A stretch of DNA of 64,000 nt from Alphaproteobacteria bacterium. GTDB lineage: Bacteria > Pseudomonadota > Alphaproteobacteria > JABAAW01. The translations under genes were made by a program, and so were the position numbers. Where the stretch lies: positions 1,795,912 through 1,859,911 of the forward strand of contig OZ244186.1 in the NCBI GenBank assembly GCA_965216625.1, given 5' to 3'. A model generated the notes under the pieces. That model made no database searches and was not told the DNA's origin. It saw nothing but the letters and a program-made list of their open reading frames with translations. How positions within the stretch are numbered: position 1 is the first letter of the stretch; each line of letters opens with the position of its first letter. This document shows, one piece after another, positions 1 to 64,000 of this stretch.

Positions 1-25
1 CCTGCAAGAGCAGAGCGTCGAGGTT

Positions 26-493
26 TTGGATATGGAGCATTTTTGGAAACGCGCCTTTGCCAACGCAGAAAGCCTTCCCATCGATCTGTCGGGGGTTGCA
101 GGTGCGCCGCGCGCAGCGCATCAAGAGCGTAGGCTGCTTTTGATCGAGAGGAACCGCGCGTTTTGCGATTCGATTATTCCTCACCTTTCGTCGGTAGGCT
201 TTCGGGTTTTTGTGGTCGATCATATCGATCAGGCGATCTACTACCACAAGAACGCCATTCCTTTCGATGTCATCATCAGCGATGTCGACGACAACAGCGA
301 CGAGGTGTTGAGGTTTGTCGCGCGCACGCGCCAAATGAGAGATTCATGGTCAGGACTGCCTTTCTTGGCATTGACGGGCGCGCCGCCTACCGAAGAAAGA
401 ACTGAGACTTGCCGTGTGGCGGGGTTCACAGACTTTTTGTCGAAGAACGACCGCTCGGATATTGTGCGCTGCTTGAAAGACTTGCCGCAGTAG
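26..493 (+). CDS. Degenerate receiver (REC)-like domain protein; may be 5'-truncated at the window edge
   Basis: The 155-aa ORF has a CheY-like alpha/beta pattern, including an acidic pocket-like 'DVIISDVDD'. It sits directly upstream of a canonical CheY-like gene. The assignment rests on weak similarity only. Confidence 0.4.
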   Translation: MDMEHFWKRAFANAESLPIDLSGVAGAPRAAHQERRLLLIERNRAFCDSIIPHLSSVGFRVFVVDHIDQAIYYHKNAIPFDVIISDVDDNSDEVLRFVARTRQMRDSWSGLPFLALTGAPPTEERTETCRVAGFTDFLSKNDRSDIVRCLKDLPQ

Positions 494-683
494 CGCGCGT
501 CTCCCCCATAGCTCACAGGCTTGCTATCTTGCGTTCCGTCAACAAAAACCCACAAGTCTGAGAAATTCTGCTAGACTCGTCCCTCTGCTGTGCCGAGGTT
601 CGATGCCCCGCGCACGCTAACGGCAGGAGTCGGTCAGGGGGGGAGGGCTGCGATCATATGAAACGAACGATGGAGTTGCCACT

Positions 684-1052
684 ATGGCGAAATCTTGTCT
701 TGTTGTAGACGATTCGAAGATCGTGCGCGTGATGGCGCGAAAGATTTTGGAAGGACTCGGCTTTGAAGTCTTCGACGCTGAAAACGGTCAGGAGGCGTTC
801 GATTTCTGCAAGAAGTCACCGCCAGTTTGTATCTTGCTCGATTGGAACATGCCCGTCATGAACGGGCTCGATTTCTTGAAAAAACTGCGCGGGGAAGCAT
901 TCGGAAAATCCATCAAGGTGATCTTCTGTACGACACAGACCGACGCCGAAAGCGTGAAGCAAGGCATGTCCGCAGGTGCCGACGAATACATCATGAAGCC
1001 CTTCGACGAAGGAGTAATCAAGAGCAAGTTCAGCGAAGTGGGCTTGATCTGA
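684..1052 (+). CDS. Single-domain CheY-like response regulator (receiver domain)
   Basis: Receiver motifs are present: 'LVVDDS...' for the N-terminal acidic pair, 'ILLDWNMP' for the phospho-acceptor Asp, 'FCTT' for the conserved T, and 'MKPF' for the conserved K. The product is 122 aa. Confidence 0.85.
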   Translation: MAKSCLVVDDSKIVRVMARKILEGLGFEVFDAENGQEAFDFCKKSPPVCILLDWNMPVMNGLDFLKKLRGEAFGKSIKVIFCTTQTDAESVKQGMSAGADEYIMKPFDEGVIKSKFSEVGLI

Positions 1053-1080
1053 TTGCTGCATAATTGTTTGCGATCTTGCA

Positions 1081-2037
1081 ATGTCGGACACGCATGACGC
1101 AGCGCGCCTGCGAGAGGCGTTGACGATTGTTCTGAAGGAGAGCGCGGGACTGAAGCCGCCGCCTTTGGAAGACAACGTTCTTGTCGCGCGCTTGCGGGCG
1201 GCGTGCGCAAGCTTCCGCGATCGACCGAGTCTTACGCCACAAGAACTCCTCTCATTAGCTCAGGGCGATCGCTTTGAGCCGGTTTTTCGGGAGCTGTTGT
1301 TGGAAACCTTCTCCGACAAGGACACAGCCTTCAATCGCTGTAAACAGACCTTTTCATACATCGCCGAAAACTTGTCTATACCAAACCCCAACCCCAACGC
1401 CAAAAGATCTCTGAAAATTTGGTGCGCCGCCTGCTCGACAGGCCAAGAAGCTCTTTCGCTCGTCATGGCTTGGCACAAACGCTTGCAAGACGAGCCTGCG
1501 CTCGCAGATGCAGGGACGCGCTTCGTCGTCTATGCCAGCGATAGGAGCGCGCGTGCCATCGAGACGGCGCGCAAGGGACGCTACAACAACTTCGATGTGC
1601 AACACGGTCTCAGTGTTCACGATCTGCTCGAGTTTTTCGACGAGCAGCAGGGCGGAGGCTTTTGGAAAGCGAAAGACGCGCTGCTTGCGCCTATAAATTT
1701 TTTCCAACACAACCTCCTGAACTCGCCGCCGTCGCTGCTGCCGCGCCGTTTGGACGCGATCCTCCTGCCGCACACGCTGCAGAATTTTGATGACACCGTA
1801 GCCGAACGCATACTCGTGCGTCTTGTCTCGTTGCTTGCGCCTGAGGGTTGGCTCGTGCTTGCGCCGTTTGAGGCGGAAAAATACGGCAGGCGACTTTTCT
1901 TGCAACCGTCGGAGAAGCTCGAAGCGAGCTCTTCGCTGCCGCAAGGAATGTTTTCGCGCTCGACCTTCGCCTATCCCGACCGAGGGGGTAGTGCTGCCGC
2001 TTCCTCGTCGCGAGCGTCTTGGATGTCCTCCTCCTAA
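1081..2037 (+). CDS. CheR-like protein-glutamate O-methyltransferase (SAM-dependent)
   Basis: 'KIWCAACSTGQEALSLVMA' matches the CheR SAM-binding signature (IWSAGCSTGEEPYS). The N-terminal helical domain and the downstream 'RFVVYASDRS...NNFDVQHGL' segment are consistent with the CheR fold. Confidence 0.7.
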   Translation: MSDTHDAARLREALTIVLKESAGLKPPPLEDNVLVARLRAACASFRDRPSLTPQELLSLAQGDRFEPVFRELLLETFSDKDTAFNRCKQTFSYIAENLSIPNPNPNAKRSLKIWCAACSTGQEALSLVMAWHKRLQDEPALADAGTRFVVYASDRSARAIETARKGRYNNFDVQHGLSVHDLLEFFDEQQGGGFWKAKDALLAPINFFQHNLLNSPPSLLPRRLDAILLPHTLQNFDDTVAERILVRLVSLLAPEGWLVLAPFEAEKYGRRLFLQPSEKLEASSSLPQGMFSRSTFAYPDRGGSAAASSSRASWMSSS

Positions 2038-2041
2038 TACC

Positions 2042-2767
2042 ATGACGGTCGTCCGCTTCGACAAGGTCGGCATGCGCTACGGCTTGGGGCCGGAGATTCT
2101 GCACGATGTCGACTTTTCGCTGTCGCGCGGCTCTTTTCACTACCTGACAGGCCCCTCGGGAGCCGGCAAGACTTCTCTATTGCGTCTGATGTTTTTGGCG
2201 CAACGTCCTTCTCGCGGCAGCATTAGTGCCTTCGGCGAGGATGTGACGGGCAAAGATCGCAAAGCTCTGCAAGGTCTGCGCCGTCGGATTGGTGTCGTCT
2301 TTCAGGAGTTCCGCATGGTCGAGCATCTGAGCGCCGCGGAAAATGTCGCCCTGCCCTTGCGTCTGCGAGGCTTGGAGGAAAGTCGCATCCGCGAGCATGT
2401 GAAAGAGATTATGGCTTGGGTGGGTTTGCAACATCACATGGCAGCCGATCCCGCGACGCTCTCAGGCGGACAACAGCAGCGGGTTGCCATCGCGCGTGCC
2501 GTCGTCTCCAACCCCGATCTGCTGCTCGCCGACGAGCCGACGGGCAATGTTGACGACGCGCTCGGCGAGCGACTTCTCTACCTCTTCGAGCAGATGTACA
2601 AAAACGGCTCGACGGTCGTCGTCGCGACGCACAACCGCCGTCTCATCGAGAAGTATCCTCATCCCGTCTTTCGCCTGCGCGACGGCTTCTTGGAAAAAGC
2701 TACTTTGAAACAAGCAGGAAAACAAACAGGCAAACAGGCAGGCAAAGAAGGAGGAAAACAAGCGTGA
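2042..2767 (+). CDS. ftsE: Cell-division ABC transporter ATP-binding protein FtsE
   Basis: Walker A 'GPSGAGKTS', ABC signature '[14 protein letters not shown]' and Walker B '[12 protein letters not shown]' are present, and the size and position upstream of ftsX fit. The start was refined to the internal ATG (MTVVRFDKV) in frame with ORF 1823..2767. Confidence 0.9.
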
Positions 2768-3678
2768 CGCGATTCGTTCGGGCAGCGCGGTTTTTGCTGC
2801 GCACGGATGCGGACACCACTCCGTTGGGGCAAGCCTTTTCCTCCGAGCGTGCGACGTTGTTTCTGCCGTGGGTCATCGGGGTGATGGTCTATTTGGCGTT
2901 GCTGATGGTAGCTGTCTTGCTTTCGATCGACAACACGATCTCGCGTTGGCGTAGCGACTTGTCGGATCGGCTCACGGTTGTCGTGCCGCAAGAAGCGGGC
3001 GCGGGCGCGCTCGCCTCGACGGATGAGTTGCTGGCGTTTTTGCGCGCTGAGCCGCGCGTCAAGCGTGCCGAGGTTATTCCCCTCTCGCGTCTGCAAAGCC
3101 TGCTGGAGCCGTGGCTGGGTCCTGCGGCGCGCACTGAGGGCTTGCCGCTGCCGAGCATGATCGAGGTGGATCTGATCAGCATCGAGGTAGCAACCATAGC
3201 CGCCTTGCGCGCAAATCTGCAACAGCGGTTTCCTCGTGTCCTTCTCGACGACCATCGGCTGTGGCGCACGCGCTTGCTCAAAGTCGGACGAATTTTACAA
3301 ACGGTCGCCTTTCTAGCGACGCTCGTAGCCCTGACGACGGCACTCGTCATCGTCGCCTTCGGCGTGCAAGCGGCGATGGGCAGGCACGCGACGACTATTC
3401 AGCTACTGCGCGTTATGGGAGCGGAAGACGCCTACATCACCGCGCAGTTCATGCCCGCCGTGCGCCGCGCCGCAGGCTGGGGTAGCTTGGCGGGGTTGAT
3501 GCTCTTTCTCTCCACCTACGCGCTGCTGCGGATTGCGGGCGACGGATTCGCTCCAGAGCGGATGGGACCATACGGATGGCAATGGCTTATAATGCTGCTC
3601 GTGCCGCTCGCCTCCTTCATCGCAGCCTTAGGTGTTTTGATCGCGCTGATGCACCGCAGGCTGCAAGATGTTCCATGA
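2764..3678 (+). CDS. ftsX: Cell-division permease FtsX
   Basis: It overlaps the ftsE stop and has an N-terminal transmembrane segment, a periplasmic loop and three C-terminal transmembrane segments, which is the FtsX topology. Confidence 0.8.
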   Translation: MTRFVRAARFLLRTDADTTPLGQAFSSERATLFLPWVIGVMVYLALLMVAVLLSIDNTISRWRSDLSDRLTVVVPQEAGAGALASTDELLAFLRAEPRVKRAEVIPLSRLQSLLEPWLGPAARTEGLPLPSMIEVDLISIEVATIAALRANLQQRFPRVLLDDHRLWRTRLLKVGRILQTVAFLATLVALTTALVIVAFGVQAAMGRHATTIQLLRVMGAEDAYITAQFMPAVRRAAGWGSLAGLMLFLSTYALLRIAGDGFAPERMGPYGWQWLIMLLVPLASFIAALGVLIALMHRRLQDVP

Positions 3679-4352
3679 AGATATTGCACCAACCGAGCAG
3701 GGCGCAAACGCGTATGACAATTGTGTTTCCAAGAATTCTCCCGATACTGTGGATTTTGAGTGCGTTGCTTGTCATTGGCTTTACGCTCGGCTTCGTGTGG
3801 TTTCGTCTGACGCAGCCCGCCTTCGGACAACGGGCTTTTGTCGAGCGTGCGCAGGCGATCGTCGTCTTCACAGGCTCGCAGGCGCGCATTCCTTCAGGAC
3901 TCGCACTTTGGCGTAAAGGAGCTGCTCCGCGCTTGCTGGTCTCAGGCGTTTATCGAAAGACGACGAGCCGCGACCTCATCGGCGAGGAGGCAGCGGGCAG
4001 CGTCGCATTAGGACGCGCCGCGCGCAATACTTTCGAAAACGCCGTCGAGACGGTGTTGTGGACGAACAAGAACGACATCGACAAGATCATCTTGGTCACA
4101 TCCGATGTACACATGCGGCGCAGTCGGCTCTACTTGCGCTGCCTTGCGCCAAACTTGGAGGTTGTGCCTTTCGCGGTGCGTTTTCGCCATCAAAACCTGT
4201 GGCGTAGCAACATCAAGGAGTACGCTAAATACCTGCTCGCCCTTGCCCATTGTCGCATCGCCGTCCTGCCCGATTACTTTCCCACACCGCAAGCGAGAGC
4301 CCAAGAAGACGGGAGAAACGCCGCCGACAGAAAGACAGGCAAGAAGTCATGA
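3675..4352 (+). CDS. DUF218 (YdcF/ElyC-like) domain membrane protein
   Basis: The start 'MKILHQP' overlaps the ftsX stop by 4 nt (ATGA). There is an N-terminal transmembrane segment followed by 'VVFTGSQARIPSGLALWRKGAAPRLLVSGV...ILVTSDVHMRRS', which is typical of DUF218. Confidence 0.65.
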   Translation: MKILHQPSRAQTRMTIVFPRILPILWILSALLVIGFTLGFVWFRLTQPAFGQRAFVERAQAIVVFTGSQARIPSGLALWRKGAAPRLLVSGVYRKTTSRDLIGEEAAGSVALGRAARNTFENAVETVLWTNKNDIDKIILVTSDVHMRRSRLYLRCLAPNLEVVPFAVRFRHQNLWRSNIKEYAKYLLALAHCRIAVLPDYFPTPQARAQEDGRNAADRKTGKKS

Positions 4353-5119
4353 GAGCGTTCAACACATGGTTTAAACGATGGCTTAAACGATGGTTTGTGC
4401 GTGCGCGCGTTGGCATGTTTTTTCTTATCGTTTTGCTTGCGACGCTTTTCATCTCGTCGACCTCGACGGCACTCTCGTTGCTGACGCTGTGGCGTCGTGC
4501 TCCTCTCTCGCTGTGCTTTCTTTGGGTGAACGTCTTCAATCTCGCCTGTCGATGCTTGCTGGGCATCCGCTTCCGTCTCGAGGGCTTTGAGAACATTCCG
4601 CAAGGCGAGCGCGTTCTGTTTGCTATGAAGCATCAGTCTTTGTGGGAGACGCTCGCGTTGCTGACACCGCTCTCTGTGCATGCCTATATCGGCAAGAAGT
4701 CGCTCGCGTTTATTCCCATTTGGGGTTGGGCGCTCTACTCCGCCGGCAAGTATATTCCCGTCAATCGCGCCGCCGTTGTTGCCAGCACCTTCTCGCTGTT
4801 GCGCCGCTTGCGCAAGCGTTTTTCGGATCCCTGCTTTCGTCGCGTCCTGATTTTTCCCGAAGGGAGACGCACGCTGCCCTCCGAGACGGCTCCCGCCTAT
4901 CGAGAAGGGGTGGAACTTCTGTATCGCCAATTTTCTTTTTTCGTCGTGCCGATTGCCGTCAACAGCGGGCATCTTTGGCCGAAGAAGGGCTACCTGCGTG
5001 GCGGAACGATCACCGTCTCGATCCTTGCGCCGATCGCGCCGGGCTTGGCTAAGGGGACGCTCGTGCCGCTGTTGCAACGCCGCATCGAGGAGGAAGTGCG
5101 AAGGATCGGCATCCCTTGA
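4349..5119 (+). CDS. 1-acyl-sn-glycerol-3-phosphate acyltransferase family (PlsC/LPLAT)
   Basis: It shows the 'AMKHQSLWETL' HX4D-like block, the 'FPEGRRT' acyltransferase motif and 'PIAVNSG'. The start 'MRAFNTWF' overlaps the upstream stop (ATGA). It could instead be OlsA-like; the substrate is not assignable. Confidence 0.75.
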   Translation: MRAFNTWFKRWLKRWFVRARVGMFFLIVLLATLFISSTSTALSLLTLWRRAPLSLCFLWVNVFNLACRCLLGIRFRLEGFENIPQGERVLFAMKHQSLWETLALLTPLSVHAYIGKKSLAFIPIWGWALYSAGKYIPVNRAAVVASTFSLLRRLRKRFSDPCFRRVLIFPEGRRTLPSETAPAYREGVELLYRQFSFFVVPIAVNSGHLWPKKGYLRGGTITVSILAPIAPGLAKGTLVPLLQRRIEEEVRRIGIP

Positions 5120-5246
5120 GCAAGACGGGATGCGACGCGCGACAGCGGGGTTGCTTTAACGGGCGAGATACGCCAGTATGCGCGCGAGAGCTTCGGAAAG
5201 TGCGTGTCGGGTTCGAAGCCGCGTTCGAGGTCTAGCGTAACGATTT

Positions 5247-7604
5247 TTGCGGGAGACGCCATCGATGAAACAACAGTCTACGATGAAGCTGGTGCGCGTC
5301 CGTCTGGCTTTTTGGAGCGAGAGCGTCGCAACCTTTCTTCAGGCTGTATTCATTCGCTCGCGGCGAGGTCCGACGACGGTGACGCTGATCTTTCTTTTGC
5401 TCGCCATCTCGTATCGGATCAACGATCCGCCCTTCATCGAGCAGCTGCGCCTTCAAAGCTTCGACAACTATGTGCGCGCCTGGCCGCACGAAGGGATCAC
5501 CTCGCGTCCGATCGCAATCTTGGATATCGACGAACGCTCGTTGGACGAGTTGGGACAATGGCCATGGCCGCGTACCGTCGTCGGCGATCTGCTGAAATCG
5601 CTGCGGAGCTACGATGTCGCCGTGTTGGCGATGGATGTCGTCTTCTCGGAAGAAGATCGCACGTCGCCGAAGAATCTTGTGCGTCATGTTCTCTACGACA
5701 TCGATCCGATCACGCGCGATCGTTTGTTGCGTCTGCCCGACAACGAGCTCGCCATGACGCGCATTATGGGCGACGGGCTGCCCGTCGTGTTGGGCATGCC
5801 GAACTCTACGCGCACGGACAATATCGGCGAGCGTCTGCCTCCGTCGTCGTTCAAGGGCACCTTCGGTCCCGATCCCGTTTCGTTCATTCGCGCCAACCAC
5901 TTTGCAAACCTGCTTCCCAACGTGCAGACGCTGAACGATCATGCAGGCGGCTTTGGAGTCTTCTCGTTCGGCTTCGACTACGACGGTACTGTGCGCCGTG
6001 TGCCTGTCGTCGTCGCCGTGGGAGAGCAGATCTATCCAAGCCTTGTGCTGGAGACGCTGCGTGTGGGTTCGCAGAGCCAAGGGCTATACTTGCGTAGCGC
6101 AGAAAATTTGGGAATCATCTCGGCATTGTTGCAGCGCGGCGACGGCTCGCGCAGCGTTATTCCGACCGACAACGAAGGACGCATTTGGGTCAAGTTCGGC
6201 AATCCTCAACCCTACAACATCGCCTACGAACCAGGGCAGGAGAAGCGGCTCTATGTCTCGGCGATCGATGTGCTGCGAAAAAAGATTCCCAAGGAGTGGC
6301 TGCAAGGACACTTCGTCTTCTTCGGCACCTCCGCGTCAGGGTTGAAAGATTTACGCAACACGCCCGTCGATCCGGCGCTGCCTGGGGTCGAGGTTCACGC
6401 CAATGTTCTCTCGAACATCCTGTCGGGCGACTCGCTGCTCGTGCCACCCTCGATCGGCATCATCGAGACCGCCGTCATGCTGCTGGCGGGCATTCTGATC
6501 ATCGCGGTCAAGCGACGTTTTTCATTGCTACCCTCGTTCACATTCTTGCTTTTGATCATCGCGTTAAACTTCTTTATCAGCATCTACTTCTACCAAACCC
6601 ACGGCATCCTTTACGATGCGATGCTCATCAGCCTTGTCTCCCTTTTGATCTTCATCATGTTCACCTTGTTCAACTATCTTCGCGAGTCTTCCGAGAAGAA
6701 GAACATTCGCCGCGCCTTCGTGCAATACTTGTCGCCTGATTTGGTCGATCAGCTCTCGGCATCGCCGGACAAGCTGAGTTTGGGCGGCGAGTTGCGCACG
6801 ATGTCGTTTTTGTTTTGCGATGTCAGAGGATTTACGACCATCTCCGAGAGCTACAAGACAAACCCACAAGGCTTGACGCATCTGATGAACCGCCTGCTAA
6901 CGCCGCTGACCAACGAGATATTAGAGCGCAAGGGGACGATCGACAAATACATGGGCGACTGCATCATGGCGTTTTGGAACGCTCCTCTGACCGACGAGCA
7001 GCATGCGTCGAACGCCGTCGATTCGGGGTTGGAGATGTTTCGTGCATTGCGAGTGTTGAACGCAGAGCGCGAGCGCGAAGCCTTGCAGGAAAATCTTCGT
7101 TATTTGCCTCTGAATGTTGGCATCGGCATCAACACGGGCGAGGCGGTCGTTGGCAATATGGGCTCCGAGCAGCGTTTCGACTATTCCGTCTTGGGCGACC
7201 CCGTCAACTTGGCATCGCGCTTGGAGGGACAATCCAAGTCTTACGGCGTCGATATGGTCATCGGCGAGAGCACGGCAGCCATGCTGGAGGGGCGTTATGC
7301 TGTCGTCGAACTCGACAGCATCGCGGTCAAGGGCAAGGAGGAGGCGGTGACCATCTACACCGTTTTAGGCGACGAAACATACGAGTACGGCAAGGAGCTG
7401 GCAGAGCTTTTGCCGAAGCACAAGGCGTTCTTGGAAGGGTATCGAGGACAACTTTGGGACAAAGCCGAGGCTGCTGCAAAAAGTTGCGCACGCTTTGCTC
7501 CGCTGAAAGCCTTCTACGCCGTCTATCAGGAGCGAATTCTAGAATATCGCGCCTCTCCCCCCGCGTCGAACTGGGACGGTGTCTATCGTGCGACTAGCAA
7601 GTAG
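5247..7604 (+). CDS. CHASE2 sensor domain / class III adenylate (or guanylate) cyclase
   Basis: An N-terminal transmembrane segment is followed by a periplasmic CHASE2-like region ('ILDIDERSLDELGQWPWPR'), a cluster of three transmembrane segments, then a cyclase homology domain ('FCDVRGFTTISE...YMGDCIMAFWNAP...IGINTGEAVVGNMGS...GDPVNLASRLE'). The true start may be the MKQQ codon at ~5265. Confidence 0.85.
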   Translation: MRETPSMKQQSTMKLVRVRLAFWSESVATFLQAVFIRSRRGPTTVTLIFLLLAISYRINDPPFIEQLRLQSFDNYVRAWPHEGITSRPIAILDIDERSLDELGQWPWPRTVVGDLLKSLRSYDVAVLAMDVVFSEEDRTSPKNLVRHVLYDIDPITRDRLLRLPDNELAMTRIMGDGLPVVLGMPNSTRTDNIGERLPPSSFKGTFGPDPVSFIRANHFANLLPNVQTLNDHAGGFGVFSFGFDYDGTVRRVPVVVAVGEQIYPSLVLETLRVGSQSQGLYLRSAENLGIISALLQRGDGSRSVIPTDNEGRIWVKFGNPQPYNIAYEPGQEKRLYVSAIDVLRKKIPKEWLQGHFVFFGTSASGLKDLRNTPVDPALPGVEVHANVLSNILSGDSLLVPPSIGIIETAVMLLAGILIIAVKRRFSLLPSFTFLLLIIALNFFISIYFYQTHGILYDAMLISLVSLLIFIMFTLFNYLRESSEKKNIRRAFVQYLSPDLVDQLSASPDKLSLGGELRTMSFLFCDVRGFTTISESYKTNPQGLTHLMNRLLTPLTNEILERKGTIDKYMGDCIMAFWNAPLTDEQHASNAVDSGLEMFRALRVLNAEREREALQENLRYLPLNVGIGINTGEAVVGNMGSEQRFDYSVLGDPVNLASRLEGQSKSYGVDMVIGESTAAMLEGRYAVVELDSIAVKGKEEAVTIYTVLGDETYEYGKELAELLPKHKAFLEGYRGQLWDKAEAAAKSCARFAPLKAFYAVYQERILEYRASPPASNWDGVYRATSK

Positions 7605-7652
7605 TACGCGAGCCTCGACGGACGGGGATCGGGTTGCAAGCACAGGCGTGAG

Positions 7653-9467
7653 ATGAGCACGGACAAGCCGAACGGAGCAGACGAGACGAACGCCTTTGCG
7701 CATTTGGTCGGTCGCTTGGGCAAGCCGCCGCCTTTCTCGGAGGGGTGGTTTCAGACTCTGTTGAAGGATACGGACGGGCTTCGTCGCCGTGCCATCTACT
7801 ACTCCTGCTTTGTCAATTTGACGGCTATTGCCGCACCGATTTTCACGCTGCAAGTCTACGATCGCGTCATTTTTCACGCAGGGATCGAGACGCTGAAAGC
7901 GCTTGTGATAGGAATCTTGATCGTCATATTTTTCGATTTTCTCATGCGCAAAGCGCGTGCGAACCTCTTTCGTGCTGTCTCGTTGAGAAACGACGTTTTG
8001 GTCGGGCACAAGATGTTTCGACACACGATGAACTTGCCTTTGCGCGAGCTAGAAAAGCGTCCGACGGGACAATGGATCGCCTTCTTCAACGACCTGGCAG
8101 CAGTGCGAAACCGTATGGGAGGACCGATGGCGGCGCAGTTCATCGACGTTCCTTTCTCGTTGATGTTTTTGGTCGTCATCTTTGTCGTCGCAACCCCGAT
8201 CGCTTGGATCCCCGTCGTCTCGGGGTTGATGTTTCTTATTCTTATTTGGCGCGCCGATGTTAGTGTCGCCGCGCGAGTAAGCAAGGAGCAAGAGCAGATC
8301 GTCAATCGCAACGGCTTGCTCAACGAGCTGCTGCATGCGCGCACGACGGTCAAGTCTCTCTCGCTCGCGCTGCCTTCCGAGACGCGCTGGGCAGAGACGC
8401 AAGGCTCGTTGATCGAAGAATCTGTCCTACGCGGGGCGGCTCACGACCACTATCAGACAATCAGCTACAGCATGACCCAGCTGACGACCATCGCGATGAC
8501 AAGCGTCGGCGCGTTGGCGATCGTCAATCAATCCATGACGATGGGCGCGTTGATCGCTGCAAATATGCTGGGAGGGCGCATGATCGCAAACTTGGGACAG
8601 ACCTTGAACTACTGGCGCGGTTATCAAACATATGTTGCGTCCAAAAAACGACTCAGCACCATTTTCGGAATCGATACGGAAAAGGTGCGCTCCGAAGTGG
8701 CGCAGGAAAATCCGCAGGGAAAAATCACTTTCTCAGACCTATCGTTTCGATACGAGGAAAACGCGCCGCTCGCGCTCGAAGAAGCTAGCGGAACCATAGG
8801 ACCAGGAGGATTCTATGTGCTGGTCGGCGCAAACGGCAGCGGCAAGAGCACCCTCATGAAGCTGCTGCGCGGACTCTACAGACCCGAAAAGGGAGTCGTC
8901 ATGCTCGACGATAGAGACATTCGCCAATTCACCAATCAGGAGATCGCTCGATGGATCGGATACATGCCGCAGGACGCAACCCTGTTCAGCGGCACGCTGC
9001 ATTCCAACATCATCTTCGGCGCAGAGCAGCACAACGACGAGGCTATTTTGGAATCGACGAAATACGCGAACTGCCACCATATCATCACGAAGTTTCCGGC
9101 AGGCTACGAGACGCCCGTCGGCGAGGGGGGAGCCAACATCTCGCCGGGGTTGCGACAGAAGATATGCCTTGCGCGACTTTATTTGCGGCAGCCCAGCCTT
9201 GTCTTTCTCGACGAGCCGACCAACCACCTTGACCAGCAGGGTGTCATCGATTTGGCGAGCTCGTTGAAACTTCTCGCCAAGACGAAGACGGTGCTTGTGA
9301 TTTCCCACAATCCCAGCTTGTTGCAACAATCCGACTATATTGTCGTGATGGAAGATGGACATGTGCGTCAGATCGCGCCGAAGGATGTGATCGCCAAGCA
9401 GGCTGCGGCGCAGGCGCAGAGCAAGAAGGCGGCGTTGCAGGCACCAGAAAAGAGCCAAGAAGCTTAA
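7653..9467 (+). CDS. Type I secretion system ABC transporter (PrtD/AprD-type, no C39 peptidase domain)
   Basis: An N-terminal six-transmembrane domain is followed by an ABC domain ('GANGSGKST', 'ISPGLRQKICLARL', 'LVFLDEPTNHLD'). It is adjacent to a HlyD-family gene. Confidence 0.9.
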   Translation: MSTDKPNGADETNAFAHLVGRLGKPPPFSEGWFQTLLKDTDGLRRRAIYYSCFVNLTAIAAPIFTLQVYDRVIFHAGIETLKALVIGILIVIFFDFLMRKARANLFRAVSLRNDVLVGHKMFRHTMNLPLRELEKRPTGQWIAFFNDLAAVRNRMGGPMAAQFIDVPFSLMFLVVIFVVATPIAWIPVVSGLMFLILIWRADVSVAARVSKEQEQIVNRNGLLNELLHARTTVKSLSLALPSETRWAETQGSLIEESVLRGAAHDHYQTISYSMTQLTTIAMTSVGALAIVNQSMTMGALIAANMLGGRMIANLGQTLNYWRGYQTYVASKKRLSTIFGIDTEKVRSEVAQENPQGKITFSDLSFRYEENAPLALEEASGTIGPGGFYVLVGANGSGKSTLMKLLRGLYRPEKGVVMLDDRDIRQFTNQEIARWIGYMPQDATLFSGTLHSNIIFGAEQHNDEAILESTKYANCHHIITKFPAGYETPVGEGGANISPGLRQKICLARLYLRQPSLVFLDEPTNHLDQQGVIDLASSLKLLAKTKTVLVISHNPSLLQQSDYIVVMEDGHVRQIAPKDVIAKQAAAQAQSKKAALQAPEKSQEA

Positions 9468-9500
9468 ACCTAACACGACACCTGAAGAGAGAAGAAAGCC

Positions 9501-10832
9501 ATGCCACTTGAGTTTATCCCGCACGACGAGGGGTTAGGGGACGAGGACATCAATCCTTTACAACGCCTTGTTTCCAAGTATCGGTGGCTGGAGCGCAATC
9601 GTTTCGCTTTTTTTGCGACGACTTTTATCATGGTTTTTTTCATTTGGGCGTGTTTTGCCAAGTTGGAGAAGTTTTCTATCGTGCCAGGCAGCGTTGTGCC
9701 GCAGGAGAAAACGCAGGTCATACAGCATTTGGAGGGAGGAATCATCGAGGACATCACCGTCAATATCGGCGATCAGGTAGAGAAGGGAGACTTGCTGTTT
9801 CGCATCAACTTGGCGGGCAGCCAACGCGAGGAGCAGCTGCAGGCGGAGCTCGACGGCTATATCTTGCGCAAGGCGCGAATCGAGGCTGCGATCGAGGGCG
9901 TGCCGCTCGCCTTGCCGGAGGAGGAGGTGGCGCGTCGTCCTGAGATCGCTGCTGCCGAGCGCGGTGCTTACTTGTCGGCGCGCAACCAACTTGACAGCGC
10001 GCTGCAAGTCCTTGATGCGCAGATAGAGCAGGAGCGAAGAAAAATCGGCGAAAACGAGGCACGACGCGATACTTTCAACTCTGACCTTGTCATACAAACG
10101 GAGAGTGCCAAGGTTAAAGAAGATTTGTTCAGGCAGGGGTTAGGCGCGCGGATCGAGTATTTGGAGGCAAAGGCGCGAGTAGAGCAGATCGAGGGGAGGC
10201 TCAAGGAGTTGGAGGAGGTTATTCTTGCGGCTAGGTCTGCTCTCGTTCAGGTGCAGGCGCGGCGCGAGGAGGTTTTGCGCGAGAATCAGGGTAGTTTATC
10301 GCGCGAGAAGGTTGCGACTGATAATGTTCTTGCGCAGGCACGCATTGAGTATCAGCGTGCGCTTGATGCTGCGGCGCGCACTGAGGTTGCTGCTCCTTTG
10401 CGAGGCATTGTAAAGCAGATTTACTTCAACACTATTGGAGGAGTTGTGCGACCGGGCGATCCTGTTATGGAGATTGTTCCTTCCAGCGAGAATCTTGTTG
10501 TTGAGGGCAGGTTGGCGCCGCATGAGCGGGGTTTTGTAAAAATTGATCAGGATGCGGTTGTAAAGATCACGGCGTATGATTTTTTGTTGTATGGGGGGTT
10601 GCGGGGCAAGGTTGAGCAGATTTCTGCGGACACTTTGACTGCTCCGGATGGGGCTACTTATTTTCGGGTTGTGATTCGCACGGATAGGACTTACTTGGGC
10701 GATCAGCCGGGCAATTTACCTATTTCGCCGGGCATGGAGGTTACGGCGGACATTCATACGGACAATCGGAGTGTTCTTTCTTATGTGTTGCGTCCTATTT
10801 TTCGGTTGAAGAATAGTGCGTTTCGCGAGTAG
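9501..10832 (+). CDS. Type I secretion membrane-fusion protein (HlyD family)
   Basis: One N-terminal transmembrane segment, a long coiled-coil and a C-terminal 'PGMEV' lipoyl/beta-barrel region are typical of HlyD. It lies immediately downstream of the T1SS ABC gene. Confidence 0.9.
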   Translation: MPLEFIPHDEGLGDEDINPLQRLVSKYRWLERNRFAFFATTFIMVFFIWACFAKLEKFSIVPGSVVPQEKTQVIQHLEGGIIEDITVNIGDQVEKGDLLFRINLAGSQREEQLQAELDGYILRKARIEAAIEGVPLALPEEEVARRPEIAAAERGAYLSARNQLDSALQVLDAQIEQERRKIGENEARRDTFNSDLVIQTESAKVKEDLFRQGLGARIEYLEAKARVEQIEGRLKELEEVILAARSALVQVQARREEVLRENQGSLSREKVATDNVLAQARIEYQRALDAAARTEVAAPLRGIVKQIYFNTIGGVVRPGDPVMEIVPSSENLVVEGRLAPHERGFVKIDQDAVVKITAYDFLLYGGLRGKVEQISADTLTAPDGATYFRVVIRTDRTYLGDQPGNLPISPGMEVTADIHTDNRSVLSYVLRPIFRLKNSAFRE

Positions 10833-11087
10833 TGCTTTGCGAATGAGTGACGGGACGCTCAATAATAAACGGGCGCAAAACATCGCGTGCGTAGCACGCG
10901 GGGAGCGCGAGGGAGTAATCCCTCGCAAAAGACCCCGCGTCAGCGGGAGGAATTTATCCCCCCGCGCAGTAGTGCGCTTTATCTACGCGCGTAGCGCGTA
11001 GCCTCTTATTCAAAAGCGCGTGGGGGGATAAATTCCCCTCGCAGAAACGCGCAAGCTGACTCTTAACACGGCAAGGCGGGTTTGTTA
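10833..11087. repeat. Mosaic hairpin-repeat array (family also found at eight other loci in this window)
   Basis: It contains modules 'gcgcgagggagtaatccctcgcaaaagaccccgcgtcagcgg' and 'gcgcgtagcgcgtagcctcttattcaaaagcg', which recur elsewhere in the window. Confidence 0.85.
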
Positions 11088-12380
11088 TTATTTATTTTGT
11101 TTGTTGGCTTCTATTATTTGTTCCCATTCTCTAGCGATTTTTTGCCCTGCCATGATTTGTTCTGTTGTTAATATTTTTTTAATATCATTTATCCCTTCCC
11201 TTGCTTTTTTATTTCCCTCCTTGGCAGCGAGTAGAACCAAAGCATAACTGGTAGGAATATCTTGTTTAACACCATAACCATTAACATACATGACAGATAA
11301 ATTACCGAGCGCATTAGCGTGTCCTTGTTCTGCTGCTTTATGATACCACTCGGCTGCCTTTTGATAATCTTCCAGAACGCCTTTTCCTCTTTCGTACATC
11401 ACGCCCAAATTGTATTGTGCGTCAGCTAATCCTTGCTCTGCTGCCTTACGATACCACTCTGCTGCTTTTTGGTAGTCTTCTAACACTCCTCTTCCTATTC
11501 TATAAAAATCACCTAATTTGTATTGCGCAAAAGCTAATCCTTGTTCAGCTGCCTTGCGATACCACACGACAGCTTGCTTGTCATCTTTCTTAACTTCTTT
11601 TCCTTGTTCATGTAGCCTACCTAAATTGAATTGTGCATTAGCATGACCTTGCTCTGCTGCCATACGAAACCACTCGACAGCTTTCCTATCATCTTGCTTA
11701 ATTTCTTTTCCTTTTGCATACGATACGCCCAAATTGAATTGCGCATTAGCATGACCTTGCTCTGCTGCCATACGAAACCACTCGACAGCTTTCCTATCAT
11801 CTTGCTTGATTCCTTTTCCTTTTGCATACGATACGCCCAAATTGAATTGCGCATTAGCATGACCTTGCTCTGCTGCTTTATGAAACCACTCTACAGCCTG
11901 TGTATAATCTTGCTTAACGCCTATTTTTTTTGCATAAGAAACTCCCAAATTATATTGCGCCCCAGCAAGTCCTTGTTCGGCTGCCTTAAGCCACCACTCG
12001 GCAGCTTGTTTATAATCTTGCTTAACGCCTTCGCCTGCCTCGTACATCAAACTTAAATTATACTGCGCAATAGCATTTCCTTGTTTTGCTGCTTTGCGAT
12101 ACCACTTAACAGCTTGTGTATAATCTTGTTTGAGACCTTTCCCTTCTTTATACATCAAACCTAAATAGATTTGCGCGTCAGCATATCCTTGTTTTGCCGC
12201 TTTACGGAATAGAGGAATGGCTTCTGTGTAGTTTTTCTTTTTGTAAAATTTTACTGCTTGCTGGGCAATTTTCTTTGCACCCTGCGCGTGTGCGTCAAGA
12301 GCGAGTGGTAGCGACAAAGGCAAGGCGAGGGCAAGAGTAGTAGCAAAAACTGCCATCCAACGAGGATACTTACGGGACAT
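11088..12380 (-). CDS. Secreted Sel1-like repeat (SLR/TPR-like) protein
   Basis: A Sec signal peptide (MSRKYPRWMAVFATTLALALPLSLPLALDAHA) is followed by about 11 tandem Sel1 motifs ('A.YNLG.MY..G.GV.QD...A..W..KAA.QG.A.AQ'). The GC content is lower than in neighbouring genes. The start was refined to M47 of ORF 11088..12518. Confidence 0.85.
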   Translation of the reverse strand: MSRKYPRWMAVFATTLALALPLSLPLALDAHAQGAKKIAQQAVKFYKKKNYTEAIPLFRKAAKQGYADAQIYLGLMYKEGKGLKQDYTQAVKWYRKAAKQGNAIAQYNLSLMYEAGEGVKQDYKQAAEWWLKAAEQGLAGAQYNLGVSYAKKIGVKQDYTQAVEWFHKAAEQGHANAQFNLGVSYAKGKGIKQDDRKAVEWFRMAAEQGHANAQFNLGVSYAKGKEIKQDDRKAVEWFRMAAEQGHANAQFNLGRLHEQGKEVKKDDKQAVVWYRKAAEQGLAFAQYKLGDFYRIGRGVLEDYQKAAEWYRKAAEQGLADAQYNLGVMYERGKGVLEDYQKAAEWYHKAAEQGHANALGNLSVMYVNGYGVKQDIPTSYALVLLAAKEGNKKAREGINDIKKILTTEQIMAGQKIAREWEQIIEANKQNK

Positions 12381-13307
12381 GGGAAGACTCCTATTTTTCT
12401 TTGTTGATAGGATAAGAGTAGTAAAAACTTCATGCCTTGTCAACAAAGCTTGTGTCTGCCTTTGCGATGCGCGCTCCTCATAAAGCGCAGGCGAGCAAAG
12501 GCAGACACACACAAGCACAACAGAATCGCCGTGCCATGTTACGAGTCAGTATTGCGCGAGGCAAGCCTCGCGCTTTGGCACAAGAGGCTACGCGCTACGC
12601 GCGTAGTTTTTTCAATCTCTAGGACGAAGAAAACATTGTCGCCCGCCGTGTTAAGAGTCAGCTTGCGTATTGCTTCGCAATACGCTTTTGAATAAGAGGC
12701 GCACTTCGTGCGATTCTTTTTGTCGCTATCTTCTAGGCAAAATTAAAGACGCTCTACCATGCTATGAGTCAGCTTGCGCGAGGCAAGCCTCGCGCTTTGG
12801 GACAAGAGGCTACGCGCTACGCGCGTAGTTTTTTCAATCTCTAAGACGAGGAAAACAGAATCGCTCTACCATGTTAAGAGTCAGCTTGCGCGTTTCTGCG
12901 AAACGCGCTTTTGAACAAGAGGCGCGCTACGCGCGATTCTTTTTGTCGCTATCTTCTAGGCAAAATTAAAGACGCTCTACCATGTTAAGAGTCAGCATTG
13001 CGCGAGGCAAGCCTCGCGCTTTGGGATAAGAGGCGCACTGCGTGCGATTCTTTTTGTCTATAGGGCGAGGAAAACATTGTCGCCGCGCCGTGTTAAGAGT
13101 CAGCTTGCGCGTTTCTGCGAAACGCGCTTTTGAATAAGAGGCTACACACTTTGCGCTTCGCGCAAAGTGTGTAGAAGGCGCTATCGCGCCCCGCTGACGC
13201 GGGGTCTTTTGCGAGGGATTACTCCCTCGCGCTCCCCGCGTGCTACGCACGCGATGTTTTGCATCCGTTTATTATTGCGATTCCCGTCATTCGTTCGCGA
13301 GCTCGTC
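12381..13307. repeat. Tandem array of about eight ~105-110-bp units, each a conserved scaffold plus a variable perfect hairpin
   Basis: The scaffold 'ccatgttaagagtcagcttgcg[hairpin]cttttgaa.aagaggc[hairpin]gattctttttgtcgctatcttctaggcaaaattaaagacgctcta' repeats. Hairpin cores vary between units but stay self-complementary, e.g. gcgcgaggcaagcctcgcgc, gcgtattgcttcgcaatacgc, gcgcgtttctgcgaaacgcgc and ctacacactttgcgcttcgcgcaaagtgtgtag. Confidence 0.9.
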
Positions 13308-14275
13308 CTATCGTTCGCTAGCCCGCAAGTCGCCAGCCCGCAAGTCGTCAGCCCGTAAGCGTTGCACCAAAGCCTCCAGCCCCCTCCGATAGTCAGGATA
13401 CCGCAACCGCACCCCCAACTCCCGCTTCATCTTCTCATTGCTCGCCCGCTTACACTCCCCATGAAAACTCCACGCCATATCAGAAAGCAACCCACTCGCC
13501 CTCGCCTCACCACTCGAAACTAACGCAGGAGCACCACACCCCAATAACTCCGCCGCATACAAAAAAGGCTCGTGAGACCTCGCAGGAAAATCATCGCAAA
13601 TGTTGAAAATACCCACAGACCCCCCACGCGCCGCGCACAAAATAGCAGTAACTAAATCCTCAACATGAATACGGTTAAATACTCCCTCGCTACATACAAT
13701 AGGTCTCTCTTCTTTTTTCTCTTCCTTTTCTTTTTCCTTCGCACGCAAACGCAACAGCGCATTGCGCCCCTCTCCGTAAATGCCAGCAATACGCAACAAA
13801 CAGAGCCTCGCTCCGATGCCATCCGCTAATTTTTGCCACTCCCGCTCGGCACGCAACCTCCTCTCTCCGCGCTTACTCAAAGGTAAGGCAGGTGGAGTCC
13901 ACTCCTCAACGCAACTTCCCCCATGGTCCCCATAAACCGAAAGACTGGAACAATAACAAAGCCACGGAATACCGCGGAGCGCATCTCCATAACGCGCAAG
14001 CACCGCATCTCCCCCCTCATCAGGAGGAACACAGCTCACAAGATGAGTCGTCTCTTCGAGTGCCAGTCGCACGCCTTCCTCATCCTCAAAGGGAATAACC
14101 TCTATCCCCGCGTGCCTGCGACTTGAAGTGCCGACAACACGAAATACCATAGCATCGTCCCCATCCTGCCGCGCGGGAGTTTGGGCGGGAGTTTGCGCCT
14201 GTCGAGCCAAGCGCGCGCCGATGTAGCCTAATCCGAAACAGAAGAGAACAGGCACAACGCCTCCGAGTAAGAGCA
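13308..14275 (-). CDS. NAD-dependent epimerase/dehydratase (SDR) family protein; start uncertain
   Basis: A Rossmann motif 'FGLGYIGARLA' and an extended-SDR C-terminal region are present. The ORF-track N-terminal extension overlaps folE and is rejected. A likely TTG/alternative start lies near 14275, and ATG 'MVFRVV' at ~14147 would truncate the GxGxxG motif. Confidence 0.55.
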
Positions 14276-14302
14276 ATCCACGCCTTAAGTCAGGCTGCGG
14301 AT

Positions 14303-14908
14303 TTATTTTCCGATAGCGCGCAGAAACTCGTTTTGCAACGCTCGATCGCTTTCGCAGGCAAAGGCACCGCTGTAGCGGCTGGTCACCATGACGACATTCG
14401 CCTGCCCTACTCCTCGCGTTGTCATGCAGTGATGGGTTGCCTCGACGAAGACGGCGGTACCTCTTGGCTGCAAGGCTTCGACCAGCGTGTTCGATATTTG
14501 CGCTGTGAACTTCTCCTGAATCTGCAGCCTCCGAGCAAACATTTCGGTCAGACGCACCAACTTGGAAATGCCGATAATGCGCTTGTCGGGCAAGTAGGCG
14601 ATATGCACAACGCCTGTCATCGGTGCCATGTGATGCTCGCAATGCGAGGCGAAGGCGATGTTGCGCAACAACACCATGTCCTTGTAGTTCTCGGTCTCGC
14701 GGAAGAAGCGGTTCAGATAGTCTTCGGGATGTTCGCGGTAACCCTTGTAGTATTCCTTGAAGGCTTGCACGACGCGCTTGGGGGTATCGAGCAAGCCCTC
14801 GCGAGTGGGATCGTCGCCCGCAAAGCGTAGCAAGACGCGCACCGCCTCTTCGGCGTCGTTGTCGGTGATGGGAGTGGGGGGGCAAGAAGGTGCCTTCGAT
14901 GAGGACAT
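14303..14908 (-). CDS. folE: GTP cyclohydrolase I
   Basis: '...NIAFASHCEHHMAPMTGVVHIAYLP...ISKLVR' matches the FolE active-site region. The start was refined to 'MSSSKAP'. Confidence 0.9.
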   Translation of the reverse strand: MSSSKAPSCPPTPITDNDAEEAVRVLLRFAGDDPTREGLLDTPKRVVQAFKEYYKGYREHPEDYLNRFFRETENYKDMVLLRNIAFASHCEHHMAPMTGVVHIAYLPDKRIIGISKLVRLTEMFARRLQIQEKFTAQISNTLVEALQPRGTAVFVEATHHCMTTRGVGQANVVMVTSRYSGAFACESDRALQNEFLRAIGK

Positions 14909-14936
14909 AGAAAAATCCTTTGGAGAAATCCTTTTT

Positions 14937-16154
14937 TTAATGTGCGTTGTGAAAAACAAGTTTCTTGTCGTGAAGGCGGAAGCGCGTCCACAATTCCTCG
15001 AAGGCTTCTACCAGCACCTCGATCAGACCTTCGTCGTGTAACGGCGAGGGAGTAAGGCGCAGACGTTCAAAGCCGCGTGGCACGGTAGGATAGTTGATCG
15101 GCTGCATGTAGAGTCCGTAATCTTCGAGCAAGGCATCCGAAACCTTGCGACACAGCGAGGCGTCTCCGATCATGACGGGAACGATATGGCTTGGGTTGTC
15201 GATGAAGGGAATGGCTTTTTCGCGCAGACGTTGTTTCAACAGGTGTACATTTTTCTGCTGTAGCACTCTGAGGTCGTCGGCATCGCGCACGATTCGCACT
15301 GCGGCGCGTGCGCCTGCGATCAGGACGGGAGGCAGGGCGGTTGTGAAGATGAAGCCGTTGCCGAAGGATCGCAGGAAATCGATTGTGTCGCTGTTGCCTG
15401 CCACATAGCCGCCGAAGGTTCCGAAGGCTTTAGCGAGCGTGCCTTGGATCAAATCGATCGAGCCTGCCACTTTGTCGCGCGCGGCGATGCCTGCGCCTTG
15501 GGGTCCGTAGAGACCGACGGCGTGCACTTCGTCTAGGTAGGTCATTGCGCCGTGTTCGAGGGCTACTTCTGCGATTTCTTTCAGGGGAGCGATGTCGCCG
15601 TCCATCGAATAGACCGATTCGAAGACGACCATTTTCGGGCGTGTGCTGTCGTCTTTCTTCAACAGACGCGCTAGATCTTGTGCGTCGTTGTGGCGGAAGA
15701 TGCGTTTGTCGCAGCGTGCGAGGCGCAATCCTTCGATGATGGAGTTGTGGTTTTGCGCGTCCGAATAGACGATCAGCCCTTCGATCTGCGTGCCGAGCGT
15801 AGCGAGCGCGGTCAGGTTTGCGACATAGCCACTAGAAAATAGCAGGGCTTTTTCTTTGCCGTGATAGTCTGCCAGTTCGATTTCCAATCGCACGTGGTCG
15901 CGGTGTGTCCCTGAGATATTGCGTGTTCCTCCGCAACCTGCGCCGCTTTCGTCCAGCGAGGTGTGCATGGCATCTAGCAGGCGGCGATCTTGTCCGAGTG
16001 CCAAGTAATCGTTCGAGCACCAAACGGTGATATCTTGCTTGTCGATATCGGGACGAAACAGGGCGGCTTGCGGGAAGGATCCGCAGCGGCGTTGGAGGGG
16101 GGTGAAAACGCGATAGCGTCCTTCGCTACGAATAGCGGCGAGGCGAGAGGCCAT
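14937..16154 (-). CDS. hemA: 5-aminolevulinate synthase (ALAS)
   Basis: 'EGRYRVF...[14 protein letters not shown]' is the ALAS signature, and the PLP-lysine region '[16 protein letters not shown]' is present. The start was refined to 'MASRLAAI'. Confidence 0.9.
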
Positions 16155-16329
16155 CTCGTCGGCGAGGGGTCGGGCAGCCGTCATGGGAGGGGGGAGAGAG
16201 GTGCTGTGCTTGGGATCACAGAGGGGGGGGACAATCGTACGAGGGGGGGGCAACGGGGAGGTTGAAAAACTGAGGGAGTTATCATAACAACGAAGCTATT
16301 GTACTTTTTGGATTGCGTGTAAGCAAGCG

Positions 16330-16971
16330 GGCAAAATGGGGAGGCGCGCGTAGTTTTGACGGGCGCGAAAACGAACGCGCGCTTGCGCTCGTGCTTTTTA
16401 AAGGCATACGCTCGCGCAACAGACTTACTTTGTATGATGACGGACGCAAAACATCGCGTGCGTAGCAAACATCATGGACGCGCATTGCAAGCAACGCGCT
16501 ATGGGGGAGCGCGAGGGAGTAATCCCTCGCAAAAGACCCCGCGTCAGCGGGGGGAATTTATCCCCTCGCGCGCGCAAGCGCGCTTTTCTGCGCGTGAGCG
16601 TAGCGAAACGCGCAGCCTCTTATTCAAAAGCGTATTGCGAAGCAATACGCAAGCTGACTCGCAACATGGTACGGCGATTCTGTTTTCCTCGCCCTAGAGG
16701 CAAAATTAAAGACGCTGTGCCGTGTTACGAGTCAGCTCGGGGACAAATTCCCCTTGCGCGAGGCAAGCCTCGCGCTTTGGTACAAGAGGCTACGCGCTAC
16801 GCGCGTAGAAAAGCGCACTGCGTGCGCTCCGCTGACGCGGGGTCTTCGTGGGGGGAATTTATCCCCCCACACCCCCCGCGCACGCTGCGCGTGCGCATGT
16901 TTTGCATTCGTAAAAATTACCCGCGTCCCCCAATGTGCGCCAGTGCGCGTTCGTTTTTGCATCCGTCAAGA
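16330..16971. repeat. Mosaic hairpin-repeat array
   Basis: It carries the same scaffold and hairpin modules as 12381-13307, in both orientations. Apparent ORFs here (e.g. 16474..17061) are repeat artefacts. Confidence 0.85.
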
Positions 16972-18060
16972 CTATACGCGTCGCTCCCAGCCCTCCTCGC
17001 CAAAGCCAATCTCGCGCTCCAAAAACTCCCCCAAGCCTGCAAATCGAGAATGCTCCGCTAACCTTCTTCGACAACGCCTCATCGTCGTCACTAACCACCC
17101 CCCATAACGACCCCCTCCCCGCAAGCGCGAAAGACGATGCAGAATGCCAATCATCCGCAACTCTCGATGCAACGCGCACAAAGCATAATGCCGCACCGCA
17201 GAAATATCACCACACCCCGCATAAGCCCGCTCATAACAACCCCATAACGCCTCGCGCTGCACAGCAGGCATCGACCACAATCCATCCTCCAACAACGAGA
17301 CAACATCGTAACAACGCGGCGCAATGTGCGCATCCTGAAAATCAATGAAGACACAACGCTCCCCTTTATCAAGCACGAACAAGTTCTCGATATGCACATC
17401 GCCCAACACAAGAGCAAGCTCACCCTCGCAAAACGCAGCGTCTCGGTAGAGATCACGCCACAATCCCTCCCAAACAAGTCGCTGCTCTTTTGTCAGAAAA
17501 ATATCGGCGAAAGACATCGTCTGTTCAACGAATCGCTCCTCGGTAAAAGCAGGCAGAATGTCAGGAGCAAACTTCGTGTCGATTCTAGAAAGGCGGATCA
17601 GATCATCCACAGCCCGTTGGAACATCGGCAAGCAACCCTCAATACCGCGCGATTCGAGCGCGTGCGCGTAGCTGTTCTCGCCCAAGTCCTCGATGACAGC
17701 AAGGTCGTTTTTGCCATCGATCGCCTCGATAAACGGCACACGCAAACCCACGCGCGTCAGAAAGGAGGTCATATCTTGCAAACGCCGCAAGTAAGGCACA
17801 AAGCAAGGAGTATCCGAAGACTCCGCCTCCCGTCGCGCATCGATGAGAATCGCGCTCGTCGCAAGGATATTCGTATTTTTGCCCGTCTTCTCGCTCGTCT
17901 TCAATCTGTTATGAAGTCGAAACAATCGTCGCTCCGATCCTGACAGAGGCAAAGGCTCGACACTCCTCCATCCTCGCAAAACAGGAGAGGGAGGCAAGCA
18001 AGCTGTTTCTCTTTCCGTCTCTCCCAGCCCTCCCAGTTCTCCCCCGGGCTTGTCAGGCAA
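16972..18060 (-). CDS. Phosphotransferase enzyme family (APH/CHK-like kinase) protein
   Basis: Brenner/catalytic motifs 'LVLGDVHIENLFV' (HxDxxxxN-like) and 'VFIDFQDA' (DFG-like) are present, with an N-terminal Gly-rich lobe. It lies 7 nt downstream of the ftsH stop on the same strand. The substrate is unknown; it could be an AmgK-like sugar kinase. Confidence 0.6.
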   Translation of the reverse strand: MPDKPGGELGGLGETERETACLPPSPVLRGWRSVEPLPLSGSERRLFRLHNRLKTSEKTGKNTNILATSAILIDARREAESSDTPCFVPYLRRLQDMTSFLTRVGLRVPFIEAIDGKNDLAVIEDLGENSYAHALESRGIEGCLPMFQRAVDDLIRLSRIDTKFAPDILPAFTEERFVEQTMSFADIFLTKEQRLVWEGLWRDLYRDAAFCEGELALVLGDVHIENLFVLDKGERCVFIDFQDAHIAPRCYDVVSLLEDGLWSMPAVQREALWGCYERAYAGCGDISAVRHYALCALHRELRMIGILHRLSRLRGGGRYGGWLVTTMRRCRRRLAEHSRFAGLGEFLEREIGFGEEGWERRV

Positions 18061-18067
18061 AACGCGC

Positions 18068-19990
18068 TTAGCCCGCTTGGGGTTTGGCAGTCATCCCCTT
18101 CATCCCCAAGCCTGCGACCGCAATATCGGGCAGACTTGCGCGGCGTTTTTTGGTAGCGGCGGGCTTGCGTGGCTTTATTTCTCGCGCGAGTTTGCGCCCT
18201 GCCAAGACATCGTTGATGTCTTGCCCGCTCAAGGTTTCAAAGGTTAGCAACGCCTTAGCGAGCGTGTGCAGCTGCTTTTTGTTTTTCTTCAGAATTTTCT
18301 CGCAAGATTTATATGCTTGGTCGACGAATCGTCGTGTTTCTGCGTCGATGGCGTTTGCGGTCGCCTCCGAGATATTCTGTTGCCTTGCGATCGAATGTCC
18401 CAAGAAAACCTCTTCTTGGTTTTCCTGATAGCGAATGGGACCCAACTCGTCGGACATGCCCCACTCGGTCACCATCTTTCGTGCGATGGCGGTCGCCTGT
18501 TGAATGTCGCTTGCGGCACCTGTTGTAATTTTTTCTTTGCCAAAGATCATTTCTTCGGCGATGCGTCCTCCCATAGCGACGATGATGTTTGCTTCCAGTT
18601 GGTCTTTCGCAAGCGAGATGTGGTCGCGGGCAGGCAAGCGCATGACCATGCCCAAGGCGCGTCCGCGCGGAATGATCGTCGCCTTGTGCACAGGATCGGA
18701 GGCAGGACAGGAGAGCGCGGCGATGGCGTGTCCGCTCTCGTGATAGGCGGTCAGGCGACGTTCTTCTTCCGACATCACCATCGACTTGCGCTCGCTACCC
18801 ATCAGCACTTTGTCTTTGGCGTCTTCCAGCTCGCTTAGGGTGACAAGTCGTTTGTCGCGTCGGGCTGCGAGCAATGCTGCTTCGTTGACGAGATTTGCTA
18901 AATCCGCGCCTGAAAAACCTGGCGTGCCGCGTGCGATTTGGCGTGCGTCTACATTTGGTGCTTGTGGCACTTTGCGCAGATGGACGAGCAGAATTTTCTC
19001 GCGTCCGTCGATATCGGGATTCGGCACGACTACTTGTCGGTCGAAGCGTCCTGGTCGCAGGAGTGCGGGATCGAGCACATCGGGGCGGTTTGTTGCCGAG
19101 ATTAAGATAACGCCTTCGTTCGTTTCGAAGCCGTCCATTTCGACGAGCAGTTGGTTGAGCGTCTGTTCGCGCTCGTCGTTGCCGCCGCCCAAGCCTGCGC
19201 CGCGGTGTCTGCCGACGGCATCGATTTCGTCGACGAAGATGATGCATGGCGCGTTCTTTTTGCCTTGCTCGAACATGTCGCGCACGCGTGATGCTCCGAC
19301 GCCGACGAACATCTCGACAAAGTCTGAGCCTGAGATTGAGAAAAAAGGCACGTCTGCTTCGCCGGCGACGGCACGTGCGAGCAGCGTTTTACCTGTGCCT
19401 GGGGGGCCGATCAGCAATACGCCTCTGGGAATTTTACCGCCGAGGCGTTGGAACTTTTTCGGATCGCGCAAGAAGGCGATGATTTCTTCTAGTTCTTCTT
19501 TAGCTTCTTCGATACCTGCGACATCGTCGAAGGTGATACGCTCGGTTTTTTCGTTCAGCAGGCGTGCGCGAGAGCGTCCGAATCCCAGCGTTTTTCCTCC
19601 TGCGCCTTGGATTTGTCGCATGAAGAAGACCCATACGCCGATCAGCAGCAGCATGGGGAACCATTGGATCAGGATATAGAGGAACGAGGGGCCTCTGTCG
19701 GGGGGTTCGGCGACTATATCCACTTTAGCTTCGGAGAGTTTGCGCACTAAATCGGGATCGTCGGGCGAGTAGGTTGAGAAGCGTTCGCCTGTTTTTGTTG
19801 TGCCGGAGATACGCTTATCTTCTAGGCGTACGGAGACGACTTGTCCTTCGGCGACGGCGTCTAGGAATTGCGTATAGGTCATGGATTGATTTTTACCGCT
19901 CTTCGGCTTTTTTTGGAACGAGCCGATCAGGAAGGTAAGGGCTGCGACGATGACGAGCCAGACGACGATATTGCGAAGCGAGGGTTTCAT
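18068..19990 (-). CDS. ftsH: ATP-dependent zinc metalloprotease FtsH
   Basis: There are two N-terminal transmembrane segments, an AAA+ module ('[18 protein letters not shown]', 'IIFVDEIDA', SRH '[20 protein letters not shown]') and the HEXGH zinc site ('YHESGHAI'). Confidence 0.97.
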
Positions 19991-20602
19991 GGGGGAAACG
20001 CTTATAGAGAAGGGAGAAACGAGGATTGCGCTTGAGTTACAATATGCCTATCTTTGCGCGCGGTTTCAAGGGGGCTTGCGTAGTTTAATTGACGGAACTT
20101 GCTATGGATAAACGGATGCAAAACAAACGTGCGGTTGCGCGATGTGGGGTGAGCGTGTTTGCCTCTGCTTGCTTGCGCTTTTTTGATTAATTTTAATAGG
20201 TAGCGGCAGTGTCCCAAAAAACGAGACTCGCGCTTTGACGAGTAAACGAGCGCACGCGAAGCGTGCGCGGGGGTGTGGGGAGGCTTTGCCCCCCCGCAAA
20301 AGACCCCGCGTCAGCGGAGCGCGTAAGCGCTTTTTTGATTAATTTTAACAGGTAGCGGTAGTGTCCCAAAAAACGGGACTCGCGCATTGACGAGTAAACG
20401 AGCGCACGCGAAGCGTGCGCTCGTTTACGCGTCAATGCGCGAGTCCCGTTTTTTGGGACACTGCCGCTACCTGTTAAAATTAATCAAAAAAGCGCAAGCA
20501 AGCAGAGGCAGACACGCTCAACCCACATCGCGCAAGCGCGCGCTCGTTTACTCGTCAATGCGCGAGTCCCGTTTTTTGGGACACTACCGCTATCTGTTAA
20601 AA
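19991..20602. repeat. Repeat complex with nested inverted repeats, including a ~168-bp near-perfect palindrome (20329-20494)
   Basis: The arms 'gcgcttttttgattaattttaacaggtagcggtagtgtcccaaaaaacgggactcgcgcattgacgagtaaacgagcgcacgcg' and its reverse complement flank a central 'aa' and carry only two mismatches. Half-copies flank the palindrome at 20160-20280 and 20500-20600. Confidence 0.9.
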
Positions 20603-22255
20603 TTAATCAACAGGTAGTAGTAGATTGCGTTCCTCAATGTCCGCAAACCTCACGCGCGGCAACTCCTCCCCCTCCTCCCCCGAAAGCCCCCGCGCATACC
20701 CCCCCTCAACCACAATGCCAAAACTCGGTACAACACACACCTCCCCACCACTCCAAAAAGAAGGCAACACCTCCCGCACACGCCACGGCAACTTCTCAAA
20801 CCGAGCAAACTCCCGCTCAAGTCGAACATCCTTTTTCATCGCAAGAGCTCGCCCAATACTACGGCGCAACCCCACAACCCCCGCACGCCCCAAAGCCTCG
20901 CAAGTCCAACCCACAAAAGAGACAGCGCAAGCAGAAGGAGTATCTCTGCGCGAAGAAATAGACGGAGAAATAGGCGAAGAGATAGAGATAAGAAAACGTC
21001 CGTCCCAAAGCCTTTCCCGCAACAAGCCATCCCCCATCGAAAGAACTTCGATGCGCAACGCCGAGCGCGTCGCAAAGAAAACATCCCCCCTAGCAAACAA
21101 CAAGCAACGACCGAGCGAAAAAACAGCAGATTCTTTTCTCTCCCTTTCCGCCTTACCCGCATCGCGCAGAAACTTTTCTAAACACTCTCGCCACACCCCG
21201 CCAACCCGTCGCACCTCCCTCGTGCGCACCCCCCTGCCTCCGACCGAGCGCGCCATATTCGCAAGCACCCTGAGCGCAACCCCCCCCTCCAACGCCAAGA
21301 ACGCCCCGCTCTCGACGCAAATGTAACCATCAGCATAACTATCAGCGTGCAAAAACAGATTCGAGCTCGCTTGCACCTGCATAAAATCTCGCACCGCCTT
21401 CTCCAACGCCTCCTCCTCCGTTTGCAGCGCAACACACCGCGCGAGCAAACTTGCCTGCTCCGCTTGCGACAAACCCGCGCAGATAGGACGCAAGCGGTTG
21501 CGCGCATAACACGGCTGTAAGTTCGACGGATCCTCCAACCACGCTACTCCTTTATCTTGTCCTCTGCCTTGTCTCGCACCAAGTCTCTTTTTTGGCTCTC
21601 TTTCTCGTAGCCATGTTTGCAGCGATGCCTTCGATGCTTGCAACAGAGGGCGCAACAACAATACCTCTCGACACTCCCCTTGTCCTCGTCCCCCTCCCTG
21701 CTTATGCGCTCGCACACGGCGAAATTCGCGCATGCCGCCGCGACCGCGCAACAACCCCGCCTCCTGCAGCATGTGCGTTTCGAGTTGGTCGTCGCGCGTA
21801 TGTCCCAACGCCAAACAGCCAACCTCGTTCTCCAAGCACCAGTCCAAAAACTTGCGCAAGCGAAACAGACGCATGTTCTGTTGCAGGTTTCCCCTGTACG
21901 AGCCCAAAGGCACCTCAGGCGCGAAAACAAACGCAGCAAGCCCGAAGTCGTCCTCTAGCCTCCGCTTCAAGGCTTCACACTCGCTTGTGCTTGACGCGCG
22001 TTGCCGATGGTCGCAGATCAACGCGGCGACAAAGCTGGCGGGATGTTGCGCTACCTGCTGCATCCAATCTTGGCACAACAACAGCAAGGCGAGCGAATCG
22101 CTTCCCCCCGAACAGGCAACGGCAAGCCGTCGCGGCACGCCAATCTGCAAGGGATTTTCCAACCCCTTCTGCAAACCCTTTTCAAAAACTTTCTCTAACG
22201 ATCGCGCAAGAATCTCCGACGGGGCTTGCTGAGAGGAGGAATGTTGGAACAGCAT
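20603..22255 (-). CDS. tilS: tRNA(Ile)-lysidine synthetase TilS
   Basis: The PP-loop 'LAVACSGGSDSLALL' is present and it sits upstream of ftsH, a conserved synteny. The N-terminus was trimmed to avoid overlap with cpoB, so the start is uncertain. Confidence 0.8.
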   Translation of the reverse strand: MLFQHSSSQQAPSEILARSLEKVFEKGLQKGLENPLQIGVPRRLAVACSGGSDSLALLLLCQDWMQQVAQHPASFVAALICDHRQRASSTSECEALKRRLEDDFGLAAFVFAPEVPLGSYRGNLQQNMRLFRLRKFLDWCLENEVGCLALGHTRDDQLETHMLQEAGLLRGRGGMREFRRVRAHKQGGGRGQGECREVLLLRPLLQASKASLQTWLREREPKKRLGARQGRGQDKGVAWLEDPSNLQPCYARNRLRPICAGLSQAEQASLLARCVALQTEEEALEKAVRDFMQVQASSNLFLHADSYADGYICVESGAFLALEGGVALRVLANMARSVGGRGVRTREVRRVGGVWRECLEKFLRDAGKAERERKESAVFSLGRCLLFARGDVFFATRSALRIEVLSMGDGLLRERLWDGRFLISISSPISPSISSRRDTPSACAVSFVGWTCEALGRAGVVGLRRSIGRALAMKKDVRLEREFARFEKLPWRVREVLPSFWSGGEVCVVPSFGIVVEGGYARGLSGEEGEELPRVRFADIEERNLLLPVD

Positions 22256-22314
22256 CGGCTCTGCTCGAAAGCCCTCCTCGAGTGGGTTAGTTTTGTCGAG
22301 GCTCGATGAGGAGG

Positions 22315-23190
22315 TCAGAAGCTGCCGCAGCTGTTTGCGGCAAGCTCCGCTTCGGCGAGTTTCGTCATGTCGGCGTCTTTGTCGCCGAATCGTTTTTGGT
22401 ACTCGCGTAAGACTCGACAAGCCTGCTCGCCTTTCTTGAGCTTTGCCAACACCTGCCCGAGTCGCAACAACAAGCGGGGCGCGAAAGGGCTGCTGCGATT
22501 TTTTTTGTAGCCCTCCAAGAAAGTCTTCATCGCCATCTTGTCGTCTTGCAAGACGGCGTAGCTTTCGCCCAAGTAAAAGAGGGCTTCCGCAGCACGCGGA
22601 TCGTTCGGATAACTAGAAGCGAAATCGCCGAACGCGCGCGCGGCATCTTCCACCTTGCGCATCCGTAGCAGGTCTTGCGCGGCGGAGAATTGTTCGTCGG
22701 CAGAGCGTCCGTCTGCGCCCCTTCTTCCCTCTCCCGCGTCGTCGGAGCCTGCGCCAACACCCGCCCCCGTACCATAGCGTTCGAGTTGTTCGACTCGTCC
22801 GGTCAAATCAGCGAGCGTCCTTTCCAGAACGCGCATGCGCTCCTGCATCTGTGCTACGAAAGAAAGCCAACTTTCGCTCTGCAACAGATCGGCAGAGTCT
22901 TGCTTTTGCATGCCTCCCATACTGCCGAGATCCTTCGACAACATCTCGATCTGCGCCTGCAACGAATCGATGCGTTCCTGTAACGCCGCGTCGTTTTCTT
23001 TCCCGCCATTGTGCGGATCTTGTGTTTGCGCTTGCGCTTGCATTTGCCACAGCATCGCGAAGATGACAGCAAGGCCGAGCAAAAACGCACGCCCGCCCGA
23101 TGCCACACGACACCGAGCGAAGACACTTTTCCGCCCGCTCGCCCGTCTGCTTGCGTCCTCGAATCTCGTAGAAAGATTCTTCACGCACAC
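22315..23190 (-). CDS. cpoB: Tol-Pal system protein CpoB/YbgF
   Basis: A signal/transmembrane segment, a coiled-coil and C-terminal TPR repeats ('AEALFYLGESYAVLQDDKMAMKTF') are present. Position downstream of pal is conserved. Confidence 0.75.
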   Translation of the reverse strand: MCVKNLSTRFEDASRRASGRKSVFARCRVASGGRAFLLGLAVIFAMLWQMQAQAQTQDPHNGGKENDAALQERIDSLQAQIEMLSKDLGSMGGMQKQDSADLLQSESWLSFVAQMQERMRVLERTLADLTGRVEQLERYGTGAGVGAGSDDAGEGRRGADGRSADEQFSAAQDLLRMRKVEDAARAFGDFASSYPNDPRAAEALFYLGESYAVLQDDKMAMKTFLEGYKKNRSSPFAPRLLLRLGQVLAKLKKGEQACRVLREYQKRFGDKDADMTKLAEAELAANSCGSF

Positions 23191-23306
23191 AAGGTTGAGT
23201 TTTTGTTTTTTCTCAAGCTCTACTCTGTCTTAGCACCTTGCCTTGCGTTCGAAACATTTTCCGAAACGTTTGGCAAAGCGCAAAGAACAGAGAAGATCAG
23301 AGCAAC

Positions 23307-23807
23307 CTACTTGGTGGTAACGACGACATCACGACGGTTTTTTGCCCATGCCGCTTCGCTACTTTCGGCAACAGCAGGACATTCTTCGCCGTAGCTGATG
23401 GTGCTGATACGCGAGGCATCAACGCCTGTTGAGATCAAACGCGACTTCAGAGTTTCGGCACGTCGTTCGCCCAAAGCCAAGTTGTACTCGCGCGTGCCGC
23501 GTTCGTCGGCGTTGCCTTCGATACGAATGCTCGCCGTTTTGTTTTTGTTCAAGACCTTAGCTTGCGCTTCGGAGACAATCATGCCTTCGGGTTGCAGATC
23601 GGCTTGATCCAAATCAAAATAGACACGATCGCCAGCCTTCGCCAAGCCCTCGATGATTCTTTTGCTGCCTTCGACCTTTGCGCCGCAGCTGTCAGCGTTC
23701 ATCATCATGGCCTCGCCTTCATCCGCAACCGCTTTGCCGCCGCCGCAACCCGCCGAGAAAGCTACCGCCAAAAGAGCGACAAGTCCCATGGAACCTTGAT
23801 TAATCAT
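23307..23807 (-). CDS. pal: Peptidoglycan-associated lipoprotein Pal (OmpA-family domain)
   Basis: A lipobox 'AFSAGC' precedes an OmpA-like domain ('IRIEGNADERGTREYNLALGERRAETLK'). Confidence 0.9.
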   Translation of the reverse strand: MINQGSMGLVALLAVAFSAGCGGGKAVADEGEAMMMNADSCGAKVEGSKRIIEGLAKAGDRVYFDLDQADLQPEGMIVSEAQAKVLNKNKTASIRIEGNADERGTREYNLALGERRAETLKSRLISTGVDASRISTISYGEECPAVAESSEAAWAKNRRDVVVTTK

Positions 23808-24019
23808 ATTGGTTCTCCTTTTTGTATTGTGTAATTTCGAGAACACGCATCAAGGCTGCCTTTTGGGCAACTTTGTTGCAACTTTGCTCTACTCTGGGAT
23901 AATTCCCCATTTCGCTACTAAGCTACAAGGCGATTCGCCGCGAGTCAAGACTCCATAGGAAAAAGTTTAGAGAAAAGGGAAAAGAGCGGACAGATGCCGA
24001 ATGTGTTTTTTAACACTAA

Positions 24020-24040
24020 TTGACACATCCGCCTTGACAC
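24020..24040 (+). promoter_or_regulatory. Tandem 'TTGACAC' direct repeats (14-bp period) upstream of pstS; candidate -35 region or PhoB-type site
   Basis: 'TTGACACatccgccTTGACACa' lies about 70-100 nt upstream of the pstS start. A second 11-bp-period direct repeat 'gcaactttgttgcaactttgc' is at 23867-23887. Confidence 0.3.
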
Positions 24041-24108
24041 AAGGAAGAATCCCATGTTGCACTAGACATGATATGGAGATGCCTTGTTGCAACCCACAAT
24101 ATCTATCG

Positions 24109-25191
24109 ATGAGGATGGTCATGCTTTTCCGTAGAAAATTATTTTGTCGTCTTGTGGTGTTTGCGTCTGCGCTTATTGCTTTCGAGCTTGTTTTTGTGTC
24201 TTCGGCTTTGGCGCGCGATCGTCTTTCGATCGTTGGCTCTTCGACGGTTTTTCCTTTCGCGACGGTCGTAGCCGAGCGTTTCAGCCTTTCGCAAGGGGTT
24301 TCGCCGCCGGTCGTGGAAGCGACAGGCACAGGCGGCGGCTTCAAACTATTTTGCAAAGGCATAGGCGCGAACACGCCCGACATCACCAACGCGAGCGCGC
24401 GTATGAAGGTCTCGCAACTAGAGCTCTGTCGCAAGAACGGCGTTGCCAAGGTCATCGAGGTCGCCATCGGCTACGACGGCATCGTCGTCGCGCAGTCGCG
24501 CAAAGGCAAACCCTTTGCGCTCACCTTGCCCACGCTCTACAAGGCGTTGGCGCGTCAAGTGCCAGACAAGGCAGGCAAGCTTATCGACAATCCTCACAAG
24601 ACATGGCGCGACATCGCCCCCGCCTTGCCCGCGCTCAAGATAGAAGTGCTAGGCCCGCCGCCTACATCAGGCACGCGCACCGCCTTCGTCGAGACCGTCA
24701 TGGACAGAGGCGCGCGCGCATTTCCCAGCTTGGCGCGGCTACGCGCAAGCGACAAACAAGCATTCAAACGGATTGCCTATGCCCTGCGCGAAGACGGTGC
24801 CTACATCGACAGCGGCGAGAACGACAATCTGATCATCCAAAAATTGCGCCGCAATCCGAACGCGCTCGGCATTTTCGGCTTTAGTTTTCTTGAACAAAAT
24901 CGCGGCATACTCAGAGGGCTCGCCATCGACGCAGTCCCCCCGACCTTCGAGAATATCGCGGATGGAAGCTATCCCGTCGCGCGTTCCTTGTACTTCTATG
25001 TCAAGGCGGCGCACTTGGAAACATCTCCGACGCTGCAAGGCTATGTCGACATGTTCCTTGCCGACGACACCATGGGCGAAGAAGGCTTTCTGCTCGACGA
25101 GGGCTTGATCCCCCTCGAAGCGCAAGAGATCGCGCGCGTGCGCAAGGACATCGCGTCGCGTCGCGCTGTCGAAGCGCAACATTTGCGCTAA
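24109..25191 (+). CDS. pstS: Phosphate ABC transporter substrate-binding protein PstS
   Basis: A signal peptide and the PBP superfamily pattern 'LSIVGSSTVFPFATVVAERF' are present, and it heads a pstCAB-phoU operon. The start was refined to the signal-peptide Met. Confidence 0.85.
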   Translation: MRMVMLFRRKLFCRLVVFASALIAFELVFVSSALARDRLSIVGSSTVFPFATVVAERFSLSQGVSPPVVEATGTGGGFKLFCKGIGANTPDITNASARMKVSQLELCRKNGVAKVIEVAIGYDGIVVAQSRKGKPFALTLPTLYKALARQVPDKAGKLIDNPHKTWRDIAPALPALKIEVLGPPPTSGTRTAFVETVMDRGARAFPSLARLRASDKQAFKRIAYALREDGAYIDSGENDNLIIQKLRRNPNALGIFGFSFLEQNRGILRGLAIDAVPPTFENIADGSYPVARSLYFYVKAAHLETSPTLQGYVDMFLADDTMGEEGFLLDEGLIPLEAQEIARVRKDIASRRAVEAQHLR

Positions 25192-25225
25192 TAAAGCCAA
25201 AGGTCGTGCAACTTCCTCGCTCAAG

Positions 25226-26470
25226 ATGCTTTCGAGCCTAGCGACCATCGTAGCCCTCGCAGGGCTTGCGTTCGGCTTGTACACCTTCGCTCGGCTGCGA
25301 GCAAGCGCCCAAGCAAGCACACCCTCAAGCGTCAGCATCAGACGCGATGCCTACAGCTTTCCCGCCGCCAGTCTGACGATGGGATGCTTGGTGGGAATTG
25401 GGAGTTTTATCCTCCTGTTCTCGCCATGGGTTTTGTCTTTGTCTTTTTCTTTAGCTGCGGTTGCGCTATCCCCGTTCGTCCTTGTGGGGCTGTGCGCGCT
25501 GCTCGCCGCGTGCGGGGGTTTCGCCTTCGTGCGCTTCGCTCCGCCGACCTTTCCCGCGCGCGCCTTCGTCGAGACGGTCTTTCGTATCCTGCTGTTTTTC
25601 TCCTCGTTGCTCGCCATCGCAACGACGCTCGCCATCGTCGCCTCGCTTTTGTTTGAGACGCTGCGCTTCTTCGACGAAGTGCCGATTGCCGACTTCCTGT
25701 TCGGCTTGCACTGGAGCCCGCAGACCGCGCTGTTCGACGAGGATATTGGCGCATCGGGTGCCTTCGGCGCGCTGCCCGTCTTACTGGGAACGCTGCTGAT
25801 TACGGCGATCGCTCTTTTTGTCGCTGTGCCTGTAGGTCTTTTTTCTGCGATCTACCTCGTCGAGTTTGCAAGCCGCCGCACGCGCGCCATCGTCAAGCCT
25901 ATGCTGGAAGTTCTCTCTGGTATTCCTACGGTCGTCTACGGTTTTTTTGCAGCCTTGGTGCTTGCGCCCGCGGTGCGCAACCTTGGCGAATCGCTGGGGT
26001 TGAGCGTTGCCAGCGAGAGCGCGCTCGCGGCGGGGTTGGTGATGGGCGTGATGTTGATCCCCTTCGTCTCGTCGCTCTCCGACGATGCCTTGGCTGCCGT
26101 GCCGCAGGATTTGCGCCACGCATCGCTCGCCTTGGGGGCGACGCGCAGCGAGACGATCGCCAAGGCGGTCTTGCCCGCAGCCCTGCCTGGGGTTGCGGCG
26201 GGCGTGTTGCTCGCTTTCTCGCGTGCGGTGGGCGAGACCATGATCGTCGTGATGGCGGCGGGATTGGCTGCCAAGCTCACGATCAATCCTCTCGACGCTC
26301 CCACCACCATCACCGTGCAGATCGTGACCTTGCTGACCGGCGATCAGGAGTTCGACAGCAGCAAGACCCTTTCTGCCTTCGCGCTGGGCATGCTGCTGTT
26401 CTGCCTCACCCTTGTTATCAACGCCACAGCCTTGATGGCGACGCGACGCTACGGCGCACGCTACGTATGA
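25226..26470 (+). CDS. pstC: Phosphate ABC transporter permease PstC
   Basis: It is polytopic with an ABC-permease EAA-like loop, and its stop overlaps the pstA start. Confidence 0.9.
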   Translation: MLSSLATIVALAGLAFGLYTFARLRASAQASTPSSVSIRRDAYSFPAASLTMGCLVGIGSFILLFSPWVLSLSFSLAAVALSPFVLVGLCALLAACGGFAFVRFAPPTFPARAFVETVFRILLFFSSLLAIATTLAIVASLLFETLRFFDEVPIADFLFGLHWSPQTALFDEDIGASGAFGALPVLLGTLLITAIALFVAVPVGLFSAIYLVEFASRRTRAIVKPMLEVLSGIPTVVYGFFAALVLAPAVRNLGESLGLSVASESALAAGLVMGVMLIPFVSSLSDDALAAVPQDLRHASLALGATRSETIAKAVLPAALPGVAAGVLLAFSRAVGETMIVVMAAGLAAKLTINPLDAPTTITVQIVTLLTGDQEFDSSKTLSAFALGMLLFCLTLVINATALMATRRYGARYV

Positions 26471-27768
26471 TTATTAAAATGATTCCTAAACACACGCCAG
26501 AGTCTCGGCTTCGTCGCCGCTATCGTGCGGAGTGGCGTTATCGTTTCTACGGCAAGGCTGCGATCGCGTTTGCCGTGTGCTTCTTGGCTTTCTTCTTTGT
26601 CGCAATCGTCTCGCGCGCCTTGCCTGCCTTCTCGCAGTACGAGGTGTTGTTGAGCGTGCACTTGTCGGGAGAAATCAAAGAAGAACGAGACGCACGCCGC
26701 CTGCTCGACGCTGCCCTTGCGCTAGAGCTGGGAGGAGCTGCTACGAGCTCACGCGAAAGGCGAGCGCGCCGTGCGCTGCTGACTCCGCTTGCTACCCTCG
26801 ATCTGACACGAAAGTTGAAACAGCGCGAGATGGGTGAAAGCATCGCCTCTTCTTCCTCTATCTCCTCTTTTGCGTTTTCCTTCGCGCTTTCCTCTGACAG
26901 CGAGCGTTTTCTCGGCGCGCAAAAAAGCAATAGCAATAGCGATGAGGCTGGCGACGAGGCTGCTTATGCCGCCTTGACGCTCGTGCAGCAGGAAGCGCTG
27001 GCGATGTTGGATGCGAGGGGGCTTGTGTCGCGGCATTTCAACCTCGCCTTCTTCACGCATAGCGACAGTCGAGTTCCTTCGGCGGCGGGCATTCGCGGCG
27101 CGATGCTTGGCTCTTTATGGGCGCTGCTGACCGCCTTCGTGCTCGCTTTTCCTCTTGGGCTGCTGACCGCCATTCATTTGGAAGAGTTCGCGCGGCGCAA
27201 CCGTTTCAGTGCGCTCATCGAGGTCGCCATCTACAACCTCGCCGCTGTCCCTTCGATCGTCTTCGGCTTGCTGGGGCTGGTCGTCTTTCTGAACTGGTGG
27301 GAGCTGCCACGCTCGGCATCGCTGACGGGAGGATTGGTGCTAGCCCTTATGACCTTGCCGACCATCGTCGTCACCGCCCGCAGCGCGCTCAAAGCCGTTC
27401 CTGATGGAATCCGCAACGCAGGGCTCGCGCTCGGCGCATCGCACAGCCAAACCGTCCTCCACCATGTCCTGCCACAAGCCATGCCAGGAATTCTCACCGG
27501 TGCTATCATCGGCATGGCAAGGGCGCTGGGAGAAACCGCGCCGCTGCTGATGATCGGCATGGTCGCCTTCATCGCCCAAGCTCCCTCAACCCCCCTCGAC
27601 CCCGCAACAGCCCTCCCCGTGCAAATCTTCCTGTGGGCAGACCATCCCGATCCCGCCTTCTCGTCGCGCGCCGCCGCCGCTATTCTCGTCATGCTACTTT
27701 TTCTTGTTGCCATGAACGCAACCGCCGTCTTGCTCAGGCAAGCATTTGAGCGAAAACGACAACAATAA
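26467..27768 (+). CDS. pstA: Phosphate ABC transporter permease PstA
   Basis: It is polytopic with a large periplasmic loop and a conserved C-terminal permease core ('[10 protein letters not shown]...[16 protein letters not shown]'). Confidence 0.9.
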
Positions 27769-27779
27769 ACCCGTCTACC

Positions 27780-28616
27780 ATGAAAAAACCTGCAACCAAA
27801 CCCGCGTCTCTCGCTCCTCCTGCGCCCTCCGCTCCTTCGGCTACCTCTGCGCGCGAGCCAAAACAACGCGCTAAAATTCGCGCTCGCGCCGTCAATGTCT
27901 ATTACGGCGAGAAGCAGGCGTTGTTCCAAGTCGCGCTCGACGTACCGCGCAAGCAGGTGACAGCTCTCATCGGCCCTTCGGGCTGCGGAAAGTCTACCTT
28001 CCTGCGCTGTATCAACCGCATGAACGATGTCATCGAGGGTTGCCGTGTCGAGGGCGAGATCGCCATCGACGGCGACGATGTCGCCACGCTCGATCCCGTC
28101 GCCTTGCGCGCGCGTATCGGCATGGTCTTCCAAAAGCCGAATCCGTTTCCCAAGTCGATCTACGACAATGTCGCATACGGCGTGCGGATTCACGCGCTCG
28201 CGCACAACAAGCAACAAACCGACGAGATCGTCCAGCAAAGCCTCGTGCGCGCAGGGCTTGCAAAAGAGGTCGCTTGTCGGTTGCACGAGCCGGCAACCGC
28301 CCTATCAGGAGGACAGCAACAACGCCTCTGCATCGCGCGCGCCATCGCCTTGCAGCCCGACATCATCCTCATGGACGAACCTTGCTCTGCGCTCGATCCG
28401 ATCGCCACCGCGCGCATCGAAAATCTGCTCGCAGAGCTCTCGCAAAACTACACGATCGTCATCGTCACGCACTCCATGCAGCAGGCGGCGCGCGTCTCGC
28501 AGCGCACGGTGTTTTTTCACTTGGGACGCGTGGTAGAATCGGGCGAAACAACCCAAATCTTCACAAAACCTCGACGCAAACAAACCGAACGCTACATCAC
28601 AGGAAGAATCGGCTAA
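27780..28616 (+). CDS. pstB: Phosphate import ATP-binding protein PstB
   Basis: Walker A 'GPSGCGKST', signature '[14 protein letters not shown]' and Walker B '[12 protein letters not shown]' are present. Confidence 0.95.
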
Positions 28617-28631
28617 TTAGAGAATTCTCCC

Positions 28632-29438
28632 ATGTCAGACGATCCGCAACATATCAACCACACCTTCGACGAAGAGTTAGAAAAGCTCAACGGCATGCTC
28701 TTGCGCATGGGCTCGTTGGTCGCTCAGCAGCTGGACGCCGCCACCGCCACCTTTTCGCTCGGACAAGCGTCGAAGCAGGGCGGCAAGCCCGCGCCAAACC
28801 CCACTGAGCTTATGGACGAGATCGCTCAACGCGAGAAAGCCTTGAACGACTTGGAGCGACGCGTGCAGAAGTTCGCCGTCAACCTCGCCGCGCTCAGACA
28901 GCCGATGGCGAGCGATCTGCGCACCATCATCGTCGCCATGAAGGTGAGCGACGCTTTCGAGGCGGTCGGAGATCATTGTACCAGTATCGCCGAGAGGGGA
29001 CGCTCGTTGGCGCATTCGCCCTATCGAGAGAAGTTCGGCGATGTCGACAAGCTGCGCGTGAGTGCCGCGCAAATGCTGCAAGGGGCGATCGAATGCTGCA
29101 GGGTGTGGGATGCGACGCTTGCGCTGGAGGTGTGGCAGAAGGATCGGCGAATCAATGCCTTGCACGATTCGTTGCTGAAAGATTTTTCTCTGTTCATGGC
29201 GAAGAAGCCCGAATCGATCGCCTCGGTCGTCGATTTCCTCTCTGCGGTCAAGTATTTTGAGCGATTCGGCGACCGTCTGAAGTCGATCGTCGAGGCTTTG
29301 CACTACGCAGCCGAAGGTGAAATCTTTGCTCCTCCTCCCTTGAAACAAGGCACAACAAAAACAAGCACAACAAAAGCAGGCGCGCGAGCCAACAAAAAAA
29401 CTTCGCCGACACCTTCGCGCACAACAACTTCGCCTTGA
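28632..29438 (+). CDS. phoU: Phosphate signalling complex protein PhoU
   Basis: Two PhoU repeats with 'D..E..GD' metal-binding-like motifs follow pstB, with an extended C-terminal tail. Confidence 0.85.
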   Translation: MSDDPQHINHTFDEELEKLNGMLLRMGSLVAQQLDAATATFSLGQASKQGGKPAPNPTELMDEIAQREKALNDLERRVQKFAVNLAALRQPMASDLRTIIVAMKVSDAFEAVGDHCTSIAERGRSLAHSPYREKFGDVDKLRVSAAQMLQGAIECCRVWDATLALEVWQKDRRINALHDSLLKDFSLFMAKKPESIASVVDFLSAVKYFERFGDRLKSIVEALHYAAEGEIFAPPPLKQGTTKTSTTKAGARANKKTSPTPSRTTTSP

Positions 29439-30292
29439 CGACGCTGCTCGTCTTGGGCGGTAGTGCGTCTGCGCGGCGCGCTACCGACGCGCTCACGGCG
29501 CGCCTTGAGGCGGAAAATCTCCAAGTGCGAATCGTCTATTCGCTGGCAGGGGTGACACGCTCGCCGCGTCTGCCGAGCGGCAAGGTCGAGGTGCGTAGCG
29601 GCGGCTTCGGTGGCCGGCAAGGATTGCAAAGCTGGCTGCAAGACAACAAGGTCGAGGTGCTTGTCGATGCCACCCATCCCTTCGCAGAACAAATCTCCGC
29701 GAACGCACGCCACGCAGCGCGCGCCTTGAGCCTCCCGCTGTTTCGTCTGCTACAGCCTCCTTTTCCGCGTATTCACACAAAAAAACGCTTCACGCTCTTC
29801 TACAACAAAACCTTGCCTCGCCAAAATATGATTCGTTTTCTCGCCTCCTTGCCCTCGTCGTACCGACGCTCTGTGCTTTGCGCGCTAGGAGCTGAGCGAA
29901 TCGTCTCGCTCGGCAAACACTTGCCCGCCCGCCGCCTGCTTTTGCGCTCCTTCGCCTCGCCCTCGAAACTTCGCCGCCTGCGTCTGCAAAACCTACGCCT
30001 GCGCCGCGCGCGCTGTTTGCATTTCTGCACGATGCCACCCGCCTCGGCGCAAAGCGTTCGACAAGAGATGCGCTGGATGAAACGCCAAGGTGTCTCGATG
30101 TTGGTCTGTCGCGACAGCGGTGCACGCGAGGCTTTCGCGAAAATTGTCGCTGCGCAAAAATTGTCGCTGCCCGTCGTCTTGTTGGCTCGTCCTCCCTCTC
30201 CGCAAGACAAGTTTTTTGTGCCAACGCTAACATGTCGAGACTTGTCGCCCGTCGTTCGACTTTTGCAACAGCCATCCTCACGCTCGTCTTGA
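29435..30292 (+). CDS. cobK: Precorrin-6A/cobalt-precorrin-6A reductase (CobK/CbiJ)
   Basis: 'LLVLGGSASAR...VRSGGFGGRQGLQSWL...VLVDATHPFAEQIS' matches CobK. The start overlaps the phoU stop (ATGA). Confidence 0.8.
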   Translation: MTTLLVLGGSASARRATDALTARLEAENLQVRIVYSLAGVTRSPRLPSGKVEVRSGGFGGRQGLQSWLQDNKVEVLVDATHPFAEQISANARHAARALSLPLFRLLQPPFPRIHTKKRFTLFYNKTLPRQNMIRFLASLPSSYRRSVLCALGAERIVSLGKHLPARRLLLRSFASPSKLRRLRLQNLRLRRARCLHFCTMPPASAQSVRQEMRWMKRQGVSMLVCRDSGAREAFAKIVAAQKLSLPVVLLARPPSPQDKFFVPTLTCRDLSPVVRLLQQPSSRSS

Positions 30293-30375
30293 GGGCGTTC
30301 TTGACGCGGGCGCGCTTGCTTCGCTATGGTGGCGGTTGTGAGGGAGCATCGAATTTTTGGCAAGGAGGAGGTTTT

Positions 30376-30672
30376 GTGACAACGCGCTCGGAACTTGTTC
30401 GTGCCTTGCATCGCCGTCATCCGCGCGTGCCTTTGCGCGATTTGGACGAGCTCGTCCACGAGCTGTTCGAAGCGCTGGTCGCAGCGTTAGAGCGCGGCGA
30501 GCGTGTCGAGTTACGCGGCTTCGGTATCTTTTCGACAGCGTTGCGCGAGAAAACCCTCGCGCGCAATCCGCGTACAGGCGAGAGGGTGGCACTGCCTCAA
30601 CGGCGTGTGTTACGCTTTCGTTTGGGAGAGGCGTTGCACAAGCGGCTGAATCCTACTCCGTCTCCCTTCTAG
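30376..30672 (+). CDS. ihfB: Integration host factor subunit beta (HU/IHF family)
   Basis: 'TRSELVRALHRR...LFEALVAALERGERVELRGFGIFSTALREKTLARNPRTGERVALPQRRVLRFRLGEAL' is the IHF/HU fold. A probable GTG start is in frame with ORF 30232..30672. Confidence 0.8.
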   Translation: MTTRSELVRALHRRHPRVPLRDLDELVHELFEALVAALERGERVELRGFGIFSTALREKTLARNPRTGERVALPQRRVLRFRLGEALHKRLNPTPSPF

Positions 30673-30688
30673 CCATCCTGTAGTTTCC

Positions 30689-30931
30689 ATGCGTCTTGTC
30701 AAACGTTTCTGCTTTGTGCTTTTAGCTTTCTGCGTCGTTTTGTTTGCGGTGCTGAATCCTCATGCGGTGCGTCTGAACCTTCTGCTCACGCCTGCGGGAT
30801 TTCGTCTGCCGCTATCGCTACTGATAACAGGGGTCTTCTTTGCGGGATTCCTTTTGGGCAGCGGCGCGGGTTTGTTGCGTCGAGGTCGTCGCGCGAAAGA
30901 GCATAAAGAGATTTCGGATTTTTCGGAATAG
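30689..30931 (+). CDS. lapA: LapA-like (DUF1049) inner-membrane protein
   Basis: Two transmembrane segments and a basic C-terminus, located directly downstream of ihfB as in the conserved ihfB-lapA arrangement. Confidence 0.55.
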   Translation: MRLVKRFCFVLLAFCVVLFAVLNPHAVRLNLLLTPAGFRLPLSLLITGVFFAGFLLGSGAGLLRRGRRAKEHKEISDFSE

Positions 30932-30933
30932 CC

Positions 30934-31944
30934 GTGAGCTCGAAAGAAAAGCGTGCCTTGCTGTTGTGCGGGCATGGCAGCAGGGATGCGGGGGCGGTAG
31001 AAGAGTTCGGCGTGTTGGCGTCCAAGATGCGAGCGTGCGCTTTAACCGCTCCTTTTTTTTATGAGGGTTTTGGCTACGGATTTTTAGAGTTCGCTCGTCC
31101 TACTTTGGGCGAGGCTTTGGATGCGTTGCGCGCACAGGGGGTGAGCAGCGTCGATGCGTTGCCTGGGATGTTGTTGGCGGCGGGGCATGCGAAGAACGAC
31201 ATTCCTGCCTTGTTGCGCGCGTATGAAAAAAAGCATGGAATTTCCATTCGCTACGGGAGACCTTTGGGGTTGGATGCGCGCATGCTTGCGGCGGCGGCGT
31301 TACGGGTTCGCGAGGCTTTGGCGCGAGCGGGGGCGGACAGCCGAGAGGCTCGGCATGAGACATTGTTGGTGGTGGTTGGTCGAGGTTCTTCTGACCCCGA
31401 TGCGAACGGCGATGTGGCGAAGGTGATGCGGGTATTGTGGGAGGCGTTGGGCTTTGGATGGGGGATGGTTGCTTATTCGGGAGTGACTTTTCCTCTAGTT
31501 GCGCCATCGTTGGAGCGTGCTGCGAAGTTGGGTTTCGGGCGCGTAGTTGTTTTTCCGTACTTTTTGTTTCGTGGCATTTTGATCGATCGAATTTATCGAG
31601 CGGTAGATGAGGCGGCGGAAAAGTTTTCTTCGCTGGACTTTGTGAAGGCGGGATATTTGGATTGTCAGGAGGATGTTCTCGACACCTTTTTTGCGAGAGC
31701 CGAGCAGATCGAGACGGGAGACGGAGCGATGATGAACTGCGGATTATGTAAGTATCGTGAGGCGGTGGTGGGCTTCGAGGCGGAGCGCGGCGCAGCGCAG
31801 GAGAGCCATCATCATCATGTCGAGGGAATCGGCGTGGGGGAGGAGGTGCTAGAAAAATCGCATTCTCACGATCACTCTCATACGCATGCGCCGTATCCGC
31901 AAGCGGATCATCCTTTGGGGGCGAAGACTTTGGAGGGGGGTTGA
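30934..31944 (+). CDS. cbiX: Sirohydrochlorin cobaltochelatase CbiX (long form) with a His-rich C-terminal tail
   Basis: There are two CbiX half-domains ('LLLCGHGSRD', 'LLVVVGRGSSDPDAN') and a C-terminal 'HHHHVEG...HSHDHSHTHAP' tail, a metal-binding extension known in CbiXL. Confidence 0.8.
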   Translation: MSSKEKRALLLCGHGSRDAGAVEEFGVLASKMRACALTAPFFYEGFGYGFLEFARPTLGEALDALRAQGVSSVDALPGMLLAAGHAKNDIPALLRAYEKKHGISIRYGRPLGLDARMLAAAALRVREALARAGADSREARHETLLVVVGRGSSDPDANGDVAKVMRVLWEALGFGWGMVAYSGVTFPLVAPSLERAAKLGFGRVVVFPYFLFRGILIDRIYRAVDEAAEKFSSLDFVKAGYLDCQEDVLDTFFARAEQIETGDGAMMNCGLCKYREAVVGFEAERGAAQESHHHHVEGIGVGEEVLEKSHSHDHSHTHAPYPQADHPLGAKTLEGG

Positions 31945-31950
31945 GGGGAG

Positions 31951-32520
31951 ATGTTTCGGGTTGTTTTCTTGTTTGTGTATGTATTTGTGTTGGCGTTTGT
32001 TGTTGCGGGCTGTAGCGAGGAGACGGGGGATAGGAGGGGGAGCAATAAAAATGGAGATAGAAAAAATGGAGATGCGTTTTTGGTGGGGATTGCGGAGGTA
32101 AGGGATGGAGATTCGTTAATTGTTGGGGGTGAGGAGGTAAGGTTATTGGGGATTGATGCTCCTGAGTATGATCAGGAGTGCGGGGAGACGGGGGTAGAAA
32201 ATGGGATTTGGCGATGCGGGGAGGTTGCGAAGGGGATGTTGGAGGAGATGGTAAAGGGGGTTGAGGTAAGGTGTGCGATGTTGTTTCGGGATGCGCATGA
32301 GCGGTGGTTGTCTCGGTGTTTTATTGGGGGACGGGGTAGAGGGGAGAGGGGTAAGGATTTGGCGAGGGGGATGGTTGCGGGGGGGATGGTTGTTGCGATG
32401 GGGAGGGAGTATCGGGCGTTGATGCGGGAGGCTCAGGGGGAGAGGCGGGGTATTTGGGGAGGCTGTTTAGAGAAGCCTGACAAATGGAGGAAGGGAAGAA
32501 GAAATTGTTGGCATCGGTGA
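31951..32520 (+). CDS. Thermonuclease (staphylococcal-nuclease-like) lipoprotein
   Basis: A signal peptide plus lipobox 'VVAGCS' precedes the SNase core 'VRDGDSLIV...VRLLGIDAPEYDQECGE...A'. The coding strand is extremely GT-rich and C-poor. Confidence 0.75.
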   Translation: MFRVVFLFVYVFVLAFVVAGCSEETGDRRGSNKNGDRKNGDAFLVGIAEVRDGDSLIVGGEEVRLLGIDAPEYDQECGETGVENGIWRCGEVAKGMLEEMVKGVEVRCAMLFRDAHERWLSRCFIGGRGRGERGKDLARGMVAGGMVVAMGREYRALMREAQGERRGIWGGCLEKPDKWRKGRRNCWHR

Positions 32521-32587
32521 GGGAATGTGCTAGAAGCTGTGTAATGGAGAGTAGGGGGTTGGGGCTTTTTTCCGAGAGGAGATTGTC

Positions 32588-33706
32588 ATGGCTGCGAGTG
32601 ATGTTAAATTTGAACGATTCATTTTTGTCGATTGGAGCGCGAGTGCGAAGCCGACAAAAAATAAAAATTCTATTTGGATTGGCTGTTGTCAATCTGATGG
32701 CGAGGAGCGTTCTTTTAATGCAGACTTGACAGGTTATGTAGGGGGCAAGAAGATTGTTGATAATTGGAATAATATTTTAAGAAATTTTCAAAAAAAAGAA
32801 AAATTTCTTAAAAACTCTTTTGTTGCCAATCCTCCGACGCGTAAAGCAGCTTTAGATTTTATTAAACAAATTTTAGAACAAGACAAGAAAAAAACTTTAA
32901 TAGGATTCGATTTTGGATTTGGTTATCCGCATCAAGCATATGGCACTGAAGAAAAAACATTGGGAGGATGCTGGAAATGCTTATGGGAAAAATTAACCTC
33001 TCTTTACTCCGAAGACGATCAAGAGATAGATAACAAAGGTCGCCCTCACTATAAGTTGGTAGACCAATGGAATTCAGGGAAAAAAGGATTGTTTTTTTGG
33101 GGTAAGCCAAATAATATTAAAGGTTCTTTAGATAATGTAAAAACGGTTGAATGTGATGCTAAAGCACGACGAGAAGATGCCAAAGTTGACAATTTTCGTA
33201 TAACGGATAAACGCGTCAGGTGGTCGGGTGTTAAAAGTCTTTGGCAATTGTACGGCGCGGGTTCGGTTGGCAGTCAAACCTTGCTTGGCATTCCTTATGT
33301 AGAAGAATTAAGGCGATGTTTTGGTGAAAAGGTAAGGGTATGGCCGTTTGAAACAAACTTCGGAAAAAACCTTAAGGGTTTTAATATTTTAATTTGTGAG
33401 GTTCACTTTGCTGCTATTGGCAGAGTGCAAGAACGCATAGCGAGAAAAACAGATGCTCTTGAATGCCAGAGCGAAAACCATCAAATTCCGAAGGGTTACC
33501 CTAAAGACAGGATACAAGTTGAGGAGATGTGTCGTTTCTTTGCCGAAGAGGACAAGGATGGAAGTTTGCTACAAAAATTTTTAAAGGTAGATTGCTCTTG
33601 TGTCTCCAAAGATGATAGAATCAAAGCGCAAACAAAGGAAGGGTGGATACTCGGCGCGCCGCTCTGCCTGCAACCTTGTGATCGTCCTCATACAAAAAAG
33701 AATTGA
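32588..33706 (+). CDS. Hypothetical protein on a low-GC (~38%) island; possible RNase H-like fold
   Basis: It is a clean 372-aa ORF in a sharply AT-rich segment. 'FIFVDWSASAKP...SIWIGCC' and 'TLIGFDFGFGYP' resemble the h-h-h-D-x-S...G strand-turn pattern of RuvC/YqgF/DUF429-type RNase H-like proteins, but no confident family assignment could be made from sequence alone. Confidence 0.5.
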   Translation: MAASDVKFERFIFVDWSASAKPTKNKNSIWIGCCQSDGEERSFNADLTGYVGGKKIVDNWNNILRNFQKKEKFLKNSFVANPPTRKAALDFIKQILEQDKKKTLIGFDFGFGYPHQAYGTEEKTLGGCWKCLWEKLTSLYSEDDQEIDNKGRPHYKLVDQWNSGKKGLFFWGKPNNIKGSLDNVKTVECDAKARREDAKVDNFRITDKRVRWSGVKSLWQLYGAGSVGSQTLLGIPYVEELRRCFGEKVRVWPFETNFGKNLKGFNILICEVHFAAIGRVQERIARKTDALECQSENHQIPKGYPKDRIQVEEMCRFFAEEDKDGSLLQKFLKVDCSCVSKDDRIKAQTKEGWILGAPLCLQPCDRPHTKKN

Positions 33707-34273
33707 TAAAAAATAAAAACTTATGCTGTCGCGTGAGCGCGTGCCATTAAAAAGCACAAGCACAAGCGCGAACGCGACAGATATAAATGCGCTTCGTGCG
33801 ATTCTTTTTGTCGCTAGCTTCTAGGCAAAATTAAAAACGCTCTACCATGTTACGAGTCAGCTTGGGGATGAACTCCCCTTGCGCGAGGCAAAGCCTCGCG
33901 CTTTTGAACAAGAGGCGCGCTTCGCGCGATTCTTTTTGTCGCTAGCGCGAGTGAAAACATTGTCGCCCTACCATGCTACGAGTCAGCTTGCGCGTTTCTG
34001 CGAAACGCGCTTTTGAATAAGAGGCTACACACTTTGCGCTTCGCGCAAAGTGTGTAGAAGGCGCTATCGCGCCCCGCTGACGCGGGGTCTTTTGCGAGGG
34101 ATTACTCCCTCGCGCTCCCCGCGTGCTACGCACGCGATGTTTTGCGCCCGTTAATATACAAAGCGCGTGCCATTAAAAAGCACAAGCGCGAACACGACAG
34201 ACAAACAAAAAACGCAAGCAAAGGCAAACACGCACAAGCATAACCCCCGCAATTTTGCTAATATACCCCCATC
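33707..34273. repeat. Mosaic hairpin-repeat array
   Basis: It contains 'cttctaggcaaaattaaaaacgctctaccatgttacgagtcagcttg...' units and the 'ctacacactttgcgcttcgcgcaaagtgtgtag' and 'gcgagggattactccctcgc' modules. Confidence 0.85.
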
Positions 34274-35002
34274 ATGTCCCTAACCCACCCCATCTGCACC
34301 ATCCTCCGTCAAGACTACGCCGCCTTCCTCCACAACCTCCCCCCCTCCTCCGCCGACCTCCTCCTCACCGACCCCCCATACACCATCTCCCGCAAAACAG
34401 GCTTCCAAAAAGTCCGCCAAGGCGTAAAACGCTTCGCACTCTCCATGGACTTCGGCGCATGGGACAAAGAAAATATCAACCTCCATAACCTCTGCCAAGC
34501 CGCACATATAGCACTCCGTAAAGGAGGAACAGCAATCGTTTGGTACGACCTCTGGAAAATCTCCGACCTCAAAGACGCCATGAACAACGCAGGCTTCCGC
34601 ATGCTCCGTCTCATCATCTGGCAGAAAACAAATCCCGTCCCGCTCAATATGAAAAGAACCTACCTCTCCAACAGCCGCGAGATCGCCATCCTCGCCGTCA
34701 AAGGAGGAAAACCCACCTTCAACGACCAATACCACAACGGAATCTACAACCTCCCCATCCCAAGACACCTCGGCAACCGACAACACCCAACACAAAAACC
34801 CCTCTCCCTCTTTACCGAACTCATCGAAAAACACTCCAACAAAGGAGACCTCGTCATCGATCCATTCCTAGGATCAGGAACAACCGCAATCGCAAGCCTA
34901 CAAACAGGACGGAAATTTCAAGGCTGCGACATAAATAAAACCTATACCCAAATAGCCCAAAAAAGAGCCGAGCAATGCATACAAAATCTCAAATCTTTAT
35001 AG
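34274..35002 (+). CDS. Compact beta-class DNA N6-adenine (amino) methyltransferase, apparently an orphan
   Basis: Motif IV 'LLLTDPPY' precedes motif I 'VIDPFLGSGTTAIAS', which is the beta-class order. At 242 aa it lacks the CcrM C-terminal domain. Its coding strand is CA-rich and G-poor, unlike its neighbours. Confidence 0.85.
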   Translation: MSLTHPICTILRQDYAAFLHNLPPSSADLLLTDPPYTISRKTGFQKVRQGVKRFALSMDFGAWDKENINLHNLCQAAHIALRKGGTAIVWYDLWKISDLKDAMNNAGFRMLRLIIWQKTNPVPLNMKRTYLSNSREIAILAVKGGKPTFNDQYHNGIYNLPIPRHLGNRQHPTQKPLSLFTELIEKHSNKGDLVIDPFLGSGTTAIASLQTGRKFQGCDINKTYTQIAQKRAEQCIQNLKSL

Positions 35003-35040
35003 CAATCCGCATGCATGCAAAAAAACGCTATGCTTAATCC

Positions 35041-35775
35041 ATGCCTCCTCCTCGCCCTACTCCCTTGCCTACTTCCTTGCCTACTTCCTTGCCCCCCTAT
35101 CCGCAAGAGTATCCCAAAGAGCCGTCCGCCATCACACGCCTCTCGTTTGCGCGCGTCCGTGAAATCTGTCCCGATCTGAAAACCCTCCCCGCCGCCCTGC
35201 AACCCCTCGCCGTGCGCATGATCCACGCCTGCGGCAATCCCGAAATCTTACCCCTCATCCGCGCCTCAAAAGACTTTCCGCAATCTATTCTCGACGCTCT
35301 CTCCGATACCCCCATCGAGAAAATTCCCGTCCTCTGCGACTCCGCCATGCTACGCATAGCCATAGAAAAATACGCGCCCCACGCACAATGCCTCATCCAC
35401 CACCCCTCGATCCAACAGCGCGCGAGCAAACACAACATCACAAAAGCCATGGCAGCCATCGACCAATACTGCGAAAACAACGATGCCCGACAAAATAATG
35501 TTGTAGCCAAAACGCTTTTTCTGTTCGGCGCAGCGCCAACAGCACTCCTGCGCCTGCTAGAGCATGTCCGAGAACAACGCTGCCCGAAACCCAAAGCCAT
35601 CTTCGCATTTCCCGTAGGATTTGTCTCGGCAGTCGAATCGAAACAAGCCCTGCTGGAAACGCTGGAACACTATCCCTTTCCCGCCATCACCCTGCTCGGC
35701 AGATTGGGAGGCAGCGCCATCGCCGCCGCCGCCTTCAACGCAACCTTTGAAAAACTCCAACATCGAAAAGCATGA
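35041..35775 (+). CDS. cobH: Precorrin-8X methylmutase (CobH/CbiC)
   Basis: 'ITRLSFARVREI...MIHACGNPEIL...IPVLCDSAMLRIAI...LFLFGAAPTALLRL...ITLLGRLGGSAIAAAAFNA' matches CobH. The Pro-rich N-terminal 25 aa may not be translated, so the start is uncertain. Confidence 0.8.
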   Translation: MPPPRPTPLPTSLPTSLPPYPQEYPKEPSAITRLSFARVREICPDLKTLPAALQPLAVRMIHACGNPEILPLIRASKDFPQSILDALSDTPIEKIPVLCDSAMLRIAIEKYAPHAQCLIHHPSIQQRASKHNITKAMAAIDQYCENNDARQNNVVAKTLFLFGAAPTALLRLLEHVREQRCPKPKAIFAFPVGFVSAVESKQALLETLEHYPFPAITLLGRLGGSAIAAAAFNATFEKLQHRKA

Positions 35776-37190
35776 CCGCAACAAACAAGACGCAAAACAC
35801 GACAGAAGAATTCACCAAGGGATTCACATGGCTCTCGGTTGTCGGCATCGGCGAGGAAGGCTTTGAGGCTCTACTGCCCGAAGCGCGCATGCTTTGCGAA
35901 GGAGCGCGACATATTCTCGGCGCGCCAAGACACATCGCAAGCCTGCCGCAAAACCTGCAAGCCCGTGCGGAGGCTTGGCTCAGTCCGTTTAGAGAAAACC
36001 TGACAAAACTCGACGCACTGCAAAAGACAACCCAAACAACCTCCGCTCTGCCTGCCTCTATTGTTCCGCCCGTCTGTGTTTTGGCGACGGGGGATCCTCT
36101 GAGTTATGGAGTGGGAGCGACCTTGCTCAGACGCTACGGCAAAACTTTGCGTATCGTGCCTTGGCGAGGCAGCTTTTCGCTTGCGGCGGCAGCGATGGGT
36201 TGGGCGCACGATTCTTTTTCTACGCTCTCGCTGCACGGGCGACCGCTCGGATTGCTGCAACGCAGCCTTGCGCCGTGCGCGCGCCTGCTCGTCATGCTTT
36301 CGGGTGCGAGCGACACGCAACGCATCGCCGAGCTGTTGTGCGCCGAAAATTTGGAGGCTTCTGCCATGACCATCTTGAGCAAGTTGGGAGGCTCCGACGA
36401 GTCGATCGTCCGCTCAACGGCGATGCGTCTGCGCGTCGGGCTTGCGCAAGGCGAGCGTTCCGATCTTGCTTCCGATCTTTTTTCTGATCTTGCGATTCTC
36501 GCCTTGGAGCTCCCCGCCAATCCTTCTGAGCAAGTTTCCGCCTCTCCCCGCGTCTTCGGACAGAGGCTCGCGTTGCCCGACGAGGCATTTGCTCACGACG
36601 GGCAGCTGACGAAGAGGCATGCGCGCGCGCTCACGCTGGCGGCACTTGTCGTACAGCGCGACGCCTTGTTGTGGGATTTGGGCGCGGGTGCGGGTTCGGT
36701 CGCCATCGAGTGGTGCTTGGCAGGAGGACGCGCTTGCGCCGTCGAGCGCGATGCGCGTCGCGTTGCACTCATCGAAAAAAACCGCGCGCGCTTCGCCCTC
36801 GAAGACCGCTTAGAGATTGTCCATGCAACCGCACAAAAATTTGTTCAAAAATTAGTGCGAGAATTCATAAAAGAGTTCGCCCTTCGCGCTGCAGAATTGC
36901 AAGAAAAAAAGAATAGGGAGAGAAAGGAAATAGCCCCGCGCCCGCAAGCGATCTTCATCGGGGGTGGGCTCAACAAGATTTTGTTGGAGCAACTGCTTAT
37001 TCTGCTCTCGCCAAAGGGCAGAATTGTTGCCAACGCCGTCTCGCTTGCGGGGGAAGGCGTGTTGCTTGAGGCATACCGAAAGTACGGCGGCGAGCTTGTG
37101 CGCATCGCCATCGCTCAGGCGCAACCGCTGGGAGAGACGCAAGCCTTCTCGCCGCAGCGATGCGTCACGCAGTATGTTCTTGGTGCCTGA
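35772..37190 (+). CDS. cobL: Precorrin-6Y C5,15-methyltransferase (decarboxylating) CobL (CbiE+CbiT fusion)
   Basis: An N-terminal CbiE tetrapyrrole-methylase fold ('LSVVGIGEEG') is followed by a C-terminal CbiT SAM-methyltransferase ('LWDLGAGAGSVAIE'). The ATGA overlap with cobH is consistent with translational coupling. Confidence 0.85.
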   Translation: MTATNKTQNTTEEFTKGFTWLSVVGIGEEGFEALLPEARMLCEGARHILGAPRHIASLPQNLQARAEAWLSPFRENLTKLDALQKTTQTTSALPASIVPPVCVLATGDPLSYGVGATLLRRYGKTLRIVPWRGSFSLAAAAMGWAHDSFSTLSLHGRPLGLLQRSLAPCARLLVMLSGASDTQRIAELLCAENLEASAMTILSKLGGSDESIVRSTAMRLRVGLAQGERSDLASDLFSDLAILALELPANPSEQVSASPRVFGQRLALPDEAFAHDGQLTKRHARALTLAALVVQRDALLWDLGAGAGSVAIEWCLAGGRACAVERDARRVALIEKNRARFALEDRLEIVHATAQKFVQKLVREFIKEFALRAAELQEKKNRERKEIAPRPQAIFIGGGLNKILLEQLLILLSPKGRIVANAVSLAGEGVLLEAYRKYGGELVRIAIAQAQPLGETQAFSPQRCVTQYVLGA

Positions 37191-37194
37191 CAAA

Positions 37195-37917
37195 ATGGCG
37201 CGCCTTTACGGGCTGGGCATAGGTCCTGGTGCGTCGGACTTGATCACCTTGCGCGCGCGTGCTGTCCTCAAGCGAGCGTCGGTTCTCGCCTATCCTTGTC
37301 CGCCGAACTCGGAATCGTTGGCACGGCGAATAGCAGCGCCTCATCTGCGTCGAGATTTTTTTTGGCGGCGAAGGGTGGAACTGCCAATTGCCATGACGCT
37401 CGACGCGCGGAAATTTCCCGACCACGCCGTCTATGCGCGCGCCGCGCGTGATATCGAGAGGTTTGTGCGCGCGGGTTGTTCGGTCGCCTATCTTTGCGAG
37501 GGAGACGCTACGCTCTACGGCTCGTTCCTCTACCTGCTACCGCACCTGCGCGATGTGTCGGTAGAGATTGTCCCCGGCGTCTCTGCCCCTATGAGCGGTG
37601 CTGCGCTGTTGCAAACGCCGTTGGCGCAAGGCAACCAGTGCTTTGCCGTGCTGCCTGCTTCTGCCTCGGCTACCGTCTTGGAAAAAGCTCTCCAAGCGTG
37701 CGACAGCGTCGTCTTTGTCAAGGTCGGAAAGTTTTTCGGCAAAGTCTGCGCCTTGTTGAAAAAGCACCGCCGCTTGTCGGATGCTCGCTATGTCGCTTAC
37801 GCAACCTTTCCCCAACAACACTCTTCTCCGTTGAGCGCGCTAGTGGCAGACGATTCTTTTCGCGCGCCGTATTTTTCCATGATTTTTGTGCCTGCTCTAA
37901 AAAAGAAAAAAGCATGA
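37195..37917 (+). CDS. cobI: Precorrin-2/cobalt-factor-2 C20-methyltransferase (CobI/CbiL)
   Basis: 'MARLYGLGIGPGASDLITLRARAVL...VAYLCEGDATLYGSF...VEIVPGVSA' is the CobI signature. The start was refined within ORF 36964..37917. Confidence 0.8.
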   Translation: MARLYGLGIGPGASDLITLRARAVLKRASVLAYPCPPNSESLARRIAAPHLRRDFFWRRRVELPIAMTLDARKFPDHAVYARAARDIERFVRAGCSVAYLCEGDATLYGSFLYLLPHLRDVSVEIVPGVSAPMSGAALLQTPLAQGNQCFAVLPASASATVLEKALQACDSVVFVKVGKFFGKVCALLKKHRRLSDARYVAYATFPQQHSSPLSALVADDSFRAPYFSMIFVPALKKKKA

Positions 37918-39854
37918 CGGACTCCTCTCGACAAGCGTTGGCTTTCTTTGCGCCGCGCCATCGCATGGCGGAGGCAGAAAAATTGGCGGAATGCTGCCGT
38001 GCGCAAGGAAGCAAGGAGGGTAGTAATAAGGAGGGGAGCAATGCAGCGTGGCTTGTTTCGTGTCAGCCTCTTTCGCGCGTCGCCATCAACGAGGCGTTTG
38101 CGCGAGGGCGCACCATCGTTGGCTGGTGTCCGCCCGCCATTCTCATTCGCGCCATCGCTTGGGGCGACAAGCACCGCGACAGTCCCGTGTTGTGTTTTCC
38201 TCCTGTTGCTGGCGAGCAGTCTGTTTTGCTCGCGCTGTCGGGGTGGCATCACGGCGGTCGTGGGGTTGCGCGTGCTTTGCAGCAGGCTTGGCGACAGGTT
38301 TGGCGACAGCTTCACCATGATGAGAATTTGCTCGTCGTGGGTGGCTCTGCGACCGAGGGGTTGTTGGGATTTTCTTTAGAGGACTTGCCGCGGGGTTGGA
38401 CGATGCTCGGCGATGCGGACAGCGTGCTTAAAGCCTTGCTTCCCTTGTTAGAGGACTCCGCTTCCTCCGATGCGCCAAAAGCGGTGTGCGAGATTATAGG
38501 CGAGGCTTGCGGAGGGTTTCCTCCCCAAACATTTTTCGACTTGGCGAGCAAAGGGAGCAAGCAGGGGGCAAAATCCGAGAGGGTCAAGGTTGCGGTCGGG
38601 TTTCGCAAAAATGAAGGTAAAGACGAGGCTACGGACTTACGCCTTGTGCCGCGCTGCGTTACGCTGGGGGTGGGGTGCGTGCGTGGCGCGTCTTCTGCGG
38701 ATATTGCCGAGCTGGTCGAGGCTTGTCTTGCGGAAGCGAATATCGATGTTGCCGCTGTTGCGGGTATCGCGAGCGTTTCTTTGAAGCGAGACGAGCGCGG
38801 ACTTTTACAATTTGCTGCGTGTCGAGATTTGCCTCTGCGTTTTTTCACGGCGGAGCATTTGTCGAGCGTTACCGAACAGCACGGCTTGGCGCACGAGGAG
38901 GTCGTTGCGCGCGCGACAGGCACACCGAGCGTTGCCGAGGCTGCGGCACTTGCCTTGGCTTGCGTGTCGGATAAAGCTGATACGGGCGAGCGACTTTTGC
39001 TTGCGAAGCGTAAGTCTGCGAAGGTCACTTGCGCCTTGGCACTCGCCCCTTGCGCGCTTGTAGAATCGAATTTTCTTGGAGAGAAGAACGGGTTGTTGAC
39101 GCTGGTAGGCTTGGGCCCTGGGGCGGCTTGCGAGCGCACAAGCGTCGCCGCGCGTGCCTTGCGCGAAGCCGAGTGCGTTGTGGGCTACGGGGGCTATATC
39201 GATTTGTTGGAACAGGGAGAGACTCGCGCCGAGCTTTATCGCTCCGCTATAGGTGAGGAAGAAGCACGCTGTCGCCTTGCGCTCGACTTGGCGCGGGCGA
39301 GCAAGCGGACGGTGTTGCTGGGCTCAGGCGATGCGGGCATCTATGGCTTGGCAAGTTTGGTGTGGCAAATTCTTGCCGAAGAAGAATCAAATGCTCCCGT
39401 CGAGGTGCGTCAAGCGAGCGGCGTTTCTGCCATGCATGCGCTGGCGGCTCGGCTGGGCGCGCCTTTGGGCGACGACTTTTGTGCGGTCTCTATGTCCGAT
39501 GTCATGACCTCCGAGACGATCATTATGCAGCGCATCAAGGCTGCGGCGGAAGGGGACTTCGTCACAGCCCTCTACAATCCGCAAAGCCGTACGCGCCGCA
39601 CGCTGTTACCGCGTGCGCTCGCCCTGTTGCGCGCGCATCGTCCCCCCGACACGCCGATTGCTTGTGGCAGGCTCGTCGGGCGCAAGGGGGAGAGCGTTCG
39701 TGTTGCTCGGTTGCGCGATTTTGAAGAGGCGATTGTCGACATGCACTCGGTCGTCCTTGTCGGCAACAGCAAGACGAAGTGCTACGCTTCTCCTTATGGG
39801 ATGCGTCTCTATACGGAGCGCGGCTACAAGTTGCAAGGAGGCAAAGTGCGTTGA
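37914..39854 (+). CDS. CbiG - precorrin-3B C17-methyltransferase (CobJ/CbiH) fusion protein
   Basis: The N-terminal ~400 aa are CbiG-like ('RCVTLGVGCVRGASSADI...', C-terminal CbiG domain). The C-terminal ~240 aa are a tetrapyrrole methylase CobJ ('LLTLVGLGPGAACERTSVAARALREAECVVGYGGYIDLL...VLLGSGDAGIYGLAS'). The start 'MTDSSRQ' overlaps the cobI stop (ATGA); the ORF-track N-terminal 146 aa are rejected. Confidence 0.8.
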   Translation: MTDSSRQALAFFAPRHRMAEAEKLAECCRAQGSKEGSNKEGSNAAWLVSCQPLSRVAINEAFARGRTIVGWCPPAILIRAIAWGDKHRDSPVLCFPPVAGEQSVLLALSGWHHGGRGVARALQQAWRQVWRQLHHDENLLVVGGSATEGLLGFSLEDLPRGWTMLGDADSVLKALLPLLEDSASSDAPKAVCEIIGEACGGFPPQTFFDLASKGSKQGAKSERVKVAVGFRKNEGKDEATDLRLVPRCVTLGVGCVRGASSADIAELVEACLAEANIDVAAVAGIASVSLKRDERGLLQFAACRDLPLRFFTAEHLSSVTEQHGLAHEEVVARATGTPSVAEAAALALACVSDKADTGERLLLAKRKSAKVTCALALAPCALVESNFLGEKNGLLTLVGLGPGAACERTSVAARALREAECVVGYGGYIDLLEQGETRAELYRSAIGEEEARCRLALDLARASKRTVLLGSGDAGIYGLASLVWQILAEEESNAPVEVRQASGVSAMHALAARLGAPLGDDFCAVSMSDVMTSETIIMQRIKAAAEGDFVTALYNPQSRTRRTLLPRALALLRAHRPPDTPIACGRLVGRKGESVRVARLRDFEEAIVDMHSVVLVGNSKTKCYASPYGMRLYTERGYKLQGGKVR

Positions 39855-40663
39855 ACAAAAGTGCGTTGAACAAAGATTCTGTTGTAGAGCCTGTCGTGGA
39901 GTTTGTCGGCGCGGGTCCTGGCGCGCCCGACCTTTTGACGCTACGCGCCGAAAGGTTGATCAGGGGTGCGCAGGTGCTGCTGTATGCAGGCTCGTTGGTG
40001 CCTTGCGAGGTCGTCGCCTTGGCAGAGCAAGCCGAGAAACACGACACTTCCTCGATGGTGCTTGAGGATATTCTCGCGTTGCTACGCGCGCGCGCGCTTG
40101 CGGGGTTGCGCGTGGTGCGCTTGCATTCGGGCGACCCCTCGTTGTATGGCGCGATTGCCGAACAGATTCACGCGCTTCGTGAAGATGGCATTACCTCTCG
40201 GATCACACCTGGCGTTCCCGCCTTTGCCGCCGCCGCCGCTGCCTTGACGATGGAGCTCACGCTGCCTGAAGTGAGCCAAACGGTGATTCTCACGCGCACG
40301 GCGGTGCGTGCCTCTTCCATGCCTGAGGGGGAGCAGCTCGCGCGCTTGGGGGCGAGCGGGGCGACGCTTGCCATCCATCTTTCTATCAACAATCTCGCCT
40401 TCGTCTGCCGAACGCTCGCTCCGCTCTACGGCGAGCAGTGTCCCGTCGTCGTCGCCTATCGCGTAGGCTGGAGCGACGAGTTGTTCCTGCACGGCACGCT
40501 CGCAGATATTCGCGCAAAGGTGAAAGGTACAGGCATCACGCGCACCGCGCTCGTCTTCGTAGGAAAAACCCTCGCGCAAAGCAGGCAACAGGAAGCGTCG
40601 CGGCGCTCGTCTAAACTCTACGACGCAAAACACAGCCATGTCCTCCGTCCAGCTCAAGCTTAG
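39851..40663 (+). CDS. cobM: Precorrin-4 C11-methyltransferase (CobM/CbiF)
   Basis: 'VEFVGAGPGAPDLLTLRAERLIRGAQVLLYAGSLV...VRLHSGDPSLYGAIAEQ' matches CobM. The start is uncertain: TTG at 39851 (SD AGGAGG upstream) or GTG at 39896. Confidence 0.8.
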   Translation: MNKSALNKDSVVEPVVEFVGAGPGAPDLLTLRAERLIRGAQVLLYAGSLVPCEVVALAEQAEKHDTSSMVLEDILALLRARALAGLRVVRLHSGDPSLYGAIAEQIHALREDGITSRITPGVPAFAAAAAALTMELTLPEVSQTVILTRTAVRASSMPEGEQLARLGASGATLAIHLSINNLAFVCRTLAPLYGEQCPVVVAYRVGWSDELFLHGTLADIRAKVKGTGITRTALVFVGKTLAQSRQQEASRRSSKLYDAKHSHVLRPAQA

Positions 40664-40672
40664 TTCGTTTGG

Positions 40673-42496
40673 ATGTTTGTCGAAGCTCTCTCTGTTATCA
40701 GCTCGGCGCATGCGGAAGCTCCGCAAAAGCCCGGCTGCTATCGCATGCTGGACGAGAGGGGACAGGCACTCTATGTCGGGAAGGCGCGCAATCTGAAGAA
40801 ACGTCTTCAAGCCTACACTCGTCCGCTACGCCTGCCGAATCGCTTGCAACGTATGCTGGCAGCGACAAGCCGTGTTGAGCTTTTGGTGACCCAAACGGAA
40901 GCCGAAGCCTTGCTGACGGAAGCCTCGCTCATCAAGGCGTTGAAGCCGCGTTACAACATTCTTTTGCGCGACGACAAAAGTTTTCCCTCCATCCTGCTGC
41001 GCGGCGACCATGTCTTTCCGCAAATCGTCAAGCATCGAGGCAAGCAGAGCGTCAAAGGCAGCTACTTCGGTCCTTTCGTTTCTAGCACGGCGGTCAATGC
41101 TTCGCTTGTCGAGTTGCAGAAAATTTTCCTGCTACGCTCTTGCAGCGACTCGGTCTTTGCTCATCGCTCTCGTCCTTGCTTGCAGTATCACATCAAGCGT
41201 TGTTGCGCTCCTTGTGTCGGCTACACGGACGAGAAGAACTACGCGCAGCTAGTTTCAGGCGCGCAAGCGTTTTTAAAAGGCAAGTCGGAGGGCGTACGCA
41301 CTCGATTGGCAGCACAGATGCAGGCGGCAAGTCTCGCGCAAGAGTTCGAGCGCGCGGCAGCCTTGCGCGATCGTTTAACGGCGTTGGCGAAGATTCAGGC
41401 GCGCCATCGGGTTTCTCTGCCGCATGGGGAGGAGGCGGATGTGTTGGCACTCTGCGTGCAAGAGGGGGAGAGTTGCATCGAAATGTTTTGTTTTCGCCAT
41501 GCTAGAAACTATGGCAATCGCGCTTTCTTTCCGCATCATCCGAGTGAGGTTTCTCAACCTGAGATCATGGCGTCGTTCATCGCGCAGTTTTACGCGACGC
41601 ATCCGCCGCCTTTGATCATTTACGCGCAGCCCGCTCCTCACGAGGCTTCGTGGCTTGCTAGGTCGCTCTCGCATCGCTACGAGCGTTCGGTGCGGATTAT
41701 CTCTAGCAAGGGCTTTCCTCTTTTTGCCACTGTCTATGACAATGCGCAGGAAGCTTTGAGAAGACGGCAGGCTGAAAAAAGAAGATTTGCGGACAACTGG
41801 AAGGCACTTGAAGAGATGTTGGGTTTGGAAGAGCCTTTGACGCGGGTTGAGATTTACGACAACAGTCACTTGAGCGCGACCAATCCTTACGCGGCGATGG
41901 TTGTTGCTGACAGGCAGGGATTTGCGAGGGGAGCGTATAGAAAGTTCATCGTTCGTTCCGAGGAGGCGCAGGGGGATGATTACGCTATGATGCGCGAGGT
42001 TTTGTCGCGACGTTTTGCGCACAAGCAATCGTGGGGATTGCCGTCGTTAGTTGTGTTGGATGGCGGGCGAGGACAGATCTCGGCGGCGCAGGGGGTACTT
42101 GGGGATTATCCTCCGTTGCCGTTGTTGGGGATTGCCAAGGGGGAGAGTCGGAGGGGGGATAGGGAGACGATTTATGCTGCTTCTTCGCATGCGAGCGTGG
42201 GCAAGACGAGGGTTTTACGGCTTGTTAAGCCTGATGCGTTGTTTTATTTTCTGTTGCGATTGCGTGATGAGGCGCATCGGTTTGCTTCGGGTGCGCATCG
42301 TGCGGGGCGGGGTCGAGCGCAGAGGGCGTCGATTTTGGATGACGTTCCGTCGGTGGGGGTTGTAAGGAAGAAGTTATTGTTGCAGCATTTTGGTTCGGCG
42401 CGTGCGGTTGCGGCGGCGTCTAAGGTGGAGTTGCGGGGGGTGCGGGGATTGGGGGAGCGGGCGGCGCAGATGCTGTACGATCACTTTCGCGGATGA
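40673..42496 (+). CDS. uvrC: Excinuclease ABC subunit C
   Basis: An N-terminal GIY-YIG domain ('PGCYRMLDERGQALYVGKARNLKKRL') is followed by a UvrBC-interaction region, the RNase H-like endonuclease domain and a C-terminal HhH ('LLQHFGSARAV'). Confidence 0.95.
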   Translation: MFVEALSVISSAHAEAPQKPGCYRMLDERGQALYVGKARNLKKRLQAYTRPLRLPNRLQRMLAATSRVELLVTQTEAEALLTEASLIKALKPRYNILLRDDKSFPSILLRGDHVFPQIVKHRGKQSVKGSYFGPFVSSTAVNASLVELQKIFLLRSCSDSVFAHRSRPCLQYHIKRCCAPCVGYTDEKNYAQLVSGAQAFLKGKSEGVRTRLAAQMQAASLAQEFERAAALRDRLTALAKIQARHRVSLPHGEEADVLALCVQEGESCIEMFCFRHARNYGNRAFFPHHPSEVSQPEIMASFIAQFYATHPPPLIIYAQPAPHEASWLARSLSHRYERSVRIISSKGFPLFATVYDNAQEALRRRQAEKRRFADNWKALEEMLGLEEPLTRVEIYDNSHLSATNPYAAMVVADRQGFARGAYRKFIVRSEEAQGDDYAMMREVLSRRFAHKQSWGLPSLVVLDGGRGQISAAQGVLGDYPPLPLLGIAKGESRRGDRETIYAASSHASVGKTRVLRLVKPDALFYFLLRLRDEAHRFASGAHRAGRGRAQRASILDDVPSVGVVRKKLLLQHFGSARAVAAASKVELRGVRGLGERAAQMLYDHFRG

Positions 42497-42766
42497 CACT
42501 TTCGCGGATGAATGACGCGCTATCGCGCGTGGGGATGTGGGGATGTGCGGTAGTGTCCCAAAAAACGGGACTCGTATATTGACGAGTAAACGAACGCGCA
42601 CGCAGTGCGCGTGGGGGTGTGGGGGGGCTTTGCCCCCCCGCAAAAGACCCCGCGTCAGCGGAGCGCGTAAGCGCTTTATCTACCAAGACTAGCCGCCAAC
42701 CCCCTTGCCAAATTGTGCTAAAAAAGGCACACTGCAGAGTCTCAAGTACGACCCAAGAACTTCGCC
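42497..42766. repeat. Mosaic hairpin-repeat array (short)
   Basis: It contains 'gtagtgtcccaaaaaacgggactcg...gacgagtaaacg...' and 'caaaagaccccgcgtcagcggagcgcgtaagcgc' modules. Confidence 0.85.
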
Positions 42767-43855
42767 ATGCTCGCCAAAACGCCAAGATCGTCCCAAGCCA
42801 TCTTCGTTCCCCCCATCCCCCGCCCCCCCCTCGTCGACGGCTGCGGCAGAACGATCAACTACCTCCGCCTGTCCGTCACCGATCGCTGCGATCTGCGCTG
42901 TCGCTACTGCATGCCACAACGCCCCGACTTCCTGCCGAAAAGCGATATCCTTACCCTCGAAGAACTCTATCGCCTCGCCTGCCTCTTCATCACCCACGGT
43001 ATCGAAACAATTCGCATCACCGGCGGCGAACCCCTCGTTCGTAAAAATCTGCTTCAACTGCTTCGCCAACTCGGCGACCTCCTCCCCAAAAACGACACCA
43101 CTAAATCTCTGCCAGGATTCCTGAAAAGCATCACGCTCACGACAAACGGAACCCGCCTCGTAGAATTCGCCGACGATCTGTTCGCACTCGGTATTAGGCG
43201 TATCAATGTCTCGCTCGATTCGCTGGACGCCAACACCTTCTCCCATCTAACACGCGGCGGCTCCCTCGATGTCGTCTCCCAAGGAATCGACGCCGCGCTC
43301 AAAGCAGGACTCGCCGTGAAAATCAACTGCGTCGCGCTCAATAAAGTGAACGTCATGCCAAAAGAAGTCGATCGCCTGCTCGCCTGGTGCGGAGAAAAAG
43401 GCTGCGACCTCACCTACATCGAAGTCATGCCCATGGGAGATATCGGCAACGAAAAAAGGCTGGACCAATTCTATCCCCTCACCGAACTGCGCCGCTCGAT
43501 CGCCAAGCGGTGGCATCTGAAAACTTCCTCCTATCGTAGCGGCGGACCCGCACGCTACTTGCATTGCTCAGAGATAGACAGGCGAATCGGCTTCATCTCG
43601 CCGCTCACCGAAAACTTCTGCGACGGCTGTACGCGCGTACGCGTCACCTGTACAGGCATGCTGTACCCCTGCTTGGGACAAGAAACAGGCTCCGACCTAC
43701 GCGCCCTGCTACGCGACCATCCCAACGACTTCGAGCCTTGCTCGCAAATGATAGCAGCTACAGTGGCGAAGAAAACGCGGGGACACGCCTTCGTGATCGA
43801 TCATAACGCCGCTCCATCGTCGCTTGTGCGCACGATGAATACGACGGGCGGCTAG
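42767..43855 (+). CDS. moaA: GTP 3',8-cyclase MoaA (radical SAM)
   Basis: The radical-SAM motif 'LRLSVTDRCDLRCRYCMP' and the C-terminal second Fe-S cluster cysteines ('CDGCTRVRVTCTG') are present. Confidence 0.9.
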   Translation: MLAKTPRSSQAIFVPPIPRPPLVDGCGRTINYLRLSVTDRCDLRCRYCMPQRPDFLPKSDILTLEELYRLACLFITHGIETIRITGGEPLVRKNLLQLLRQLGDLLPKNDTTKSLPGFLKSITLTTNGTRLVEFADDLFALGIRRINVSLDSLDANTFSHLTRGGSLDVVSQGIDAALKAGLAVKINCVALNKVNVMPKEVDRLLAWCGEKGCDLTYIEVMPMGDIGNEKRLDQFYPLTELRRSIAKRWHLKTSSYRSGGPARYLHCSEIDRRIGFISPLTENFCDGCTRVRVTCTGMLYPCLGQETGSDLRALLRDHPNDFEPCSQMIAATVAKKTRGHAFVIDHNAAPSSLVRTMNTTGG

Positions 43856-43885
43856 ACCCTTTCCAAGCCAAGCAACACGGTTTTT

Positions 43886-44668
43886 GTGTCCTCGTTGCGC
43901 GTTGCGCTCTTCGCTGCCAATACAGAAAAGGCAGCGCGCTGTCGCGCCTCGATCGAGCGCGTTCTCGATCTCGTGCCGCTGGAGCGCGCCGAGTATGTTC
44001 TCGCGCTCGGCGGCGACGGCTTGATGCTGGAAGTGTTGCGTCGCTACGGCGTGCGCAAAAAGAAAGTCTACGGCATCAACTGCGGTAGCGTAGGCTTCCT
44101 CATGAACGCCTTCGACGAAGAGAAAGCCGCAAATCTGCTCGGCACGCTGCAAACCGCCTCGTCCTATCGTATCGCTCCGCTCGTGCTGGAGACAACGCAG
44201 CAAGACGGAACGGAACTCTGTCATATCGCCTTCAACGATGTCTCGCTCTTTCGTCGCACGGCGCAAGTAGCTAAACTGCGTCTGTCCATCGACGGAGCAG
44301 TACGCATGCCTGAGCTCCTATGCGACGGAATCAACCTCTCTACGCCCGCAGGCAGCACCGCCTACAATCTTTCGTTGCAAGGTCCCGTTCTGCCGCTGAG
44401 CTCAAACCTCTTGGCGCTGATGCCCATCGCTCCCTTTCGACCGCGTCGATGGCGCGGCGCACTCCTGCCGCGCGAGGCGATGCTGGAGGTGGAAACACTA
44501 GAGTGCGAAAAACGACCCGTCTCGGCAGTCGCCGACAATGCCGAGGTCACCGATGTCGTGCGCGCCCGCATGCACCAAGACAAAAAAAGTGCCGTGACCG
44601 TGCTTTTCGATTCCGAACGCGACCTGAACGAACGAGTCGTCAAAGAGCAGTTCGCCGAAGAATTTTAA
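43886..44668 (+). CDS. nadK: NAD kinase
   Basis: 'VLALGGDGLMLEV' (GGDG motif) and 'NDVSLFRRTAQVAKLRLSIDG' are present, giving the PpnK fold. Confidence 0.85.
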   Translation: MSSLRVALFAANTEKAARCRASIERVLDLVPLERAEYVLALGGDGLMLEVLRRYGVRKKKVYGINCGSVGFLMNAFDEEKAANLLGTLQTASSYRIAPLVLETTQQDGTELCHIAFNDVSLFRRTAQVAKLRLSIDGAVRMPELLCDGINLSTPAGSTAYNLSLQGPVLPLSSNLLALMPIAPFRPRRWRGALLPREAMLEVETLECEKRPVSAVADNAEVTDVVRARMHQDKKSAVTVLFDSERDLNERVVKEQFAEEF

Positions 44669-44704
44669 CAAGCTTTTTAACAAACGCGCAAAGAGAGAAA
44701 AACC

Positions 44705-46132
44705 TTGTCGAAAGTATGGGATTTTTGTGTCGTCGGGGCGGGGTCTGGCGGCGTTCGCGCGGCGCGACGCGCGGCGGAGTTGGGCGCGAAAACGCTGCTG
44801 ATCGAAGATCGCGCCTTGGGCGGCACCTGCGTCAATAGAGGATGCATTCCGAAAAAACTCTATGTCTATGCAGGCGCGCACAGAGGGCTTGCCAAAGAAG
44901 CTGCCTCGTTCGGCTGGCACGCAGCAGGAGAAAATTCCTTCGATTTAGGAGTGTTGCGTCGCAAGAAGGAGGAAGAACTCTCGCGCCTACGAGGGCTTTA
45001 CGAGAAGGGTTGCAGAGAGGCAGGTGTCGAGATTTTGTGCGGCACAGCGCGACTTGTAGCAAAGCAAGACGGAGCTTTCTGCCTTCAAGTTACAGGCAAA
45101 GGAGAGAGTAAAAGAAGAGTCGAGGTGCGAGCGAAAAAGCTGTTGTTGGCAAACGGCGGCGAACCCGTTTCCTTGGAAGGCAAAATCGAGGGGTTCGAGC
45201 TGGCATCTAACTCTGATGCGGTCTTCGAACTCGACAAGTTGCCGAAGCGCGTCGTCGTTTTGGGCGGCGGCTATATCGCCTTGGAATGCGTCGGCATTTT
45301 CAACGCGCTCGGCGCAAAGACAACCTTGGTGCATCGCAACGATATTTTGTTGCGCTCCTTCGATCGAGGCATCGTGCGGCATTGCTTGGAGGGCATCCAA
45401 GCGCGAGGTGTCGAGGTGCGCTTGTCGCATCGCGTGCGGCGGCTGTCGCGTCAAGAAAACAACCATGATATTCGTTTGGAGATGGAGGGAGAGGGGGGAG
45501 AGGAATCGCTGGATTGTGATTTCGTGTTGGCTGCGCTCGGACGCAAGGCGCGGACGCGCGACTTGGGGCTGGAGGCGTTGGGGATCGAGACGGACGCGCA
45601 AGGAAAAATTGTCATAGACGAGAACTTTAAAACCTCCCTAGAAGATCTGTATGCCTTGGGGGATACGACTCCTTCTCCTGAACTCACGCCGATTGCGATA
45701 AGGCAAGCGGAGGTGTTGGTGTCTCGGCTTTTTGGGGGTGGCAGCAAAGATACCACCTTCGATGCGCGGCTTTTTCCTCGTGCTGTTTTTGCTACTCCTG
45801 CTTTAGCGAGCGTGGGTTTGTCGGAGGAGGAGGCGCGAGCGAGCGGCGGGGTGAGGGTTTATGAATCTTTGTTCGCACCTCTGCGAAGCAGCTTTATGGA
45901 GGCATCGGCGCGCGAGCGGGTGTTGGTGAAGTTGATCGAGCGTGCCGAGGGTGCGGTGGGCGAGGGAGAGGTTTTGGGTTGTCACATGGTAGGCAGCGAT
46001 GCGCCTGAGATCATTCAGGCGTTGGCGTTGGGCTTGCGGTTGGGTGCGAGCAAGAAGGATTTCGATTCTGTGGTTGCCTTGCATCCGACTAATGCGGAGG
46101 AGTTTATGACCTTGCGTGGATTTCGTGAGTGA
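44705..46132 (+). CDS. gor: Glutathione-disulfide reductase-like class I pyridine nucleotide-disulfide oxidoreductase
   Basis: The FAD motif 'FCVVGAGSGGVRAARRAAELG', the redox-active 'GGTCVNRGCIPKK' disulfide, an NAD(P) Rossmann ('VVVLGGGYIALE') and a C-terminal dimerisation domain with an HP-like motif are present. It could instead be a dihydrolipoyl dehydrogenase-like paralogue. Confidence 0.75.
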   Translation: MSKVWDFCVVGAGSGGVRAARRAAELGAKTLLIEDRALGGTCVNRGCIPKKLYVYAGAHRGLAKEAASFGWHAAGENSFDLGVLRRKKEEELSRLRGLYEKGCREAGVEILCGTARLVAKQDGAFCLQVTGKGESKRRVEVRAKKLLLANGGEPVSLEGKIEGFELASNSDAVFELDKLPKRVVVLGGGYIALECVGIFNALGAKTTLVHRNDILLRSFDRGIVRHCLEGIQARGVEVRLSHRVRRLSRQENNHDIRLEMEGEGGEESLDCDFVLAALGRKARTRDLGLEALGIETDAQGKIVIDENFKTSLEDLYALGDTTPSPELTPIAIRQAEVLVSRLFGGGSKDTTFDARLFPRAVFATPALASVGLSEEEARASGGVRVYESLFAPLRSSFMEASARERVLVKLIERAEGAVGEGEVLGCHMVGSDAPEIIQALALGLRLGASKKDFDSVVALHPTNAEEFMTLRGFRE

Positions 46133-46647
46133 TGGCAAGCGAGTGGGGACAAGCGAGTGAGGGGAGTGTGATGCGGGGATATTTCGGCGTTGGGGTTGAG
46201 AATCTTTCCAAGGCGCATAATGCGGGAGCTATCTATAGGACGGCGCATGCTTTCGGGGCGGATTTTGTTTTTGCTTTTGGGGAGGGTTTGCCGAGGCGTT
46301 TGTTGGAGCAGGTTGATACTTCCAAGGTGGGTAGGCATGTTCCGTTTTATCGATATTCGAGTTGGGATGAGTTTGTTTTACCTGAGGGGTGTGCTTTGGT
46401 GGGTGTTGAGTTATGTGAGGGTTCGCGTGATTTGACGGAGTTTTTGCATCCTCCTCGTGCGGTGTATATTTTTGGACCTGAGCGGGGAGATTTATCGGAG
46501 GGTGTGAGGGAGCGGTGTCGTGTAGTTGTGAAGATACCGACGCGGTTTTGTGTGAATGTGGGAATTGCGGCGGGGGTTGTTATGTATGATCGGGTATTGA
46601 GTTTGGGGGGCGGGGAGCGGAGGGGGCTTGGCGGAGCGAGGAATTGA
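46129..46647 (+). CDS. SpoU/TrmH-family RNA 2'-O-methyltransferase (SPOUT)
   Basis: 'GVENLSKAHNAGAIYRTAHAFGADFVF' (SPOUT motif 1-like) and a C-terminal 'KIPTRFCVNVGIAAGVVMYD' (motif 3-like) are present. The probable true start is M15 at ~46171. Confidence 0.65.
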   Translation: MMASEWGQASEGSVMRGYFGVGVENLSKAHNAGAIYRTAHAFGADFVFAFGEGLPRRLLEQVDTSKVGRHVPFYRYSSWDEFVLPEGCALVGVELCEGSRDLTEFLHPPRAVYIFGPERGDLSEGVRERCRVVVKIPTRFCVNVGIAAGVVMYDRVLSLGGGERRGLGGARN

Positions 46648-47156
46648 CTTGCGGCGATTTTTGTCTTGCGAACAAGACACGTGCTTTTTTGATTAATTTT
46701 AACAGGGAGCGGTAGTGTCCCAAAAAACGGGACTCGCGCATTGACGAGTAAACATGCGCACGCGAAGCGTGCGCGGGAGCGCGAGGGAGTAATCCCTCGC
46801 AAAAGACCCCGCGTCAGCGGGGCGCGATAGCGCCTTCTACGCGCGGAGCGCGTAGCCTCTTATTCAAAAGCGCAAGGCAATAGCATGGGGACGCATACGG
46901 CAAGCCGTATGCTATGGCCTCGCGCAAGGGGAGTTCATCCCCAAACTGCCTCGTAACATGTTGGGGATGAACTCCCCGCAGGGCTATTCGAGTTTTCCTC
47001 GCTAGAGTAGCAACAAGGAGAGGAGTACCATGAGAATTAAAGACTCCTCTCCCTGTGCCTTCTGTGATTGTGTTTTCCTCGCCCTAGCAAAGCAAGGGGA
47101 GTTCATCCCCAAGGGAAATTTATCCCCAAGGGGAGTTCATCCCCCTGTGTCTGCCT
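46648..47156. repeat. Mosaic hairpin-repeat array
   Basis: It carries one arm of the 20329-20494 palindrome family, the 'gcgcgagggagtaatccctcgc' module and 'ggggatgaactcccc'-type hairpins. Confidence 0.85.

Positions 47157-64000: not shown

Follow-up and report, generated by a model that had tools for sequence, protein, structure and literature searches.

REP/BIME, NIME and BOX repeats have been known for decades and, to our knowledge, no function or mode of spread has been agreed for them. REPs carry a GTAG head, and BIMEs, which lie between genes at operon boundaries, combine two alternating kinds of palindrome with short linkers of defined sequence. In general terms, BIMEs are described as composite repeats of palindromes (PMC3049150). 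REP and REPIN elements are short GC-rich extragenic palindromes that occur at high density and are inherited vertically within a lineage (PMC3116915, PMC3337134). NIME arrays are made of ~50–150-bp units in which GC-rich inverted repeats alternate with AT-richer spacers, producing a GC wave; they are syntenic in related species with a variable number of units, lie next to variable or surface genes (RTX-type genes among them) and are apparent substrates of recombination (PMC1797815). BOX elements consist of boxA, a variable tandem boxB and boxC, and their copy number varies between strains by unequal crossover; SPRITE resembles a Rho-independent terminator and was perhaps co-opted as one, and pneumococcal repeats nest in one another (PMC3049150).

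The window analysed here is the whole 64-kb stretch, a chromosomal housekeeping region (ftsH, tilS, pstSCA, cobalamin genes, uvrC, gor, leuS) of an alphaproteobacterium whose nearest named UvrC relatives are ~50% identical. Modules of a single repeat family occupy nine of its ten intergenic gaps longer than 250 bp, and these nine gaps amount to 4,987 bp or 7.8% of the window, close to the ~7% estimated in a first-pass annotation. The same annotation had placed arrays in essentially every gap of this size, which is right apart from the gap at ~60645–61087, where no family module was found. It had also counted eight loci besides the main array; family modules are indeed present in eight other gaps, but two of them (19991–20602 and 42497–42766) hold accessory modules only, without any S1/S2 unit. 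GC content is 70% in the hairpins and 40% in the linkers, and perfect hairpins with a stem of at least 6 number 56 in the 4,987 bp of arrays versus 46 in the other 59,013 bp. The arrays were confirmed in two other independent assemblies, which rules out an assembly artefact.

A full unit consists of S1 (CCRTGTTAHGAGTCAGC), hairpin H1, S2 (CTTTKGAAYAAGAGGC), hairpin H2 and an AT-rich tail, which is either type A or type B. The cores of S1 and S2 are direct TAAGAG repeats, S1 reading GTTAAGA/GTTACGA. This scaffold had been proposed together with six hairpin variants, all of which are present exactly as written. In the main array, Tandem Repeats Finder reported a period of 111 (5.5 copies, 66–70% matches over 12534–13142) and a super-period of 223 bp (2.7 copies, 86%), the latter indicating that two unit types alternate. 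A covariance model built on S1-H1-S2 detected six full units there (starts 12534, 12646, 12757, 12869, 12980 and 13088; E 7e-16 to 1e-14), followed by a T module, instead of the ~8 units initially read between 12381 and 13307. Over the whole window the model found 16 full units and one partial unit, and the 18-mer GTTAAGAGTCAGCTTGCG, with up to three mismatches, occurs 11 times versus 0.06 expected.

Every array is terminated by a T module, the core of which, T1 (CCGCTGACGCGGGGTCTT), is identical at 18/18 positions across all 10 window copies. The T module of the main array contains a small hairpin (GGCGC-TATC-GCGCC), T1 as an invariant terminator-like stem-loop (CCCCGC-TGAC-GCGGGG) followed by TCTTTT, and also holds CGAGGGA-TTAC-TCCCTCG and CGCGTGC-TAC-GCACGCG, the latter followed by ATGTTTTGC. 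Further elements accompany the units. GGGGA-N5-TCCCC palindromes are found 10 times in the window (0.04 expected), all within arrays; some are nested in units beside TT/AA or lie in an H1 loop, and others follow the unit at 46855–46961, including a 17-bp tandem triplet at 47093–47144. Module X is present in six copies, and a ~103-nt near-perfect palindrome lies at 20360–20462. The long imperfect hairpin preceding the first unit of the main array gave only weak, hairpin-like matches to miRNA models in a relaxed Rfam search. A motif related to it was also noticed near 53195. The features are listed in Table 1.

Table 1. Coordinates of the repeat arrays and of associated features in the window.
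Feature	Position	Strand	Basis or remark
Six head-to-tail ~111-bp units	12534..13174	+	Tandem Repeats Finder, sequence, covariance model
Terminal T module	13175..13298	+	Right arm of 109-nt inverted repeat
Long imperfect hairpin gtgtctgcctttgc...gcaaaggcagacac	12440..12522	no strand	Between Sel1 gene start and first unit
T module, reversed	10839..10947	-	Left arm of 109-nt inverted repeat (94% complementary) bracketing the Sel1 gene
Single unit, H1 cassette c broken by nested GGGGATAAATTCCCC palindrome	10961..11071	-	Covariance model
Sel1-repeat gene, low GC, inside inverted arrays	11088..12380	-	
Head-to-head composite: T(-), unit(-) 16575-16669, unit(+) 16720-16808, T(+)	16440..16905		
Module X, four copies (…GTGTCCCAAAAAACGGGACTCG…GCGCACGC-GAA-GCGTGCGC), and T1(-) 20300-20317	20177..20602		No S1/S2 unit
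Partial unit, full units 33845-33956 (nested GGGGATGAACTCCCC) and 33971-34057, then T(+)	33789..34140	+	
Module X and T1(-) downstream of uvrC	42553..42680	-	
Module X, T(-), one unit 46855-46961 with long branched H1	46690..47144	-	RTX indel left boundary
T(-) and three units(-), one partial	52849..53288	-	RTX indel right boundary; left inverted array of the HNH gene
Tail, units 54149-54256 and 54257-54343, T(+)	54105..54410	+	
Eight further gaps with family modules	10833-11087, 16254-16971, 19991-20602, 33707-34273, 42497-42766, 46648-47156, 52731-53365, 54104-54597		

Like NIME arrays, these arrays show a GC wave, are syntenic but dynamic, adjoin variable genes (Sel1, RTX, HNH) and coincide with recombination end points; moreover, GGGGA-N5-TCCCC is formally like dRS3 in its conserved arms and variable centre. 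The 20-bp inverted repeat of dRS3 (ATTCCCNNNNNNNNGGGAAT) had no match in the window with up to one mismatch. The family differs from NIME in having no sequence similarity to it, in its conserved linkers and exchangeable palindromes, in its polar arrays with an invariant T end and in its host, which is an alphaproteobacterium and not Neisseria. With BIMEs it shares composite, intergenic tandem arrays of two kinds of palindrome with defined linkers; however, loops and units keep one orientation within each array instead of alternating, and no RAYT gene was found among the genes checked in the window and in the related loci L106–L116. The arrays also lack what we take to be the REP/PU consensus. 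With the REP/REPIN-RAYT system it has in common a high density of short, GC-rich extragenic palindromes and their vertical inheritance within a lineage; it is set apart by the absence of inverted doublets and by palindromes whose sequence is not conserved, and no RAYT was found among the genes checked. The family shares with BOX and SPRITE a modular construction, unequal crossover as the source of copy-number change, repeats resembling terminators, and nesting; here the sequence is unrelated, the host belongs to another phylum, and the tandem module itself has two swappable hairpin sites. The tests defined by sequence for NIME, REP/REPIN and BIME thus failed and the linkers are conserved while the palindromes are exchangeable, indicating a separate family of a known type. 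By its sequence it belongs to none of REP/BIME, Correia and RPE, in agreement with the initial view that it was not obviously any of these. We consider that the arrays probably, though by no means surely, represent a lineage-specific, non-coding mosaic of intergenic repeats of the NIME/BIME/BOX kind, in which a library of palindromic cassettes, set in conserved AT-rich linkers, is remodelled by recombination while the hairpins remain under single-strand constraint.

Integron attC arrays are marked by inverted R'' (RYYYAAC) and R' (GTTRRRY) sites, by ORF-bearing cassettes and by intI nearby. This identity was rejected: there is no R''/R' pairing, the TAAGAG cores being direct and not inverted, the units carry no ORF and no integrase is encoded in the window. 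An IHF-site reading was likewise rejected on sequence, by eye.

Across 19 aligned units, 99.4% of the cells in the 9-bp helix of H1 are paired and five of the nine pairs change on both sides, which none of 500 shuffles reached. In the H2 core, one pair is exchanged from G-C to A-T, and a single intermediate of each kind, G.T and A.C, is seen (reached by 7 of 500 shuffles). Pairing is therefore preserved despite changes in stem sequence, as had been claimed. The variation of H1 amounts to about five discrete cassettes, namely GCGCGAGGCAAGCCTCGCGC (with a form carrying an AAAG loop), GCGTATTGCTTCGCAATACGC, GCGCGTTTCTGCGAAACGCGC, GCGCATTGCAATGCGC and a long branched form. H2 comprises about four cassettes, among which H2b, H2a and H2c are nested extensions of the core CGCRC-TNC-GYGCG. 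Independent stepwise covariation is rare, and the variation consists mostly of palindromic cassettes shuffled among units. The proposal of a selected structure consequently stands in part. It agrees with the pairing and with the loops described below, but what varies is mostly a set of fixed cassettes swapped wholesale, even at orthologous sites, which is the outcome that the first-pass annotation had itself set against its proposal.

In unit orientation, the triloops of H2 read T-N-C in 25/25 cases, with invariant outer bases and a free middle base (A9, T7, G6, C3); on the complementary strand they become G-N-A loops closed by C-G. Throughout the arrays, 65 of the 66 orientable GCGNAGC/GCGNNAGC motifs are found on the strand complementary to the unit orientation, although the hairpin classes may have a common ancestor, so that this consistency corresponds to perhaps 10–15 semi-independent classes and not to 66. 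As single-stranded DNA this mini-hairpin motif melts at 70–76 °C, the RNA form being much weaker, and it serves single-stranded replication origins and phage N4 promoters, where it is read by primases and by N4 RNA polymerase (PMC13037366); its stability depends on the closing pair (PMC3201870). As far as can be judged from sequence, the maintained pairing and the invariant outer loop bases around a free middle base show that single-strand folding of the hairpins is under constraint. The constrained form would most likely be single-stranded DNA, of the strand opposite the unit orientation, with GCGNAGC or GCGNNAGC at its apex.

Full units were also found in a second strain (ERZ25071253), whose flanks are 97–99% identical, and in the MAG of a sister species (CBDCGG01, "Alphaproteobacteria bacterium") at ~90% nucleotide identity. 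Among the loci compared, full units occur only in the species of the window and in this sister species. Cassette types are common to both, which indicates that the cassette library predates their split. Relatives with 83–88% UvrC or HlyD identity have isolated hairpin modules only, T1 among them, and none of the modules was seen in relatives at 80–81% HlyD identity (GC 47%) or at 65% UvrC identity. In the relatives at 80–81% HlyD identity hlyD and the epimerase gene are 13–43 bp apart, versus 2.5 kb of arrays plus a gene in the window. The composite at 16440..16905 occupies the position of a small DUF1674 gene in relatives. A scan of genome contigs with a pattern of 15 specified bases gave almost exclusively chance matches, two loci of one MAG being genuine. 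The gapped S1...S2 pattern retrieved seven chance matches and no family member from JGI metagenome contigs and nothing from viral contigs, and blastn of the array against plasmids and phages gave no match.

The comparison of assemblies revealed how the arrays change. Where the window has two units at 54149–54351, L111, from the second strain, has one hybrid unit with a 61-nt overlap in S1-H1-S2, and the loss of 108 bp is in register. This difference is an in-register unequal crossover. A 6.3-kb segment carrying a 1,857-aa RTX gene is absent from L111 and ends exactly in two units of direct orientation; in the sister species neither the RTX nor the HNH gene is present. In the interval from hlyD to the epimerase gene, the 109-nt inverted T arms are conserved between strains while the interior is replaced: the window has the Sel1 gene with six units, and in the other strain a 299-aa gene unrelated to it takes this place, accompanied by one plus two units. 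At orthologous positions the scaffold is kept and the hairpins are exchanged. The last unit and the T module of 33789..34140 are orthologous to L106 3285–3603 with both H1 and H2 swapped (H1c/H2c in the window, H1a and another cassette in L106), and another orthologous unit has H1b in the window and a c-like cassette in L110. In L012 a deletion has brought S2 and the T module together at CTACGC, a sequence common to the two, and in the gap of the sister species orthologous to 42553..42680, T1 is in reverse orientation. The unit with the nested GGGGAATTTATCCCC insert is found at three non-orthologous loci, and the nested composite of 10961..11071 recurs at two non-orthologous loci of the related MAG, so composites spread as composites. 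Together, these data show that homologous recombination, unequal crossing-over and gene conversion reshape the arrays, with the conserved linkers providing the homology, and that genes enclosed by or adjoining them are gained, lost or replaced. The suggestion that arrays would prove polymorphic between strains is thereby borne out for unit number, cassettes and cargo.

The presence of short GC-rich hairpins in intergenic DNA could also indicate a REP/REPIN-like element, mobilised by a RAYT (HUH Y1 transposase) or by another enzyme acting on single-stranded hairpins, the GNA-capped hairpins serving as its recognition structures and the arrays being by-products of repeated insertion. H2a and H2c open with CTAC and close with GTAG, a feature reminiscent of the GTAG head in REPs, tiny GGGGA-N5-TCCCC palindromes are nested in units beside TT/AA, and the nested-insert unit occupies three unrelated positions. 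The strict strand asymmetry of the mini-hairpin, of a kind recognised in single-stranded DNA by primases and N4 RNA polymerase (PMC13037366), points in the same direction. Yet it is the palindromes that vary here and the linkers that are conserved, opposite to the situation in REPs, the units are head-to-tail and not inverted doublets, no target-site duplication was seen at the hlyD/epimerase insertion, and the changes observed are in-register recombination. Moreover, a Pfam/NCBIfam search revealed no RAYT, Y1_Tnp, other transposase or array-tracking nuclease among the annotated genes checked in the window and L106–L116, that is, in 64 kb of a ~1.9-Mb genome and about 150 kb of related loci, so that the enzyme initially anticipated did not emerge from these loci. 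Altogether we find mobilisation by such an enzyme unlikely. No clue to dispersal to new loci, target-site duplication or other, was found in the loci examined.

The HNH gene was rejected as an array-associated nuclease, since its product is a member of an McrA-like type IV restriction family that is widespread and occurs across many phyla. Exact look-up of the HNH and methylase proteins returned no record. The genes for Sel1, the 299-aa protein and the McrA-like HNH protein each lie between inverted arrays, with unit heads directed toward the cargo and T modules outermost, and low-GC stretches hold Sel1, HNH and a 372-aa gene beside the methylase gene. Since the hairpin and T-run modules thus point outward at both ends, they would be encountered by transcription running out of the cargo, whichever its direction. 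The association of arrays with accessory genes comes from three or four instances and is suggestive only. It could be imagined that the arrays form a gene-shuffling platform, in which a structure-specific recombinase or primase-like enzyme would read the GNA mini-hairpins, the T modules and the GGGGA-N5-TCCCC sites, and cargo (Sel1, the 299-aa gene, HNH, RTX) would be captured and exchanged between outward-facing arrays; we regard this as a speculative and improbable scenario.

Much of the hairpin variation might alternatively be produced without any selection on structure, the arrays being neutral repeat debris whose palindromy is a by-product of quasipalindrome correction, in which intramolecular template switching would keep the arms identical. 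Correction of quasipalindromes by template-switch mutation, which perfects them, is established in E. coli (PMC7202029), and it would fit stems that are nearly always perfectly Watson-Crick, arms that change as a whole and the symmetric stem extension seen in the nested H2b, H2a and H2c. This explanation leaves unaccounted for the invariant outer bases with a free middle in all 25 loops, the invariance of the S2/S1 cores and of T1, and the retention of identical cassette types by two species at ~90% nucleotide identity, and we judge it highly improbable as a full account.

A protein-coding repeat was rejected because all six frames contain stops (6–12 in each over 647 bp of array) and hairpin length variants shift the frame. 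No tRNA gene was found in the window. A Rfam 15 search over the whole window gave no match at the gathering score, relaxing it to E up to 10 yielded only weak hairpin-like chance matches, and no sigma-70-like promoter was found inside the arrays. One unit, and only one, has a sigma-54-like TGGCAC.

Terminator-like sites are concentrated in the arrays, which hold 56 of the window's 79, with 13 versus 1.5 expected in the main-array region. T1 is canonical, with a GC stem followed by UCUUUU, and in L112 a lone T1 lies just downstream of, and co-oriented with, the DUF1674 gene. These observations would suit an element working at the RNA level, such as tandem intrinsic terminators, stabilisers of mRNA 3' ends or a multicopy sRNA whose linkers (AAGAGG; CCUCUU on the other strand) would act on ribosome-binding sites. 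Many sRNAs likewise have conserved unpaired linkers and variable stems. In folding tests, A-type units (z -3.5) and the terminal module (z -6.4 to -8.4) out-fold shuffles, whereas B-type units are no better than shuffles (z -0.5 to -1.6). Array stems are nearly all perfectly Watson-Crick and almost devoid of G.U pairs, a poor fit to an RNA family of such diversity, and when G.T versus A.C mismatches were used as a strand test, the very few intermediates occurred on both strands. The T-runs lie opposite the strand with the stable loops, which places the single-stranded DNA and terminator readings in tension. T1 is co-oriented with the upstream gene in 6 of the 10 window copies; six to four gives no clear rule, and neither did the orientation of arrays relative to upstream genes, which is mixed and shows no significant rule in the window. 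Unit number and cassette content furthermore differ between strains that are 97–99% identical. Given this instability, the scarcity of G.U pairs and the promoter and Rfam results, the structured non-coding RNA family suggested by the first-pass annotation has found no support so far, and we hold an RNA-level function as the main explanation to be rather unlikely.

If the arrays are instead the recombining mosaic of linkers and cassettes that we favour, the conserved linkers would supply the homology through which units are gained or lost in register and cassettes are swapped. Stable hairpins of single-stranded DNA could promote slippage and template switching, as in the E. coli precedent, and thereby their own amplification and homogenisation, which would account for both the perfect arms and the amplification. 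The modules combining a hairpin with a T-run, T1 above all, may double at operon boundaries as intrinsic terminators or protect 3' ends there.

The constrained positions of this family, that is, the linker cores, the pairing of the stems and the loop G and A, can be read directly; three assemblies allow its recombination events to be traced to single-base resolution, and relatives offer clean empty sites. Assemblies break at these arrays, as in the related strain, where one contig ends inside an array, and the arrays mark hotspots of variation in gene content in a poorly known alphaproteobacterial lineage. Should the single-stranded mini-hairpin interpretation be true, it would link a well-studied biophysical motif to the dynamics of bacterial repeats. 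If a gene-shuffling role were real, the arrays would be the alphaproteobacterial equivalent of the dRS3/NIME system that has been hypothesised, or would loosely resemble integron cassettes, and their cargo would come with built-in transcriptional insulation.

Within the arrays of the window (e.g. 12588-12606, 12700-12712 and 13189-13204), all hairpins at the second hairpin position of the ~111-bp unit (H2) carry a T-N-C triloop. The arrays also contain "mini-hairpin DNA" motifs (GCGNAGC/GCGNNAGC). When the units are read in the direction adopted in the first-pass annotation, 65 of the 66 copies that could be oriented fall on the complementary strand.

The palindrome GGGGA-N5-TCCCC was observed 10 times in the window vs 0.04 expected and is confined to the arrays. 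Its centres are of two types, both orientations being represented, and some copies are nested within units, adjoining TT/AA. With its conserved arms and variable centre, it formally resembles dRS3, the inverted repeat of neisserial NIME arrays. A separate ~90-bp module, module X (TTTTTTGATTAATTTTAACAGGTAGCGGTAGTGTCCCAAAAAACGGGACTCGCG...), is present in six copies in the window, and contig_6 of a related strain terminates within a module X region.

GANTC is the site of CcrM methylation in Alphaproteobacteria. Its density in the window is 6.8 per kb within arrays vs 2.7 per kb outside, and it occupies conserved positions in three array modules: S1, which opens the unit (GAGTC), the AT-rich tail B (GATTC) and module X (GACTC). 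Over the entire window GANTC is slightly depleted (193 observed vs 244 expected).

Array, coding-repeat and accessory-gene features, with positions counted from the window start
Feature	Position	Strand	Description
GGGGA-N5-TCCCC copies	11024, 16551, 16739, 16852, 33864, 46928, 46963, 47096, 47130, 52938		15 nt each
Tandem triplet of these palindromes	47093-47144		17-bp
Module X regions	20177-20602, 42553-42612, 46690-46775
Near-perfect palindrome	20360-20462		~103 nt; part of module X region
HNH gene	53366-54103	+	low-GC; McrA-like type IV restriction family
RTX protein	47157-52730	-	1,857 aa
Type I secretion ABC/HlyD pair	7653-10832
108-bp tandem repeat	11309-12206		8.3 copies; coding, 36-aa Sel1 repeats
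Short coding tandem repeats	2708-2763, 20951-20986, 35056-35093, 36458-36493

The HNH gene is bracketed by arrays in inverted orientation. Related strain ERZ25071253 also has it, with the gene call there giving a truncated protein of 178 aa; the sister-species MAG lacks it. The 27/54/81-bp tandem repeats at 47795-52053 are explained by the 18 HemolysinCabind stretches of the RTX protein, the entire gene of which is missing from the 97%-identical strain. The ORF with Sel1 repeats spans 476 aa (11088-12518), its real start probably being 12380. Short tandem repeats of 12 and 15 bp within coding regions correspond to 4-5-aa repeats in proteins; they are numerous in the related locus L107 and unusually common across this lineage.

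Two further sites vary between the window and its relatives. In relatives, a small DUF1674 gene sits between the aminotransferase and APH-like kinase genes (L112 15082-15309, L113 14396-14596); it is lost in the window (16254-16971) and in the related locus L110, and a head-to-head array stands in its place. The second site is a variable island at 32588-35002, compared with L107 (1817-2602), L108 (565-1981) and L109 (2399-3790). In the window this island adjoins an array, and besides an N6_N4 DNA methylase it encodes a low-GC protein of 372 aa that has no known function. Because relatives carry the methylase alongside an IceA (NlaIII-like) domain, this site is probably a restriction-modification hotspot.

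Follow-up and report, generated by a model that had tools for sequence, protein, structure and literature searches.

The window analysed here, a stretch of 64,000 nucleotides in its full length, has the content of an ordinary chromosome (tol-pal, pst, cobalamin synthesis, uvrC, leuS, an RTX protein and a Sel1-repeat protein), and no tRNA or tmRNA gene was found in it. The feature under study lies in the spacer between tilS and ftsH, both encoded on the minus strand. A preliminary description of this DNA had placed it there, and the domain matches of the two flanking genes bear this location out. Upstream of tilS are a gene for a TPR protein (CpoB-like) and an OmpA/Pal gene, and pal-cpoB-tilS-ftsH is the usual alphaproteobacterial gene order. 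The spacer and the features that bound it are as follows.

18068-19990, minus strand: ftsH (matches to the domains FtsH_ext, AAA and Peptidase_M41)
19991-20602: tilS-ftsH spacer, 612 nt
20036-20074, minus strand: ftsH promoter-like block, CCCTTGAAA-N17-CATATTGT (promoter match TTGAAA/CATATT, 20069 to 20041; five-genome alignment)
20603-22255, minus strand: tilS (PP-loop ATPase, 550 aa, by domain match; the start is the ATG also used in the gene call of L005, a contig compared below)

As assembled, this spacer contains a tight palindrome of 169 bp (repeat search), with arms of 83 nt each, 20327-20409 and 20413-20495, which are 98% complementary and differ by two mismatches, 20359(T)/20463(G) and 20393(A)/20429(G). 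Its G+C content is about 49%. The preliminary description had it at 20329-20494 around a central 'aa'; the palindrome is there, but those coordinates are about 2 nt off and the true centre is GAA (20410-20412). When folded as single-stranded DNA, the 169 nt form a single hairpin of -109.3 kcal/mol, versus -26.9 +/- 2.9 for shuffled sequences (z = -28.5), the entire repeat cluster at tilS-ftsH folds with z = -24.7 relative to shuffles, and the 45-nt core of the underlying repeat unit occurs five times in the window versus 0 expected. The palindrome is thus a structure statistically far above chance. A comparison of the whole window with Rfam 15 gave no match at gathering score, and the best sub-threshold match at the tilS-ftsH locus, to a snoRNA model (28 bits for a threshold of 64), is an artefact of the palindrome.

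The palindrome is composed of copies of a repeat unit whose canonical form is a module A, then a hairpin H1, then usually a multi-hairpin module B. Module A is about 75 nt long and AT-rich, with the invariant core GTGTCCCAAAAAACGGGACTCG. H1 is a GC-rich hairpin whose stems vary between copies with the pairing kept (GCGCACGC/GCGTGCGC, CGCGCAC/GTGCGCG and CGCGCGC/GCGCGCG), and module B comprises a G-run hairpin, CCCCGC-GTCA-GCGGGG and GCGC-GTAA-GCGC. This one unit is present four times in the tilS-ftsH spacer (copies c1 to c4), together with two copies of a segment S, in the following arrangement.

20121-20174, plus strand: segment S, inverted copy, extending from c1 out to 20121 and forming the outer part of a 148-nt inverted repeat (6/54 mismatches to its partner)
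20175-20268, plus strand: copy c1, module A with its own H1 (20250-20268), the most diverged local copy (4/75 differences to c2 and to c3)
20269-20326, plus strand: module B, the normal 3' continuation of A-H1 (BLAST)
20327-20409, plus strand: left arm of the palindrome, formed by copy c2 (module A and the left half of H1; 2/83 differences to c3)
20327-20420, plus strand: copy c2 including the whole of H1 (repeat search)
20402-20495, minus strand: copy c3 including the whole of H1 (repeat search)
20410-20412, no strand: symmetry centre, the GAA loop of H1 (GCGCACGC-GAA-GCGTGCGC, 20402-20420); the same hairpin is terminal in c1, in copy c6 and at L003:5811
20413-20495, minus strand: right arm of the palindrome, formed by copy c3 (repeat search and copy comparison)
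20496-20549, minus strand: segment S in gene orientation, common to the metagenome-assembled genome (MAG) L006, where it directly follows the tilS stop (L006 spacer 281-340 corresponds to window 20549-20490, 95%)
20536-20610, minus strand: copy c4, which adjoins tilS and holds its stop codon, orthologue of the single unit of L005 (repeat search and strain comparison)

Around the tight palindrome, S, A and H1 together make an outer, looser inverted repeat of 148 nt (20121-20268 versus 20402-20549, 91%), with the 6/54 mismatches in S and four real mismatches in A. The half-copies in opposite orientations that had been described as nested around the palindrome are therefore genuine, being accounted for by the four copies of one unit and by this outer repeat. 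The same holds for the two mirror-image open reading frames that had been attributed to the repeat: the peptides of 20193-20435 (minus strand) and 20387-20617 (plus strand) are 89-92% identical because both frames read the reverse strand of the repeated unit. That they represent a genuine small gene was considered and rejected, since both arise from one reading of a unit that is repeated, with a mix of synonymous and non-synonymous changes between copies.

The unit is not confined to this spacer. Self-BLAST of the window placed units or modules at 42.5, 46.7, 16.8, 52.9 and 54.3 kb and elsewhere, and two further copies contain module A.

42547-42677, plus strand: copy c5 (5'-truncated A, H1 variant and B), about 50 nt after the uvrC stop (core count, BLAST)
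46683-46856, plus strand: copy c6 (A, H1 and a B variant), located 36 nt downstream of the stop codon of a gene for a SpoU methylase (core count, BLAST)
42613-42677, 46775-46856, 16824-16896, 52902-52990 and 54344-54408: further module B sites, with others in L005 and L008

The preliminary description did not recognise that the unit is one of a dispersed family, further members of which lie at 42.5 and 46.7 kb of the window and in a second genome; it is not special to the tilS-ftsH locus. Mosaic hairpin modules cover 3486 of the 7166 intergenic nt of the window and are found in 9 of its 17 spacers of at least 60 nt, across which H1, the G-run hairpin, the CCCCGC-GTCA-GCGGGG hairpin and a CTACGCGC..GCGCGTAG hairpin recur. 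A, H1, B, S and other modules are combined differently at each locus and in each genome. Outside the tilS-ftsH locus, nine of ten A units are co-directional with the gene that they follow, 0-185 nt after its stop codon and most within about 60 nt, and the tenth lies in a divergent spacer. MITEs are characterised by terminal inverted repeats, a target-site duplication and copies of uniform length. The ends of the units here have only GCGCTT/AAGCGC in common, the copies being truncated or recombined at different points, and the comparison of the filled with the empty tilS stop (window versus L006) revealed no clear target-site duplication, just a possible TAA(A). No transposase, RAYT, invertase or SbcCD was found among the approximately 45 open reading frames of the 64-kb window.

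Other mosaic modules fill the spacers 10833-11087, 12519-13307, 16254-16971, 33707-34273, 52731-53365 and 54104-54597, for example GCGCGAGGC-AA-GCCTCGCGC hairpins and CTACGCGC..GCGCGTAG followed by a T-run, and several of them are common to the MAG and L005. Two genes adjoin repeat-rich spacers, namely a stand-alone N6/N4 DNA methylase gene (34274-35002, plus strand) and an HNH endonuclease gene (53366-54103, plus strand). A 195-aa open reading frame (window 16474-17061, plus strand; L005:8930-9517) has no Pfam match and is called as a gene in the public contig; it is on the opposite strand and lies mostly in a spacer rich in repeats, overlapping an APH-family gene at its 3' end. The repeats have probably given rise to a false gene call here.

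The spacer was compared with that of four relatives, making five genomes with the window: L005 (an independent ENA metagenome contig of 26 kb), the MAG L006, L007 and L008. The ENA record ERZ25071281 contains both the strain of L005 and the MAG. L005, which came from an exact-protein look-up of FtsH, encodes an identical FtsH and has flanks 97-98% identical to the window, the two being collinear over L005 1-5678 (window 26165-20536) and L005 5900-13009 (window 20091-12980). Its spacer measures 401 nt versus 612 nt and comprises a single A-H1-B unit by the tilS stop, the orthologue of c4, then other mosaic modules, with neither the palindrome nor segment S. In L006 TilS is 80% identical, and in its spacer of about 300 nt the tilS stop is immediately followed by S, A units being absent. 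L007 and L008 are more distant (about 80% DNA identity): the spacer of L007, of 121 nt, is free of repeats, and that of L008, of 368 nt, contains a B-like module. The palindrome had been thought notable for persisting within the conserved tilS-ftsH pair; it is in fact absent from L005, despite the near-identical flanks, and from the three further relatives. Judged from these alignments, it is a strain-specific arrangement and not a conserved element of the gene pair. As a separate point, tilS of L006 (5001-6703) is called as 473 aa and goes out of frame in a SPIS-repeat region, the remainder forming a separate 101-aa open reading frame, which reflects either a frameshift or an assembly error.

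Both edges of the variable zone can be located. On the tilS side, the stop codon (TAA, 20603-20605) and the last codons (GTT GAT TAA, 20603-20611, minus strand) lie inside copy c4, and the C-termini of TilS differ: ..LLLPVD in the window, ..LLLPSASGE in L005 and, by DNA, ..LLPVR in the MAG. The end of the protein has therefore been reshaped by the insertion of repeats. On the ftsH side, the promoter-like block is situated about 50-80 nt upstream of the ftsH ATG and is invariant in all five genomes, down to about 79% DNA identity; its counterpart in L005 is at 5920-5960, and it is likewise found upstream of ftsH in L006, L007 and L008. It is the sole promoter-like match at the locus outside the repeats, a weak match to consensus, and resembles the sigma32 heat-shock consensus, CTTGAAA-N13-15-CCCCATNT; a literature search for support of a sigma32-type ftsH promoter gave nothing usable. 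The repeats fill the zone between the tilS stop and this block, and the zone is freely rewritten between close relatives.

Beyond these loci, the core of module A was found in just one genome of a one-genome-per-species collection, the MAG to which L006 belongs (Alphaproteobacteria bacterium, CBDCGG010000002.1), with six core matches at loci non-syntenic with those of the window. The MAG and the window share about 89% DNA identity across 10.9 kb of the syntenic tilS-ftsH region. An unusually strong conservation of the repeats between species was considered and rejected, the identities of units (87-98%) being set against this background of about 89%. The A core gave no match in JGI metagenomes, and blastn against annotated plasmids and phages was equally without match. 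An invariant 18-mer of module B was present in eight JGI contigs, and these matches were rejected as members of the family, because the organisms are unrelated and the 18-mer is in every case part of a commonplace intrinsic terminator, AAAGACCCCGC-GTCA-GCGGGGTC-TTTT. The family thus has no sequence relative in the searched collections and appears to be a previously undescribed mosaic of the BIME/REP-like kind, a known kind of element.

The family can be compared with the BIMEs (bacterial interspersed mosaic elements), which in enterobacteria are built from REP hairpins. Both are extragenic, dispersed and of high density, both are mosaics of short GC-rich hairpins and other conserved motifs in variable order and orientation, and both occur mostly at gene 3' ends or between genes, with a content that varies among close strains. 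Short GC-rich imperfect palindromes of about 20-40 nt repeated in extragenic DNA, and hairpins combined with other motifs in varying order and orientation, are both found here. The differences are the absence of any sequence relationship to the enterobacterial elements and a module A that is long (about 75 nt), AT-rich and largely non-palindromic. The palindromes of the REP superfamily carry a GTAG or CGTC tetranucleotide tag at one end (PMC3733652), and by inspection some modules here look like GTAG-tagged palindromes (CTACGCGC...GCGCGTAG), the tag being absent from the G-run hairpin and from H1, which has neither GTAG nor CGTC. REPINs, in which two REPs pair into a long hairpin and which RAYTs mobilise and replicate as doublets at many loci (PMC3116915, PMC3337134), resemble the palindrome in being two inverted repeat copies that make a long intergenic element capable of hairpin formation. 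They differ in that their arms are about 20-40 nt versus 83 nt, and in that the dispersed entity here is the single unit and not the doublet. The assignment to REPINs was rejected, as the doublet is not replicated at many loci: in the window and eight related loci (about 150 kb in all) it is the one tight inverted repeat whose arms reach 40 nt or more. Three short tight inverted repeats of 25-28 nt, of unrelated sequences, occur in L006 and L008. Another mosaic with which the family can be compared, by description only, is that of the RIMEs, reportedly Rhizobium-specific intergenic mosaic elements described by Osteras, Stanley and Finan in 1995 (cited in PMC2873474): the alphaproteobacterial host, the intergenic place and the mosaic of large palindromic modules are alike, and the restriction of the present family to just one genome of the species-representative collection sets it apart.

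Taking these observations together, we consider it likely that the locus is a cluster of four dispersed mosaic repeat units in which the palindrome arose as a strain-specific head-to-head fusion at H1, and not as a selected device. Two units in opposite orientation that share a single H1 hairpin make up the 169-bp palindrome. As H1 is the same on both strands except for its 3-nt loop, it offers 8+8 nt of identity between oppositely oriented units, and recombination or replication template switching at H1 would then have produced the head-to-head fusion. Small inverted repeats are documented starting points of larger palindromic duplications (review PMC7999016), which accords with this origin. 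The outer 148-nt inverted repeat (S, A and H1) would be a further product of such events, and a more diverged one. The zone in which the rearrangement lies, from the tilS stop to the conserved and presumably own promoter of ftsH, is tolerant of change.

The main competitor of a fusion between existing members is a de novo fold-back (snap-back) duplication, in which the nascent strand would have folded at H1 and copied a single A-H1 unit in reverse, so that the arms would be very recent. In favour of such an event, the symmetry centre falls exactly at the H1 loop, the arms are 98% complementary, and in yeast inverted repeats of just 5-9 bp are enough to drive palindromic duplications (PMC7999016). 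The comparison of copies points the other way. The palindrome arms (c2 and c3) show 2 differences per 75 nt, c2 and c4 equally 2, c2 and c6, located 26 kb away, 3, and c1 differs from c2 and from c3 by 4 in each case, so that the arms are no closer to each other than c2 is to c4 and about as close as c2 is to a distant copy. Moreover, both arm mismatches fall at sites that are polymorphic in the family, with alleles found in other copies, a coincidence for which a rough estimate gives 1-4% if they were two random new mutations. Finally, the arms end at a GCGC common to modules B and S and do not run on into S as a copy of S-A-H1 would. The closeness of other family pairs and the position of the mismatches favour the fusion of existing members, and we regard a fresh fold-back as unlikely. 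The suggestion that the palindrome is a recent duplication-inversion of a repeat unit can accordingly be kept in part: a rearrangement of repeat units is favoured, but the likeness of the arms is no sign of fresh duplication, other pairs being equally alike. A history with a single crossover among c1 to c4 was also tried, and the allele pattern does not fit it. The two S copies are 11% diverged, yet L005 has no S.

That the palindrome is absent from the cell and was produced by a chimeric or fold-back read, or by mis-joined repeats, must be weighed at a locus of this type, palindromes and clustered repeats being classic sites of assembly error, all the more as no independent assembly of the palindrome allele was found: exact look-ups of the TilS and Pal of the window showed neither on record in any independent assembly, and that of FtsH returned only the palindrome-free strain (L005). 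Against this, the collinearity of both flanks with the independent L005 contig extends to the very edge of the cluster, the arms do not match perfectly and differ precisely at family-polymorphic sites, and the palindrome is internal and, at just 169 bp, easily spanned by single long reads; a fold-back chimera would also invert the flanking unique sequence, and no such inversion is seen. We hold an artefact to be the least probable of the explanations considered. The instability of such palindromes through SbcCD, raised in the preliminary description, is a reasonable point yet overstated. Escherichia coli strains with chromosomal interrupted palindromes of 85 bp and 246 bp in a wild-type background are in experimental use (PMC3315005), so the argument is weaker than it was made to appear. 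The palindrome of the window is similar to these in size and in the single-stranded hairpins expected at replication, a substrate for SbcCD-type nucleases; the E. coli palindromes are artificial, and this one is natural, with its two arm mismatches, its 3-nt centre and its G+C content of about 49%.

Putative transcription signals are also carried by the repeats. On the reverse strand of each A unit there is a promoter-like match, TTGGGA-N16-TGtTAAAAT (weak consensus), and those of c1 and c2 point towards ftsH. Module A opens with a T-run, often behind a GC hairpin, which results in terminator-like matches (weak consensus), and module B has hairpin-plus-U features in both orientations; the presence of its 18-mer in the JGI terminators indicates that module B, on its reverse strand, has terminator-type anatomy. 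Such matches recur because the unit itself is repeated. The 83-bp hairpin is followed by no U-tract (its two strands continue with AAGC.. and TTACGC.., respectively), as would be needed for a rho-independent terminator, and weak terminator-like matches are limited to sub-modules, that is, the B hairpins and the hairpin plus T6 that begins A. A transcript of tilS would form the 83-bp duplex and then run through the reversed module B with its terminator-like hairpin and U-tract, near which tilS transcripts would most likely end or be processed, ftsH presumably being transcribed from its own promoter. By analogy, the modules could be REP/BIME-like 3'-end hairpin cassettes with a part in termination, mRNA-end protection or protein binding.

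Could the arrangement nevertheless have been selected as a cis-regulatory device, a strong terminator, RNase III processing site or attenuator by which the expression of tilS and ftsH is tuned or made independent, or perhaps an invertible segment that flips module B? The strong fold predicted for the minus-strand RNA of the spacer (-365 kcal/mol, z = -18.7) is in favour of this, as are the CUCCGC-UGAC-GCGGGG followed by UCUUUUG in the reversed module B, the core of which is an intrinsic terminator in unrelated bacteria, and the promoter-like matches of the reversed c1 and c2 units facing ftsH. On the other hand, neither the nearest strain nor any other relative has the palindrome, and all of them nevertheless retain the gene pair and the ftsH block; the long hairpin has no U-tract behind it; no recombinase or invertase gene was found nearby among the open reading frames of the window; and the consensus matches come with the repeat, also where a promoter is needless, as between the convergent genes at 46.7 kb. 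A dedicated terminator or attenuator is unnecessary, because ftsH keeps an invariant promoter-like block downstream of the repeats. We consider such a device very unlikely, and our best reading of the sequence is that the palindrome would not be a selected regulatory device, any effect as terminator or insulator being incidental.

A more speculative proposal, to which we give slightly less credence again, would be that the A-H1-B cassettes are undescribed 3'-end elements which either target terminators or give rise to them and which are under active rearrangement in an uncultured clade of alphaproteobacteria, with the 148-nt arms acting here as an invertible switch or the doublet being a newborn REPIN-like hairpin element. 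If the switch were real, a flip would turn round the terminator-like module that lies close upstream of ftsH, which encodes a stress protease. Concerning the geometry, the 148-nt inverted arms (20121-20549) enclose a segment of 133 nt, 20269-20401, made of module B and c2, and recombination between them would hypothetically invert it, so that the tight palindrome would come to lie on the side of c1, with module B flipped.

If the fusion of existing units at H1 is correct, the palindrome would be a fairly ordinary by-product of repeat shuffling and the locus would be of value mainly as a clean, cautionary example in which a long palindrome beside an essential gene is explained by the rearrangement, at strain level, of selfish or structural repeats and not by a regulatory invention. 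The locus also documents the family, apparently a new BIME/REP-like system of an uncultured alphaproteobacterial lineage that makes up about half of the intergenic DNA of the window, prefers gene 3' ends, rewrites a whole spacer between strains 97-98% identical and even provides the stop codon of tilS. Its loci could act as strain markers and as natural test cases for the tolerance of bacteria to palindromes of about 170 bp.

Repeats of other types are also present in coding regions of the window. The Sel1-repeat protein (11088-12518, minus strand) contains eight tandem repeats of 108 nt (11296-12267), and its array is only about 77% identical to that of L005 versus 97-98% in the neighbouring genes and is therefore fast-evolving. 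The RTX protein (47157-52730, minus strand, 1857 aa) has many calcium-binding nonapeptide repeats with a periodicity of 27 nt, and an ABC transporter and HlyD pair encoded about 37 kb from its gene (7653-10832, plus strand) could be its type I secretion system.
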